DNA of 64,000 nucleotides from Cyanophora paradoxa CCMP329 (Eukaryota > Plantae > Glaucophyta). Positions 1 through 64,000 of this stretch are shown one piece after another. The notes beneath the pieces were generated by a model, which worked only from the letters and a program-made list of their open reading frames with translations, did no database searches and had not been told where the DNA came from. The DNA lies in the NCBI GenBank assembly GCA_004431415.1, contig QPMI01000572.1:1-64000 (forward strand), in the 5' to 3' direction. Both the position numbers and the translations under genes were made by a program. Numbering within the stretch: position 1 is the stretch's first letter; every line of letters begins with the position of its first letter.

Positions 1-562
1 AGTGCGACGAAGATGAGGTACAGGAGCAGCTCGCTGCGTGTCGTAATGGGCGCGGGTTTCAAAATCGCGGCGCTGCGACCGTACGCACCGGTACAGCTGC
101 ATCGCCTGAAGCGTCTTCTTCTGCACGCGAAGATAGATCTCCGCGCGCCTGCGTAACGCAGGCCCAGTTGGCGCCGACTTGGCGGGCGAGTGAAGGGCGA
201 CGTTCGCACCTTACGTTGAGCTTGGCGGTCGAGAAGCGGTCGGTGATCGCCCACTTCAGGTTCTGGTACTCTCTCGTGTCGCTCGGGTCCGCGCTCCCGC
301 GCCGCCCGCGGGTGGCGAAACCCATCTGGACGAGCTCCGTCAACCCCAGCGACTGGGACTTGAGCAGCGGCTGGCCAGCACGCTCCGCGGCCGTCGGTTG
401 CGAGGGATAGGCATCGTACGGAGACGACGAGGCGGGTCGATACTCGACCGGAGCGCTGTATTGCGCAGGATAAAAGGAGCTGTACTGCGAAGGCTGCTGG
501 CTCGTCGTACGACCAGCGCCGGAGGACCGGCGCGAGTCGCCGGCGCCTGGAGCTGACCACAT
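1..562 (-). CDS. 5' end of a membrane protein, possibly a polycystin-2/TRPP-like channel (continues beyond window start)
   Basis: Likely ATG at 562 (MWSAPGAG...). The exon ends near 210 at ag|gtgcg. The next exon follows cacgcag (~33) and reads ELLLYLIFVA, resembling the first TM helix of PKD2-type channels. The family call rests on this one short segment. Confidence 0.4.
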
Positions 563-1004
563 TCGGAAACGCTGGCTGGCTTCCAGACAGTCGCTCAGTA
601 CCCCCCCGTCGCTCAGGTCGATTCGCGCCGCGTCCGCGAACACGCGTACGAGATTTCAGCTTCCCAGCGACCGGCCGACTCGTGTTACAGTCTCTGGCAC
701 GCCCTGCTAAGCGGTCGGCACCGCCTGGAGGCCCTGGACCTACACAGCACGCGTGAGATTCAGCAGCTGCCGCCAACCGGGCGAAAGCGAAGCCCAGCAG
801 AATCGACCAGCGCTCTCAGTCGCCTCTGCGATCCTGTTGATCGCTCCTGATTGATAAAGCACGCTGATTTCAGCCCGCCCATCTCACATGAGCCCGAACA
901 CCAGCGCTACCTAGCTATAGCAGGGTTTCTGGAGCCGTCCGAGGACGCCGGAGCGACTCGCCGGTACGGGCCTCTGCAGGACGTTATCTAGCGCGCTGAG
1001 TGCG

Positions 1005-4000
1005 ATGGATCGCGCCGCCTTCGTCCTCTTCGTGCTTCTGGCTTCGTTCGCGTCAGGTCCGTCAAGCTTAAGCGTGCCCGCCCAGATACGTAACCGCCGG
1101 CTCACGGGCCCTCGCGACGGTAGGATCCGCTCAGACGGCGGCCTACTACAACGTTGCGCTCCGCGGACTGCCGGCCGCGGGCGGCTGGCGGGACGCCCCG
1201 GCCTCGCCGGCGTGCCTCGCCCTGGGGCTCCCCCCGGGCGTGCCCGCCGCCTCTGCGCTCGCCGCCGGAGACGTGCTGGAGGTCTCGTGGTGGCGCGGCG
1301 ACGGCGACGCGTCCGCCGTCGACGTCGAGCTCTCCGTGGGCGGGTACACCCGCCCGTACGTCAACCTGCCCTCCCCCGGCGGCCGCGGCGCCCTCAACTG
1401 TACCCTGGAGTTCCGGTACATCCGCATTTCGGCCCTCGTACTTCCCCGCCTCATCGCCCACCCTCCCCCAGGCTCCCCGCGGGGTACATCACGGTCACCG
1501 TTACGTCACGGAATCGCGGGGCGACGGGCCGCTCCCCCGAGCCGCGGCCGTACCTTCGTACCCCCGAGTACGCGGTCTCGGTGTCCGCCTCGCAGAGCTC
1601 CGTCGACGTGTGCGCCTCGCGGGGCCCGGCGGGGTTCTACTCAATCGCCCTCTACGCCGACGAGGCCCTCTCGGGGCGGGCGGGGGCGTACCCCCCCTTC
1701 ATGGTGGCCCGGGCGGCCCCGGGCCCGCCCTTCCAGGCCGCCGGGTCGCCCGCCGGGTGCCCCTGCGGGGGCGCGACGAAGCCCCTCGCCCTCCCCGCCT
1801 CGGCCCCCTCGGGCTTCTACCGGTGCGCTTTCTTTCCTCCCGGCGATCCCGTACCCCCCTGTGCCTCTGACTTCGCCCCCCTTCCAGAGCGATCGCGTAC
1901 GCGACGGACGCGGCGGGGTACGGTCTCGTCGAGTTCTTTGACCCGAGCCTCCCGGACCCGAAGTCCTACTACGCGGAGTCGAAGCTCTTCTTCTTCGAGG
2001 GCTTCGACTTCGTGCCCCAGCCGACGCCCCTCCCCGGCGACCGCGAGCCCCAGCAGACGCCCCGTGCGCCCGCTGCTGCCGTCGCCACCCGATCTGATCT
2101 GATGTATGATCTGAGCAGCGCTCTTCCCGTCGAACGACACGGCGCCGACGGAGGAGGGCCCCGTCGACGGCCCCGCGACCAACGGCACGACCACGACCAC
2201 GACGCCGGCGCCGGCGCCCGCCCCGACGCCGACGCCCGCCAACGCGTCGGCGGCGGCCGGCCGGCAGGAGGCCGGCGCCGCCCCGAAGCAGGCGCCCCGC
2301 GCCGAGGAGGAGCGCATCCTCTGGTGGCAGGTCGCCCTCTGGGCCCTCGGCGGCATCATCCTCGCCCTGCTCCTCGGCTTCGCGCTCTTCGTGCGTGCCC
2401 CCTCCCGCCCCGTTCCAGCCGCTTGTTTTCTGCAACCTCGTGATCCCGTACCCGGCAGGTCTCCCTCAAGAAGAGGAAGCGGCGGCCCGCGGGCGTCGAC
2501 AAGACGGTACCCGTCGGCACGCCGGTCGTGGAGCTGCAGGAAGGGACGCCCGCCCCGGCGCAGCCCGTGGCGCCCGCCCCGCCCCCTCCCCCGGCGCCCG
2601 CCCCGCCCCCTCCCGAGCCGCCCCTTCCATCCAGCGTACCCTCCTCGGAGCCGCCCCTCCCCCCGCGCCGCGCCGCGATCCTCGAGGAGGTTCGCAGCCC
2701 CTTCACGGCGGCCCCTACACCCCCTTCGGCTGACTCTCCTTCAGACCCTCCCCCCCGCCCCCGCCATGTACCCCATCCTGTACAGCCCGCCCTCGGTAGG
2801 ACTCTCTTGACCCCCCGCCCCCCCGAACCCGATGCTGATCCGGTACCCCCCTCGCTGTTCAGTGGCGGCCCACCGGCCCGACGGGCTTCGTTTACGCGCG
2901 CATCGCGTGCCCCGAGTGGCCCTCAGACGTCGACGAGTTCCTCCGGTGCGCCGTACCCCCCTCGAATTCACCCCCCCCCCTCCTAAGGCGCGGGCAGGTG
3001 GGACCTGCCGGCGCGGGTGGCGATTGCGTCGAGCTCGAGCGGGCCCGGGCAGGGGCAGGGCCGGCGGGGGCGGGGCGGCGGCCCGCCCCCGCTGGAGGGC
3101 GTGGCGAGCGTCTGCTCGCTCGCCTCCGAGGCCCTCCTCACCGTCCCCGCCGGCCCCAAGCGCCTCGCCCTCGAGGTGACCGTTCATCCGGCCCTCGAGG
3201 CGGGCTCGAGTCCGCGCGGGGCCCTTCAGCTCAGCTCGGGGCGGGGCAGGTGGCGGGGTGCGTGGTGGCGTGGGCGGCGGCCGAGGTCCAGGCCGACCAG
3301 GCCCAGTTCTGCTACGTTGAGCTCAAGACGGTACCCCCCTCCCGCGTCCCCCCCCCCGTCCGCCGAGCGCCTCCGGCTGACGTCGAGGGGCCGGAAGATC
3401 TCGGTCGGGGTGTCGCTGGGCGGCACGGGGGGCTGGCGGGTGCCCCCAGGGGCGCCCCTGGAGGCCCGCCTGCTCGCCCGGCCCCGGGGCGACTCCGGCC
3501 CCTTCCGCCCCGTCCAGCGGCCCCCGGAGCCCGGCGGCAAGGGCGCGAAGCGGGAGCGGCGCACGCTGAAGAAGATGCTGTTCGGGGGGAGGAGGAAGGA
3601 GGCCGGGGAGGAGGAGGCGGGGGGCACGGCCGCTTCGGCGCTGGAGGCGGGGCCGGCGCCGCGGCCCTTCGGCCCGGACTGGACCCCCTACGACACCGTC
3701 CTCGGCGCCGCCACCTTCGACGTGCGCGCCCCGGGCCCTGCCCCGCCCCGCCTTTCCGGCCCGCTGCTGATTCGATCCGGGCGCGGGTTCAGGTCCCCGC
3801 GGAGACGTTCTTCCGCTCGGACTTGGCCGCCGAGTTCCGCGTGCGCGCGCGGGGCACCGGATCCGGGGGCCAGCGGGGGCACGAGGGGGCGGCGCTGGGC
3901 CCGCTGGCGCTCCCCGGCCCGCCCCGCCCCTTCTCCATCGCCCCCCTCGAGCTCCCCGCGCCCGACGCCGCCGCCCTCGCAGCCCGCCTCCCGCCCCCGC

Positions 4001-4188
4001 CCCCGCCGCAGCCGGGCCCCGCCGGCGCCGCGTTGGAGGCGCCAGCGCCAGCCGCAGCCCCGAGCGCGGGCCCGGGGCCGGGGCCCGGGGCGGGGCCGGG
4101 GCCGCGGGTGTGGGACTCGGACGACGAGGACGCGCCGCCGCCCGTCGCCGGCGTCGTCCTCGGCGACGTCCGCATCGCCATGCCCTAG
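1005..4188 (+). CDS. Multi-exon single-pass type I membrane protein with signal peptide, Pro/Thr/Ala stalk and cytoplasmic domain; function unknown
   Basis: Signal peptide MDRAAFVLFVLLASFAS. TM segment ILWWQVALWALGGIILALLLGFALF (~2316-2390) is followed after an intron by the basic stop-transfer SLKKRKRR. Coding-like exons continue to GDVRIAMP* at 4188. Could be two genes. Confidence 0.55.
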
Positions 4189-4595
4189 CTATATATAGCT
4201 TCGTGATCGTGATCACGATTAGGCCCACGACTGGGCAACGCTAGCGAGCTATAGCGGCGTAGCGCTGCAGCTGGCCCCCACCCGCGAGTGATGCTTTTGG
4301 ATTTCGCGTGTACACACTGAGCTATATATTCCAACAGACCACGAGAACAAAGCCGATAAGCGTAAGCGAAAACTGGACAAGGAAGCTAAACTCAAGCACG
4401 ATATCGATCATTCAAAGTTCCATCCTTACTTAGATAGCTGAAACTGGCAAACCCAGAGAGAACCTACTTTGATGTCGAACCTACGGAATGCAAACAAAAC
4501 TACGAATCGAAGCGCGGGGGGCGCTGTACAAAATGAGCAAAGAGTACAAGTACAACTCGAGAGGAGACGAGGGGCCGAGGGCGCCCGGGAGCGCT

Positions 4596-5707
4596 CTAGG
4601 CGCAGGGGTGGACGAGGGCGTGGACGGTCGCAAAGAGGGCGGAGAGGAACTCGAGCTGGCGCTCGCGCGGGACGACGGAGAAGGGCGGGACGTGCACGAA
4701 GAGCGCGTGCACGGGCGCCCGCTCGCGCCTCGCCAGCTCCAGCGACTTGTAGCTGTGCGGCGCGCACGTTAGCGGCGCAGGTGCGCCCCCCATCGAATCT
4801 GCGCACTACACGTAGTTGCACACGAAGCGGCCGGGATCGTGCGAGATTTCCACGTGGAAACCCTGAGCCGCCAGCCTGCGCGACGTCCTTAGCAGTGCGC
4901 GAAACCCGCGGCGCGAGGCGAGGAGCGGGGCGCGCCTGTCCTTCAGCCTGTGGATGGGCAGCGTCGTGATGAGGGAGTGGTCGAGTCCGCGATCGCCCTC
5001 CGTCACGATCAGCTGCTTCACGGGCTGGAACCCGCGCTCGTCGGGGCAGCGGAATGTCGCCTCGTTCCATGCCATCGATTCCAGCTTAAAGTGCGTCGTC
5101 CGCCCGTCGAGCCCCTGTAGGGCGTCGGGGGGCGGAAATTCAACGCTAGGCGATGGCATGCGCTCACCAGGTGCACCACAACCTGCTGGCAGGCGGAGGC
5201 CGGGCAGCCGGGCACATGCTCGCTGGCTCCGAAGAACCCGTGCCCCGACTCCTCCTTACCGTCGCAAGCGCAACGCAGCTTGCACCTGGTGTTCGCGCAT
5301 CGCACGTACTGCGGAACGTACGCGTGCAGCGCGCCTCGTCATGAACAGGCAAGGACGGCCATGCAGAGCAACGCACCAGATTCCCGAGGCCGTCCCCCGC
5401 CCCCTGCGTGGAGGTCTCAAACACTTCGCAGGAGTCGAGAATGCAGCCCTCCTGCCCAGGCACGGCGGGGTGAGATCGGCGCCCCACGGGTCAGATCGGG
5501 TCCCGGCCTCCCAGGCGCACGGGCAGCTTCAGCGACGTGGACAAGGACATGCAACCGATCAGGTCCGACGTCGGATTGTTCTCGACGCCCTGGAAGCGCC
5601 CGAACCCTGCGAGTCCGGGGGTGAGTCCAGGCTTCCAGCGACGATCGCTGTGCAGACGTGCCGGTTACATTAAGGAGGGTCGTGCCATCGTGCCCCAAAG
5701 AGCCCAT
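4596..5707 (-). CDS. pcp: Pyroglutamyl peptidase I (pyrrolidone-carboxylate peptidase, C15), multi-exon
   Basis: Spliced motifs NVTGFGRFQGVENNPT, FKLESMAWNEATFRCPDERG (catalytic Glu), SHDPGRFVCNYV (catalytic Cys) and ALFVHVPPF (catalytic His); stop at 4596. Confidence 0.92.
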
Positions 5708-5817
5708 GGCTGCTGATGGGCGCCGTCGTAGAAAATTTCAGGTCCGCTTCCGATCACTTGTGCCTGTGCGGTAAACCAAGGCTGTACCCGGCAAATTCGT
5801 CAATTTCCGGTGAAAAG

Positions 5818-7723
5818 ATGGCCAGCGCGGCTTCGGCGATGGACATCGAGGACTTAGGGTCGGCGGCGAAGGCAGCCGCGAATGCCGCGACCCCTGCGCC
5901 TCCGCGAGCCAGCGCGCCCCCCGCGGTCGGAGGTTCCAGCTCACAGCCCGTCGGCGCCGGCAATCCCTTGCTCACGGTTGGAAGAATTCACTCCATGGAG
6001 TCGCTTTCAACAGTTGATGGACCGTGCGCGCGCTCTTTCCGACGAGATTCGCGCAATACCTCATGGACCCGGATTCCCTCCCGACGCCGCTTCCGACTCG
6101 ATTCCGGGCCTCGTCATTGCGCCTCGAGATCATTCCTGCGCTAAATGGGCGATCCTATGCTAGGAAGCCGCTCCGCGAGGCCTCCCCTAGAAACCGCGCT
6201 TTCCACGTTCATCCATTGAAGACTCACGCCTTCGCGGGCGTGCGCATGCAGGGGAAACCGCTTCATGGTCTTCCTGCAGGGCTGCAGACTACGTTGCATC
6301 TACTGCCAGGCCCGCGCGAAGCCCGATCTCGAAGAGTTTTTTCAATTCACAGCCTACCGCAGAATCCGGACTCGTGGAACGCGTCTAGCTGCGCCGGGAA
6401 GAAGATGACTGTCGAAGAAATCATCGCGAAGGTGAAGCGCTGCCTTCCGTACCTGCGCCCGAACCGAGGCGGCATCACCGTGTCCGGCGGCGACCCGATG
6501 CTGTGCGCGCGCGAGCGAGCTCCTGCGCGCCGCCCCGCGTCCCTCTGACTCCCGCGCGAACAGCCAGCCGGAGTTCGTGCGGGATCTCTTCACCGAGATC
6601 AAGAAGCTGGGTCCGCCGCGAGCGCCCCGAGCGCACCCCGCCTTCCGAATCCCGCTCCCTCGCAGCGCTGACGCCTCTCGTGCCCGTGCTGCAGGCGTTA
6701 CGACGTGCCTCGACACGTCGGTGAGTGGGTCGCCTATTCAGCGAGTGGGCTCGAGGGGTACCGTCTTCCGATCTGGGCCCCTCCATAGCTCTTGCCCCTG
6801 CGGCCCCTCCGATTGGGCCCGCCCGCCCTCCTTCGCGTCTGCTCGCTGACGTGGTTCCCGCTCTCCTGGCTCGTAGGGCATCGGCACTTCGAAAGGTTCG
6901 CCCGCCCCTCGAGCGCCCGCTTCCGCCCCTTCTTAGACCCTCGTCCCGTGCAGACGCCTGGAATCACGTACTCCCCGTCTGCGGTGCGCCCCGCCGCCCT
7001 GCCCGCCCGTCTCGCCCGTCACGCCCGCCCTGCCCTGCAGACCTCGTCATGTACTGCCCCAAGGCCTTCAACGTACCTCTTTCCCCTCCCCCGCGTACCC
7101 CTTTCGCCGCCAAGTGAGGCGCCCTTTCGCAGCCGGAGACCTTCCGAAAGGTGACCCGGACGGACGCGAGGGTAGCGACCACGTCCGCTGAGTTCGCAGA
7201 GGAGGTTCGCGTACCCCCGCGCCTTCGAATTCCGTATCCCTGCTCAGCGGCTGAACCTGCTCCCCGCAGATGATGAAGCGGAACGTGCCCATGCAGGTCC
7301 GCTACGTCATCCTCAGGTTCGCGCCTCGTACCCCCACAGTGCCGCGGCCACGCGTACCCCCTTCCGACGCGTCGGGGTACAGGGACCACACGGACACGGA
7401 GGAGGAGGTCGAGCACATGGTCCAGTTCTGCAAGAAGCACCGGTACCCCGGGCCGCGCGCGCCTCCGATCCGGGGTCGACGCCGCCCCCGCAGGTCCCAC
7501 CTCGCGGCCATCGAGATCCTGCCCTACCACACCCTCGGCGTGAACAAGTACAAGGGTACGCGCCCCCCCCCCCCGCTCCCCCCCCCCCCCCCAGGCACGC
7601 GCCGACGTACCCCCAGTGCTGGGGATCCCGTACTCGGACGCGCTGGAGGTGCCCCCGAAGGAGAAGATCCAGGCCATCGTGCAGCGGCTCAAGGCCGAGG
7701 GCTTCCCCGTCCTCGTCCCCTAA
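5818..7723 (+). CDS. pflA: Pyruvate formate-lyase activating enzyme (glycyl-radical activase, radical SAM), ~13 exons
   Basis: GRIHSMESLSTVDGP|GNRFMVFLQGCRLRCIYCQ|NPDSW carries the CX3CX2C cluster motif (~6283-6306). Also GGITVSGGDPML|QPEF, TCLDTS and IEILPYHTLG. Ends GFPVLVP-TAA at 7723. Confidence 0.95.
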
Positions 7724-8429
7724 TCACGCCCACTCCGCCTCGGCGGCCAGTTAGCTATAGCTCTCGAGTCTCTCTATGCATCTTTCTCCCAGGCTCGTTC
7801 CACGGCTCCTTTCAAGCTCGACGTATACCGGTAGCCACGTGCACACAGGTAGCGATAGCTATATAGTTTCACCTAATGCCCGTATGATCAGGATTTCCCG
7901 TATTTGTGTTCTCGTGTCTTTACGCGAAACTGATATTTATACGTACACAGTAACGATTATACGTATCGTACAGAAACAGAATACTACAATAAGTTCTTAT
8001 ACTTAATATACACGGTGAAACACTCAAATAAGTGTCGCAAAAGCCTGGCTGGCTGGCTGAGCCCTACCATAGTACAGGGATGAGCTGCTATATGCGATCG
8101 AGGGTTCTGGGCTCCCCTAACAGAGCCAAGGAGCCCCGAGGGCACTGCGGCAACGCTGCACTGCTGGCTACAGCTACGGCGCTACCCTGGCGCGTGCCGC
8201 GAGACATAACAAGTATCGTAAGAATCGAACAGCTGCTGAAAGCGACCGACCGTGCGCTTCCTGATCAAATGCACGCAAACTACCTTCCACACTGTGACAA
8301 TAAATTACAGGGGGTCATAAGGGAAAACAAACGAAAATGCAAAATATCTTAGTATCCGTAATACAACTCTCACTCCGACTCGACTAGCCTTAAGCTTGTA
8401 ACCCTAGTGTCGCGAGCAAGAAGGCTTAT

Positions 8430-8479
8430 CTAGCCTAGTAGCCTAGCCTAGGGGCGCCTCGACTAGCCTAGGGGCGCCT
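8430..8479. repeat. Short tandem repeats (CTAGC units and two copies of CTAGCCTAGGGGCGCCT) in a convergent intergenic spacer
   Basis: ctagcctagtagcctagcctaggggcgcctcgactagcctaggggcgcct read directly. Confidence 0.7.
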
Positions 8480-8520
8480 GATCATTGAGCCCGCAGAGGA
8501 AATTGAACCCGGGAAGCGGA

Positions 8521-10395
8521 TCAGCAGCGGGCGAAGGCGGCGACGGAGCAGCCGAGGACCTCCTCGAGGCGGCGCACGTTGTTCTCGAAGCGGGTCTGAG
8601 GGGCGGGGCGGGGCGGTGCGGTCAGCGCGGGGCGGGGGTGGGCGGGAGCCGCTGAGCGGGCGCGGGGAGGGGGCGGCACCTGCTCGTTGGGGCTCAAGTA
8701 CGCGACCAGGCCCGGGGCGACGGCGGGGACGCCGCCGGCCACCGTGGCGCCCCCCGGGAGGCCCTTGCTCGACGCCTGCGGATGCGCACCCGCGGCGTCG
8801 GCACGGGGCGCGGCGCGGGGGGCGTCGGGCGGGGCGGGGCGGGGCGCCCGCTGACCTCGGCCTCCGGGGGCGGCATCTCGGCGGCGAGGTGCAGCTCCCC
8901 CGTCTCCGGGTCGTGGTACGCCAGCCGCCGCCCCTCGAAGGGCCGGTCGTGGTACTCGATCCCGTACGTCGAGGGGTTCACTGCCGGCCGGGGCGGGCGG
9001 CGCGCCGTCGACGTCAGAGGCGGCTTCGGCGCCCCCGAATTCGATCCGCGCACCGAAGGCCTGGCGGATGAAGACGGCGTCGCCGGCGGCGCTGCGGACG
9101 TAGAATGGCGTGAAGCGGTGCACGTGGACGCTGTGCATCAGCCGCGCGAAGCCGCGCGCCATCTCCTCCGAGCGCTCGCGCGACCGCTTCCGCTGCGGGG
9201 TACCGCGATCAGGCGAGGGGAGTGCGGGGTACGGCGGTGCGGGGAGGGGAGGGGTACGGCCGGACCTGCTCGACGGTGTAGACGCCGCTGCACGGGGACG
9301 CGGCGGAGACCTCGAAGCGCATCGCGAGCCTGTCGCCCTTCCTGCGCGGGCGCCGGCGTTGGGAACGGGCCTTGCGCGGCGGCGGGCCCCGGCCCAGTCC
9401 GCGAGGCTCACTTTCCGGTCCACGAGATGCTCTCGTTCTGCGTGCGGGGAGTCGGCGCCGGCAGGAGGCGGGGCGGGGAGAAGGCAGAAGAAGACTGACC
9501 GACACGTTGACGAGATCCACTGCGGCCAGCTGCAAAAACTGCAGCGGTCGAGAGCCCAAGTCAGGGACGATCGCGAGGCCGGCGCGCGCTCCCCGAGACG
9601 GCCGAACGGACCTCGACGAAGTCGTTAAAGAAGCGGTGGTCGACCGAGGGCGTGACCACGAGGACGCTGCATTCGCGAGTGAGCGTCGATGCGCGGCAGC
9701 GGAGAAGGCGGAACGGGGCGCCGCACCGCTTCGAGGTGATCCAGAGATCGCCCGTAACTTCGAAAGACCCGCCGGCCTTCAGTCCCTTCTTGTCCCCGTC
9801 GGCGTGTCCCAGCGGCTGGCGAGTTATGGTCACTTTCGGGATGCACAGGGGATCCCGTTCACGAGGGATGATCCGGTACGGCAACGCTGCGCGGCGGCCG
9901 GCAGAGATCAAAACCAGATAATGGCGATCCGGCGCGGAACCGCCGCGGCGGCTCACCTCCGCTTTGAAGCGCCGCGGCGGAAACACGGTGTATGGACGCC
10001 TGGTAGGGGAGAGCTCGCTGCAGGGCTGATCTGGACGAATCCATGTCGCTGCTGGCGCTGCTCCGAGTGCTTCCGAGGGACATGCTTCCGCGGCCACTCG
10101 ACGCGCCGGAGATGGAGGATTCCGAGCTTCCATCGCGGGAGCCGCCGGCGCTTGAGCTCGGGCTGCGAAGATAGGGCCCCTCGATCCCTTCGTCCTCGAG
10201 CTCCGAACCCAGGCCGGCCGAACCCATCCGCAGCCTCTCGAACGTCATTGAGGTCGACTGGAGATCAGAACCGCTTGCCGGAGACGACGGCGTCGGGCTG
10301 ACCACGCCACGGCGGAGTTCATAATCATGCGGCTGATCATGCGCCGAGGACCGGGAACGCGACTGCGCCCTGAGGCGCACGAGTCTGTTGAGCAT
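8521..10395 (-). CDS. Hypothetical multi-exon protein
   Basis: Coding-biased exon pieces (ECSVLVVTPSVDHRFFNDFVE, EMARGFARLMHSVHVHRFTPFYVR, YGIEYHDRPFEGRRLAYHDPETGELHL, TRFENNVRRLEEVLGC*) separated by intron-like C-rich tracts; start uncertain. Confidence 0.55.
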
Positions 10396-10825
10396 ATCTA
10401 AGCCGACGAAGCCACCGAAGTTCGCCGCGAAGGTCGAGCTGGCCGAAGTCCGAAGCGATATCGATGGCCGTTTCTAAATGATTAGGGTCGCCCGGCGCTG
10501 CGTTTCCGTGGAACCCGCTAAACTACGCCGAACAGCTGCTGCAAGCTGTCTGGCAGCAGCCGAGTGCGCCCGACGGCCGGTCTCTTCAGAATCGAAGCGG
10601 TGCTTTGCTTGCCCTAGGACCTGACAAGGGGTACGCCTTCATTCAGCTGATCACCCGAACCCGCTGCGGCCGGCTGTTACCGCCGCCCAGGCAGCTGCAG
10701 CACGAGCGCAACGTACCAGCGCTGTCGCTGAAGTCCCGACCCGAGGAGTGGCACTCACCTTCCGAACAGTATCGAGGGCGGCCGGCCCTTCACCCGGGCC
10801 GGCATCGCGCGAGCGGGTGATATCG

Positions 10826-11799
10826 ATGATCCAAGATGTACCGCCCCCACGCGCTGCAGGCGCCTCAGTTCACCAGCCTGCACATCGCCCTTGGCGCCGA
10901 CCGCCCGGGCGGACCCGCCTTCGTTCTAGCGCCGGAGCAGCGCGGTGCAATCAATCTACAAGCACCGCTTTGCAATAAACATCCCCTCACACTGCCTGGC
11001 TCGGCAGATGGACTGAAAGGCGCCCTGTCAAAGGATGAGGCGCAGGGGGGCGGGCGCGCCGACGGGCCCTTCGTTGTGACCTCGGTGGTGCGCTGTTGCA
11101 CGCTGCGCTGCAGATGTGCAGCGGAGCGCGCTGACCGCCCCGAAGCGCAATGGGAAGCCGCAGCAGGATGCCGTTGCGAAGCCGAGGTCACGGGAGGAGG
11201 CGGGGCCGCGGCCCACCACGCCTCCGCCGCCTCCCATCAGACGACCACAGGAGCAGGCGGCCGCGGAGCCGCCGGAGCGCGCGGCGCGCCCGCAGCCGCG
11301 ATCGACATCGCTTCGGGGTCGCCTGGAGGCGGGGACGGCGTCCTGGCGGCTGCGGCCGGTCGACCCGGGCCCGGGCTCTTCCCGAGACCCCACCCCCCGC
11401 GCGGCGCCGCCTCCCCGGCCGCCCGCCGGATTCCCCCCCTCCGCCCGCCGCGTCGCCGAGTCCCCGCGATCCCGCTCCCTGCCCCTCGAGCGTCCCGTCC
11501 CCGTCCCCGGGGGCGCCCCCCGGGGCCCGCCCGCCGGCGCCGCCTCCACGAACCTCGTTCTCCCGCCCATCGCCCCGCCGACGACGCCCAAGGCCCCGCC
11601 GTCGGCCTCCCCGGTCCCCCCCGAGTCCCTGAGCGCGCGCCAGCTGCGGTGGATCGCCAAGTCGATCGCCGGGCGCTCGCTCCTGGCCGACGGGCCGCCC
11701 TCGCGCCCCGAGACGCCCTCTACCCCCGAGACCCCCGAATCCTGGACCCCGCCCTTCCTCGCCCTCGTATCCTCCCCCTCCGCCTCGGACAGCTCGTAG
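10826..11799 (+). CDS. Hypothetical Pro/Ser-rich protein
   Basis: Last exon ~11165-11799 in the frame of ORF 11116..11799 (SLSARQLRWIAKSIAGRSLL...SASDSS*); 5' exons uncertain. Confidence 0.4.
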
Positions 11800-12041
11800 C
11801 CCCCGCCCGCGTGGCCTTTTTTCGTTCTTTTTCTTCAGGCGCATTGCAGTACTTAGGTATGTTATACCGTGTATTTCGCGTGTCGTATCCTCGATCGTTT
11901 TTCTTTGCTGTCATTTTCGAATTCGCAGTGTTTTTCATGTTGCCCTCCTCGCCCTTTTTTTCCCCTCAGCGCAGTGCAGGTGCAAATTACAGTTATGACA
12001 ATGCTATACAGAGACAATGCCGTCGACCCCTGCCAAAAGCT

Positions 12042-13090
12042 TCACTGGGCCTTTTGGGCCCGCTTCGCTCTTGCGGCCCGCGCCTCGGCGGCGGCGGCCG
12101 CCGCCGCCCGGGAGCCGCCGCTGCTGTCGTCCTCGGCCGTGGGCGGCTCGACCTTGAACAGGCCCGTGTCCGCTGCGACTTGCTGCGGCTCGCGGTCAGG
12201 GCTCGAGCGCGGGTGCGGGCGGCGCGCCTGCGGGCGGGGGGCGGGGGGCACCGAGAGGCGGCCCAGGACGGCCGAGGCCGCCCCGCGGGCCTCGAGCACC
12301 CTGTTCCTGAGGTTGCGAGAGCGCAGCGACGCGTGTGCCAGGCAGACTGCCACCGCGCGCCCGTCAGGGGCACGCGCGCGGCGCGGCGCGGCGCGGCGCG
12401 GCCGCACTGAGAGTGCCCGTGGCGAGCGCCTGCACGACGGGCGCGAAGAAGCGCGTCCCGGCGATCACGAGGGAAAAGTAGGCGCCGGCTGCGCGAGCCG
12501 GGTGCTTCGTTGGCGAGCGCGGGATCGATTTCTTGAGAGCCGCGGGCTGAGGTAGGCGCGCACCGACGAGGGCGACGGCGTGGACCGTCCCAATGTACGG
12601 TATGCTGACCTGCAGGGTGCTCCTCGACGCCTGCGCTTGCCGGGCGCGCGGGTCAGCAGCCGCGGCGGGCCTCGTGGCGCTTGCACACGCACCCCTCTCG
12701 ATCCGTCCTCGTCACGTCGGTGGACGATGCGGTTCGCAAGCATTGCAACGAGGAGGGCGATGATGACAAGCCCGATCACCGACGCGGGCTTTGAAAGGCT
12801 GCGCCAGCGAGTCGCACGACTGCAAAGCGAGCGCTGGCGAAGCGTACACGCTGAAGGCCACGAGGATGCCATAAATGAGGGCGTAGTTCCCTGCGTACGA
12901 GCGCGGTGAGCAGCGCGTGGAGCGCTGTGGCTGGAAACTACGCATGCCTGAATACAGGCTCAGGTTGCTCTGCACGCGCTCCACCCAGTGCTCTGGCGAC
13001 GAGAAGCGCTCAAAGAAGGCGCCCCAGGGCTGAGGCGACGTGATGAGCGGCCGAATTGCGCCCCATGTCTCCTCCCACTCGGCGGACATC
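12042..13090 (-). CDS. PRA1: PRA1 (prenylated Rab acceptor) family membrane protein
   Basis: PWGAFFERFSSP...WVERVQSNLSLYS|GNYALIY, hydrophobic segments and the C-terminal CLAHASLRSRN signature. Confidence 0.85.
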
Positions 13091-13501
13091 GGGAAGCGCC
13101 GCGAGTCTTGTGCCGCCGCTCCGAGTTTGGCGGATGCAGGCTGGCAGAGCCCAGAGAGCCCGGCGCGGTGAGATTGGCCGAAACGGGTACAGTCACAAAC
13201 ACAAACTCTAACCTGTCTGCCGGCATCTCTCAGCAGTGCAGCGTAAGCATCAGCTCGCTGTGGTAGTAGCACCAACGCGCTTTGCCCGCCTCCGAACGAC
13301 GTTCATACCCGCAGCCAAGGCAGCAGGCGGCCAACTCCTCAGCTACGCTTGACGGGGGCTCGAAACTTATTGCAGTGCTCTCGCAAGGCTTTGTGAGGCT
13401 GGACGTGGGCGCCGCTGCACGACGGCGCGCCGCCGAGATGCCCTCACTGAGTCAACGTTAGCTAAGAGACCCCCAAGTGCCTGAGCGGGGCAGCAGGAGC
13501 C

Positions 13502-16500
13502 ATGGCGACACCCAGCAGACGTAAAAGCATCGCAGACGGCTCCTCGCCCATGCAGCTGCAGCTGGGCGTCGGCGGCGGCCAGCCCGGCGCGCTGCCGGCG
13601 CCCTCGCCGAAGGCGGCCGCGGGGCGCCGTGCGTCCATCAGCAACGCGCCGGACGCTCCCAAGTCCAGCCACCGGCGGAGCCTGGCCTCGCCCACGCAGC
13701 TCGGCGGGAAGCAGAGCGCCAACGCGGCGATGGAGGAGGCCGGCCGGCACATCGCCACCGTGCAGATGCTCGGCGCCGTGGTGCGCTGCCCCGCGCCCCC
13801 GCCGCCCCGCCAGAGGCGCGCCGGAATCGATCGGGTGGGATGGAATCGCAGGAGCGGGTGAACGACCTGCTGGCGCGGCTCGGGGAGGACGGCCTCCCCC
13901 CCGAGGACCTCGAGACCGCCAACGCGATCAAGGACGAGGCGCGCGCGCCCCGCCCCCGCCCCCGCCACGCCCCGCCGCGTCTGACCCGCCCCGCCCGCAG
14001 GTCTACCGCGAGCGCCTCATGTGCGGCCCCCGCCGCCCCTCTCCTCGCCCCGCCCGGCGCCCACGTTTGACGCGGCGGGGGCGGGGCGCAGGACGCTGGC
14101 GGACGCGGTGGCGAACCTCTTCGGGGACGAGATGCGCTCCCTCACCATCGACCCCGACGGCGCCGTCGCCTCCCTCTCCGTCCGCCCCCCGCCCCCTGCG
14201 CCGAAAACATTCGATCCGGGGCGCGCCCCCGCAGGAATTGGAGCACGCGGAGCACGAGGGGATCTCCCTGGACCCCCAGGCTCGCCCCGGCGCAGCTTCT
14301 TGTACGGCTTTTGGGGGGGGCTGACGCTGGGGGGTACGCCCGCAGGCCTTCGCGAAGCTCATCCTCGACTACCAAATGCAGCGCTCGAAGCTTGAGGAGG
14401 TGCACTCGAACGAGGTCGAGGGTGCGGCGTACCCCCACCCCTCCGCGTATTCCCCGGGGGTACAGGCGTGTTCTGACGGCCCCTTTTCGGCGCAGTGCTC
14501 ATGAAGACGCTGCAGGAGGCGAAGAAGAAGGGCTCCACCGCCCTGACGGCCCTCATGGAGATCACCAAGGGCGGCGCCCAGGCCGCGCACAGCTCGGGTT
14601 CGAACCCCGGGGGGGGCCTTTCCCTCCCCGGCCCGGTCGAGCGCGGCGCGGCGCAGCGCGGCTGGCGAGCGAGGAGGAGGAGCGGCTGAGGCGGGCGGAG
14701 GAGGAGAGCGCGCGGCTGCGGCTCCGCTGCCTCGCCCTCGAGGCCCGCGTCCGCCAGCTCGGCAAGGCGCGTACCCCGTACCCCCCCGGCAGCAGCGTGT
14801 ACCCGGTCGCCTCACGCCCCCGCCAGGCCGTGGAGGCGGCGCCGAAGCCCGAGCCGGTGAAGGTCGCGAGCGCGTTCACCCCTCTCCCGGGCTCCGAGGC
14901 GGCCATCAAGGCCGAGGCGCGCCATCCCTACCCCCCTCGCCCAATTCTGTACCCCTCACGGCGGGGTACGCGGGGCAGGAGGAGCGGGCGGCGCTGCTGG
15001 AGGCGGTGGAGGAGGGGGACCCCGACGACACCATCCAGCAGCTCGCCCAGGAGCTCCGCAAGGCGCGTACCCCCCACTCGCTTCCCCTCCCCCTCCCGCG
15101 GCTTAGTAGCGACGTACCCCTCATCGATTCTCGCAGGCCCAGCTGGAGACCCTGGCCCTGCAGAAGAAGTTCGAGAAGACCATGGGGGGTACGCCCCTCC
15201 CTCCGCGGGATCGCGTGTACCCCCGCCGGCTGACCTCGGGCGGCCTCCAGAGTGGTGGCAGGCGCAGGCGAAGTGCAAGCGGTTCGAGAAGACGGCGCAG
15301 ATCGCCGAGGAGAAGCTCGAGAAGGGTGCCAGCCCCCACTCCCCCTGTTCCCCCCCGATCGCGCCTCTCACCCCCCTCCGTCAGCGCTGGAGCACGCGGC
15401 GCAGGAGAGGGCCGCCCTCGAGAGGGAGCTCGAGGAGGTGCCGTACCCCCCTCGGGTCCGCGCCGGGTCGAGGCGGGGCCGGTTTCCGACGCGGCTCCGG
15501 CCAGGCGCGGGGGAAGCTGCGGGCGGTGCAGTCCACGGGGGTCCACCTCGCCCAGTGCGCGGCGACCCCGGCCCCTCCCCGCGAAGCGCCTGCGTACCCC
15601 CCGCCGAGCGTCCGCGTACCTTTAGGAAAGCGTTCAACCTGGAGGAGATCACGGCGGAGCTCGTGGAGCAGTTCCACGCCGAGGAGGGTGCGGCATCTGT
15701 TTGGTTGATCCGGCAGGCGTGTACCCCTCCTCCTCACGGGGGCGCGGCAGAGGAGGCAAGGATCGATGCGGAGTGGGAGGAGGGCGGCTGGGGCGAGGAG
15801 GTGGGACCCAGGCCCCCCGCGCCCCGCGCCCCATCCCTCCCCTTACTGTACCCCTAGGGAGGGGAGGCCGGCTCGCCCAGCGGGCCGGCCCTGAGCCCGG
15901 GCCCGGGCCCGGGCTCGAACCGGAGGCGGCGCAAGTCCATCGCCGCAAAGGTCCGCGGCCCGCCCCCTGGAGCAGAAGAGGGATCGGGGGGGCGGGCGGG
16001 AGCTGAGGGGCGGGCCTCAGAGGCCTCAGGCGCGGGCGGCGCTGGAGCGGGCGGCGGCGGCGACGTCGCTGGCGCGCACCGCGCGCGAGAGCATCGCCCG
16101 CGTCGCCAACCCCAACAGGCGCCCCTTCTTCCGCCGTCCCTCCTCGCTTCGCTTTGCGACGACTGACGCCGGGGGCAGCGCGCGGGGCGAGGGCTCGCAG
16201 CACGGCGGCAGCGGCGCCGGCGGCGGCGGCGCCGGCCTCTCCATCGAGATCGCGAGCAGCGCGGGGGACGCCACCACGCCCAAGGTCCCCCGGCCCCCGC
16301 CCCGCCCCCTCCGCTTCGCTCGCTGAGGGGCCGGGCGGGGCAGACGGCGCGCGGGGAGGCGTCGCCGACGGGGGCGGCGGGGGCCTCCGCGGCGCCGTCG
16401 CCGAGCTGCGCGAGGTGCCCCTGCCCCGCGCCCCCGCCCCGCCCTCCGCCCTTGCTGAGGAGCTCCCGCCCCGTCCCGCGCAGGCGACGGACGGGCTGCT

Positions 16501-19500
16501 GGAGCGCCTCGCCGTCGAGTCCGCCTCCGCCGGGTCCGGCCCCCTCGCCTTGGAGCTCGCCCGGGGCCTGGCCGGGGCCTGGGCCCTGGGGCCACCTCTG
16601 AGCGGCGGCGCCCCGCGCAGGTCGCCCAAGTCGAGCCCGGCGGAGGCCGTCTTCGCCTGCGCGGGGGACCTGCGCGCCGCCCTCGCCGCCCTCGCCTCCC
16701 TGCCCCCGCTCCCCAGGTCCGCCCGCCGCTCCGGCCGGCCGGCGGGGCCGACGATGGCGGCGCTGAGGGGGACGGGGGCGCGCCCTCAGATCGAGGAGGC
16801 GCTGCGGACGGCGGCGGAGGCGGAGGGCCTGCGCGCCCGCCTCGAGGAGGCGCGCCCCCCGCCGCCGCCTTCTACAGCGGGCGCCGCTGACGCCGTCGGC
16901 CGGGGCGGGGCAGGCGGAGCGGGGCCGGGCGGAGGCGGAGGGGGCGCTGGGGGCGGCGCGGGGCGAGGGGGAGGAGCTGAGGGGCCAGGTCGACGCCCTT
17001 ACCCGCCTCCGCGACGCCGAGGTGAGCGGGGCGGGGCCCGGTCCGGCCTGCCCCGTCTCCAACGCGGCGACGCTGAGGGGGCCGGCGGGGCGTGCCGGCA
17101 GCTGGGGCGGCTGGAGGAGATGATCCGGGAGAACGGTCGCCTGAACGAGGCCCTCGCCGCCCGCCAGCGCGACGTGCGCCCCGCCGCCCCGCCCCGCCCC
17201 GCCCTCGCCCTCGCCCTCGCCTCAGCTGCGCTCAGATGGAGCGGCTGGCGGACGACGCGGCGGAGGCCCTCGACGACGACCCCTTCTCGTGCGCTGCGCC
17301 CTCCAGAGACCCCCTCGATCGCGAAGAAGCGGGGGCCCAGCCAGAATGCTAGACGCCGCTGGGTGTCAGGCGCGTTGATGCCGAGCTGTGCGCTTCGCAG
17401 GAGCGACGGGGGCAGGGAGGGTGAATCCGGCACCGGCGACGGCAGCGGCGGCGGTGGCGGTGGTGGAGACGGCGGCAGCAAGCGGCGGCGGCGGGGGCGG
17501 CAGAGGGAGGAGGGCGAGGAGGGGCCCCGCGGGGTGCGCCGGGCTCTCTCCCGGCCCCGTCGGTCGGGCGCGGGCGTGAAGCTTGAGGGGGCGCAGGAGG
17601 ACGGGGAGGCGGTGGCGGAGGCGGCGGCCTCGGGGGGGCCCATCGCGGCCATCGCGGAGATCTCCCGCCGCGTCCGCCGCTGGCTCGCCGGCGTCCAGGT
17701 GCCGTCCAACCCCACAGCCTATTGTGAAATTAAGCCGTCTCGAGCCGTCTTGGCCCATCCACCCCCCCGCCGCCCTCGCCTCCTGCCCCGCCGACGCGCC
17801 GGCGCCCGCCCCCGCCCGGCCCCGCGCAGGGGGAGGTGCTGGCGAACGCGGCGCGGATGGAGCAGCGGCGCCAGGAGCTCCTCGAGGCCCAGAAGACCTC
17901 CCGCGCCCGCTGGGCCTCCACGTGCGCCCGCTGCCGCCCCACAGAACCTCCCCCCGCCCCGCTCCGACGCCGCCGCAGGGGGCGAGGGCTGCTGCAGGAC
18001 GAGGCGGCGGCCCCGGAGCCGGCGGACGCCGTCTCCGCCCTCGGCACCCCCCGCGCCTCTGGTGCCCCCGCCCCCGCCCGCCCCGCCCCGCCCCGCCCGC
18101 GGCTCGCTGAAGAAGGGGCAGGGGAGGAGGTGGTGGCGGGTGCGGGGCGGGGCGGCTCGGGCGGGCCGCCGGTCTTCCACCCGCTCGCCAGCATGACCCT
18201 CCAGGCCCGCCCGCCCGTCCCCTGCCCCTGCGCCTGCTTGGGAGCCCTCTGAGGCGGGCGGGGCCGGGGCGGGCAGGTGACGGGGCGGGGCAGGCCGCCC
18301 GCCGGCGGCGGCGCCAAGTCCTCGGGCGCCGCCCTCGCCGCCCGCTACGGCGGCCGATCCCTCGCCACCGACCCCCTGGCTCGCACCCCCCGCCCGCCCT
18401 CTTCCTCTCTTTCCTTCCCCTTCTCACGGGCGGCGCCGCCCTCGCGCAGGTGGTGGGGGTCGGGATGGGCGGGCACGCGGTGGTCCGGCCCCAGCGCACC
18501 GTCCCCAGGCGCGCGCGGCCCGCCTCCGAAGACAGCCCTCCTTGGGCCGCGCGCGCCCTCTGACTGCGGCGCAGCATCGCGCCGGGCCCGGCGCAGCTGC
18601 TTGGGGGCGAGTGGGGCCCCACCCGGCGGCAGCTGCTCGCCCCGGCGCCCCGCCCCGCCCGCGGCCGCCCCGGCCCGAGGCGGCGAAGCCCGCGGCGGCG
18701 CCCCCGCCCCGAACCCCTTCGAGGGGGAGGCGGACCCGCGGGCGGAGTGGCGGGCGCCCGGGACGGGCCCGCGGGCGTGGAGCGCGGGGCGTCGCGGGAG
18801 GGCTCGCGGGGGCCGGCGGGGCCCGGGCCGCAGCAGGCGGGGCGGCCGGCCTCGGCGCACGACCTCCCGCGCTCCGCATCCGACTCGCGCATCGGCGCCG
18901 CCGCCGCCCGCACGACCTCCACCGCCGGCAGCGGCCGCACCGCCGGTCCGCCCTCTTCTGCTTGCGCCTTATCGCCCGTCTCCGACGCACCCCCCGCAGC
19001 CTCGGCGCTGGTGTCCGAGGCGATGGCCGACGCGGCCGGCGAGCTCGGCTGGCCCTGGGCCCTCGGGGGCGTCCCCCTCGCCGAGGACCCGGCGGCGGGC
19101 TACCCCCTCGGAGGTGAGCAAGAGGTAGGAGAGGAGGAGGAGGAGGAGGGGGCGGCGGCGGCGGCGGCCCCGCGCCCCGCGGCGGGGGCGGAGCAGAGGT
19201 CGCCCGGGAAGGTCCCCCGGGCGGGGGGCCCGGCGCCGGCCTTCCCCTCGGGGTTCCGCAAGGGACCGCTGCGGGGCCCGGGCTGGCCGGAGGGCGGCGA
19301 GTCGGTGGCGATCGGGGGCGGGGCGGCGGTGGCGGCGCCGAACCGGCCGCCCTCGCTGGCGCCCTGGGGCCAGGACTCGTCCAGCAGCATCCTGGGCGCC
19401 CTCGTCGCCCCCTCGAAGGCCCACAGGCCCACAAGGCCCGCCCCCGCCCCCCGCCCCGCCCCCGCCCCCCGCCGACCTTCGGCCTTCGCCGCGCGCAGGG

Positions 19501-21113
19501 GGCGCCGAGCCTCGCCTCGGTGGCCTCGGGGGACTCGCCCACGCCGCACGTCTCCGCACCCCCGTCCGGCATCATGGTGCGCCTTATCGACGAGTGCCGC
19601 GCTCGCTCGCGGGTCGCTGATGCGGCCCCCGCAGCCCGTGCACCCGCAGCAGCCGGCAGCCGCCCCCACGCACCCCTCCTCCTTCCCCGCGGCGTCCGAG
19701 GCCAGGGGCGCGGGAGGCGGCGGCGGCGGCGGCGGGGGCGCGGGGGAGGGCAGGGGCGGGGCGGCGGGGAGGCAGCGGGCCGGCCACCCCGCGCACGGGC
19801 GCGCGCAGATGCCCATCACCAGCGTCCGCCCGGTCCGCCCCTCCCCCGCCCTCCCCCCCTCGCGGTGTACCCTCCGCCGATCCCTTCCCTCAGATGTTTG
19901 GGGGGGAGAACCAGCCGGAGGCGTACGAGCTCTGGGGAAACGGTCTCCTCGGCGGCGAGGGCGCCCGCGCGGTACCTCCCTTCCTCTCGAATCCGTCGTA
20001 GGCGAGAATTGACCCCGCGGATCCGGCAGGTGGAAGCGGCGCTCACGGCCGAGGCGGAGAGCCGCCTGGGGGCGTACGCCGACGTTCTCTCCGAGGTGAG
20101 CGTACCCCCTCCCCGCGCTCACCTCCCCCCGCTGATCGGGGGGGGGGGGTATGCGCAGCGGGAGCGTGCGATGATCGTCGCGGCGGCCATCGGCGACCTG
20201 AAGCGCGACGCCGCCCTCCAGGTGCCCCGTACCCCTTCCCAGGGGGGGGGAGCCTTTCGAGGGGTAGGGCACTGAGCTGCCAGCGCAGGCGGCGGTGGCT
20301 GCGGGCCTGGCGCCGCCGGTGGCGCCGCTGGTGCCCCAGACGCTCACCCTCGACGTCAACAACGACAGGGGCGGCTCCCCTCGGGGCCAGCCGGCCCCCG
20401 GCCCCGCCGGCCCCGGCGGCGGCGGGCTGCCGCGGGCGGCGCTGCGGGCGGGGCCCGGGGAGGATCGGGAGGAGTGGGCTCCCGGGAAGGAGACGCTGGA
20501 GGGGGCCCTGCGCTCCGTCCTCCACCCGCTCCCCTCCATGCCCGCCCTCCTCCTTCGCGCCCCGGGCCCCGCCCCCGGCGACCCCGCCCGCCGCTTCGCG
20601 CCCCCGCGCCGCCCCGCCCGCGAGGAGGAGCCGCCGGCGCCGCCCCCGGCCCCCGTGCCCATCTCCTCGCTCACGCCGGACGCGCTGGTGCCGCGCAAAG
20701 CGGCGGGGGGCGCGGCGGCGGCGGACGTGAGCCCGTACATGCGGGAGATGGCGCGGCTGCTGCAGAAAGCGGGGGCGCCCCCGCCGCCCCGCCCGAGCCC
20801 CGCCGCCCGCCCCGCTCCCTCCCGCAGCAGCAGCACGGCCCCGCCGGCGGCGCCGCGAGCCCCGCGCGCTCCCGTCGCCCCCGCCGGCGGCCGCCGCGCC
20901 CCTGCAGGCGCACGGGAGCCCCTCCCCCTCCTTCTCCCCCTCGGCGGTGCCGCGGGGCACCGTGCTCCCCGCCATCCGCGGCGAGGCCGAGCCGCTCCGG
21001 CCCCCGCCGCCCTCCAGCCCGGGGCCGGGGCCGGCGCCGGCGCCGGGGCCCCTGGCGGCCCCCGCGGACCTCAAGCCGCTCCTCAGCAAGGCCCTCGCGT
21101 AGCCGTCACGTAG
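13502..21113 (+). CDS. Large multi-exon coiled-coil / low-complexity protein (possibly more than one gene)
   Basis: Starts MATPSRRKSIADG. Many E/R/A/L-rich heptad-like exons (e.g. EEERLRRAEEESARLR, KRFEKTAQIAEEKLEK, LEEMIRENGRLNEALAARQR, QVEAALTAEAESRLG) bounded by gcag acceptors. The Pro-rich last exon ends at 21113. Confidence 0.55.
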
Positions 21114-21954
21114 CCGCCGCGTAGCCGTCCGTAGCCGGCTGATGTCGATATCCATGTTCCGTTCTCGATTGCAGGCGCCCTAGCGGGCTTGCGTCCGTTG
21201 CAAGCGCTCTCGACTCGGGGGGCCGGCGGTGGGGCGCGCAGGCCTAGGAGCCTGGGGCTCACCGAGCCGGTGCGCGTGATCCTGCGGGCGGGGGTAGTCT
21301 AGGCTGTCAGCGTCCGCGGCCCCTTGAGCTGTGGAATGGAATGTGGACTTCTAGATCTCTCTGTAAGCCGTGAATTCGAAGGAATTTGTCGCTGTGCTCA
21401 TGAGGGGTATATAACGTACGTGCTCATGATGCAAGGTGCAATTGCAATTGCAGTGCCACGGTGTTTATGATCACGAATTCGATCGCGACATGTATACGTA
21501 CAAGTTAACGTTGAACCAATGTCCACAATTAAAAAATTGAACTCGGAACGTTAACCGACACGTCACGGCGTACGTAGTACTGTCACGTGAATTACGAAGT
21601 TCTCTGGCCCCGCTTCGGAATAGCAACTCGAGTAGTACTCCGCCCCCCAAAAGGCTGACTCAGTGAGACCATGATAGCTGACCACTTTATAATTTTCATT
21701 AAAGGCCAAGAATTAAACACATGCACTGCGACACATTGTACTCGTTTGTACACGTAGTTGACGCTGTCAAAGGCAACAGCACTCTCTGCAATAACTGAAG
21801 GCGAATAATCGGCAGCACGTACACCGGCGAATAATCGAAACCTGAATTCGAAGCACGAGCGGAACCGCCGATATATATCGGCCGATGGGCCGGCGCGGAT
21901 GGAGAGGGGCCGCGGCTGCGGCGCGGGGGCGGGGTACGGAGCCGGGGGCCGCCG

Positions 21955-24170
21955 CTAGGGGAGGCACCACTTCTCGCGCTTCTCCTCGCACTCGATGTGG
22001 ACGGTCACGCGAAGGGCGCGGCCCCCGTACGCCCCCTCCACCCCCGCCACCCAGAACCTGCGCCCCGGCCGGCATGGTCAAGGCGCGGGCCCGCGGGCGA
22101 CCGGAGCTGAACAGAGACGGGCGGCACCGGGTATCGGAGAGGCCGGTGCCGTAGTCGTTGGCCGCCCAGAAGCCCCGATTCTCCCGCTGCGTGTGGTTCC
22201 CGTCCAGGTGCTGGGCGCGAATTCGAAGCTCAGGGCTAAGGCTCCAGGGGGCGAAGGCCTAGGGCACGAGCCCGGGGCGGGGAGAGGGGTGCGCGGCACC
22301 TCCCACAGCACCCGCCAGGCCTCCTGCGGGGGTACGGGCGAGCTCCGTCAGGGGGTACGGGCACTGGTGCGGGGGACGGGGTGCTCTCGTGCGCGCACGT
22401 GCCAATTGACGCCCGACAAGTTGACGCGCGCGTCGTAGGGGGGCCAGATCTGCGGCCCGAGGGTTAGCCTCAGCCCCCCCCCCCAAACGAAGCGAAGTCG
22501 TGGGGGGTACCGCACCGGCTTCTTCTTGTACCGGTACATGACGACGTCGTCCTCCTGCGGGGCACAGGCCATCGCCGCGAGGAGCGGGGGGCGGGCCGGA
22601 TTCGAGGGCCGAGCGCGGCGGGGCGCACCTGCCCCCAGCCCCAGAGCTCCGACGGGAATCCGTCGATCGCCTGCAGCGCGTCCTTCGGAAAGACCTGTAC
22701 CCGTATCAGCGGGCCCCGGGGCGGGCGGTGTGGGGGTACAGGCGCGCGATGTTTCCCCCGAGGAATTCCAGCCCGTGGTAGACGGGGTGGTTCCAGCCTG
22801 CGAGGGGGTACCGGCGACCGTCAAGAGCGAACGTAGGTGCAGGGGTACCGGGGACGCACTGGGCGTGAGGTGCGTGGGGCGCTCGGGAAACGCATCGTAC
22901 CGTACCCGCTCCGTCTTTGGAAGGGTGTCGACGTCGCTGCGGGGTGGAGGGGGTACAGGGGTACATCGCGTCGGGGCATGGGGGCCGGGGGGGGGGGGGG
23001 GGGGGCAGCGCGGGGTAGGGGCCTCACTGGATGAGGAGGTAGTGAAAGTCGGATTGGAGGGCGAGGATGAGGGCAGCGTTGATGAGGGCCCCGCGGTTGA
23101 ACTTGTACCCTGCGTCTTGCTGCGGGCGCGATGAGGGGATATAGTCTTTAGGGATGGCCGGCGGGCCAGGGAGACGCGGGAATCAGCGAGGGAAGGGGGC
23201 GGCGGACCTCGAGAAAGATAAGGGAATATTGTACCCCCTGCCTCTCGAGCATCTGGGGTACGCGTTCCATGAACGCCTTCTCCTGCACCTCCCTGTTCCG
23301 CACGGGTACGATGACCAGGAGTTGGTCCAGCTGCGGGGGTGCGGCAAGCAAGTGAGGGGGAGGGGGGGTAGGCGAGGGGGGTAGGCCCGCACGGAGCCGC
23401 GCGTGAGGGCAGCTTCGAGGGCCCCCGGCTTGAGCCAGGCCCGCACGTCCCCCCCGGGCCAGCACTGGACGCCCGCGCGCTTCTCGACGCAGTGCCCCCG
23501 CCTGATGACCGCCGCGGCGCAGATCGCGTTGGCCGCGCAGACGTGCGCGCACTCCTTCAGCTCCTTCACCTGCGGCGCGCGGCGGCGGCGCCCGGTCGGC
23601 GTCGGGACTCGAATCGAATTCGATCCGGCGGGGGGCCGGTGTCTGTCGGACCTCGGTGTGCTCAGCGAGGTCGAACCCTTCGCACTGCACATCGCGCAGC
23701 GCCTCGCGCTCGACGTCGGCCGGCGGCCGTACAGCTTGCAGCCCGCCTCGCGCATCGTAGTCGGCCCAGGACGTCAGCGGGCAGCGCGGCTCGCCGGGCC
23801 GCCCGCAGAGCGACCGCCGGGGCGGCTCCGAGGCTCCCGACAGCGCGAGGAGGGCCGGATACATCTGGCGGAGCGATCGGATCTCAACGACGGTTCCCGC
23901 GGCGCGAGGCGCGAGCGAGCACCGCGCGCGCACCGGCGCGCTCGCGTTGAACTTCCATGCGTAAGGCGCGAGGTCGCTTGGCACGAACGAGGTTGCCGCT
24001 GCAGGCTGCTCACAGCTGCTTCGCGGCGCCGCGAGCCAGAGGAGAAACACCGCCACTGCCGTGAGCAGGGCCAGCAACAACCGCCGCCGCCGCCGCGTGC
24101 CGCTCGCTTGCAAATAGCTGCGCCGCAAGCTCGCAGCTATCATTCCGCAGCTCTGCGCGAGCCCCTGCAT
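21955..24170 (-). CDS. B4GALT7-like: GT7 beta-1,4-galactosyltransferase, B4GALT7 (xylosylprotein galactosyltransferase I)-like; type II Golgi membrane protein
   Basis: N-terminal RRRRRLLLALLTAVAVFLLWLAA anchor; LLVIVPVRNR; KFNRGALIN; YLLIH|DVDTLP (DxD); HPVYHGLEFLGG; ELWGWGQ|EDD (~22630); C-terminal VTVHIECEEKREKWCLP*. Start may be 24143. Confidence 0.9.
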
Positions 24171-24419
24171 ATCATCGACGTCGACGGCGACGTTGCTGGC
24201 TAGCCGCAGGGCCACTCGCCGCCCCGAAAGTGCATGCTGAAGCCTGAAGAAACTGGTTCTCACGGGACGATTCGCGCGCCGGGGTACAGAGACCAGTTCT
24301 TGTGGCATCGGCGTCGGAGCTCGCCCGCATGACAGAAAGCACCGCGCCGAGCGGCCTCGCTGGCACCTAAAGCAGGTGGCGCACCGGCGTAAAGCGGTAG
24401 CTGACCTGCCTGCATCACG

Positions 24420-27400
24420 ATGGGCATGCGCGTGTTGCGCCGGCGGAACCTGCTGCTCGCGTTCGTGCTGGCGACCGTCTTCGCGACGGCCGGGCTCAAT
24501 CTTCTCCGCTCGGGCATGCCTCAGTGGCCGCGGTCGCGCGAACCCATACCAGCTGCAGCCGCAGTCCAGCAGCCAGCGCCCTGCGTCCCACCGGCACAGA
24601 CTCCTGCCGTCGAGCCGCATCAAAGTGCGGCGCTCGCATCGAGAGCTTCGGCCGACAAGCAGTCCGACAGGCACTCCGTCGTGCGCAAGCCAGGAGTCGT
24701 CCCCAAGGTTCGAGACCCGCACACGCTAGGCGGGCTACCGGCGGCCGACGCGCTCGCCCAGGTGTCGGATGCAAACGCTGCAGAGCGCGAGGCGCTCTTC
24801 GGGCCGCTGGTCGAGTACATGGAGAAAGGTGGGCGCGCCGCGCCGCGATCAAATTGCGATTCGAACGAGCGAGCGAGCGCAGGCTTCCCCCCGGAGGCCT
24901 TCAAGACGGGCCTGACCGACGCGCACGGCTGCGCCGCTAACTTTTCGAACTGCTTCGACGTCAGCCGGTGAGGGCCGCGCGCCGGCCTCCCGCCCCTCGG
25001 CGACGCCGGCCGCGGCGCCCTCACCCGCCGCCCAGCTGCTCCCGGGACGACTTCCGCGTGTACGTGTACCCCAAGGACCACGAAATAAACATGACCTTCC
25101 GGCCCTACACTATGGACGAATTCTTCCGTACCTCTCCGTACCCGTACCCCCCGCGGCCTGCCCCTGATGCTGTACGCCCAGACCACTCGCTTCCGCGTGG
25201 CCTCCGTAGCTCAATTTACTACACGGACGATGTGCGCGTACTCCCGGAGCGCATTTTGTTCCCCGACGCACCGCGTACCCCCCCGCAGGCATCCGAGGCG
25301 TGCGCGTTCTTCGAGCTGCCGAGCTGCGTGAACGACCACTCGTGCGCGTACCCCGCTCCCTTGCATCTAAGAGGGCTCCGCCGAGCCCCGCGCCGGCAGC
25401 TGCGAGGTCCTCACGAACGACAAGCTCCAGGCCAGGCTCGAGTACTTCGGGGACCTCGGTACCCCCCCACCCTTCCCCCCCAAAAACATGCCCGCCCCTC
25501 CCTAACGAAACCATCGCAGGCATGAACGTGCGCGCGGGCCGTCGGTTTCGCTGACTGTACCCCGTGTGACATCCCCCCCCCCCCCCCGCGGAATCGGCAG
25601 CACATGCGGGTACTCGTATCGGACGACGACGACCCGAAGAACAGTGCGCAGTCCGATTCCATACCCCCTCCCCGATCCCGTACCCCTCGGGGTGGCCCCA
25701 AGCCCATCCGACTCCCCCCGCAGTCTTCTCCAAAGAGATCTTTCTCCGCTCCAACGCGAGGCCTCCTTTTTTCCGGGAGGGTACGCGACCTCGCAGGTTC
25801 TACCCCCCCGCCCACCTCCCTCTTACCCTTCCGCAGGCTTCGACATCTCGGTACCCCTCCCGCGGTTCTGGTGGGCGTCGTCGCAGTCCTCTCCGCCGCG
25901 TACCCCGGCCCTTGACGCGGCCGCGCGCAGGCCCGGGTCCCACACGCCCCCCGCCATGCACAAGCGGTGAGCGGCGCGCGCGCCCGATGCGTGAAGGGTT
26001 ACCACCGGGGCCCGCCTCCGGGTTCGAACCCGCATCGGATCGCGCGCTGACCGCGCGCGCAGGCCGCTCCTCCTCGCCATGAAGGCGCGCCGCTACAAGT
26101 CCCACGCCCAGATCCGGAACGAGGTACCCCCGCTCCCAGTTTATGCGTACCCCGAACCCTTGGCCCCGCGCCCGATGCCGCACCCCAGATCCACAAGATC
26201 GACAACGGGAAGGACGTCATCATCCGCCTCCAGTGCTGTGCGCCGCGTACCCCTCCCCGCGCCCTGCGAACCGCGCCCCCTTACTCCGTCTCCCTCTCCC
26301 CGCATCCCTCCCGGCGGCGGCAGCCCACTTCGGTGCCTGCTCCCCTCCCCGCCCCGTCCCGCGCTCCGCCCCTTCAGCTGAGCAGACGCGAGGGCAGACA
26401 AGCCGACGGACGAGCGCTGCGAGGAGGACGACCGCAAGTTCAAGGAAGGCGCGCGCTTTCTTCCGGACGGACCCCTCCGCGCCCCCGGGAGGAGCTGATG
26501 CGTACATACACGCGCGCGCGCAGTGAACATGGCGGACCTGCTGCGGCAGGCCCGCTTCGGGCTCGTCCTCGCGGGGTGCGGCCGGGCGCGGGCGCCCCGC
26601 ACCCCCCGCCCTGCTCCGCCTCCCCCCACCTTCCCGGCAGCTGGGGCTCCCACTCCTACCGCCTCGTGGAAACGATGGAGGCGGGGGCCATCCCCGTCGT
26701 CCTCATCGACGACCTCGGTCCGCGTACCCCGCCTCCCCCTCCTCCCCCCGCTCTGACGGGGGGCGCAGTGATGCCCTTCCACGAGGTGGTGGACTGGTCC
26801 CTCTGCGCCGTCCGCCTCCCCGAGGCCCGCTACGCCGAGCTCCCCGCCGTCCTCCGCAGGCGAGCCGCCGCCCCCGCCCCCCCTTCTTCCTCCCCCTCCC
26901 CCTCATCGCCCGCTCCCTTCTTCTACCCCTCCCGGGCCCACCCCGGCCCGGCTCCAGGTTCACGATGAAGCAGCTGAACGCGATGTTCACCCACTGCCGC
27001 TTCATCTTCGACAAGCGCGCCCGTACCCCCCTTAGCTTCCTCTCGCCCCCGGTCCGTGCTGATCCCGTACCCCCTCCCTGCCCCCGCCCCCGCAGCTACA
27101 TGAAGGACGTGGACGGGTACGCACGCGGCATTGCGTGCGTCCGGACCCCCGCCCCACCCCACCCCCCGCCCCGCCCCGCCCCGCCGCGCCCCTCAGGCTC
27201 GGGGCGGGGCAGGGAGACGCTGCGCTGGCGCGTCTTCGGCGAGGCAGAGGTCCTCCACACCGCCTTCCAGGTACCCCCCACTCCTCCCCCCTTTACGAGT
27301 CTAGCCGGCGCCGACCTGGCGCCCGCAGGAGCCGGCGCCGCCGACGGCGGGGCGGGGCAAGCAGCCGCCGGAGGCCCCCACGAACAGCGGGCCCTGGGTC

Positions 27401-27442
27401 CCCCCGCCGCCCACCCCCGTCAACGGCGTCTTCCCCTTCTAG
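24420..27442 (+). CDS. EXT-like: Exostosin (GT47) glycosyltransferase, EXT1-like, apparently lacking the C-terminal GT64 domain; type II membrane protein
   Basis: RRRNLLLAFVLATVFATAGL anchor; NCFDVSR|CSRDDFRVYVYP; SIYYTDD|ASEACAFF; GFDISVPL; HNGKDVIIRLQC; DERCEEDD; SYRLVETMEAGAIPVVL; MPFHEVVDWSLCAV; ends NGVFPF* at 27442. Confidence 0.9.
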
Positions 27443-28105
27443 GGACGGCGCGTGCATCCTCTTGCGTTTCATTCCCCCCTCTGCTTCGAGGAGCTTGCAT
27501 TCGCAGCGCTAGCTTGCAGTAGGTTGATCATGCAGTACTTTATTTGTTTTATTCCGCCACTTCTTCATGAAGCGTGTTTTCGCAGCGCTAGCTTGCAGTA
27601 GGTTGCAGTACGCAGGTAGAGCATTATTTTTGTCGCATTTAAAGCTTCCCTTTGAATTTCAATTGCAACATGTGATCATGAATTTTGAATCGCATTTACC
27701 TCACTTAAACATGTCATTTTGGTGCATGCGCAGTCTCAGCTGCAGGGTCATTCGCTTTCATTCAACGCGTCATGATCAATGTGTACTACTAGGCCACTAC
27801 GGTAAGCTGTTCTAGCACTCTTGGCCATGGAAGCTTACTCTTGTGGTCCCTTGTTTAGCTGTTCGAGAGCGCTTATTTGGAAGCAAAACAGGAGCCGGGG
27901 TCCCCGCCCAGTCTTGCCGAGGTGAGAGAGAAGCCTTTTAAAAAGAAAGGAAACAGGCGGGAGAGATCTAGAAGCGTTTTCGAAAGCTTGAAGGGATGAA
28001 ATTCGCTGGTCGTGATTCCATCGTCTTCAGATATCGATTACGGTCCACACGTGCGCGTCCGCAGCCGCGACGGGCACGGGGGCGCGCGGGGCGGCCCGGC
28101 CCGGG

Positions 28106-31100
28106 TCAGACGCCGGCGCCGGCCTCGAAGAGCTCCGGCGGCCGCCGCCGCGCCCCGGGCCCGTCCTCCGCGAAGCTGATCGTGTACCCGGAGCCCAGCG
28201 CCCCCCGCGGCGCGTACCCCACCTGCGGGGGGCGCTCCCGCTCAGAAAGGAGGGGGGCGCGGGGCTCCAGAGCGGGGGCGGGCGGCGCGGGGCGCCTGGC
28301 GGGTGCCGTCGCGGCCGCCGAGGGCGGCGTGCTGCCGAGGGCGAGGGCGAAGTCAGAGTCCAACTTCGTCTCTACTGAACTGGAGATCGGAATCCGAGCC
28401 AGGGGCCGACCTGGACGGCCGTCGCGACGTCGGGGAGCACGTTCTGCGGGCCCTGCACGCGCCCGCCCGCGATCAGCCGGGCGCAGGGCCAGCATCTTGA
28501 AGAATCAACGAAGACAAATAACTAGCGCTAGAAGGATACTTAGAAATAAGCGTCAAAGCCCAAAAGGAAACTTGGAGATCAACTGTGGAATGCACCAGGA
28601 GGGCGCGCAGCTCGGCCCGGTCGAGGTACTGCGCCACCGCATCTGAAGGGCGTAGTCATGATCAGAGCGGGCGGCGGACTCAGAAGGTCGAGCTCGAGGC
28701 CGAGGCAGAGGGGGGCGGGGGCGGGGGCGCGGGGGCGGGGGCACCGGAGGGGGCGCAGAGGAGGACGGGCACGTCGCGCTCCTTGTGCGCCGCGATGATC
28801 TCCTGCCGTCGGGGGGGATGAGCTCGGGAGACCTAGAGGGGGCGGGGGGGAGCGCGGGGGCGCACGCGAAGGCACACGACGCCGTCGCTGTCGATGTCTG
28901 CCCCGCGTCCATCCGCCCATCCATCGATCGGGTCCAGGCGCGGCGCGGGCGGGGCGCGCGCGCGCGCGCGGACCATTGCACGCCGAGAGGTCGATGACCA
29001 GCACCTGCGCCGCCGCCCCCCGACTGTAAACGGCCGCTCCAAGCAAGGCTTTGCGTGGAAGAGGGAGGGCGGGGTGGGCGCCTGGAGGCCGCCGGGGACG
29101 AGGCGCTCAGCGCGGCGGACGGCGGCGGCGAGGTGGCGGCGGGAGTAGAAGAGGAGGGGCGCGCGCGGCTGCACCACCGCCACCCCCCGCTGCTCCACCG
29201 CCCACCTGCGCCGGCGTCGCGATGCGACGGCCTGGCCTGGCCGGGGCGGGGGCGGACGGGGCGGCGCGGAGGTCTCGGTAGGCCTCGGTGCCCGGCACCC
29301 GCCCCAGCCGCGCCACCGTCGCTGCCGCCCCCGGCGCGCGTTAGTGCCCTGGAGCGCCGGCGCGGGCGCGGGGGAAGGGGCCGGGGCGCACGGGCGAGGC
29401 CGTCGCGGGCGAGGACGAGGAGGAGCGAGAAGCCGATCCCGATTCCCTGCACCCGCCCCGGTCGGTTTTGATCCCTCCGGCGCGCCGCGAACTTCGAAGC
29501 GAGGCGCCGCACCACGCCGATCTCGACGCCGAGGAATATGACCTGCGGGCATCGGGTCTTCGGTGGCGTCCAGGAGGCGGGGGGGCGGGGGGAGGGGGGG
29601 TACGGGGCACCGCGAGGACGCAGACGAGGAGGCAGAGGAAGTCCCACTTCCGGAAGCGCCTGCCGGGGGGTACGGTTTGCAGCTGCAGGGCGCGGGGGCG
29701 GGGGCGGGCGAGGCGGGGCGGGCCAGATGTGGGCGGCGGCCTGGAAGTCGAGCAGCTCGATCACCGCCAGCAGCTGCCGGCCCGTCAGAGGCGCTTAGAA
29801 GAGGAGGGGGCGGGTGGGCGGGACGAGCCACGATGGAGGCGAGGACGGGCTTGGGGAGCCAGCGGACGAGGGGCGTCAGCACGAGCAGCGCCAGCGCCAC
29901 CCACTGCACGGCGTGAGGGGGGTCGGGGCGGGGCGGGGCGGGGCGGGGCGGGGCGGGGGCGGACGAGGGCGGAGACGGCCTTGGTGATGTTCGAGGTCGC
30001 CCCCGCCGCCGCGTTGATCGCCGTCCGCGAGCTGTGCCGGGGTGGGGGGGAGAGGGGGGGGGGCGGGGGGATGGAGGGCGCACAAGGAGACGCAGATGGG
30101 GTACGACTGCACGAAGCTCCCCAGGACGTTCGAGGCCCCCAGTGCGATCAGCTCCTGGTCCGGGTCGATCTGGGGGGAAATGAGCGAGGCGGGGGTACGA
30201 GATCGCGGAGGGTGTCATGGGAGGTGGGGGCGCGACCTTGTACCCGTTCCGGCGCGCGAACTGCCGCCCGATCGCGATCGTCTCCATGTAGCTGCACCCG
30301 GGCAAGTGAGGCGGGTACAGAGGCTGGGGCGAGTGCGGGGGGTACCCGATGAGCGCGATCGAGATGGCGCTGCCAATGAGGGTACCCCCGGATATGTTCG
30401 CCTCACCGAGCGGGGGTACCTCGAAGCTGGGGAGGCCCTGCAGGGGTACGCTTGTTCGCGGGAAGGCCGGGGGAGGGGCGGGAGGGTAGGGCGGCGCCTT
30501 GGGTACGTCTCCAACTACGGAGAGGCGACTGGTGGGGAGCTGAAGGCTGCGGGGGGTATGAGAGGGGATATCAGAGAGCATGGGGGGTACAGTCGCGGCA
30601 CCCATAGGCGGCTCCCGTCCCGGCGACGACGACGATGAGAGGACCCGGGATGAGTAGCTGCCGGGGTACCTCAAAAGAGGCGCGGATGGGGCTGCAGGGG
30701 TACGTGTACGACTAGCCTTGTAGCGGCGGTTGACGAAGCGAACGGCGACGAGGACGACCAGCGCGACTGGGAAGAGGGGAGCGGAGGGGATCGGGGGTAC
30801 GCTGGAGTGGCACGGGCCCCGCGGGAGTCGTACCCACGCCGAAGACGAAAGACTCCCATTTCGTCTCCCCGAGCTGCGCAGAGGGGTACGCGTGAGTATC
30901 TGATGCAGGAAGAAGGGGATACACGAACGGCGCACGTGGCCGATCTGGTACCCCACGTTGCGGTAGGTCGCGCCCTGTGCGATGTCCTTCGGCACTGGAC
31001 GGAGGGCGCAATGAGCAAGAAGCCTTCAAATCAGGATCTACAGGGGTACAAAATGCGCACCGGATATGCCGAATATGTCCTTGGTCTGGCTCGCGGCGAT

Positions 31101-33232
31101 GTTGATGGCCGCTGGGGCGCCGCGTCGGGCCGGCACAAGGCAGGAGCGCTGGGGCGAGCGCGTACCCCCGATCATGAAGCCGATGAGGCTGCGCGAGGGG
31201 AAGGATCGAGAGGGGGGTAAGCCGAAGGGGGAACGGCGAGCGGTCCTCGGCTCGAGCTCGCGCACACTGCGGCGCGAGGGCCGGATCAGGCGAGGGCCGG
31301 CGGGGCACGCCGAGCTGGGCCGGGCCGGGGCGCGGGGCCGGCGGGCGAGGGCACCGGGGTGGCTCAGGAACTCGGTGATCCAGCCGAGGTGCACGACCCT
31401 GGGCGCGGCCCGTACCCGTCAGCCTCCAGCTGCTGCTTGCCGCCGCCCCGCCGCGCCGGCGAGGACCCGGGCCCTCGCACCCCATGGCGAAGTTGATGAG
31501 GCCGGAGAAGAACGCCAGCGAGATGCCCGCCGCCACCCGCGCCCCCACGTCCTCCGTCTGCGCCCCCGCCCCCGCCGGCGGTGGGCGGGCAGCGGGGGGG
31601 GCGGGCGGGCTGGCGGGCGGGCGGGCGCCTGGGCGGTGGCGGAGCCGACGAGGAGGGAGACGACAGCCACGGGGCCCAGCGCCGCCTGCCGGGGAGGGGT
31701 ACACGCATCGCGCTCGCTTCTCGAGGGCGGCGCGCAGATGTGGAGCTCGAGGCGCGAAGGGCGGAACCTGGCGGGATGTCCCCAGGACCAGGTACACCTG
31801 CGGGGGCTCAACGAAACGCATCGGGGGGTACGTGGGACAACGAGCGGGGGGTACCAGTTGGGGAAAGAGGGCGGCGTAGAGGCCGTAGACGGGGGGGAGG
31901 TTCGCCAGCTGGGCGTACGCCATCGACTGGAGGGGGGTACAGCGTCGGACGGGCGGAAAGGGGGGCGCGGGGGGTACGGCGAGGGGGAGGGAAAGAGGCG
32001 CCTGCGGAATCAGCGTGCACCTGCAATGCGCGGTAAGCCGGGCGCACGCTGAAAAGAGAGAAGAGGCGCACGCGACGGTCGTGCCGGCGATGACGTCCTT
32101 GAGCGCCGAGCGCCACGTCACTTCGCGGATCCACTCTGCGGCCCGAGCGGTCGGAGGGGAGACGGCGCCGCAGCTGCGCCGGGCCGGCGCCGACCGACGA
32201 TGGGAACGCGGCGGCGGATGCGGCTGCGCCACGCGGCGCGGTCGAGGAGGCGGCGGCGGGCGCGGGCGAGGAGCCCCTCCTTCGCCTGCGCGCGCGCGGA
32301 TCGAATTCGAATTTGAATCTGTGGCGGGGCGAGCCGCCAGCTGCAGCGCGCGCACGGGAGCCTCGTCGGCCTGTGAGCCCTCGCTCTCCAGGTCGACCAC
32401 GTGCACGATCGGCTCCGCCAGCGGGCCTTTGATGGGGCTGCCGGAGCGGAATTCGATCGCGAGGGGCGCGGATCGAATTCGGATTCGAGCCCAGGCGGAC
32501 CTGAGCAGCGGGTGCTCCGCGAGATACCGCTCCGTGCGCGAGGGGATCACAGTGGCGTACTTGTGCGCGTGGTCTGCGCGGCGGCGTTCAAATGCTCGGC
32601 GCCTGAGGTCGGGGCGCTTGCACCCTCGGATTCGTGCAGGTGCGTGTAGACGAGGTTCAGATACGCGGAAAGCTCCTGGGAAGGCCATCTGAAGGCTGTG
32701 GCGCGCCCAATCTAAACGACTGAAGGCTCTGGAGCTCGAGCGGGGCGCTCAATCTAAACGCATGAAGCACGCGCGCGCGCGCGGAACGGCCGAGCGATGC
32801 GTGTCTCACATTCGGCGTGGATCTCCGACAGAAAAGCGCGGAAGAGCGCTTGCCGCTCGCGCACGGCGACTGCGTCGTTCCTCCCCTGCGTCGGCAAGCG
32901 GAACACGCTCTCCAGGCTCAGCGCCGCGGGCGGCGAATGCAGAGGCTCCAGCTCCGACTCCGTCAACGCAGCGTCCGCTGCCGTCCCCGCCGCGTGCCGT
33001 CTGCAGGAGCGGCGTCGGCGCCAACTCGTCTGTTCGCGCTGCTAAGCAACAGCGGGGCGACTGACCTGTGCACGTGTGATCCGTGATGCGCATGCTGTAC
33101 GGCGTCGCCGTAGAAGTCTCGAGCTACGCGCTGGAAGATGCGGAGCACTGGCGCGCGTGGCTGGCCAGTCAGCGCTGTAGGATTGCGCGCAGGATGGTTC
33201 ACGCGCATGCGCACCTTCAGCAAGGTGCTCAT
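28106..33232 (-). CDS. SULTR: SulP/SLC26 sulfate transporter with C-terminal STAS domain and a long N-terminal extension
   Basis: LKDVIAGTTVA|CTLIPQ|SMAYAQLANLPPVYGLYAAL, LGTSRQ|ALGPVAVVSLL, LGWITEFLSHP, METIAIGRQFARRNGY, LTPLVRWLPKPVLASIV and STAS motif VLVIDLSACN|DIDSDG. Start uncertain (33232 or further upstream). Confidence 0.9.
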
Positions 33233-33476
33233 TCTCGATGGCCTGCACGGGGCCGCCGGCGTGCTCCATACGCGCGGCGAGACTTAATCCGCGTACCCGT
33301 CTGCGCGGCGAGTCTAAATTCGCGCACGGCCAGCTTAGGACGTGTGCCCGCAGCTCGTCGAGTATAGCCGCTAGCCGGGGCACAGAGCCGCGTGGACATC
33401 CTCCAGCCGGCGCCCAGAGCGGCAGCAGCCGGCGCTGACAGCCTCGTGTCGGCGGCTCTAGCTCTCACGGGCCACG

Positions 33477-36400
33477 ATGGCGAACAACAACGCGTATGAC
33501 CTGCTCGCCGTGACAGGTGCCTAGCTAACCGCCGCCGTGACTTCTAGCTAAGGATTTGACGGTTTCAACGTGCCTCAGTCAACACGGTGTCCGTCGAGGG
33601 ATGGAACACGGGCCTGGGTGGAAGCGACAAGGAGCCTAACATTCAGCTGAAAGTGTACCTCGGTGCGCCCGGCTCGGGTTACGGACTTCGACTGCCGAGT
33701 CGGCCGCCGCTTATCTTAGCCGCTCCGGCGCCCGACAGGCAACCAGATGCGTACTGGCACGGAGGCTGAGAAGCTTGTCAAGGGAAAGACGCGCAAGCCC
33801 GGAGACCCGCTGAACTACAACGAGACGCTCTGCCCGCCCTTGTGCGTACCTCCGAGGCCCTGAACCGTGGCACTGGCGGCGCTGGGCAGCTGACGCGCCG
33901 CGCAGCTTCGTCTTCAACTTCGAGCAGAATCTGAAGGTAGAGGTGTACGACAAGGGCACGCTGTTGCGGAAGAAGCTGGCCACATGCGAGATCCCCATCT
34001 ATTCCTTCCAAAGCTACTTCCAGTGCGCCAGCCGCCGGGCCGGCCGCGTGCGCCTCGCTGACCGCATGCGCAGGGGCGAGATCTCGTGGATCAAGAAGGC
34101 TCGCCCCGCCGAGCTCGCCAGCCGAGCGCCGCCAAGGCTGCCCGTCTAACCGCAGCGCTTTCCCCACAGGACCTGGACGCGTGGCAGGACTACACCACGG
34201 AGCCCTGCGAGTGCGTTGCTCCCCGCCGCCCGCCCGCCCGCCTGCGCCCGAGCCGAGCCGGGGGCGCAGCTACTACTGCTGGTCTCCGGACGGCAAGTCG
34301 AACCTGACGATCAAGGTCAACATGAGCTTCCGCTGCATGAAGGCGCGCCTTCTCTCTCTTCTCTCTCTCTCTTTCTTTCTTCTAAAGGAGCGAACCTTCT
34401 CTCAGATCCCGGAGACGAAGTTCATGTCGCGGCAGAACCTGTACAGCTCCTCGTCCGTCGCGAAGGCGCTCTTCATCTACATGGACCAGGGCATCAACGT
34501 CCGCGACGTCCTTGGTCCGCCCCGCCCCGCACCCCAGCCGGCGCCCCGGCGCCCCGGCGCGCGGCCTGACGGGCGACGGCAGACGAGTACTTCATCGAGG
34601 GGCGGGACCAGCTCAACTGGGACACGTGGGAGTGGTACAAGAAGTTCAAGACGCTCACGTGCGTCGCGGAGTGCAACGGGCGGGAGATCAAGGGCCGCCT
34701 CGAGAACAAGCCCGGCAACCAGACGACCTTCAACGACATGTTCCGCTTGTGCGCCCGCCCTCGCAAAGAAGAGCGGAGCGCCGCCGCCCCTTCCTCACCC
34801 CTCCCTCCCGCCCCGCAGCGATTTCACGGAGGAGGAGGCGAAGGGGATCAAGGACAAGACGCTGGACGTGACGGTCCTCGCCGACGAGAAGCCCGTCGCC
34901 TACTTCCGCGTCGCCCTCTCCAAGTTCTCGGACGGCAAGCCGCACAAGCTGCGCATGGACCTCCGCCCCGCCGGCGTGCCCCGCGAGGTCTCCAGCGCCA
35001 AGTACGGACTCGAGAAGGTCGGGCACGCCGTCAAGAACTTCTTCACGAAGATCGGGGACGCCATCACCGCGGCGGCCAGCAAGGTCGCCGACACCTTCCT
35101 CGCCCCGGCCGTCAAGCACTACCGCAAGAAGTACTGGGACGGCATCTCGGCGGGCAAGAACGTGCACATCCCGAAGTTCCTGGCGACGCGGGTGAAGGGC
35201 GAGGGCTGGGACGCCTACGTGAAGCGCTGGGAGGCGGCGGAGAAGAAGAAGCTGGACGAGAAGTACTTCGAGAAGGCCGGCGAGGTCGTCTTCCACGCCC
35301 ACCTCGTCAAGCCCACCGAGGCGAGCGCGCGCGCGCTTCTTTGATGCGCCCCTCTAACACGCGAGGCCAGGACGGGGTGCTGCTGCCGCTCATCCCGGTG
35401 GAGTGCTTCCAGGGCAAGGAGCGCAAGGAGTGGGAGACCGCCTTCACCGAGCAGTGCGCCCGCCCGCTCAGAGTTTGTTTGTCTGGCCTCGCCCCGCCCC
35501 GCCCCGCCGACGGGCCGCGCAGCATGACGGAGCGCATCACGAGCGGGACGGCGACGAGCTGGGCGAGTGACACCTCGGCCGCCGACCTCGAGGACTGGAC
35601 GGCCTCGGAGGAGAAGGCCGAGGAGCCCGACGTCCCCGCTGACGAGGCCGAGGCCGCCAAGGACATGTTCGAGTGCGCCCTCAGCCGGCCGGCGAGCGGG
35701 CGGGCGGCCTCTCACGCCGGCGCCGCAGCGGGGTGAGCGAGGAGCAGGGCCTGAAGGACGCCCCCGTGGCGGACCACGTGCCCCCGGAGCACCTCGCCGC
35801 CGCCGCCGCCAAGGCGGCCCAGCAGGCGGCCCCGCCCGCCCAGGCCCCGCCGGCCGGCGAGGGCGCCCTCAAGACCCAGGCCCAGAAGCTCGCCGAGGAG
35901 GGCCGCGCCCCCGCCCCGCCCCGGCCCCGGCCCAGGCCCCTCGAAGCGTGCGCCCGGCCCCCGCCGCGCTGCCGCGCCGCGCCGCGCGCCCGATCTGACG
36001 CTGGCCGCAGCGGTTGTCGAGCGCATCGCGCCCAACCCGGGCGCCAAGGAGGCGGCCGCCCCGGCCCCGGCCCCGGCCCAGGCGGCCCCGGCCCCCGCTC
36101 AGAAGGAGCGGAAGGGGGCGGAGGAGCTGCCGGACAAGGATCTGGACCCCTACGCGCTGGCGCAGCGCAATTTGATCCGGGCGATCCTGAAGGCGTCCGA
36201 GGCGCCCTCGAAGGAGTTCGAGGGGAAGGTGGCGGAGGCGGTGAAGGCGGCCTTCGAGCGGGAGCGGGCCCTGCAGCGCGAGGCCGAGGAGCGCGCCCGC
36301 GCCTCCTCCCGCGACGCCCTCACCGTCGAGGTCCCCGAGCTCCCCGAGGTGCGGGGGGGTACAGGGCGCGAGGGGGGTACAGGGGCCGAGCTGAGCCCGG

Positions 36401-37159
36401 GCGCCGCAGACGCGGGCGTGGCGGGAGAAGCGGACGGCGTACCACAAGTTCCGGAGGGAGAACGCGTACGCCCCGGCCACGCCGTCGGCCGCATACCCCC
36501 CGGAGTACGCGGCGCCGCCGCGGAGCCCGTACCGCCCCGCCGCCTCGCCGGCCGGCTCCCACTACGCGCCCCGCTCGCCCTACCGCGGGGAATACGTGCC
36601 CCCCGTGGAGGATTACTACGCCCCGCCCTCGGGCTACTACGCCCCCCCGGACGCGTACGAGTACCCCCCGGACGCCGGGTACCGCGCGCCGCCCTCCCGC
36701 GGCTACTACGCCCGCCCGCCGGGCTCCGCCCCCCGCTCCCCGGCGCGCTCGCCCCACCGGCGGCCCATCAGCCCCACGCGCGCCCGGACCGCGTACCCGC
36801 CGCCGTCCCGCGGCCCGCCTGCGGGGTACGGCCCGCCGGCGGGGTACGCGCCGCCGGAGGAGTACTACTACCCCGAGCCGGCGTACGGCCCGCCGCCGTC
36901 GCGGGGGCCGCCGCCCCCCGTGGGGTACTACGACGAGGGGCGGCCGGTGGGGACGGCGGGCCAGTACGGGCCGCGGGCGGGGTCGCCGACGCGGCGGCCG
37001 CGGCTGCAGGACTACAGCCTGGTGGGGGAGGGGCGGCTGGCGGGGCGGGCGGGGGACATCGTAGGGGACCTCCAGGAGCTCCGCTACGAGGCGGACCGCC
37101 TCCAGCAGCAGCTGCGCACCGGCATCCACCACGCCCTCCGCCCCGACTCCCACTACTAG
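33477..37159 (+). CDS. Tandem C2-domain protein with a Tyr/Pro-rich C-terminal tail
   Basis: EPNIQLKVYL...PLNYNET...FVFNFEQNLKVEVYDKGTLLRKKLATCEIPI is C2-like. A second C2-like unit reads TTFNDMFRF...TLDVTVLADEKPVAYFRVALSK. The YAPP-rich tail ends HALRPDSHY* at 37159. Confidence 0.7.
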
Positions 37160-37583
37160 CACTAGTACCAGGCGCCCGTTCGCGTCGCCCAGCTGTAGCG
37201 CCTCGCGTTAGTGCGCGTACGTGTGTGCATCTAATTGCATTCGAATTCCGACCGCCTCGATTCAATTCGTTCAACGTGAACGCATACGGATTCGTTTCAT
37301 TTGCATCAATAATCAAAGAAACTGCGGAGACTGCAGAACAGCTATCTAGCTGCACATGATAAATCGAAACAAAGATCATGATCATCCTGATCTCGCGAAG
37401 GAGCGACACAATTGCAACTGCAGAGACTGTGCACATGAAATGGATATGGGTTATGTAAGGGACTTGGGCACATAGATAAGCGTAGCAGAGGACCTGCTAC
37501 TAGATAGGGGCCGAGGGAGGGGCCCTCCTCAGCCAGTGCACGCTTTAACTGGTGCCGGGGAAAGTGCGCAGCGGGCCCCCTGC

Positions 37584-38985
37584 TCAGGAGGCGCTGGGCT
37601 GGGCCTTGGCGGCGGCGACCGGGGTGGCGCCGCTCTGCGCCTTGGCCTTCTTGGCGGCCTCGGCGGCGCGGAAGGCGTCCCAGACCTCCTTGGCCTCGGC
37701 GTAGGCGGCGGGGCCCCACAGCGCCTTCGTCTGCTCGATGACCGCGTCCACCTCCTGCCCGCCCGTCCCGTCGGCGCCCAACGCGGCGGGGCGGGGGCGG
37801 GGGCGCGCGGGGCGGGGCGCGCGGACCTCCTCGGTGGCGCCGGCGCGCATCGAGCCGCGGATGTGGCTCGTCAGCTGGCTGTTGACGGACTGGCCGGCGA
37901 GGACGGAGACGGCGCAGAGCTCGCGGATGCGGAGCGAGGGGCCCGGCCGGCCCAGCAGGCGCCCGTACCTGAGCCCCGGAGGGAAGCGCGGTGAGCCGGG
38001 CGTGCGCGCTCGGGGGGGCGAGGCGAGGGCTGCGCACCCGCACTCGAGGACCCAGTCGGCGAGCGCCGGGTGCAGGTCGAAGAGGTGCGCCTTCACGCGG
38101 TCCATCTGGTTCCCGTACACGGCCCCGAAGACGTTGACGCCCTCCTTGAGGAAGTCGTGCTGCGAGGACTCGTAGTTCTCCCACTCGGCGAGCTGCGGCG
38201 CGTCAGCCGGCGGCGCGCGGCGGGCGGGCCCGCGGGATCAAATCCGGATGCGCACCGTGCGCTTGTCCTCGGGGACGCCGTCTTCGGTCCACCAGACGTG
38301 CGCGTTCAGGCTCTGCTCGGTGGGCGTCCCCTTCATCGCCTCCTCCGCCGCGACGGCCTCGGCGTGGACGGCCTTGCGCTCGGCAGCCGTCATCGCCTTC
38401 TGCACCGCGCCGAGGGCGTTGATGACGCGCGGGATCCCCGCGAACAGCTCCGTCTGGAGGATGATCTCCAGCGCGTTGCGCCGCTCCTTCACGTCCAGGT
38501 GCTTCCAGTCCTCCACGAGCGCCTTCAGGTTGCCTTGCGCCGCGTGGACGGTGATGAAGCAGTACACGCGCTCCGCTGCCGTCATCGTCTTCTCGCACCT
38601 ACAGACGACGAATGATTCGCATGCGCATCGAGGAAGTGCCGGCGCGAGGCCACGGACCGCGGGACGATGTTGTTCGCGAGAAGCGGGTGGAGAGGGACGG
38701 TCACCGGGCCGGCATCGCTCGCATGGATCTCGGGCTCGGGCGCAGGCTGCGGCCTGATGTCCACGCTGAACACGGAGTCCATCATCGGGTGCCAGTTGCC
38801 GCGCCTCGTCGCCTGCGCCTCGGCAGTCGCCGGAGACGCCGGCGCTTGCGTCGCAGACGTTGCAGTCGCCCTGGCAAAGAGCTTAATGTGCGCCAGGCTG
38901 GCAACCGGCCGCAGGCAGACGGCCCTGCAAAGGGCGTCAGCCGTCAGCGCGAGAGCGGAAACTGCTCAAGGCCCAACCTGCACAT
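37584..38985 (-). CDS. Carboxymuconolactone decarboxylase / AhpD-like protein with a putative organellar transit peptide
   Basis: LEIILQTELFAGIPRVINAL; VFGAVYG; LADWVLECG|YGRLLGRPGPSLRIRELCAVSVLAG...QLTSHIRGSMRAGATEEE. The N-terminus MCR|AVCLRPVASLAHIKLFARATAT is basic and Ala/Thr-rich. Confidence 0.8.
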
Positions 38986-39829
38986 TGCTTGTGCCGCCGC
39001 CGCCGGACGCGCGTTCACGAGATGGACACGGGCTCCGAACATGGCGCTTAGGTCGTGCTACTGCCGCGGGATGGAGGATGGTATGTCGGCCGCTGCCGAG
39101 GAAGGGAGCTGGACAGCAGATGCTGACGGACGCGTTGGCTTCGTTCGTTGCTCGTCGGAATCCGGCGCTCCAACTCAAAGACTCCAAACTGCAGCTGAAG
39201 GCCTTCGGACCGACCTTCGGAGCCTCCGTCACAGCAAGTGGCGTGTACCCGTCGCAGGTTCTCACCCCCAAAACCGCTGTGCCGAGGATCATTTTTTTCC
39301 GGGGGATCGCTTTTTGGACTTGTGTGGTCCGCGTTTCTCGACCGAGGCGTGCCACTTTCAGAGATTCATCAAGCATCTCCTACCGTACCGCAGCTGATGT
39401 AACTTTAGTAACACGTCGACAACTTCATGCATGCAAGTATACGTAGGGTTCGCAGCCGCATAAGCGCGTGAAGGGGGCAGTTGTCGGAACCCTTCAGGCC
39501 ATCATCACCGGCGCAGCGCGGCGGGCGGTGGGCGCGCGGCGGCGTACGACGGCGCGCTGGAGTTGTTGCGTAGCGCCTAGCACAGAGCACCAGCTTCGCT
39601 GCGCGGTCGCGCTGCAACAAAACTGGCACCGTCGGAGCTTGTGTGTGAGGGCGGCCCGTACGGCGGCGATCGCCGCGCAAATCGCTCGGGTTAGGACCGC
39701 TCAGCTGCGAGAGATATGTGCAGGGGATCGTACTTTCAGCCCGCCCCGTTCTTTCTGGTTCGCCGATTCGGTTGCGCGGTGCCGCTCTGCGTTGACCGCC
39801 ATTTCCCGCCCGCAGCGGGCGTTCGCGGC

Positions 39830-40776
39830 GCAGAGCCCGATCGGCGATGAAGTGAAGGACACTCCGGCGCCATCCCCGGTGCTGCCGAAGGACTTCTTCT
39901 CGCCGCCGCCGCTTGGCGGCCCGCCCCGAGAGAAGAAGTGTCTTTCGGAGGAGATCCCAGAACTGGTCCTCCCAGCGGCCGGTTCGTTCAGCGCCGACGG
40001 TTCTCGCACGATCGGCCCTCACTCTTCGCGCAGCTGTTCCGGTTGTGGGCCCAACGTTCGAAAAGTCGGGCAAGCGGCCCGAGCCCGCAGCGGCGCTGTC
40101 GCTCTCGCTCTCGCTTTCGCTGGAGGTTCCGGCGCCCGAGATGCGCGATGACCGCAAGCCGTCCCTCCTCATCTCGGTCCTGTCGTGCGCATTCCCCTGC
40201 GCCCGCACGGCGTTCCCGATCCGACGCGCCCCGGCCCGCAGGCCGGTGCCCTCTCGAAGCGACGTGGAGGGCGACGCTCAGAGCGCTGCTGCCGGCGCAA
40301 AGGATTCGGACCCCGGGGCGGAGGCGGGGCGGGCGGGCGGGCGGGAGCGACGGGGCGCGGGGGGCCTGACGATCGCGCTGGACGCGGCGCCGAGCCGGAA
40401 GCGGGCGCGCAGCGTGGAGGCGACGCCGCGCTCGGCGGCCGGCACGCCGCGGTCCTGCGACGTCGTCCGCGAGCCGGGGTACCCCTTCCCGACGACCAGG
40501 CGCCGGGCGCAGCCCTTCGGCTCCGACTCTGACTCCGAATCGGGCGGCGGCGGCGGCGGCGGCGCCGGGCCCTCCCTGCCGCTCCCGCGGCCCGCCCCGC
40601 GGCCTCGCCCCGGCGGCGCCCCGCCCTCGCTCTGCGCGTCGCCCCCGCCGCTCGCGGCGATCTGGTGCTCGCCGGGCCCGCCCGGCTCGGGCGCCTGGGG
40701 CTTCTCGCCCCTCGGGCGCGCCCCGTCCCCCGCCCTGCCGGGCCGCGCCCGCTACCCGATGGAGTGCGCGGACTGA
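39830..40776 (+). CDS. Hypothetical low-complexity protein (3' exons; 5' end undetermined)
   Basis: Exon SPIGDEVKDT...SFSAD joins through a ~34-nt gttctc...gcag intron (~40000-40033) to the frame of ORF 39913..40776, ending YPMECAD*. Confidence 0.4.
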
Positions 40777-41851
40777 GCGCCGGTCCGACGCGTTTCCTTC
40801 GCACATCCAGGTTGCACATATCGGTAGCCAGGGCGTGCAGGTCTTCGTTTCCTTCAACCAAGTCTCCTAGTAGCTTTGAAAGTCGGCCCGTGTACATTTC
40901 CCGTACAGCACCGTCGCCCCCTGTAACTTAGAGAGCCTTCGTATAATCAGGCCCGCGCGCAGCTTCGCACAATATTTGAATCTCTAGCAGTCTTTGAATT
41001 GTCCGTATGAATATCCGGCCGCGGGCGCCCCGTCGCTAGGCGCCCGCGCGCGGCTGTATTTTAGTCGTTATTTATAGAACGTAGCGCCCGAAGGTTCTCG
41101 TGTACAGCGTTAGCCGCTCGGCGTCTCCCTATCGCGTTATCTCTATTTTATGGTCCCTCGAGCTCGGTTTTCGTTATCTCTATTTCATGGATATCGATGG
41201 CCGTTGTGTCGAATATCGAATATGAGTTTGCCGCTGTGAGTCCGACGGTCTCCCAGCCCGTGCCCCCGTCCCTCCCTCCGGATCCGCGGCGGCGCCAGGG
41301 CTGCTTCTAAATTAAAGCTGATTGCTACGAATGAAAACACACTGCGACATCTAATTATAAGCATGTACAGCTGCATCTGAAACATCGATCATCGGATATC
41401 ATGATCATGATATATATCGATCATGATCAGTTCCATAGTATCGATATCTTAGTAACGTACGCGTAGAGCACATATGCACATTTGCATATGCATTTTAATT
41501 CCAAAGAGGAGCCGTAACTGCTTGTGATCTATGACCTTGTGGCGACTTCAAGTTCAAATTTTAAAGCACACAATGCGGGCGCACACGATCCAATGATCGC
41601 GAGAGCTGCAGCCGCTGAGCTCGAGCTTGGAATTAAAAAAGATGAGCTAGCGTGCTAATTATTTATATGCAAGTGATCGATGACAAGAAAATTAAGGGCA
41701 TGAAAAAACTAAGAATGACTCGAAAAGCCGATAATTGAAGGCGGAACTAACCGAATACATCATTAAATATAGTCAACAACAAGCTCTATTACCAAAGAAG
41801 CCCGCCACCACCCCGTCGGAGGGGATCAGCGCGTTGGAGGCTCGACTGCAG

Positions 41852-44800
41852 CTAGGACCGACGCGGCGGGGCGGCGGCCGCCGCGGCGATGCCGCTCTCG
41901 ATCGCGGCGAGGCGCTCGAAGAGGGCCGCGTGCTGCCGGGGGCGCGGCCGCACGCGTCGGCGTTGCGGTCTATAAATAGGACCGGGGCGGGAGGGGTACG
42001 CGGTCGGACCTGGACGGAGAGGGACTCGACGGCTGCGGCGAGGCGGGCCAGCGCCAGCGGCTCCTCCCGGCCCCCCGAGACCGGGGGTACGACCTCGTCG
42101 GGCCGCAGGGGGGGGAGCTGGAGGCAGCGATGAGCGCTTTAATTTGGTTTTGCAGAGGAGGCGCGGGGGGAGGGGGCACTGGGGGAGGCCGCACCCGTGA
42201 GGCCGCTGCCGGGCTGGGCAGGCGGATGGGCGGGACGCGCGCGGCCGGCCGCGCGAGGCGGGGCAGCCTGCCGTCGAATGGGCGGGGCGGGCTCGAATTC
42301 GGGGCAGCAGGCGGCCGCGGGGCGCGCGCGGACCGGTCGCTGCCGGTGCTACGGGTGCGCTCGCGGCGGCCGGCGCCGCCGGCATACCGCTCGTCCGCAG
42401 CGCTCTCCGCCCGGCGCCTGCATTGCAGACGCGCGCGCGGTCGGTATCCCTCGCCCCATTGCACGGGAGCCGGGGGCGGCACCTGCGGGGCGGGGGTACG
42501 GGCCGGCCCCCGTCCTCCGAGTCCGAATCCCCCTCGCTGAGGGCCTCCCGCACCGCGGCGAGCTCCTGCGAGGGGGGGAAAGGATTCGGCGGGGTACGGT
42601 GTTCACGGAAAGGTGCGGCGGGGCGTACGTGGCGGGTGGCCTCCGCGTGGCCCGTCACTTCGTCGAAGAGAGCGTGCAGCAGGTCGTCCTGCGGGGTACG
42701 CGAGCGCGAGATTCGAACGGAGCTCAAGGATAGCGTGGAGGGGCGTGGGGGGGTGGGGGGAGGGGACCTGGGTGGGGCGGTCGGCGGCGGCGGCCTGGGC
42801 GCGGCGGCGCTGGCTGGAGCGCCAGGCGCCGACGTTGCGCTTCAGGCGGGCGAAGTGGCCGCGCTGGAGCCGCACGAGGCGCCGGCGGAACTCGGCGAGC
42901 GACCTGGGCGCCGGCTGCCCGCCCCGCGCCTCCCGGAACTGCTGGGCCGACTGCCGCACCGCCCGGGCCGCCCGGTCCAGCGACCGCCGCGCCGCGCTCA
43001 GCGCCGGCCGATCGCCCACGCCCATCTGCCAGCAGCTCGGGCCGCGATCCGAGCTCGCGCTGCGGGGCGCGCGGGGCGGACCGAGGCGCGGAGGCCGGCG
43101 GTCGAGTCGTCGTTCCAGGCCGCCTCCTCGTCGCGAGGCGCCGGCCCGCCCTCCGGATCCCCATCCGGGTCCGGGTCGGACGCCGGCGAGACCGGCCGCA
43201 TCCCCGCCGCGCTCGCCTGCGCGCGAGCGTCAACGTTGACTACCGCTCGCCCGGCCCTCGACCTTGCTTCGATCCGGGCCGGGGGCCGACGTGGCGCACG
43301 CGGGAGGCGGCGACGGAGAGGCGGAGGAGGAGCTGCTTGCCCCCGTGCACCGACGCGTCCAGCAGCGCCGGCTCGATGCTGTCAGGCGCCCCCGCCGCCC
43401 CGTCAGACTGGGGGCGCGAAGGCTCGCGGCCCGTGGTCACCTGAAGCGCCTGGCGTCCTCCTGGAGGGCCCGCTTCGCCCGCATGTACGCCACGTGCTGC
43501 CGCCACGTCCGCTGCGCCCCCGGCCCCGCCCCGCCGCTCGGGCGCGGCGCCGCAGGCGATCGCGAGGGCCTCGGGCGGGGCAGGGCGGGGGCACCTGGAT
43601 GGTGCGGGCGGCCGCCTGCCGCAGGCTCTCCATCCACGTGTCCTTCCGGATCCCCCGCACGTACTGCCGGCGCCCCCGGGCTCGAGGGGGCAGAGCTCGG
43701 GGCGGGGGTGCTGGAGGCCGGGGCGGACCAGACGCTCCTCGCGGGAGAGGGCCATCGCCTGGAAGAGGATCGACGTGTACACCGCCGCCGCCGCCACGCC
43801 TGCCAGAGGACAGAGCTCGAGGCTCAGGACAGAGGGAGCTGAGATCTAGAGGACCGGGGGCGGACCGGTGCAGACGGCGATGGACATGACGAAGCGGCCG
43901 GCGGCGGTGACGGGCGAGTAGTCCCCGTACCCCGTCGTCGAGAACGAGATCAGCGTCATCTGCCGCGGACGAGGGCCCCGTGAGCTCTCGCGGGCTCGAG
44001 CTCGAGGGGCCGAGGCGAAGGCGCTGGGGGCCTCCCGGCCGCGGGCCGGGCCCGCGCCGCCGCACCCAGATGGCGATGCTGTAGCTCGTGATCGCCGTCT
44101 CCTCCAGCTTCCGCTCGATCACCCTGGCGGGACGTCGACAAGATTACACTCAAGAGCCGGCGCAGGCCCGCCGGGCCACCGAACCAGATCATGTACGCGA
44201 AGCCGCAGATCATGATGGCGCACATCGAGAGCATCATCTTCTGCGCGCCGAAACTCTCAGCTCGTGCGGCGGCGAGAGCGTAAGCGGGACGCTAGGTGGG
44301 GGACGCGGGCCCCCGGCCAAGGGGCATGCGCAGGCCAAGCAGGCCCTGATCATGAGGACCAAGGCCGGAGTCCGGGGGCGGGGCCCGGGGGGCTCGAGTT
44401 CGAACCTGGGGGTGGTAGAACATCGCCGTGCGGATCGTGAAGGGGATCGTGTGCTCCACCTGGTTCTCCCTGCCCGGGGGTACGTTATTTTGAATCCATA
44501 TTCGGGGCAAGCCCGCTGGATCTATAGCTATAAATAGCTATAGGCGCACGTGTAGCGCCGGACGGTGGCGCCGGCCCAAAAGAAATCGCGGAAGACTGCG
44601 TGCCGCTCAGATGATCCCCGCGAAGCGCGCTCGGAAGAAACATGTACCCCGGAAGACGGTGAACATGCGAACGAAGATGATCAGCTCGAGGTCGTCCACG
44701 CAGTGGTACTCCGCCGTGCCCTGGGTACAGGCACCGGTGAGGGGGCGAGCCTTTCGAGAGTGGGGTACAGGTGCGAGCTCGCCTTCTCCGACACGCCCTG

Positions 44801-46271
44801 GGAGCACCAGGAGACGCCGGGGGGTACGTGGAACAGGAGGAGCGCGGCCTCGAACGCGTACGGCACCAGCCGCCGCAGGTGCCACATGCGCTCGTCGTAC
44901 GGGACCTGACACGTACCCCCGTCAGTCAAATCCCTGTACCCCCTCCCAGGAGATGCCTCCCAGAGGCACCTTGGAGCGGAGCTTGTCGAGGCGGAGCATG
45001 AGCGCGTGCGAGCGCCAGAGGGCGATGACTGCGGTCGGCGTGGGCCGGGGCGCCCCGGCGCGGGTCAGCCCGTGCTCTGCTCTCTCTCGAGCTCCTCGAG
45101 CTCGTGATCGGGTGGCCCCAGCCCCGGCCAGCGCACCGCCGACGACCGAGGCGGCCGAGACGACGCCCTTGAGGACCTCCGTCCCCGACGACTGCTCGCG
45201 CCGGTTCTGGTCGAAGATCTCGAGCTGCGCGCACGAAAACTCGAATGGAGCTGGAGCTCGGGCCCGGGCGCGGGGCCGGGGGGGGACCTCGACGATGGTG
45301 AGGGTGATGGAGAAGAGGGAGAGGGCGCAGACGACGACGTTGGAGATGCGCAGCGCCCGCTGCTTCGCGAGGAGCACCGGCCCGAGGAGCATCGCCCGCG
45401 TCGCCACTCGCGCTCGGTGCATGGCGACGAGCCGGCTCTGCGCCCCGTCCGCCTCGTAGTCCGCCGAGGCCCGCCCGTGCGGCTCCATCGCCATCGCGTT
45501 GCCCGGCGCCACGTGCACGTGCGCGTGCGCGTGCGCCCCGCCGGCGCCGGCGCCGGCGCCGGCGCCGTGGGCGTGGGCGGCCGGCGCGGGCGCCCCCCGC
45601 GCCGTGAGCGCCCCCGCCGCTTGCAATTGATCGTCCTCGACCTCCCCAGCGGCCACGTGGACGGCCGATTTGATCTGAGCGCGCAGCTTTGGATCAGAAC
45701 CGCGCGCGCGCCGGCGCAACCTGGCGGTGCGAAAAACTTTAATTTGTAGATCGAAGCTGCAGCTGCGCACCCCGTCCGTCCCGCCCCACCGCGCGCGGTG
45801 CGAGTTGAGCGGCGCCCCGGGAATCGGGCTGTCCGTGTGCCGTGCCGCCCTAGTCTGCTCGAGCTCCACGGAAAGCTGATCGACGTCGATGTCGTGCCCG
45901 CTGACAGGATCTGCGCCGGCGCCGGCCGCGGCGCCGGCGCCGCTCGCCTTCAGCCTCGGGCTGGGCGGCGTCAAGAGCAGCGGCGGCGATATGGTCATGG
46001 CTCCAGAATGCGCGGTCCGAAGGGGGATGACGTGCGGCGCCGAGCCCGAAGACTGCACCTCGGGCGGCGGCGCCGCCGCGCCGCCCGCGACTCGAACGAC
46101 GCGCTGGCGGTCGAGCGACGCCCGCGAGCCGCCATCGACGGAGCGCCGGTCGAGCGAGGACCTCCCGATGGAGCGGCGATCGAGCGAGGACCTCCTGTCC
46201 AGCGAAGAGCGGCCGACGCCCAGCCACGTCGCTCCGGTCGAAATGTGCACGTTCTTGGTCCCGTCGCTCAT
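41852..46271 (-). CDS. KCNN-like: SK/KCNN-like calcium-activated potassium channel (6TM, calmodulin-binding region)
   Basis: Selectivity filter TLISFSTTGYGDYSPVTAAGR (~43900-43960); TM segments VVCALSLFSITLTIVE, FEAALLLFHVPPG, LIIFVRMFTVFR and MCAIMICGFAYMIW; C-terminal LRQAAARTIQ|RTWRQH resembling a calmodulin-binding/IQ motif. Confidence 0.85.
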
Positions 46272-46646
46272 ATTACGCAAAATTCTAAGCTGCCTGCTCC
46301 TGCTAAACCGCCATCACAGCTCGGCGCCAAGGCGCGGCCGCGGACCGGAGCTTTGCAATTAGCGATAAAGCAAGCTGCAGCACCAGGCCACCGCACCGCC
46401 GCTTACAGCTGCAGCTGCTGCCGCTGCAGGCTTCAAAGCGGGTGGCCTCGCCCGAGAGCGCGCGCGCCCGCCGGGCCGGGAGCCGCGCGCTTGATCTAGA
46501 CAGGCGGCCTTTCACAAAGAGAGGAGTCACGACCCCGCGCGGCTGATCCGAAGTGCTGGTTGGATCACTCTAACCCCTGTATGCTCGTCGGATTGCTCGC
46601 TGCGGCGCGCGCTCACTGTCCTTTCGAGTCCAGTTGGGGTACGCTG

Positions 46647-46720
46647 TATCCAACTGCGGGGCTACAGCGAGGAACGCGTGTATATATCCAACTGCGGGCT
46701 ACAGCGAGCTACAGCGAGGA
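46647..46720. repeat. Local direct duplication TATCCAACTGCGG(G)GCTACAGCGAG in the SK/GLTP divergent promoter
   Basis: Two copies at ~46647 and ~46685, plus an extra CTACAGCGAG, just upstream of the GLTP ATG. Confidence 0.75.
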
Positions 46721-46726
46721 AGCAAT

Positions 46727-48212
46727 ATGACTATCCCCGGTTCCACTAGGCTGAACACGGACGCACTCATCGCCGCAGTGCGGGCCTGCACCCCTTTCAA
46801 GTCGGTCAAGACGTGCGCTCGAACTTGGCGTTACCTCCGAGCTTCCCGCGTCCCGCTCTTACCGTTCGATACGCAGCGGCGAATGGGAGATCCCGCTCGA
46901 GGTTTGCCGGCGCCGCGCGCTGGGCTGACTCCTCCTCGTCGGCTCATCAAATCCTTTCGGCACTCGCTTCCCGCAGCCGTTCCTGAACCTCATGTCCCAG
47001 CTCGCCACTGCTTGCAGTGCGTGCCGCGCGCCTTAGAGCTCGCGGGCCGGGTAACGTATCGACCGCTGAGTCGGTTGTTCGCCGTGGCGCAGTGAGCCTG
47101 GGCTCACTCCTGAAGAGCCCGTCGTCGACTCTGAACACGAAAGTCGGGGTGAGGGCGCCTCGCTCCGCGGCCGGGCCGATTCGCCGGGTTCGGGGGCGCT
47201 GAATCGGTCGGGCAGCTGATCAAGCAGCGCATGCGCGAGTTCGGTAACGCGTTCTACACGTGCGCCCCTTCTACGATCTCTCGGAATCGCGCGCGCGTTC
47301 GATCGCCCCGCCCCTCGCAGCGAGGTGTACGGCGACAACAGCGGCGCCAAGTCGGCCGGCACCGGCCTCTGCTCCTGCTTCTCGTTCCTCGAGGCAAGCA
47401 TCCGCGCGGCTTTGCGCGCCGCCCCGTTCCGCCTTGCGGCTCATCGTCGTCCCAGTCTGCCCCCGAGCCGTCGTCGGGCACCCGCCGCATCGCCACGGTC
47501 CAGGGGCTCGTCCGCTTCGAGGTGCCGTACCCCTGGCGCCCGACGCCTCCTCGGAGCCTCACATTGTTCCCCCGCTCCGCTAGTTCGCGAACAAGCGCCA
47601 GTGGGAGCGCAACAGCGCCGCCCGCGCCACCGTCAGCTGCCGCTGGGCCCTCGACCTCGCGGTCCGCCCGCGATCGACTCGTACCCTTTCCTTTACCGCC
47701 GATCGACGCGTACCCCCTTCCTCCCCGCCCCCCAGACCCGTTTCGTCGCCGACGTCCTGCACGGCAACTCGACCCTCAAGAAGTCGGCCGAGCACTCGTG
47801 CGCGCCGGATTCGACGTACCCCGTCCCCCACGGAAGCTCACGTACCCCCCAGGTACCGCGAGACCTTCGGCAAGTTCGACAACGCCGTCGTCCGCCAGGC
47901 GGTCAAGGTGCGCCCCCTCCCCCCTCCTTCCCCCCCCCCCCTTCCAACGGGGGGTACCCGGCGCAGGTGGCGCTGGACGGGCTGCCGACGAAGGAGCAGT
48001 ACTACGCGGCGCACAGCCTCAACGAGCCGAGCGTCCACCGCGCCCTCGGCGTGCGCCCCCGCCCGCGCCCCGCACCGCCCGGTCGTCTTCTTTGTCGCTT
48101 GAGCTCACGGGGCGGGGCGGGCGGACAGACGTTCGAGGAGGAGGCGCAGCCGGTGCTCCGCTCCATCGCCGCCTTCACCCGCGCCCAGGGCATCGACACC
48201 GCCGTCCACTGA
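46727..48212 (+). CDS. GLTP-like: Glycolipid transfer protein (GLTP/ACD11) family
   Basis: MREFGNAFYT|EVYGDN; SAARATVSCRWALDL; AEHS|YRETFGKFDNAVVRQAVK|VALDGLPTKEQYY; ends FTRAQGIDTAVH*. Matches the GLTP helical pattern from memory. Confidence 0.7.
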
Positions 48213-48501
48213 GCGAGACGGCCCCGGCCCCGCCCGCGCCCGCGCCCCCGTGCGGCCGTCGGCGCGGCGCATCTCCTGCCGGCGCCCCGTCCGCGGTTAT
48301 CTATTGGTTCTCGGGGCCCTCGGCCCTCGAAAGGCCGGCCCCTTTAACGTTATGTCTCTTGCAAACCTTGCGTGAGTTAAGAATCCGAACGAGATCCTAT
48401 GCATGAGTGCCGAAGCTGCCACTCTTAAGGGCTTCAGTTAGCTATCGGGCTAATCTGCCCCAGCGTCGCGCGGGGGCCAGGCCTAGGAACTCCCCGCGGC
48501 C

Positions 48502-48932
48502 GGTGCTGGGTGCAGAAGGGGAGGGGAGAGCGAGCGCCAAGCTTCTGGTGGCCGCGCTGACGATGACGCGCGCGGCTGCACGTGAGCGGGCGCCCCCCGG
48601 CCCGGCCGCTCGCACGGCCTCGCCGGTGCGCACCGCGACCGGGGTGCGGAGACTCTCAGAGCTAGAAAGAGCGATGGGGAGAGAAAGAGTGGAGACAGAA
48701 AGAGCGACTCTGGGCGAGCTAGAGCCGGCTTATTCTAACTTAAACCGGGTGGGACGTCGACAGAAGCACCGAAGCGCCTAGAGCGGGAAGCCGCGCGCGG
48801 TCGCGGGATGCGTAATGCAGGTACCCGGCCCTGGCCGCACGACCTCCGTGAAAAACGCACACACCCACACTGCGCTTGTGGCTCAATGGATTAGAGCATT
48901 GGACTTCTAATCCAAAGGTTGCGGGTTCGAGT
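48502..48932 (+). repeat. Direct repeat copy 1 (431 bp): tRNA upstream region plus truncated tRNA
   Basis: Near-identical to 50656-51087 (one C-run indel seen), from ggtgctgggtgcag to gggttcgagt. Confidence 0.95.
48872..48932 (+). pseudogene. Truncated tRNA-Arg(UCU), broken at the end of the T-loop
   Basis: Identical to 51027-51087, then diverges (ttcgagt|gattcg). The 3' T-stem and acceptor strand are missing. Confidence 0.93.
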
Positions 48933-49082
48933 GATTCGAATTGACCCGAATCGAATCCAAAACCTCGGCTTAACCTTTTTAGTCGGATTTTGCGCATGGA
49001 ACTCCAGTTGAGTTGACCGGGAAAGTCAAAGCTTGAGCGTGCCCGGCCGGCGCCGGGGTCAGGCCCTGAGGGCCGGGGGTAC

Positions 49083-49837
49083 TCGAACCTGGGGGTGGTA
49101 GAACATCGCCGTGCGGATCGTGAAGGGGATCGTGTGCTCCACCTGGTTCTCCCTGCGCGGGGGTACGTTATTTTGAATCCTATATATATATAGCTATAGC
49201 TATAACTAGCTATAGGCGCACGTGTAGCGCCGGACGGTGGCGCCGGCCCAAAAGAAATCGATATCGCGGAAGACTGCGTGCCGCTCAGATGAGCCCCGCG
49301 AAGCGCGCTCGGAAGAAACATGTACCCCGGAAGACGGTGAACATGCGAACGAAGATAATCAGCTCGAGGTCGTCCACACAGTGGTACTCCGCCGTGCCCT
49401 GGGTACAGGCACCAGTGAGGGGGCGAGCCTTTCGAGAGGGGGGTACAGGCGCGAGCTCGCCTTCTCCGACACGCCCTGGGAGCACCAGGAGGGGGGTGTA
49501 CGTGGAACAGGAGGAGCGCGGCCTCGAACGCGTACGGCACCAGCCGCCGCACGTGCCACATGCGCTCGTCGTACGGGATCTGACACGTACCCCCGTCAGT
49601 CAAATCCCTGTACCCCCTCCCAGGTGCCGCAGTGCGGGCCCTGGGCACCTTGGAGCGGAGCTTGTCGAGCCGGAGCATGAGCGCGTGCGAGCGCCAGAGG
49701 GCGATGGCTGCGATCGAGGTCGTCCACGTGCACGCAGTGGTGCTACACCGTGCCCTGGGGTACACGCAGTAAGAGGCCGAGCCTTGCGAGGGGGTACAGG
49801 TGCGGGCTCGCCTTCTCCGACACGCCCTGGGGAGCAC
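49083..49837 (-). pseudogene. Diverged, intron-containing duplicate fragment of the neighbouring SK channel gene
   Basis: 49083-49712 matches ~44400-45033 with indels and substitutions. 49714-49837 is a second, more degenerate copy of ~44686-44806. Confidence 0.92.
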
Positions 49838-49931
49838 GCCCTGGGAGCTGTTGGTTGCCTGTAGTCCAATAGACACGTACTTGTAGGGCTACGTGCTAGG
49901 AGCCTCCCCTACGACAGCTTACCGTTTCGCC

Positions 49932-50082
49932 GCCGAACCGAACTGAACCGTACCGGCCCAGACGAGACCGAACCGAACCGAACCGAATCGAACAAGCGAA
50001 TCGAACAGGGGTAACGTCCAGACCGGACTGAGCCGTACCGGCCCAGACCGGACCGAACCGAACTGAACCAAATCGAACAAGC
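49932..50082. repeat. (ACCGA)n / CCGAA degenerate pentamer array organised as two ~55-bp higher-order units
   Basis: ctgaaccgtaccggcccagacgagaccgaaccgaaccgaaccgaatcgaacaagc (~49943) and ctgagccgtaccggcccagaccggaccgaaccgaactgaaccaaatcgaacaagc (~50028). Confidence 0.85.
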
Positions 50083-50087
50083 AGCAA

Positions 50088-50655
50088 GGTCAGACAAAGC
50101 CAGGGATCGAAAGCGGTAGGAGCCGAACCTCGAGCTCCTCATAGGCGCGAAGCGGGTCCGGCTGCTGGCCCGGCGGCGGCGGCGGCGGTGCGGGCGGAGG
50201 CGGCGGCGAGTGGCCGAAGTACTCCATGCGGTGCTCGCCCGCCATGGGGGCTCGGTCGAGGGGCGGGGGGAGACGCAGGGTGGTCTCTACGGCGTCCGCG
50301 CACGCTGTGCGTCGATGACCAGGTCCAGAACATGGTCCGCCTGCAAAGCAAAACTTTAAAGACGTTAGCGCACCGATAGCGACAGCGCACCTTCGTCGCG
50401 CCTCGCTCGTGCGCGTTGCCCTCGAACAAAACGACCTCGAGCGCCCGCTGCCTTCGATGGCGTCGACGGCCGCGGAGCGGACGGCGCGGCGGCAGGCGCG
50501 CACGCGTCGAATTGAAGCTAGCCGCGGGCCAGCAATGTGCCGCAACTGGTCCGCAAGCGAAGCGAAGGTGTACTCCGATCCCCGCGCGCCGCATCATGGC
50601 CCGCATGTACTCCGCTTCTAGATCTGCAGCCAGTGGCCGCCTGACAAGCTTTTAA
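50088..50655 (-). pseudogene. Probable captured 5' fragment of an unrelated gene
   Basis: Coding-like exon (...MAGEHRMEYFGHSPPPPP...DPLRAYEELEVRLLPLSIPGFV) preceded by a gtgcgc...ttgcag intron (~50341-50390). It stops abruptly at the ACCGA array and has no parent copy in this window. Confidence 0.5.
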
Positions 50656-51087
50656 GGTGCTGGGTGCAGAAGGGGAGGGGAGAGCGAGCGCCAAGCTTCT
50701 GGTGGCCGCGCTGACGATGACGCGCGCGGCTGCACGTGAGCGGGCGCCCCCCCGGCCCGGCCGCTCGCACGGCCTCGCCGGTGCGCACCGCGACCGGGGT
50801 GCGGAGACTCTCAGAGCTAGAAAGAGCGATGGGGAGAGAAAGAGTGGAGACAGAAAGAGCGACTCTGGGCGAGCTAGAGCCGGCTTATTCTAACTTAAAC
50901 CGGGTGGGACGTCGACAGAAGCACCGAAGCGCCTAGAGCGGGAAGCCGCGCGCGGTCGCGGGATGCGTAATGCAGGTACCCGGCCCTGGCCGCACGACCT
51001 CCGTGAAAAACGCACACACCCACACTGCGCTTGTGGCTCAATGGATTAGAGCATTGGACTTCTAATCCAAAGGTTGCGGGTTCGAGT
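50656..51087 (+). repeat. Direct repeat copy 2 (432 bp), continuous with the intact tRNA
   Basis: Near-identical to 48502-48932. Confidence 0.95.
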
Positions 51088-51100
51088 CCCGCCAGGCGCG
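51027..51100 (+). tRNA. trnR-UCU: tRNA-Arg, anticodon UCU, intronless
   Basis: Cloverleaf: acceptor GCGCTTG/CAGGCGC, D-arm GCTC-AATGGATTA-GAGC, anticodon arm TTGGA-CT[TCT]AA-TCCAA, T-arm GCGGG-TTCGAGT-CCCGC. No encoded CCA. Confidence 0.97.
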
Positions 51101-52315
51101 TTTCAGACTTGGCCGACGGCGGACGCTCTGGGGCTCCGGCTCCTCGAGCTGGCCAAAGCGAAGTCTCGGTCCACCAGCCAGCCCGCGAGCATCGCGGGTG
51201 TCTCAAAAATGGGACGCCGGGGCCGCTTTTTGGAGCGAGGGCCCCCCGCGGCCGGGCCCTGCCGGGCTATCCGGCTGCGGGGGCTGCCAGGCTGATCATG
51301 ATCATGAGGGCCGGCCGTCTCCATCCCGCAGGTACAAAGAGTGCGGCACTGCAGCTGGCTTGAGAGCCTCTCGGCCCCATGTTTAGCTGGCGCCGGCGCA
51401 GCTGCACATGCAGGGCCCTCGCGATCGCAGCCTTAGAGTCGCAGGGCCTGGCTCAGCGGCGCCGGCTTGGGGCCCGGTCGCTAGATGACTAGACTAGATG
51501 AATTGCACACGTAAATTCACAGAAGATCCAGAGTCAAGTGATTTTCGTTGAAAAGGAATAGGCTCCGTCTCTACAATGCGGGCAAAGGCTGGAGGGCCCG
51601 TCTTTGTCTCAAGACTCTGCAAGTAGACTACGATTGAAAATCCTCTTTTCAAACTGAAAATAGCTGTACAACTAGACAAGGCCGCAGGCCGGGCTCAGCG
51701 GAATCGGAATCGATCTCGAAGCGCCTCGCGTAGCTACGGGGACACGCAGTTTAGCAAGGGGATCGGCAACTTATGGAGCGCTACACGGAGGGGAAACGAA
51801 AGGATTTCTTCGATCGCGTCTCCTCAGGCCTCAAAGGTAGCTTACTAAGTTTATCTGCAACATAACTTGCGTGTCGCCGGAAGGACTACGAAGGGTCCGA
51901 CGGTCCTGCCAGGCTGACCGGGCCGACACGACGTAAACAGACCTAATCTCGCAGTAGCACACAGGATGGAGATTCGTAATTGAAGCAGTATTTGTAATAG
52001 GGCGGAAAGTGGAGAGGTACGCTAAGCGAGGACAGCAGGGGCGTATTACTTACATGGCTCAGTACTAGTAGTAAAAATACGTAAACCTGTGTTCTTATGG
52101 GATGACGTCATGGCTGGACGTCGGGGTCTACAGGGGACAACATTATACATGGCCAACATTATGAGGGAGCACTCGGACCGCGCCGCGGCCGGCGGCGGGG
52201 CGTTGAAAGGAAAGGATGCATGCAGACTCTCAGCATAGAAATGGAGGAGAAGGAGATGGAGGCGGGTGGGCCGAGGCGGGCCCGGCCGGCGCGAAAGGCG
52301 GGGCGGGCGGGGGCC

Positions 52316-53493
52316 TCAGTCGGCGGACGGCATCGCGTACGCGGGGGCTGGAAGGGGGCTGGCCCGGGGCCCCAGGAGGGTGAGCTCCGGGGGCGGGGCC
52401 GCCCGCCACGAGGCCGACGAGCGGGGGGAGCAGGCCGGCGAGCGCCCGCACAGGAGCCGCGGGGTGCACGGGGCCCGGGACGGGGGCGCCGCCGCCGGGC
52501 GGGCCACGGGGCAGGGGCTCGCCGGCGGGGAGGGCGCCGGGGAGCGCAGGGCGGCGCGGGGGGTACAGGAGGCGCTGGGGAGGCGGGAGCGGAGCGCCTC
52601 CTCGAGGTCGTCGGGTACGACGACGACGTTCCGGCGCTTGTTCACGGGGAAGGGGTACCCCGTCTCCACGACCGAGTCGGAGGCGGCGCGGGGGGTGCAG
52701 CCGGCCGAGGGGGGGAGGGAGGGGGTCGAGTCCGGGGAGCGCCGGTCCTGCTGCAGGAGGGCGAGGAGCCCTTCCGCGAGGGAGGGGCGGGCGCGCTTCC
52801 GGATCCCCCGCTCCTGCACCTGGTCGAGGGGCCGCCGCGTGAGATTCGATCCGCGAAGGGGCGGGGGCGGCGCCTCACCTCGATCGTGAGCTCGACTCGG
52901 GCGGGGGTCGTCGGGACCACGGCCTCCGGCTCCTCGCCATCGCCCTCCGAGGAGGCGGTCGGGCTGCGGGGCCGCCGGCCGTCGGGTCAGGCGCGCCGCG
53001 GCCGCCGGAGGGAGCGAGGCGAAGGCGGGCGCGGGGCGGACCTGATCGAGGGCACCGGCTCCAGCGCGGCCGCGCGTGCGCGGGGCTTGTCGACGGGGAT
53101 CGAAGGAACGGCTGGATCGCGAGTGAGCTCAAGGGAACCGCGAGCGATCGCGACCCGGCGAGCTCGAGGGGGGCGCGCGCACCGGCGGGCAGCGCGAGGG
53201 GCGGAAGATCACCGAACGCGTCTGGCGCCTTGCTCTCGCCGGGTGGATCCACAGAATCCAGCGTGAAGAACTGAGGGGCCAGCAGAAGGGGTCGAAGGGC
53301 CGCATCCGATGGGCCGGCGCCCTTCCCGACGGCGTCGGATGGGACGACGGCCCCGTCGACAAGCTTGTACGCCTTCTGCTCGGCGGGGAACAGAGGCGTC
53401 GGACGGTGGCGGGCAAGCCGGCGCGCGACCGCCGATGTCGCAAGACGAGCGTACCATGAAGAAGGGCGCCTGGTGGGAGCCTCCTCTGCACAT
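52316..53493 (-). CDS. Hypothetical multi-exon protein
   Basis: Exon pieces QKAYKLVDGAVVPSDAVGKG, PTTPARVELTIE|VQERGIRKRARPSLAEGLL...AMPSAD*; start uncertain. Confidence 0.45.
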
Positions 53494-54234
53494 CTTCGGC
53501 GTGTTTGACGGCTGCAGAGCTGCTGCGGGGCTGACCGCCAACACACTTGGCGGCTGAGGTCACCGGAGCCTCGGAGAAAGAGGCGACTCACAGTTGAGGC
53601 GCGCGATCCAGTTTTGGGCGCTGGACAGTCCAGACCAGGCGCCTCGCTTCCGCTTGCAGAATCTGGCGCGCTTGGGCGATTGCTGCACCGCAACTGCGCG
53701 GCGCTCCTTCCGAAGTTCGGCTGTTGAGCTCGCTAGCAATGAGAGCCAGCCGAACGGAAGATGCTGATGAAGAACACTGCGGCCGCCGAGCGCGCGATGT
53801 GGCCTAGTAGCCTAGTAGCTGATGAGCTACCGTGGGGCGCGCGGAGAGTCTGAGAAACCATGCACGGCTGGGAGCAGTCGTCGGCGCCCGTCGCATCCGC
53901 CTTTCGTACCCGACGGTGGCGAGTCACTGGCGACTGCAGCGCACGCCGCGCCACTGCGGGAGCAGCTAAGATCCGGATCATCGGATGAAGCCGCCTTTGA
54001 AGCGCCGAGCGTTTCTCGCGTAGTTGAAGATTCTGTTACGTCGACGTCGCGATCGGCACGGGGCTCAACTGCCGCTTAAGCCGATTCAGTATCGGTTGGA
54101 GCAAGGTGGGGCTGAGTCACGCACATACCGGAAAAGAGCCGAGTTCGGCGAACTTCGGCCGCCGTCACTTTCATCGAGCGGTGTTCGCAATCTTCACGTG
54201 GTGCAGGCTCCGTGCAGGCTCGGTGCAGCTGGTG

Positions 54235-54830
54235 CTTTCAAGTTTTGTTTTTAAATTTGAGTATTTTTTTTTGAGAGACTACGGTGGGGCGAACCCCCCG
54301 TAGGTAGTGATATTAAAGACAAATTTGTAGCTAAACTTAAACTTTGCAAAAAAATTGAAAAGTCCGACGGTCGCGATCGGGGGCCTTGCCCATGGCATGG
54401 GCGGCGATGGGCCACGGCCCACGGCCCACGCCGTGACGGACCCCGCGGCCCCCGCCGGGCCGCCCCGGCGGCCCGGCCCCCAGGCTCCCCACCAGGAGCC
54501 GATCGCGAGGCCTGGCAGGAGGGGTAGCTATAGGGCTGATCATGAGTCCGCCACCCGCGGCCGTCCCCCCCCATCCCCCCACACCCCCATCCCCCCACCA
54601 CACCCCATACCACCCATGGCCACCCCCTTTCAAATTCAGGCTTGGCGCGGCCCGGCGGCCCTCGAGCTCGGGCCTCGCGATCGCCCCCCGTCCGCGTCGG
54701 TCCGACGGTCTCGATCTCGAGCTCGAGCTCCCGCGGCCGCAGCGCGCGGCCAGCGCTCGAGCCCCCCCGGGGCCGGGACCGGACCTGACAAGCGGCTTGG
54801 CCGTTCTAGATCTTATAATTAAGCCTTGAA
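54235..54830. mobile_element. Possible non-autonomous element remnant (AT island with GC hairpin, short repeats, C/A low-complexity tract)
   Basis: Hairpin CTACGG-T-GGGG-CGAA-CCCC-CCGTAG at 54279-54303 within T/A runs; GTCCGACGGTC(G/T)CGATC repeated at ~54362 and ~54700; no coding signal. Confidence 0.3.
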
Positions 54831-55202
54831 GCTTGCTACGCGATCATGGATCGGAATTCGAATCATTGCGATCGCCGAGTCGGATCGTTGAGTGCAAATT
54901 GAATTCTAATTAAATATGAGCCCGAGCGGCGCGCACACTGCAGCTGCATGCGCATGCGCAGGCTTCATGAATTCAGCCTGGCAGCACGGCGCGGCCCCCG
55001 CAGCGCTGACTGCCGCATGCGCAGACTCTGAGACTGTCGCCTTAATTTAATCAATTTCTGCATTGAGCTCAGCGGCTGAAGTTCCAAACAGCTGCAAACA
55101 AGTCCTCTGGATTTCTTTAAATCTGTCTAGATCTAGATCGATAAACAGTAATATTAGTTCAGGGGCCGACGCATCAGTGACGATGCATATGCATATAGCT
55201 AT

Positions 55203-58200
55203 CTAGGGAATAACAGTGAATGTGTTGTCCGAGAGGGTAAGCCCCGCGGACGCCCCGTACGAGTAGCGCCCGCGTGGGGGATACAAGTGCAGGGGCCATC
55301 CGGGTGCATTTGGGGGAGCGCCGGCCAGGTCGGATCGCGGCTGGCCGTGCGCGTCGGGCGGGCCATCTCCCCCGTGCACGGGGCGGGGGAGGCCGTTCAC
55401 GCTGACGTTGGAGCGCGCCCGGACGGCCAAGGCGGCACTCAGCGAGTCCGGAACGGATGCTGCCGAGCCTGCGACGCTAGCGGGCCCCAATGGCAAGCCC
55501 CCCTCCTTCGAATTCTCGAAGTAGACGCGCTGCAGCCGGCTCCGGGCCTGCTCCTGCGCGAAATTCGACGCGCGAAATCCACTTGCAAGAAAGAGGGAGC
55601 ACCTGGATGCGGCGGCGGCTGGCGGGCCCAAAGTGCACGGGCACTCCGCACTCGCAGTCTGAGTCGAGGAGGTGGCCCGCACTGCGGCACGAGCTCGAGG
55701 CGGCGGCTACCGCTCGAGGTCCCTCCATCGCGTCCCTCTGGTGGCCATGGGCACGGAGCGGAGCCGTGCGCAGGGCCGCCCGCCTGAGCGCGTCGAGGTC
55801 CGAGCGCGGGATGCACTGGGCGCTCCGCAGGGCGGCGTGGACCCGGATGCGGCGGGCGCTCGGCGGGGCGCGGGCGAGGGCGCGGAGGACGGCCTCCGCG
55901 CAGGCCGCCTCCTCGCTCGAGCTCGCGGGGGCGGCGGAGGTCGAGGGCACCCAGTGGAGGTGGAGGGCCCGGGCCCACCCGGGGCCCGGCCGCCCCCCGC
56001 CGTGCCTCCATGGGCACCCGGGCTCGGCGCCGGCGAGGGGGTGCTCGGGTGGGGCTCCCGGGCCGCCGCCCTCGCCCTCGCGATCGCCCCCGCCGGCGTT
56101 GGGGAGCCAGAGGTCGGCGAGGGCGTAGAGGCGGGGCCCCTCCCGCACGAGGCCCACCTCCAGGCGCCCCGGCTCGAGCTCGCGGTCGAGCTCGCCGCCG
56201 TCCAGCCGCACCTGGCGAGCGCGAGATGAAATCAGTACAGTTGAATTCTATTGAAGCTGCATATACTTAAGTGGACGGCGAATTCGCACGTTGATTTCGG
56301 TGGGCGCGATGGAGGAGCCGGGGGAGGCGCCCGAGCTCGGGGTGGACGTGGAAGGCGCGAGCGCGGCGGAGGCGAGGGAGCGCCCGCGGCCCCGGCCGCG
56401 GCCCCGCTCGCCGGGGACCTCCTCCTGCGCGAGGCGCCGTCGGCTTCCGAATGCGCATCCGTTGCAGCGGCTTTGGTTGACCGACCTTAAGCTTCGTTTT
56501 GCGCATTTGCGCGATTCGTTGCTTGAGTGCCGGTATCTTCTTGAAAAGATTTATGACGCTCTGCGCACCACGGGGCCCGGAGTTCGAAAAGAGCGCGATG
56601 ACATTGAAATTTCGAGATAAATATTGCTCATGGAGCTGCATGCGCCGCACCTTTAACAAATCGAATTTGGAGAGGAGCTGATCGAGAATTAAGACCATGA
56701 GCCCGATAAGCGAGGCGAAGAACATCTGGTCGAGCGAAGTGAGTTGAGTTCAGTTCAAATTGACTGGTGGCCATGGGTGGCGCACCATTTGGCCGGCGTC
56801 GAACTTAAGACCGGTCTCCAGAAGCACGACGCAGAGGAATAGCAGCGCCTGCAGAAGCCGGCGCAGGCTGAGGGACCGCCACGGGGGAGGGAAGCCCTAG
56901 CGCGCTGCCGTGAATAAAAACTGAAGCACCTCCTGGCAGAGCACGAGCGTCTCGATGAGCCCGACGAGCCGCGAGATGTGCGGGCGGTAGATAACGTAGG
57001 CGCTGCGCCAGCGAATGCCGGTTAGATTTGGAGAGCCTAAGGGGGCACTCGCAGCTGCAGGCTACGAGGCCTCGGGAGGCGCAGGCTAGGCCCGGCGCAG
57101 CGCACAGGATGGCGAAGACGTCCATGCCGAAGAGCACGGAAGCCTGCCGGAGGCGTTGACGTTTGACGGGATGGCCGCCGTCGTCGGCGGATTCGGAGAT
57201 GATGACGGCGGTGAAACGCGGACCTGAATGAGGGGCCCCCTGGGCGAGGTCGAGTGGATGACCGTGACTCCGTTTGCGGTGCGGGTCGTGGTGAAGACGC
57301 CGATAAGGATCGCCCCCGTCAGCATCTTGAAGAGCTCGAACAGGACGATCATAAACTGCCAGAGAGCTTAAAACCTCAGACTAAGGGATTCCGCGGGAGA
57401 GTTTGCGCTTATCGCACCATGAAGTTATCTCCAGTGTAATTGGAGTAGAGTGGAGCATAGCCTCCTGCGCCGCACGCGTCTCAGAATCGGGTACATTCAA
57501 ACCTCGCGGCAGAAGAAAAAGTTCGAATATCAATACCAGAGAATACGACGGCCTTCTCGCCGTGCTTCTGCTTTGCGGCCTTCCACGTTCCTTGCATCAG
57601 CGCCGCGTCAATCTGGAAGCTCGGTCATCAAAGACGGCGGCAAATTTAAAGCAACGACGACCTCGGGTCTCTAGCTTATTTTACAATCGCGATAGGCATG
57701 AGCAGCGAACCCGAGCAACCCCCTCGGCGACCTTGTCAAAGAAGCGGACCAGATGGAACCGTAAACGAGCGAAGAAGCCAAGCGGGACTTCGAGACGCCT
57801 GCATCTCGTGATTAGAACTTTCAGTCATGAATCTGACCTATAGCTAGAGACAGCGCGCGGCCAGGCCGAGCTTGTACCGGTCCTTCTCGTCGAGTCTTTT
57901 CAGTGCCTCATCAGAAGGAGATCGGAGCTGCGCATGCCCCCCGCAGTTTTAATCAAACCTGCGAGGCTTGCATATGCAATGAAGCCAAGAGACGAACGGA
58001 TGTGAAGAATGAAGGTGCCATCTCAAAATAAATCCACTGCGCAAGTCGCAGTCATGGTACGGTCATTTTATGATAACTTAATTTCGACGAGCTGCAAGCG
58101 CAAACGTTCGCGATGTCGATATCTGAGAGCGTTAACGCACCGATTTCTTGTGGACCCGCGAAAAAACCCAGTACGTGATACAGATTGTAGTCATCGCGAC

Positions 58201-59467
58201 GGTTCCCTGAAACTCAGTCAGTAAACAGGACCGACTAACCGGTCGCTATCAAGGTGGCCATGGGTAACCCCAAACGCACGAAAGTGACGTAGCCGATCCA
58301 GCGGTAGTCAGGCGAGTTGAGGAGCCGCGCGGCGCTCAAACAGATTGCCTGATGCGTTTCTCAAGTCAGAACACCCTTCGTCAAAGCACCCGGTTTCAGT
58401 GAGATCGCAGAACCTGATGGATCAAGAGGAAGACAGAGAGTTCCATGCGGGGCCAGAGGAAGGTCTCTGGAACGGGCTGTTTCTTGACTCTCTTGAAGTA
58501 GGTCTGCGGTGCAGGTAATCAGCGCTTTCAATTATTCTCGCGTAGTATAAATCCGGATCGCGGACCACGGCGATGAAGTGGACGACGAGGACGAGGGCCG
58601 CCAAGACCGCAGTGAAGAACGCGACGGACTGATAAGAAAGAATAATTTGTGTCAAGAAATATTCATAAACAATTTCAAGGAGCTTGCCTGGAATCGAGAG
58701 ATGTCGTGAAGGCCGGTGACGGATGATGAATCTTCGAGAAGACGCCGGTACGTTGCTTGCACGGTCTGAGCCCTGCTCCGGAGCTCGAGCGTCAGAAGTA
58801 ACATGTCATGGCGGATAACTGGTAGAATTGAATTCCCGCGCACGAAGATGAAGATTCGCCGCCCCCGGGAGAGATGAATGGTTTTGTCGCATCAAAGCCT
58901 GCAGTAGTGTGGCATCACAATTCGCTAGACGCAACCGCTTAATCAAGCGATCCCCACCTGGCCCTTTGTTTTGCAAGACGAAGATAGAGAAGCCGTCGCC
59001 AAGGGCCCGGAAGCTGTCGGGGACCTGCGGGAAGGTCAGCGTCATTGTTATAGCCGTTCGGCCACATGCGAAGTGTTAATGCTGCGAGTTCTGCGCTCTG
59101 CGGCACCTTGTCGGACGCGAGCATGCCGACGAGGACGACCTTCTGGACGTGCTGCACCATGGAAATGGGGCTCGTGTTCTTGTCCGACTGGACGGACGGG
59201 TTGCCCTCCGCTCCGCCCTGCCCGCTCCCCCCGCCGCCGCCGCCGCCCCCGCCCGCAGCCCCGCCCGCGGCGCCGGCGCCCGCGGCCGCTCCGGCTGCAG
59301 CGCCTGCAGCCGCGCCCGCGGCTCCACCACCACCGCCGCCACCTCCGCCCCGCCCCCGCCACCAGCAGCCCCTCCAGCAGCCGCCCCCGCAGCCGCGCCC
59401 GCAGCAGCGCCCGCGGCCCCGCCGCCACCGCCTCCGCCTCCGCCGCCACCGCCACCTCCACCGCCTC

Positions 59468-59516
<49 letters not shown>

Positions 59517-62500
59517 GCCGCCGCCGCCGCCACCGCCGCCGCCGCCGCCTCCGCCTCCGCCTCCTGTGCCGCCCGCGCCGCCGCCCGCAGCACCCGCCGC
59601 GGAGGCTGCACTCGCGGCGACTGCGCCCACGGCGCTCGCGACGACGGAAGCCGCGAGGGCGGCGGCGACGGCTGCGGTTAGGGCCGACGCCGCGGCGGCG
59701 GCGGTCTCCCGCGGGACGCTGTCGATGAGCACGAGCTCCTCGAAGACGACCGTGACGCGCGAGGCGGCAACTGCGGTGCCGCCGCGCTCGTCCTCGACGC
59801 GGAGCTCAAAGTCCCACAAGCCCTCGCCCTGCAGAGCGACGTCGCACCTGCGCCGCACGTCACGTATACGTACTCGTGCTATGTGCAGGTGCAAGAGACA
59901 AACTCGCTAGCGAAGCTGCTTACATGAGCGTCGTGCCGTTTCTGCTCGGCTTCAGCGTTGACTGCATCGGCCCCGCGGTTTGCTTCCACGAGATTGTGGC
60001 GATGTATCTGCCCTCAAATATGAGTTTCGCGGTGGCAACATTAATATCAAAGTTCCTTCGCACCCGTCGCTGTCCAGAGCGGTCGCTCCCAGCCGAACAG
60101 CCGACGTGATGTTTTCGCGCGGTATCGATGAATTCCCCGTGTTCGGGACTACGGTTAGCAATACAGTCTTCTGAAGCCCAAAGATTTGCGGCGACGTATT
60201 CGGTCCTTTCGCAGGGTCGAGCCACACCAGGATTTGCGCGGGCCTTGAGAGTGTGCCCTGCGATTTCGAAGAACAAAATGTATCAATGAGACGAGCTCGA
60301 GCGTGGGCTAGACGGGCTCTCAATGAGAAATCCAAGGAGCTCCTGCGCACCTGCTCGTCGACGGTACGGAGCGTGAACGCACAGTACCCCGACTCGGTTA
60401 CGTTGACGACCAGCTGAGGGGACGAGACGCCCCCCGGGAGGCTGACAGGGCACATGAGCATCGGGGCTGCTATCGTCCAAATGTATCCGGTAACCCGCTG
60501 CGCAGCAGTCAACGTCAGATCCGAAGCGCCCCCAAACGCAGCCGTCGAGCATGAGCACGCGCAAAGCAAAGCAAGCGACGCACGCCATCGAAGTCGCGGG
60601 AATCGATCGCGGTCATCTGCGAAAGGGCGAGGGGCTTAAGTGAAATGCTTTTTCAATGCAGATTCGGGGTATCCAGAACAGATGAATACCGAAAACTGGG
60701 GTCCGCGGGCCCGAATGACAAGCCCGCCGTCCTCTGCGCAAACATCACCGCAAATCACAATTTTACAAACCCCGGAACGCCAATGATTGCGCTAGATATA
60801 CGCGTACCTGTTGTGAAACCGTACGGTCTTAACGGATTTAAAACAGCGATGGGCGCCTCGTTCCCTGCACAGGAAAGACGGAGTTCGAATTAGAACACGC
60901 TGCACGGCTATTTCTATTTCTATGAAAAGGGCGCGAACCGTTTCGGTAAAAGACGGTCGAATTCGCAAGCTGAACCGTGGCACCCCCAAAGAACGCGGAG
61001 AGGGGCGCGCTCGTGAACAGCTGGGAGAGCGCCGCAATCTGCGAATTCGGGTCTTCAATATCAAAGCAGGCGCGAACTTCAGGTCGAAATTAAATGAGAC
61101 GCCTCTTGAGATCTAGGCACGACGCCGCTCTCGATCAGGGAACGCAAGCTGGCGGCCGGCGGGCACCTGGTCGGCCTCCTCGATGGTCAGGGCCGTGACG
61201 TTCACGAGGAGGATGACGGAGCCGGGCCTCGAGTCGATGTAGCCGACCCGCTCCCCCGAGATCGCGAACGACGCCGCCACCTGGGCGGGGCGTCGGTGTT
61301 GCGCGCAGATGACATGCGTCCCGAGGACACGCGCGCGCGCACGGCGTCCTTGACGGCCGCGCGGTACTGGGGGGAGCCGTCGTAGGACGCCTTGAAGCCG
61401 TCGTACCCGGCGTCGGCCCGGATCGTGAGCGCGAGCACTGCCGCGGGCGCCCATCGTCACGCAATCGAAAGCCTAGGGCCGCTGCGCCCAACCGACCTGG
61501 GCTGTACAGGGCTTCTAGCGTGATATTCGAGGAGGCGATGCTCCCTGTTTCTGGGTCCATTACCCGTAGAATGAACCCGTAGATACCGGCCTGCGCAATA
61601 AGCCCCAAGGCCAGCTGTGATCAGATATGATTTCTTGAAGTGCAAAGGCTTCTGGTTTTGAGTATCGACAAAGAAGCTTAAGTGCATCAATACTTGCGTT
61701 TGGAACGGCATCGACGGTCATGTTGTCGGTGTCCGTGCCGAAGAGTGTCAGAGGGGGGCCGCTTGTTTGATTCCTGCGAAAAACGCAAAAACGAAATGAG
61801 AGAAGCACAAAAGCTATGCAATGAATATTTCCCGACTTCGGGGAAAAGCGCACCAGGAGACGAGTAGGCTGCTCGGGTCACCGACACTTTGCGAGCTTTG
61901 AGGGACCGCCCGCGTTCCATTCGGTAAGAGTGCGTGGAACTCAAGGTGCGTTATAGGCATCAGAAGTCTAATCGAGCACGAAACGCCATGACTCAGATAC
62001 AACCTGTACACGGTCCAAGAAGGGACAACGCTGACCTGTGGTTGACCTTTGAATCGAGCCCTCCAGGCGCTGCGCTCACCGCGAGTACAATCTTCGACGA
62101 CGGCGGCCGTTTGTACCTGCAGTATGCGGGTAATTTAGTCTTAGGGTGTTCCGGGTCGGAAAAGCAGGGGGAATCGCCACATGGGGGGGCCGGATTATCC
62201 GCACCGGAAAGCATTCTGCGCCACGGCGTAATGCAAGTCTGACCCAGAGGCGGTAAGGGTGCCATTGCTGGTCCAGTTAGCCATCCCGGCGCTGAACACA
62301 TCGACAGAGCACCTGCCGATGACCATGACTAATAGTTAGCGGCCGCCTTCAAATCTAAGCGCGAAGGCGCGGGGCGCTAAATCTCCTAGGGCTGGCCATG
62401 GCCGCGGCCAGAACGCACCAGATAAGGAAGTCGCTGGGGAATTCGTCGCGGGGCGCCTCGAAGACGATGGCGGTCGCGTTCCGCTCGGTGACGTTGGGGG

Positions 62501-64000
62501 AGAGCTCGCCGCAGAGCCGCACGGACACGGGCACGTCGCCCTCCGGCAGGTACCGCCCTGCGACCGTTTCGGACTGTCACTTGCGAAGCATGATCGATAT
62601 CACGATCGTCGAGAACCAGTGAACGGGGAGCGCGACCTTTTACGGTGACGAGCAGTTGCCCGGCATTGTTCACAGATGCGACGGAGGGCGTCACGTGATC
62701 GATAAGAGAATCTGCGAACAGCACCGCATTAGAATAATGTTTGAATCAATGATAGAGACGCAGAACACGCACTGATACTGATCATCGTAACCGAGGCGCG
62801 GGCAGCGGAAACGTTTGAGTACACTTCAAATTGGAAAAAGTCCGTGAAAATGGCAGCCGGATCTCTAGAGACGGTTATTCGAAGCTCGTTCGGAAGCGTC
62901 GTGGAGAAGCCAGCCGCAGACGAGCTGGTTTCGACCGAGAGTCGAACCGGACGACTGGCGACCGCGACGAGGTCCTGCTTTCGAAAGTAGACCGGCACGC
63001 CGGCGCGAAGCACGTGAACAGTGCAAAAGGCGGAAGACGCAATTGTGACCACTCTCGACGTGCAATTCAGCGAGACGACAAGAGGCGCCGATTCAAATAC
63101 GAGGACATTAGTTTCTTGGACGCGCGAGCACGATGACGAGTCTCGGCGGTCCGCGCAGAGCCACGTCGTGAGCACGCCGGGACCCGTCTGGGGAGAAAGC
63201 GGAGCAAACATGGTGCTTCTCCATGAGGTGCCAACACCCGTAACATTCCCGGCAGCCAGCAACGGTCCGTTCAGTGTCCCCATCCCCGTCAGCGCCACGT
63301 ACATCGGCGCCGTCCAGAGCGGCTGCCCGTTGCGCAGCGGCGTGTGCGTACAATTCAACGCTCCTCCATCGGGCAACGACGCATCTGCATTGTTCGGGCT
63401 GCAGACGGTCGCAGCTGTATTCGGAATATCTGCGATTGCGAAAATATGGTCGACGTTCGGAAAACATGACCGAATGCAATGGATTTGATGGCATTAGCAG
63501 AAACGAACCAATAGAGACCACGTGCGCGGATGCATTTCCAGGCGACACGGAAAGTCCTCCTGGGCCTGTGACCGGGAAGGCCGGCAGCGTCGTGTTCACC
63601 ACAAACTCGGCGCTCGCCCCAACGAGTGCTGGAAGGCTGTGAGGGCTTCCGAGGACACCGAACCCTGTGATTCTGCAGTCGAACTCGGGCGTTGGCCGTA
63701 TTCCATAAATAATACGATGCGTATACAAATGCGAAACGCACGACAGCATCGAAGCGCGAGCCCAGACAGGCACGCCGGACTTCAGCGGAGACAGCGAGCA
63801 CGAAAGTGGGGATCCCGCGCGCAGCAGGATCGTTTCTGCCGGCAGCAGAGTCTCCAGCAACATCAGCCCCGGAGTGCAGTTGACCGTCGCCGAGTCCGGC
63901 CGCGCTACCACAGCCACTGGTATCGCGCTGTGGAATTCGCAAGAGCCGTTCAACGAACACATGAGCACGACAAGCGACGCCATGCCGATGCGGGGGTAGG
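55203..64000 (-). CDS. 3' part of a giant membrane protein: long beta-rich ectodomain plus multi-TM TRP/Flc(Pkd2)-like domain
   Basis: Ectodomain exons rich in V/T/S/C (59.7-64 kb). TM1 AASALTAAVAAALAASVVASAVG, then a poly-Gly linker, then SPISMVQHVQKVVLVGMLASDK|VPDSFRALGDGFSIF, VAFFTAVLAALVLVVHFIAV, GGYAPLYSNYTGDNFM|FMIVLFELFKMLTGAILIG and FFASLIGLMVLILDQL. Last exon ends NTFTVIP* at 55203. Confidence 0.6.
59228..59590 (-). repeat. (GGC)n microsatellite encoding a poly-Gly/Gly-Ala linker
   Basis: Long CCG run on the + strand (~59420-59560), read as more than 40 consecutive Gly in ORF 59076..59894. Confidence 0.9.

Follow-up and report, generated by a model that had tools for sequence, protein, structure and literature searches.

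Residue roles have been assigned to the xyloside pocket of human B4GALT7, in which the Y196A exchange abolishes activity and replacement of Tyr199 by Phe is tolerated (PMC4367269). For the exostosin EXT1, mutagenesis identified D162/D164, R280 and R346 as residues of the GlcA-transferase (PMC9675754). The papers cited here describe heparan sulfate from animals only, and a 2022 proposal makes the EXT-like branch of GT47 older than the divergence of plants and animals; the GT47-G clade unites opisthokont exostosins with proteins of Physcomitrium and Ginkgo that have a single domain (Wilson et al. 2022, PMC9178029). A survey of green and red algal genomes, which did not include glaucophytes, reported GT7 proteins from prasinophytes only, of unknown function and similar to animal beta-4-GalTs at about 1e-20 (Ulvskov et al. 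2013, PMC3797821).

Here we describe a GT7 gene and a GT47 gene that lie head to head in the glaucophyte Cyanophora paradoxa CCMP329, with a SulP gene as the next neighbor, in a stretch of 64,000 nucleotides (contig QPMI01000572.1, positions 1 to 64,000) that is referred to as the window (Table 1). All three genes were found where the first-pass annotation had placed them, as judged from public gene models and Pfam, and the divergent promoter of about 250 bp that it had proposed corresponded to 249 bases between the two ATGs. For the GT7 gene, the ATG at 24170 lies in frame, and the public model begins at the next one, 24143. The 5' ends of the RNA contigs lay at 24281 for the GT7 gene and at 24291-24296 for the GT47 gene, leaving a gap of only 10-15 bases, with the proviso that contig ends are no proof of true transcription starts. 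The coding-potential strands agreed with the earlier caveat that nearly all genes here are head to head, as divergent pairs are the norm within the window.

Table 1. Features of the GT7-GT47-SulP locus, in window coordinates (slash, intron position).
Feature	Position	Strand	Evidence
GT7 gene, B4GALT7-like beta-1,4-galactosyltransferase family	21955-24170	-	P0001 exons map exactly; Pfam; RNA contigs
WGWGQ/EDD of GT7, intron-split; Trp224, Asp228 and Asp229 equivalents	22546-22643	-	Exon map, alignment, RNA joint
HPVYH of GT7, corresponding to H-P-L-Y194-H195 of human B4GALT7	22775-22789	-	Alignment; residue roles PMC4367269
DVD (DxD), metal and nucleotide-sugar motif of GT7	22927-22935	-	Aligned to DVD of human and fly B4GALT7
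Divergent promoter and 5'UTR region common to both genes	24171-24419	.	Bases between ATGs; RNA contig ends
GT47 gene, single-domain EXT-like exostosin family, GT47-G-like	24420-27442	+	P0004 exons map exactly; Pfam; RNA contigs
EXT-type N-terminal motif of GT47, C-x6-CFD-x3-C then FRVYVYP, across one intron	24930-25072	+	Sequence
8-nt micro-exon giving G-M-N of the conserved GxNH motif (GT47 gene)	25520-25527	+	RNA contigs X1, X4; model P0004
9-nt micro-exon in GT47 transcript, missing from public model P0004	26324-26332	+	RNA contigs X1, X4
Conserved GT47 C-terminal-lobe segment G-W-G-S-H-S-Y-R-L-V-E	26574-26671	+	EXT1 alignment; columns over 101 homologues
SulP/SLC26-family sulfate permease gene, many introns, ends approximate	28556-33232	-	Pfam Sulfate_transp pieces

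Spliced RNA contigs from two studies spanned the GT7 gene (1.7 kb, 12 joints) and the GT47 gene (1.9 kb) completely, and contigs over the 3' parts of both came from a run of a third study. The GT47 RNA extended beyond the end of the coding sequence at 27442. In the GT7 gene the intron within the WGWGQ/EDD motif was confirmed by the RNA joint 22553-22628. Two micro-exons were resolved in the GT47 transcript: the contigs X1 and X4 carried CATGAAC between 25459 and 25601, and CCCACTTC between 26237 and 26397. The second micro-exon is flanked by AG and GT in the genomic sequence, and the transcript reads ..LQC-SHFD-KPT.. versus ..LQCCAPHKPT.. in the public model.

The profile and sequence searches were performed with the public full-length models P0001 (GT7) and P0004 (GT47), as exon-by-exon Pfam scanning of the GT7 gene was too weak (a single exon reached the best value of 9e-05); the SulP gene was examined as read-through exon pieces. 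P0001 comprises 435 aa in 13 exons, with a type II signal anchor near the N-terminus, a Cys-rich stem and a GT7 catalytic domain at residues ∼200-435, and matched Glyco_transf_7N (7.7e-16) and Glyco_transf_7C (6e-10). Its best match among solved structures was human B4GALT7 (4irp, 8.3e-24), with 87 bits over residues 203-433, compared to 63 bits over residues 203-344, the N-terminal half only, for B4GALT1. A Foldseek search with the predicted fold (pLDDT 67, moderate confidence) returned B4GALT7 for all of the top 10 hits at a TM of 0.68-0.71, with B4GALT1 at 0.61-0.64. A single-sequence AlphaFold model had been rejected at a pLDDT of 40. The motifs FNRGALIN, HDVD, HPVYH, WGWGQ/EDD and the terminal C..WC are all retained. 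As judged from sequence and predicted fold, the GT7 protein thus is B4GALT7-like rather than B4GALT1-like, in agreement with the first-pass claim. When compared with the published set of xyloside-pocket residues (PMC4367269), Y194, H195, W224, D228 and D229 were kept, and Tyr196 and Tyr199 were replaced by Gly and Phe, respectively. A word search with the full P0001 returned two distant GT7s from a bacterial context and nothing else; these controls (P0002, P0003) showed no preference for B4GALT7 over B4GALT1 and lacked HPxYH, and 86 viral or metagenomic GT7 loci likewise had neither feature. An origin of the gene from a giant virus or a bacterium was rejected, as the viral and metagenomic GT7s matched the N-terminal half only, at 25-38% identity and without HPxYH.

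The GT47 model P0004 encodes 509 aa in about 22 exons, with a type II signal anchor and a GT47 domain at residues ∼136-462. Exostosin_GT47 (3.3e-27) was the sole Pfam domain, and a GT64 (GlcNAc-transferase) domain was absent from the Pfam result. Among solved structures EXT1 was the best match (7sch_A, 7e-28), followed by EXT2 (8e-25); a read-through GT47 piece had no match in the PDB. The protein carries CFDVSRC..FRVYVYP, DNGKDV and DERC, and a C-x6-CFD-x3-C/FRVYVYP-type motif was present in 51 proteins (query counted, bi-domain EXTs included) among the 150 matches listed. The best structural match and this EXT-type CFD..C motif bear out the EXT1 likeness noted in the first-pass annotation. 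Equivalents of EXT1 R280, G339, S344, R346 and E349 are kept in the alignment and in the columns over 101 homologues, and the loop with D162/D164 aligned unreliably. R340-R341 of EXT1 are replaced by W-G; R340 is affected by disease mutations and counts among the GlcA-transferase residues.

In a search of 1.8 billion proteins, P0004 matched best a protein of the glaucophyte Gloeochaete (1e-46), followed by single-domain proteins of a fern, a moss, Trimastix, Syssomonas, a bicosoecid and a fungus and by bi-domain animal EXTs. Names were looked up for 30 of the 150 matches listed, and the named top matches were all EXT-like (moss, fern, holozoan, animal EXT2, EXTL3). As far as these named hits show, the protein appears to be EXT-like rather than a member of a usual plant clade. 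A GT64 domain was carried by 24 of the 150 homologues among the matches listed. Two quick trees, which had an unresolved backbone and included no identified outgroup from plant clades A-F, paired P0004 with its Gloeochaete homologue (SH-aLRT 93-98) and placed it outside the clade with every GT64-bearing protein (SH-aLRT 95-97); it did not fall within the animal EXT1/EXT2/EXTL3 clade. Its neighbors, single-domain moss, fern, fungal and protist proteins, look like the published GT47-G group.

The neighboring transporter, which the first-pass annotation had assigned to SulP/SLC26, was confirmed by two exon pieces, 31852-31932 and 30083-30181, that exceeded the Pfam Sulfate_transp cut-off of 23.2 bits with 30.6 and 28.7 bits. 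A STAS domain was not detected in the read-through pieces, and there was a weak match to Arabidopsis SULTR4;1. The SulP and GT47 genes are convergent and meet tail to tail, and SulP therefore lies outside the divergent promoter of the glycosyltransferase pair; at its other end it faces a further gene with a coding signal from about 33477. It is most likely a generic, housekeeping-type permease whose position is incidental. Pfam searches with ten high-coding-potential pieces of other neighboring genes in the window gave no match, feature and shape searches of the locus confirmed the families and added nothing beyond them, and no genes for XYLT, B3GALT6, B3GAT3, GT64 or sulfotransferases were recognized within the 64 kb.

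The locus probably consists of two nuclear genes for Golgi-type transferases, both of them ordinary, expressed and rich in introns, and of a gene for a sulfate permease, and all are new members of known families. Both transferases would be type II membrane glycosyltransferases, presumably of the Golgi, transcribed divergently from one short promoter region. The GT7 protein would be an inverting GT-A transferase of B4GALT7 type that depends on a metal. With a UDP-sugar as donor, it may attach a hexose in beta-1,4 linkage, most likely galactose, to a small acceptor, for which a pentose such as xylose is a possibility; its acceptor pocket is altered by the Gly at the Tyr196 position. The GT47 protein would be a single-domain, inverting GT-B transferase of an ancient EXT-like branch that resembles GT47-G and has members in protists, animals and a fungus as well as in mosses and ferns, and its gene is conserved in a second glaucophyte. 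It could not polymerise heparan alone because the GT64 partner domain is missing. One observation counts against this explanation: B4GALT7 and EXT-like GT47 enzymes serve a single animal pathway, and here they share one bidirectional promoter, which would be unlikely under strict chance.

The first-pass annotation had gone further and read the locus as a co-regulated module for a sulfated, uronic-acid-containing glycosaminoglycan (GAG) or proteoglycan, in which the GT7 enzyme would build the Xyl-Gal linker, the GT47 enzyme would add GlcA as EXT1 does and SulP would supply sulfate. Its family calls stood and proved more specific than chance, with B4GALT7 the best match by sequence and fold across the whole catalytic domain, EXT1 the best solved GT47 match with CFD..C retained along with the equivalents of R280, R346 and E349, and a SulP gene adjoining. 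The module itself is not supported, because GT64 is absent, the GT47 protein falls outside the animal EXT clade and carries W-G at R340-R341, SulP is generic and convergent, and no GT7/SulP/GT47 pairing was seen in the other loci compared: neither GT7 nor SulP lay beside the GT47 homologues of Hyaloraphidium, Sphagnum and an ENA contig, and a GT47 gene was not found beside GT7 in the 86 other, viral or metagenomic, GT7 loci. The Gly at the Tyr196 equivalent also argues against it, as Y196A kills the human enzyme (PMC4367269). EXT-like GT47s with a single domain were also seen in protists, a fungus, ferns and mosses, outside the only group that the cited papers describe as making heparan sulfate (PMC9178029), and therefore the GT47 gene is not diagnostic of a GAG pathway. 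Taken together, we consider a GAG-like module very unlikely. A search of the literature on Cyanophora glycans or GAG-like enzymes found nothing.

A functional link between the two genes is another possible reading: they could share a promoter because their products act in sequence on one non-GAG glycan, perhaps an O-glycan with xylose or galactose, or else a secreted polysaccharide from the cell covering of the glaucophyte. Consistent with this, only 10-15 bases separate the contigs at their 5' ends, the same runs of two to three studies show expression of both genes, both proteins have type II anchors and both belong to an animal-like, uncommon subtype. B4GALT7 and several plant GT47 enzymes, moreover, all glycosylate xylose residues. 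The divergent arrangement is the default in this window, however, contig depth is no measure of co-regulation, and neither the GT47 homologue loci nor the GT7 loci compared repeat the pair, so that such a coupling is a tentative and rather doubtful reading. Alternatively, the two Golgi glycosyltransferases may be unrelated, act on different glycans and lie side by side purely by chance, a reading to which we give close to even odds. Almost every gene in the window, SulP too, has a head-to-head partner, about one divergent pair of glycosyltransferase genes would be expected by chance genome-wide (assuming ∼100 such genes among ∼25,000), and the missing synteny fits as well; on the other side, a pair that combines a B4GALT7-type with an EXT-type enzyme is far less common than just any pair of glycosyltransferases.

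Read as ordinary members of known families, the two genes suggest that the EXT-like GT47 branch is also present and conserved in glaucophytes, and that Archaeplastida possess a B4GALT7-type GT7 enzyme beyond the prasinophyte GT7s (PMC3797821). The head-to-head pair offers a cheap, testable hypothesis on the role of single-domain EXT-like enzymes outside animals. It is improbable, in our estimate, that Cyanophora employs the pair to start and extend, on surface or secreted proteins, a glycan that is linked through xylose and contains galactose and uronic acid; if it did, the core linker logic of animal proteoglycans, in which an EXT-type GT47 step comes after a B4GALT7-type step, would be older than animals and would have survived in a glaucophyte. 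We know of no activity for any single-domain EXT-like enzyme outside animals.

Compared with the known systems, the permease shares the Sulfate_transp domain with plant and algal SULTR and animal SLC26 proteins, and is placed at family level, with no tie to glycan sulfation over sulfate assimilation. The GT7 protein has in common with B4GALT7 (PDB 4irp/4irq, human; 3lw6/4lw6, fly) the GT7 N and C domains, DVD, HPxYH, WGWG-x-EDD and the terminal C..WC, and like the fly enzyme it has Phe at the Tyr199 position. It differs in being about 27% identical, in having Gly and Gln as the Tyr196 and Arg226 equivalents and in its stem, which is about 200 residues long and includes a Cys-rich module, and the likeness is one of best match by sequence and predicted fold. 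The prasinophyte GT7 genes are likewise archaeplastid, and are likened to it by description (PMC3797821). With the EXT1/EXT2 co-polymerase (GT47 + GT64; PDB 7sch, 7zay) the GT47 protein shares a GT-B domain that aligns end to end (136-462 versus 71-410), the N-terminal C..CFD..C and the five conserved residue equivalents; unlike EXT1/EXT2 it has no GT64 domain, carries W-G for R340-R341 and stands outside the animal clade. In relation to GT47-G (PMC9178029), compared here without plant clades A-F, it represents a lineage of glaucophytes that has a W-G substitution of its own, and it is likewise a single-domain EXT-like GT47 in an archaeplastid, whose nearest named relatives include single-domain proteins of Sphagnum (moss) and Adiantum (fern) together with animal EXTs.

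The G+C content was ~70% across the window, and short GT-AG and GC-AG introns were abundant throughout it. The gene models and two exon pieces of the SulP/SLC26-family sulfate permease gene (SulP) that exceeded the Pfam Sulfate_transp cut-off bore out the layout proposed by the first-pass annotation, namely a GT7 and a GT47 gene on a short shared divergent promoter (ATGs 249 bases apart) with a sulfate transporter gene beside the latter. This observation and the identities of the GT7 and GT47 genes are confirmed. SulP and the GT47 gene were oriented tail to tail. The caveat on the prevalence of divergent pairs also held, as the coding-potential strands showed a divergent partner for nearly every gene in the window. 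SulP, too, was apparently head to head with a plus-strand gene, ~245 bases away, that has a coding signal starting near 33477 (33232-33477; both starts approximate). Further glycan or sulfation genes were not recognised within the window by coding potential or by Pfam on pieces. The full-length query proteins were the public models P0001 (GT7, 435 aa) and P0004 (GT47, 509 aa), and self-joined exons were used in no search; SulP was queried as stop-free read-through pieces only. P0001 is EukProt model tig00021179_g19224.t1, which was retrieved with the read-through minus-strand gene as reference and has exons identical to the window sequence.

Two studies contributed runs (X1, X4) with spliced Logan RNA contigs, which spanned the GT7 gene (1.7 kb; 12 joints, including one GC-AG joint) and the GT47 gene (1.9 kb); in a third run (X8), coverage of the two genes was limited to their 3' parts. 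The inner contig ends lay at 24281 and 24291-24296, and the contigs give neither true transcription starts nor expression levels. Two micro-exons of the GT47 gene were seen in the RNA contigs; at the second, the transcript encodes CSHFD and the public model has CCAPH. GC-AG introns with a GCGCGC donor recurred in both genes, two of them RNA-confirmed, and the GT7 5'UTR contained two short upstream ORFs. Elsewhere in the window, near-identical peptide strings (NNVPPGRENQVEHTIPFTIRTAMFYHPQ, AEYHCVDDLELIIFVRMFTVFR) adjoining an ion-channel-like gene appear to stem from a partial, local duplication of a channel gene.

Coordinates of genes and sequence features in the window
Feature	Position	Strand	Details
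GT7 gene	21955-24170	-	13 exons
GC-AG intron, GT7 gene	22693-22747	-	donor GCGCGC; RNA joint
Cys-rich module, GT7 stem	23393-23566	-	
Upstream ORFs, GT7 5'UTR	24173-24235	-	ATGs at 24235 and 24175; the second ORF overlaps the main start codon at 24170
GT47 gene	24420-27442	+	about 22 exons
Micro-exon, GT47 gene	25520-25527	+	8 nt; confirmed by RNA contigs
Micro-exon, GT47 gene	26324-26332	+	9 nt; RNA contigs; absent from P0004
GC-AG intron	near 26448	+	donor GCGCGC; predicted site
GC-AG intron, GT47 gene	27014-27096	+	donor GCGCGC; RNA joint
TTGYGD signature, ion-channel-like gene	43849-43965		adjoins repeated peptide strings
Near-identical peptide strings	44406-44908 and 49089-49582	-	~4.7 kb apart

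The B4GALT7-like identity assigned to the GT7 gene was upheld by the best solved-structure match, the fold ranking and the motifs. Pfam recognised Glyco_transf_7N and Glyco_transf_7C on P0001, and its best match among solved structures was human B4GALT7 (8.3e-24, 87 bits), aligned from residue 203 through the terminal C..WC, with fly B4GALT7 ranked second; B4GALT1 reached only 63 bits, confined to the N-terminal half. The control GT7 proteins P0002 and P0003, from contigs that are bacterial-looking glycan clusters, scored B4GALT7 and B4GALT1 about equally, and the preference for B4GALT7 is therefore not general to non-animal GT7 proteins. The HPxYH motif was found in neither control and in none of 86 viral or metagenomic GT7 loci. 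An AlphaFold model of P0001 residues 195-435, built on a 9-sequence alignment (pLDDT 67, pTM 0.69), ranked all B4GALT7 chains at the top (TM 0.68-0.71), compared with 0.61-0.64 for B4GALT1 and far lower values for chondroitin synthase. The Cys-rich module in the GT7 stem (..KECAHVCAANAICAAAV..GHCVEKRAGVQCW..) looks like a PAN/apple-type domain, to which Pfam gave no call.

On P0004 Pfam recognised Exostosin_GT47 (3.3e-27) and no other domain. The protein aligned end to end with the GT47 domains of human EXT1 (7e-28) and EXT2 (8e-25), including the C..CFD..C motif; as the PDB holds no plant GT47 structures, the top ranking of EXT1 cannot discriminate. An exhaustive search of 1.8 billion proteins returned 2117 matches at E 1e-3 or better, the top one from the glaucophyte Gloeochaete (1e-46). 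Named single-domain matches came from Adiantum (fern), Sphagnum (moss; automatically named EXT1), Trimastix, Syssomonas, Corallochytrium, a bicosoecid and Hyaloraphidium (fungus), and named bi-domain GT47+GT64 matches included beetle EXT2 and Ciona EXTL3. Two quick maximum-likelihood trees (101 and 58 rows) gathered all GT64-bearing proteins into one clade (SH-aLRT 95-97). P0004 and the Gloeochaete protein paired (SH-aLRT 93-98) outside it, within an unresolved assembly holding a moss-fern clade and protist single-domain proteins. The proposed EXT1-like identity agrees with the best solved matches and the C..CFD..C motif; however, P0004 falls outside the GT64-bearing clade and lacks the GT64 domain and the R340-R341 pair of EXT1. 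Some EXT-like GT47 domains are fused to other modules: in one P0004 homologue (P0020, 825 aa) a PLOD-type GT domain precedes the GT47 domain, and the bicosoecid homologue (P0085) has 1066 aa. Both families also seem to include prokaryotic members, since the GT7 genes P0002 and P0003 and a GT47 gene (P0034) lie on compact, intron-less, bacterial-looking contigs, the two GT7 genes among GT2, GT4, PhyH, ABC-transporter and methyltransferase genes.

The first-pass annotation had read the three genes as a glycosaminoglycan-like (GAG) module. Any sulfate-assimilating alga needs a sulfate permease, and SulP, a generic permease convergent with the GT47 gene, did not bear out a part in a sulfated-glycan module. 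Because P0004 lacks a GT64 domain, the locus encodes no heparan-type alternating polymerase, and a heparan-type module was not borne out. The cited papers describe heparan sulfate from animals only (PMC9178029), and as mosses, ferns, a fungus and protists also have members of the EXT-like GT47 branch, its presence is not diagnostic. Conserved linkage of the pair was not found: the GT47 homologues of Hyaloraphidium, of Sphagnum and of an ENA contig had neither a GT7 nor a SulP gene beside them, and none of the 86 GT7 loci had a neighbouring GT47 gene. The evidence counts against the GAG reading, and the pathway is not supported, rather than refuted. Two findings speak for some link between the GT7 and GT47 genes: a B4GALT7-type and an EXT-type gene on one promoter are not trivially expected, and both were expressed in the same runs, although a divergent partner is normal in this window. 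The head-to-head arrangement offers joint function as a testable but unproven hypothesis.

The two enzymes are glaucophyte additions to known families, a B4GALT7-like GT7 and a GT47-G-like enzyme. P0001 has only about 27% identity to human B4GALT7 (hand count). Of the B4GALT7 residues analysed by Saliba et al. (PMC4367269), it keeps the equivalents of DVD, Tyr194, His195, Trp224, Asp228 and Asp229. At the Tyr199 position P0001 shares Phe with the fly enzyme, and Arg226, which in the human enzyme contacts the substrate through its backbone only (PMC4367269), is Gln. The Tyr196 position is Gly, whereas Y196A abolishes human B4GALT7 activity (PMC4367269). Judged from sequence and model, the fold and donor machinery are therefore B4GALT7-like, with an acceptor pocket that is not identical. 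P0004 keeps the equivalents of EXT1 R280, G339, S344, R346 and E349, of which R280 and R346 matter by mutagenesis (PMC9675754); the EXT1 D162/D164 loop aligned unreliably. R340 and R341, typical of bi-domain EXTs (17/21 and 18/21), are replaced by W-G in both glaucophyte proteins. Wilson et al. found that single-domain proteins of Physcomitrium and Ginkgo cluster with opisthokont exostosins as GT47-G and proposed that this clade is older than the plant-animal split (PMC9178029); the hits and trees of P0004 appear to match it.
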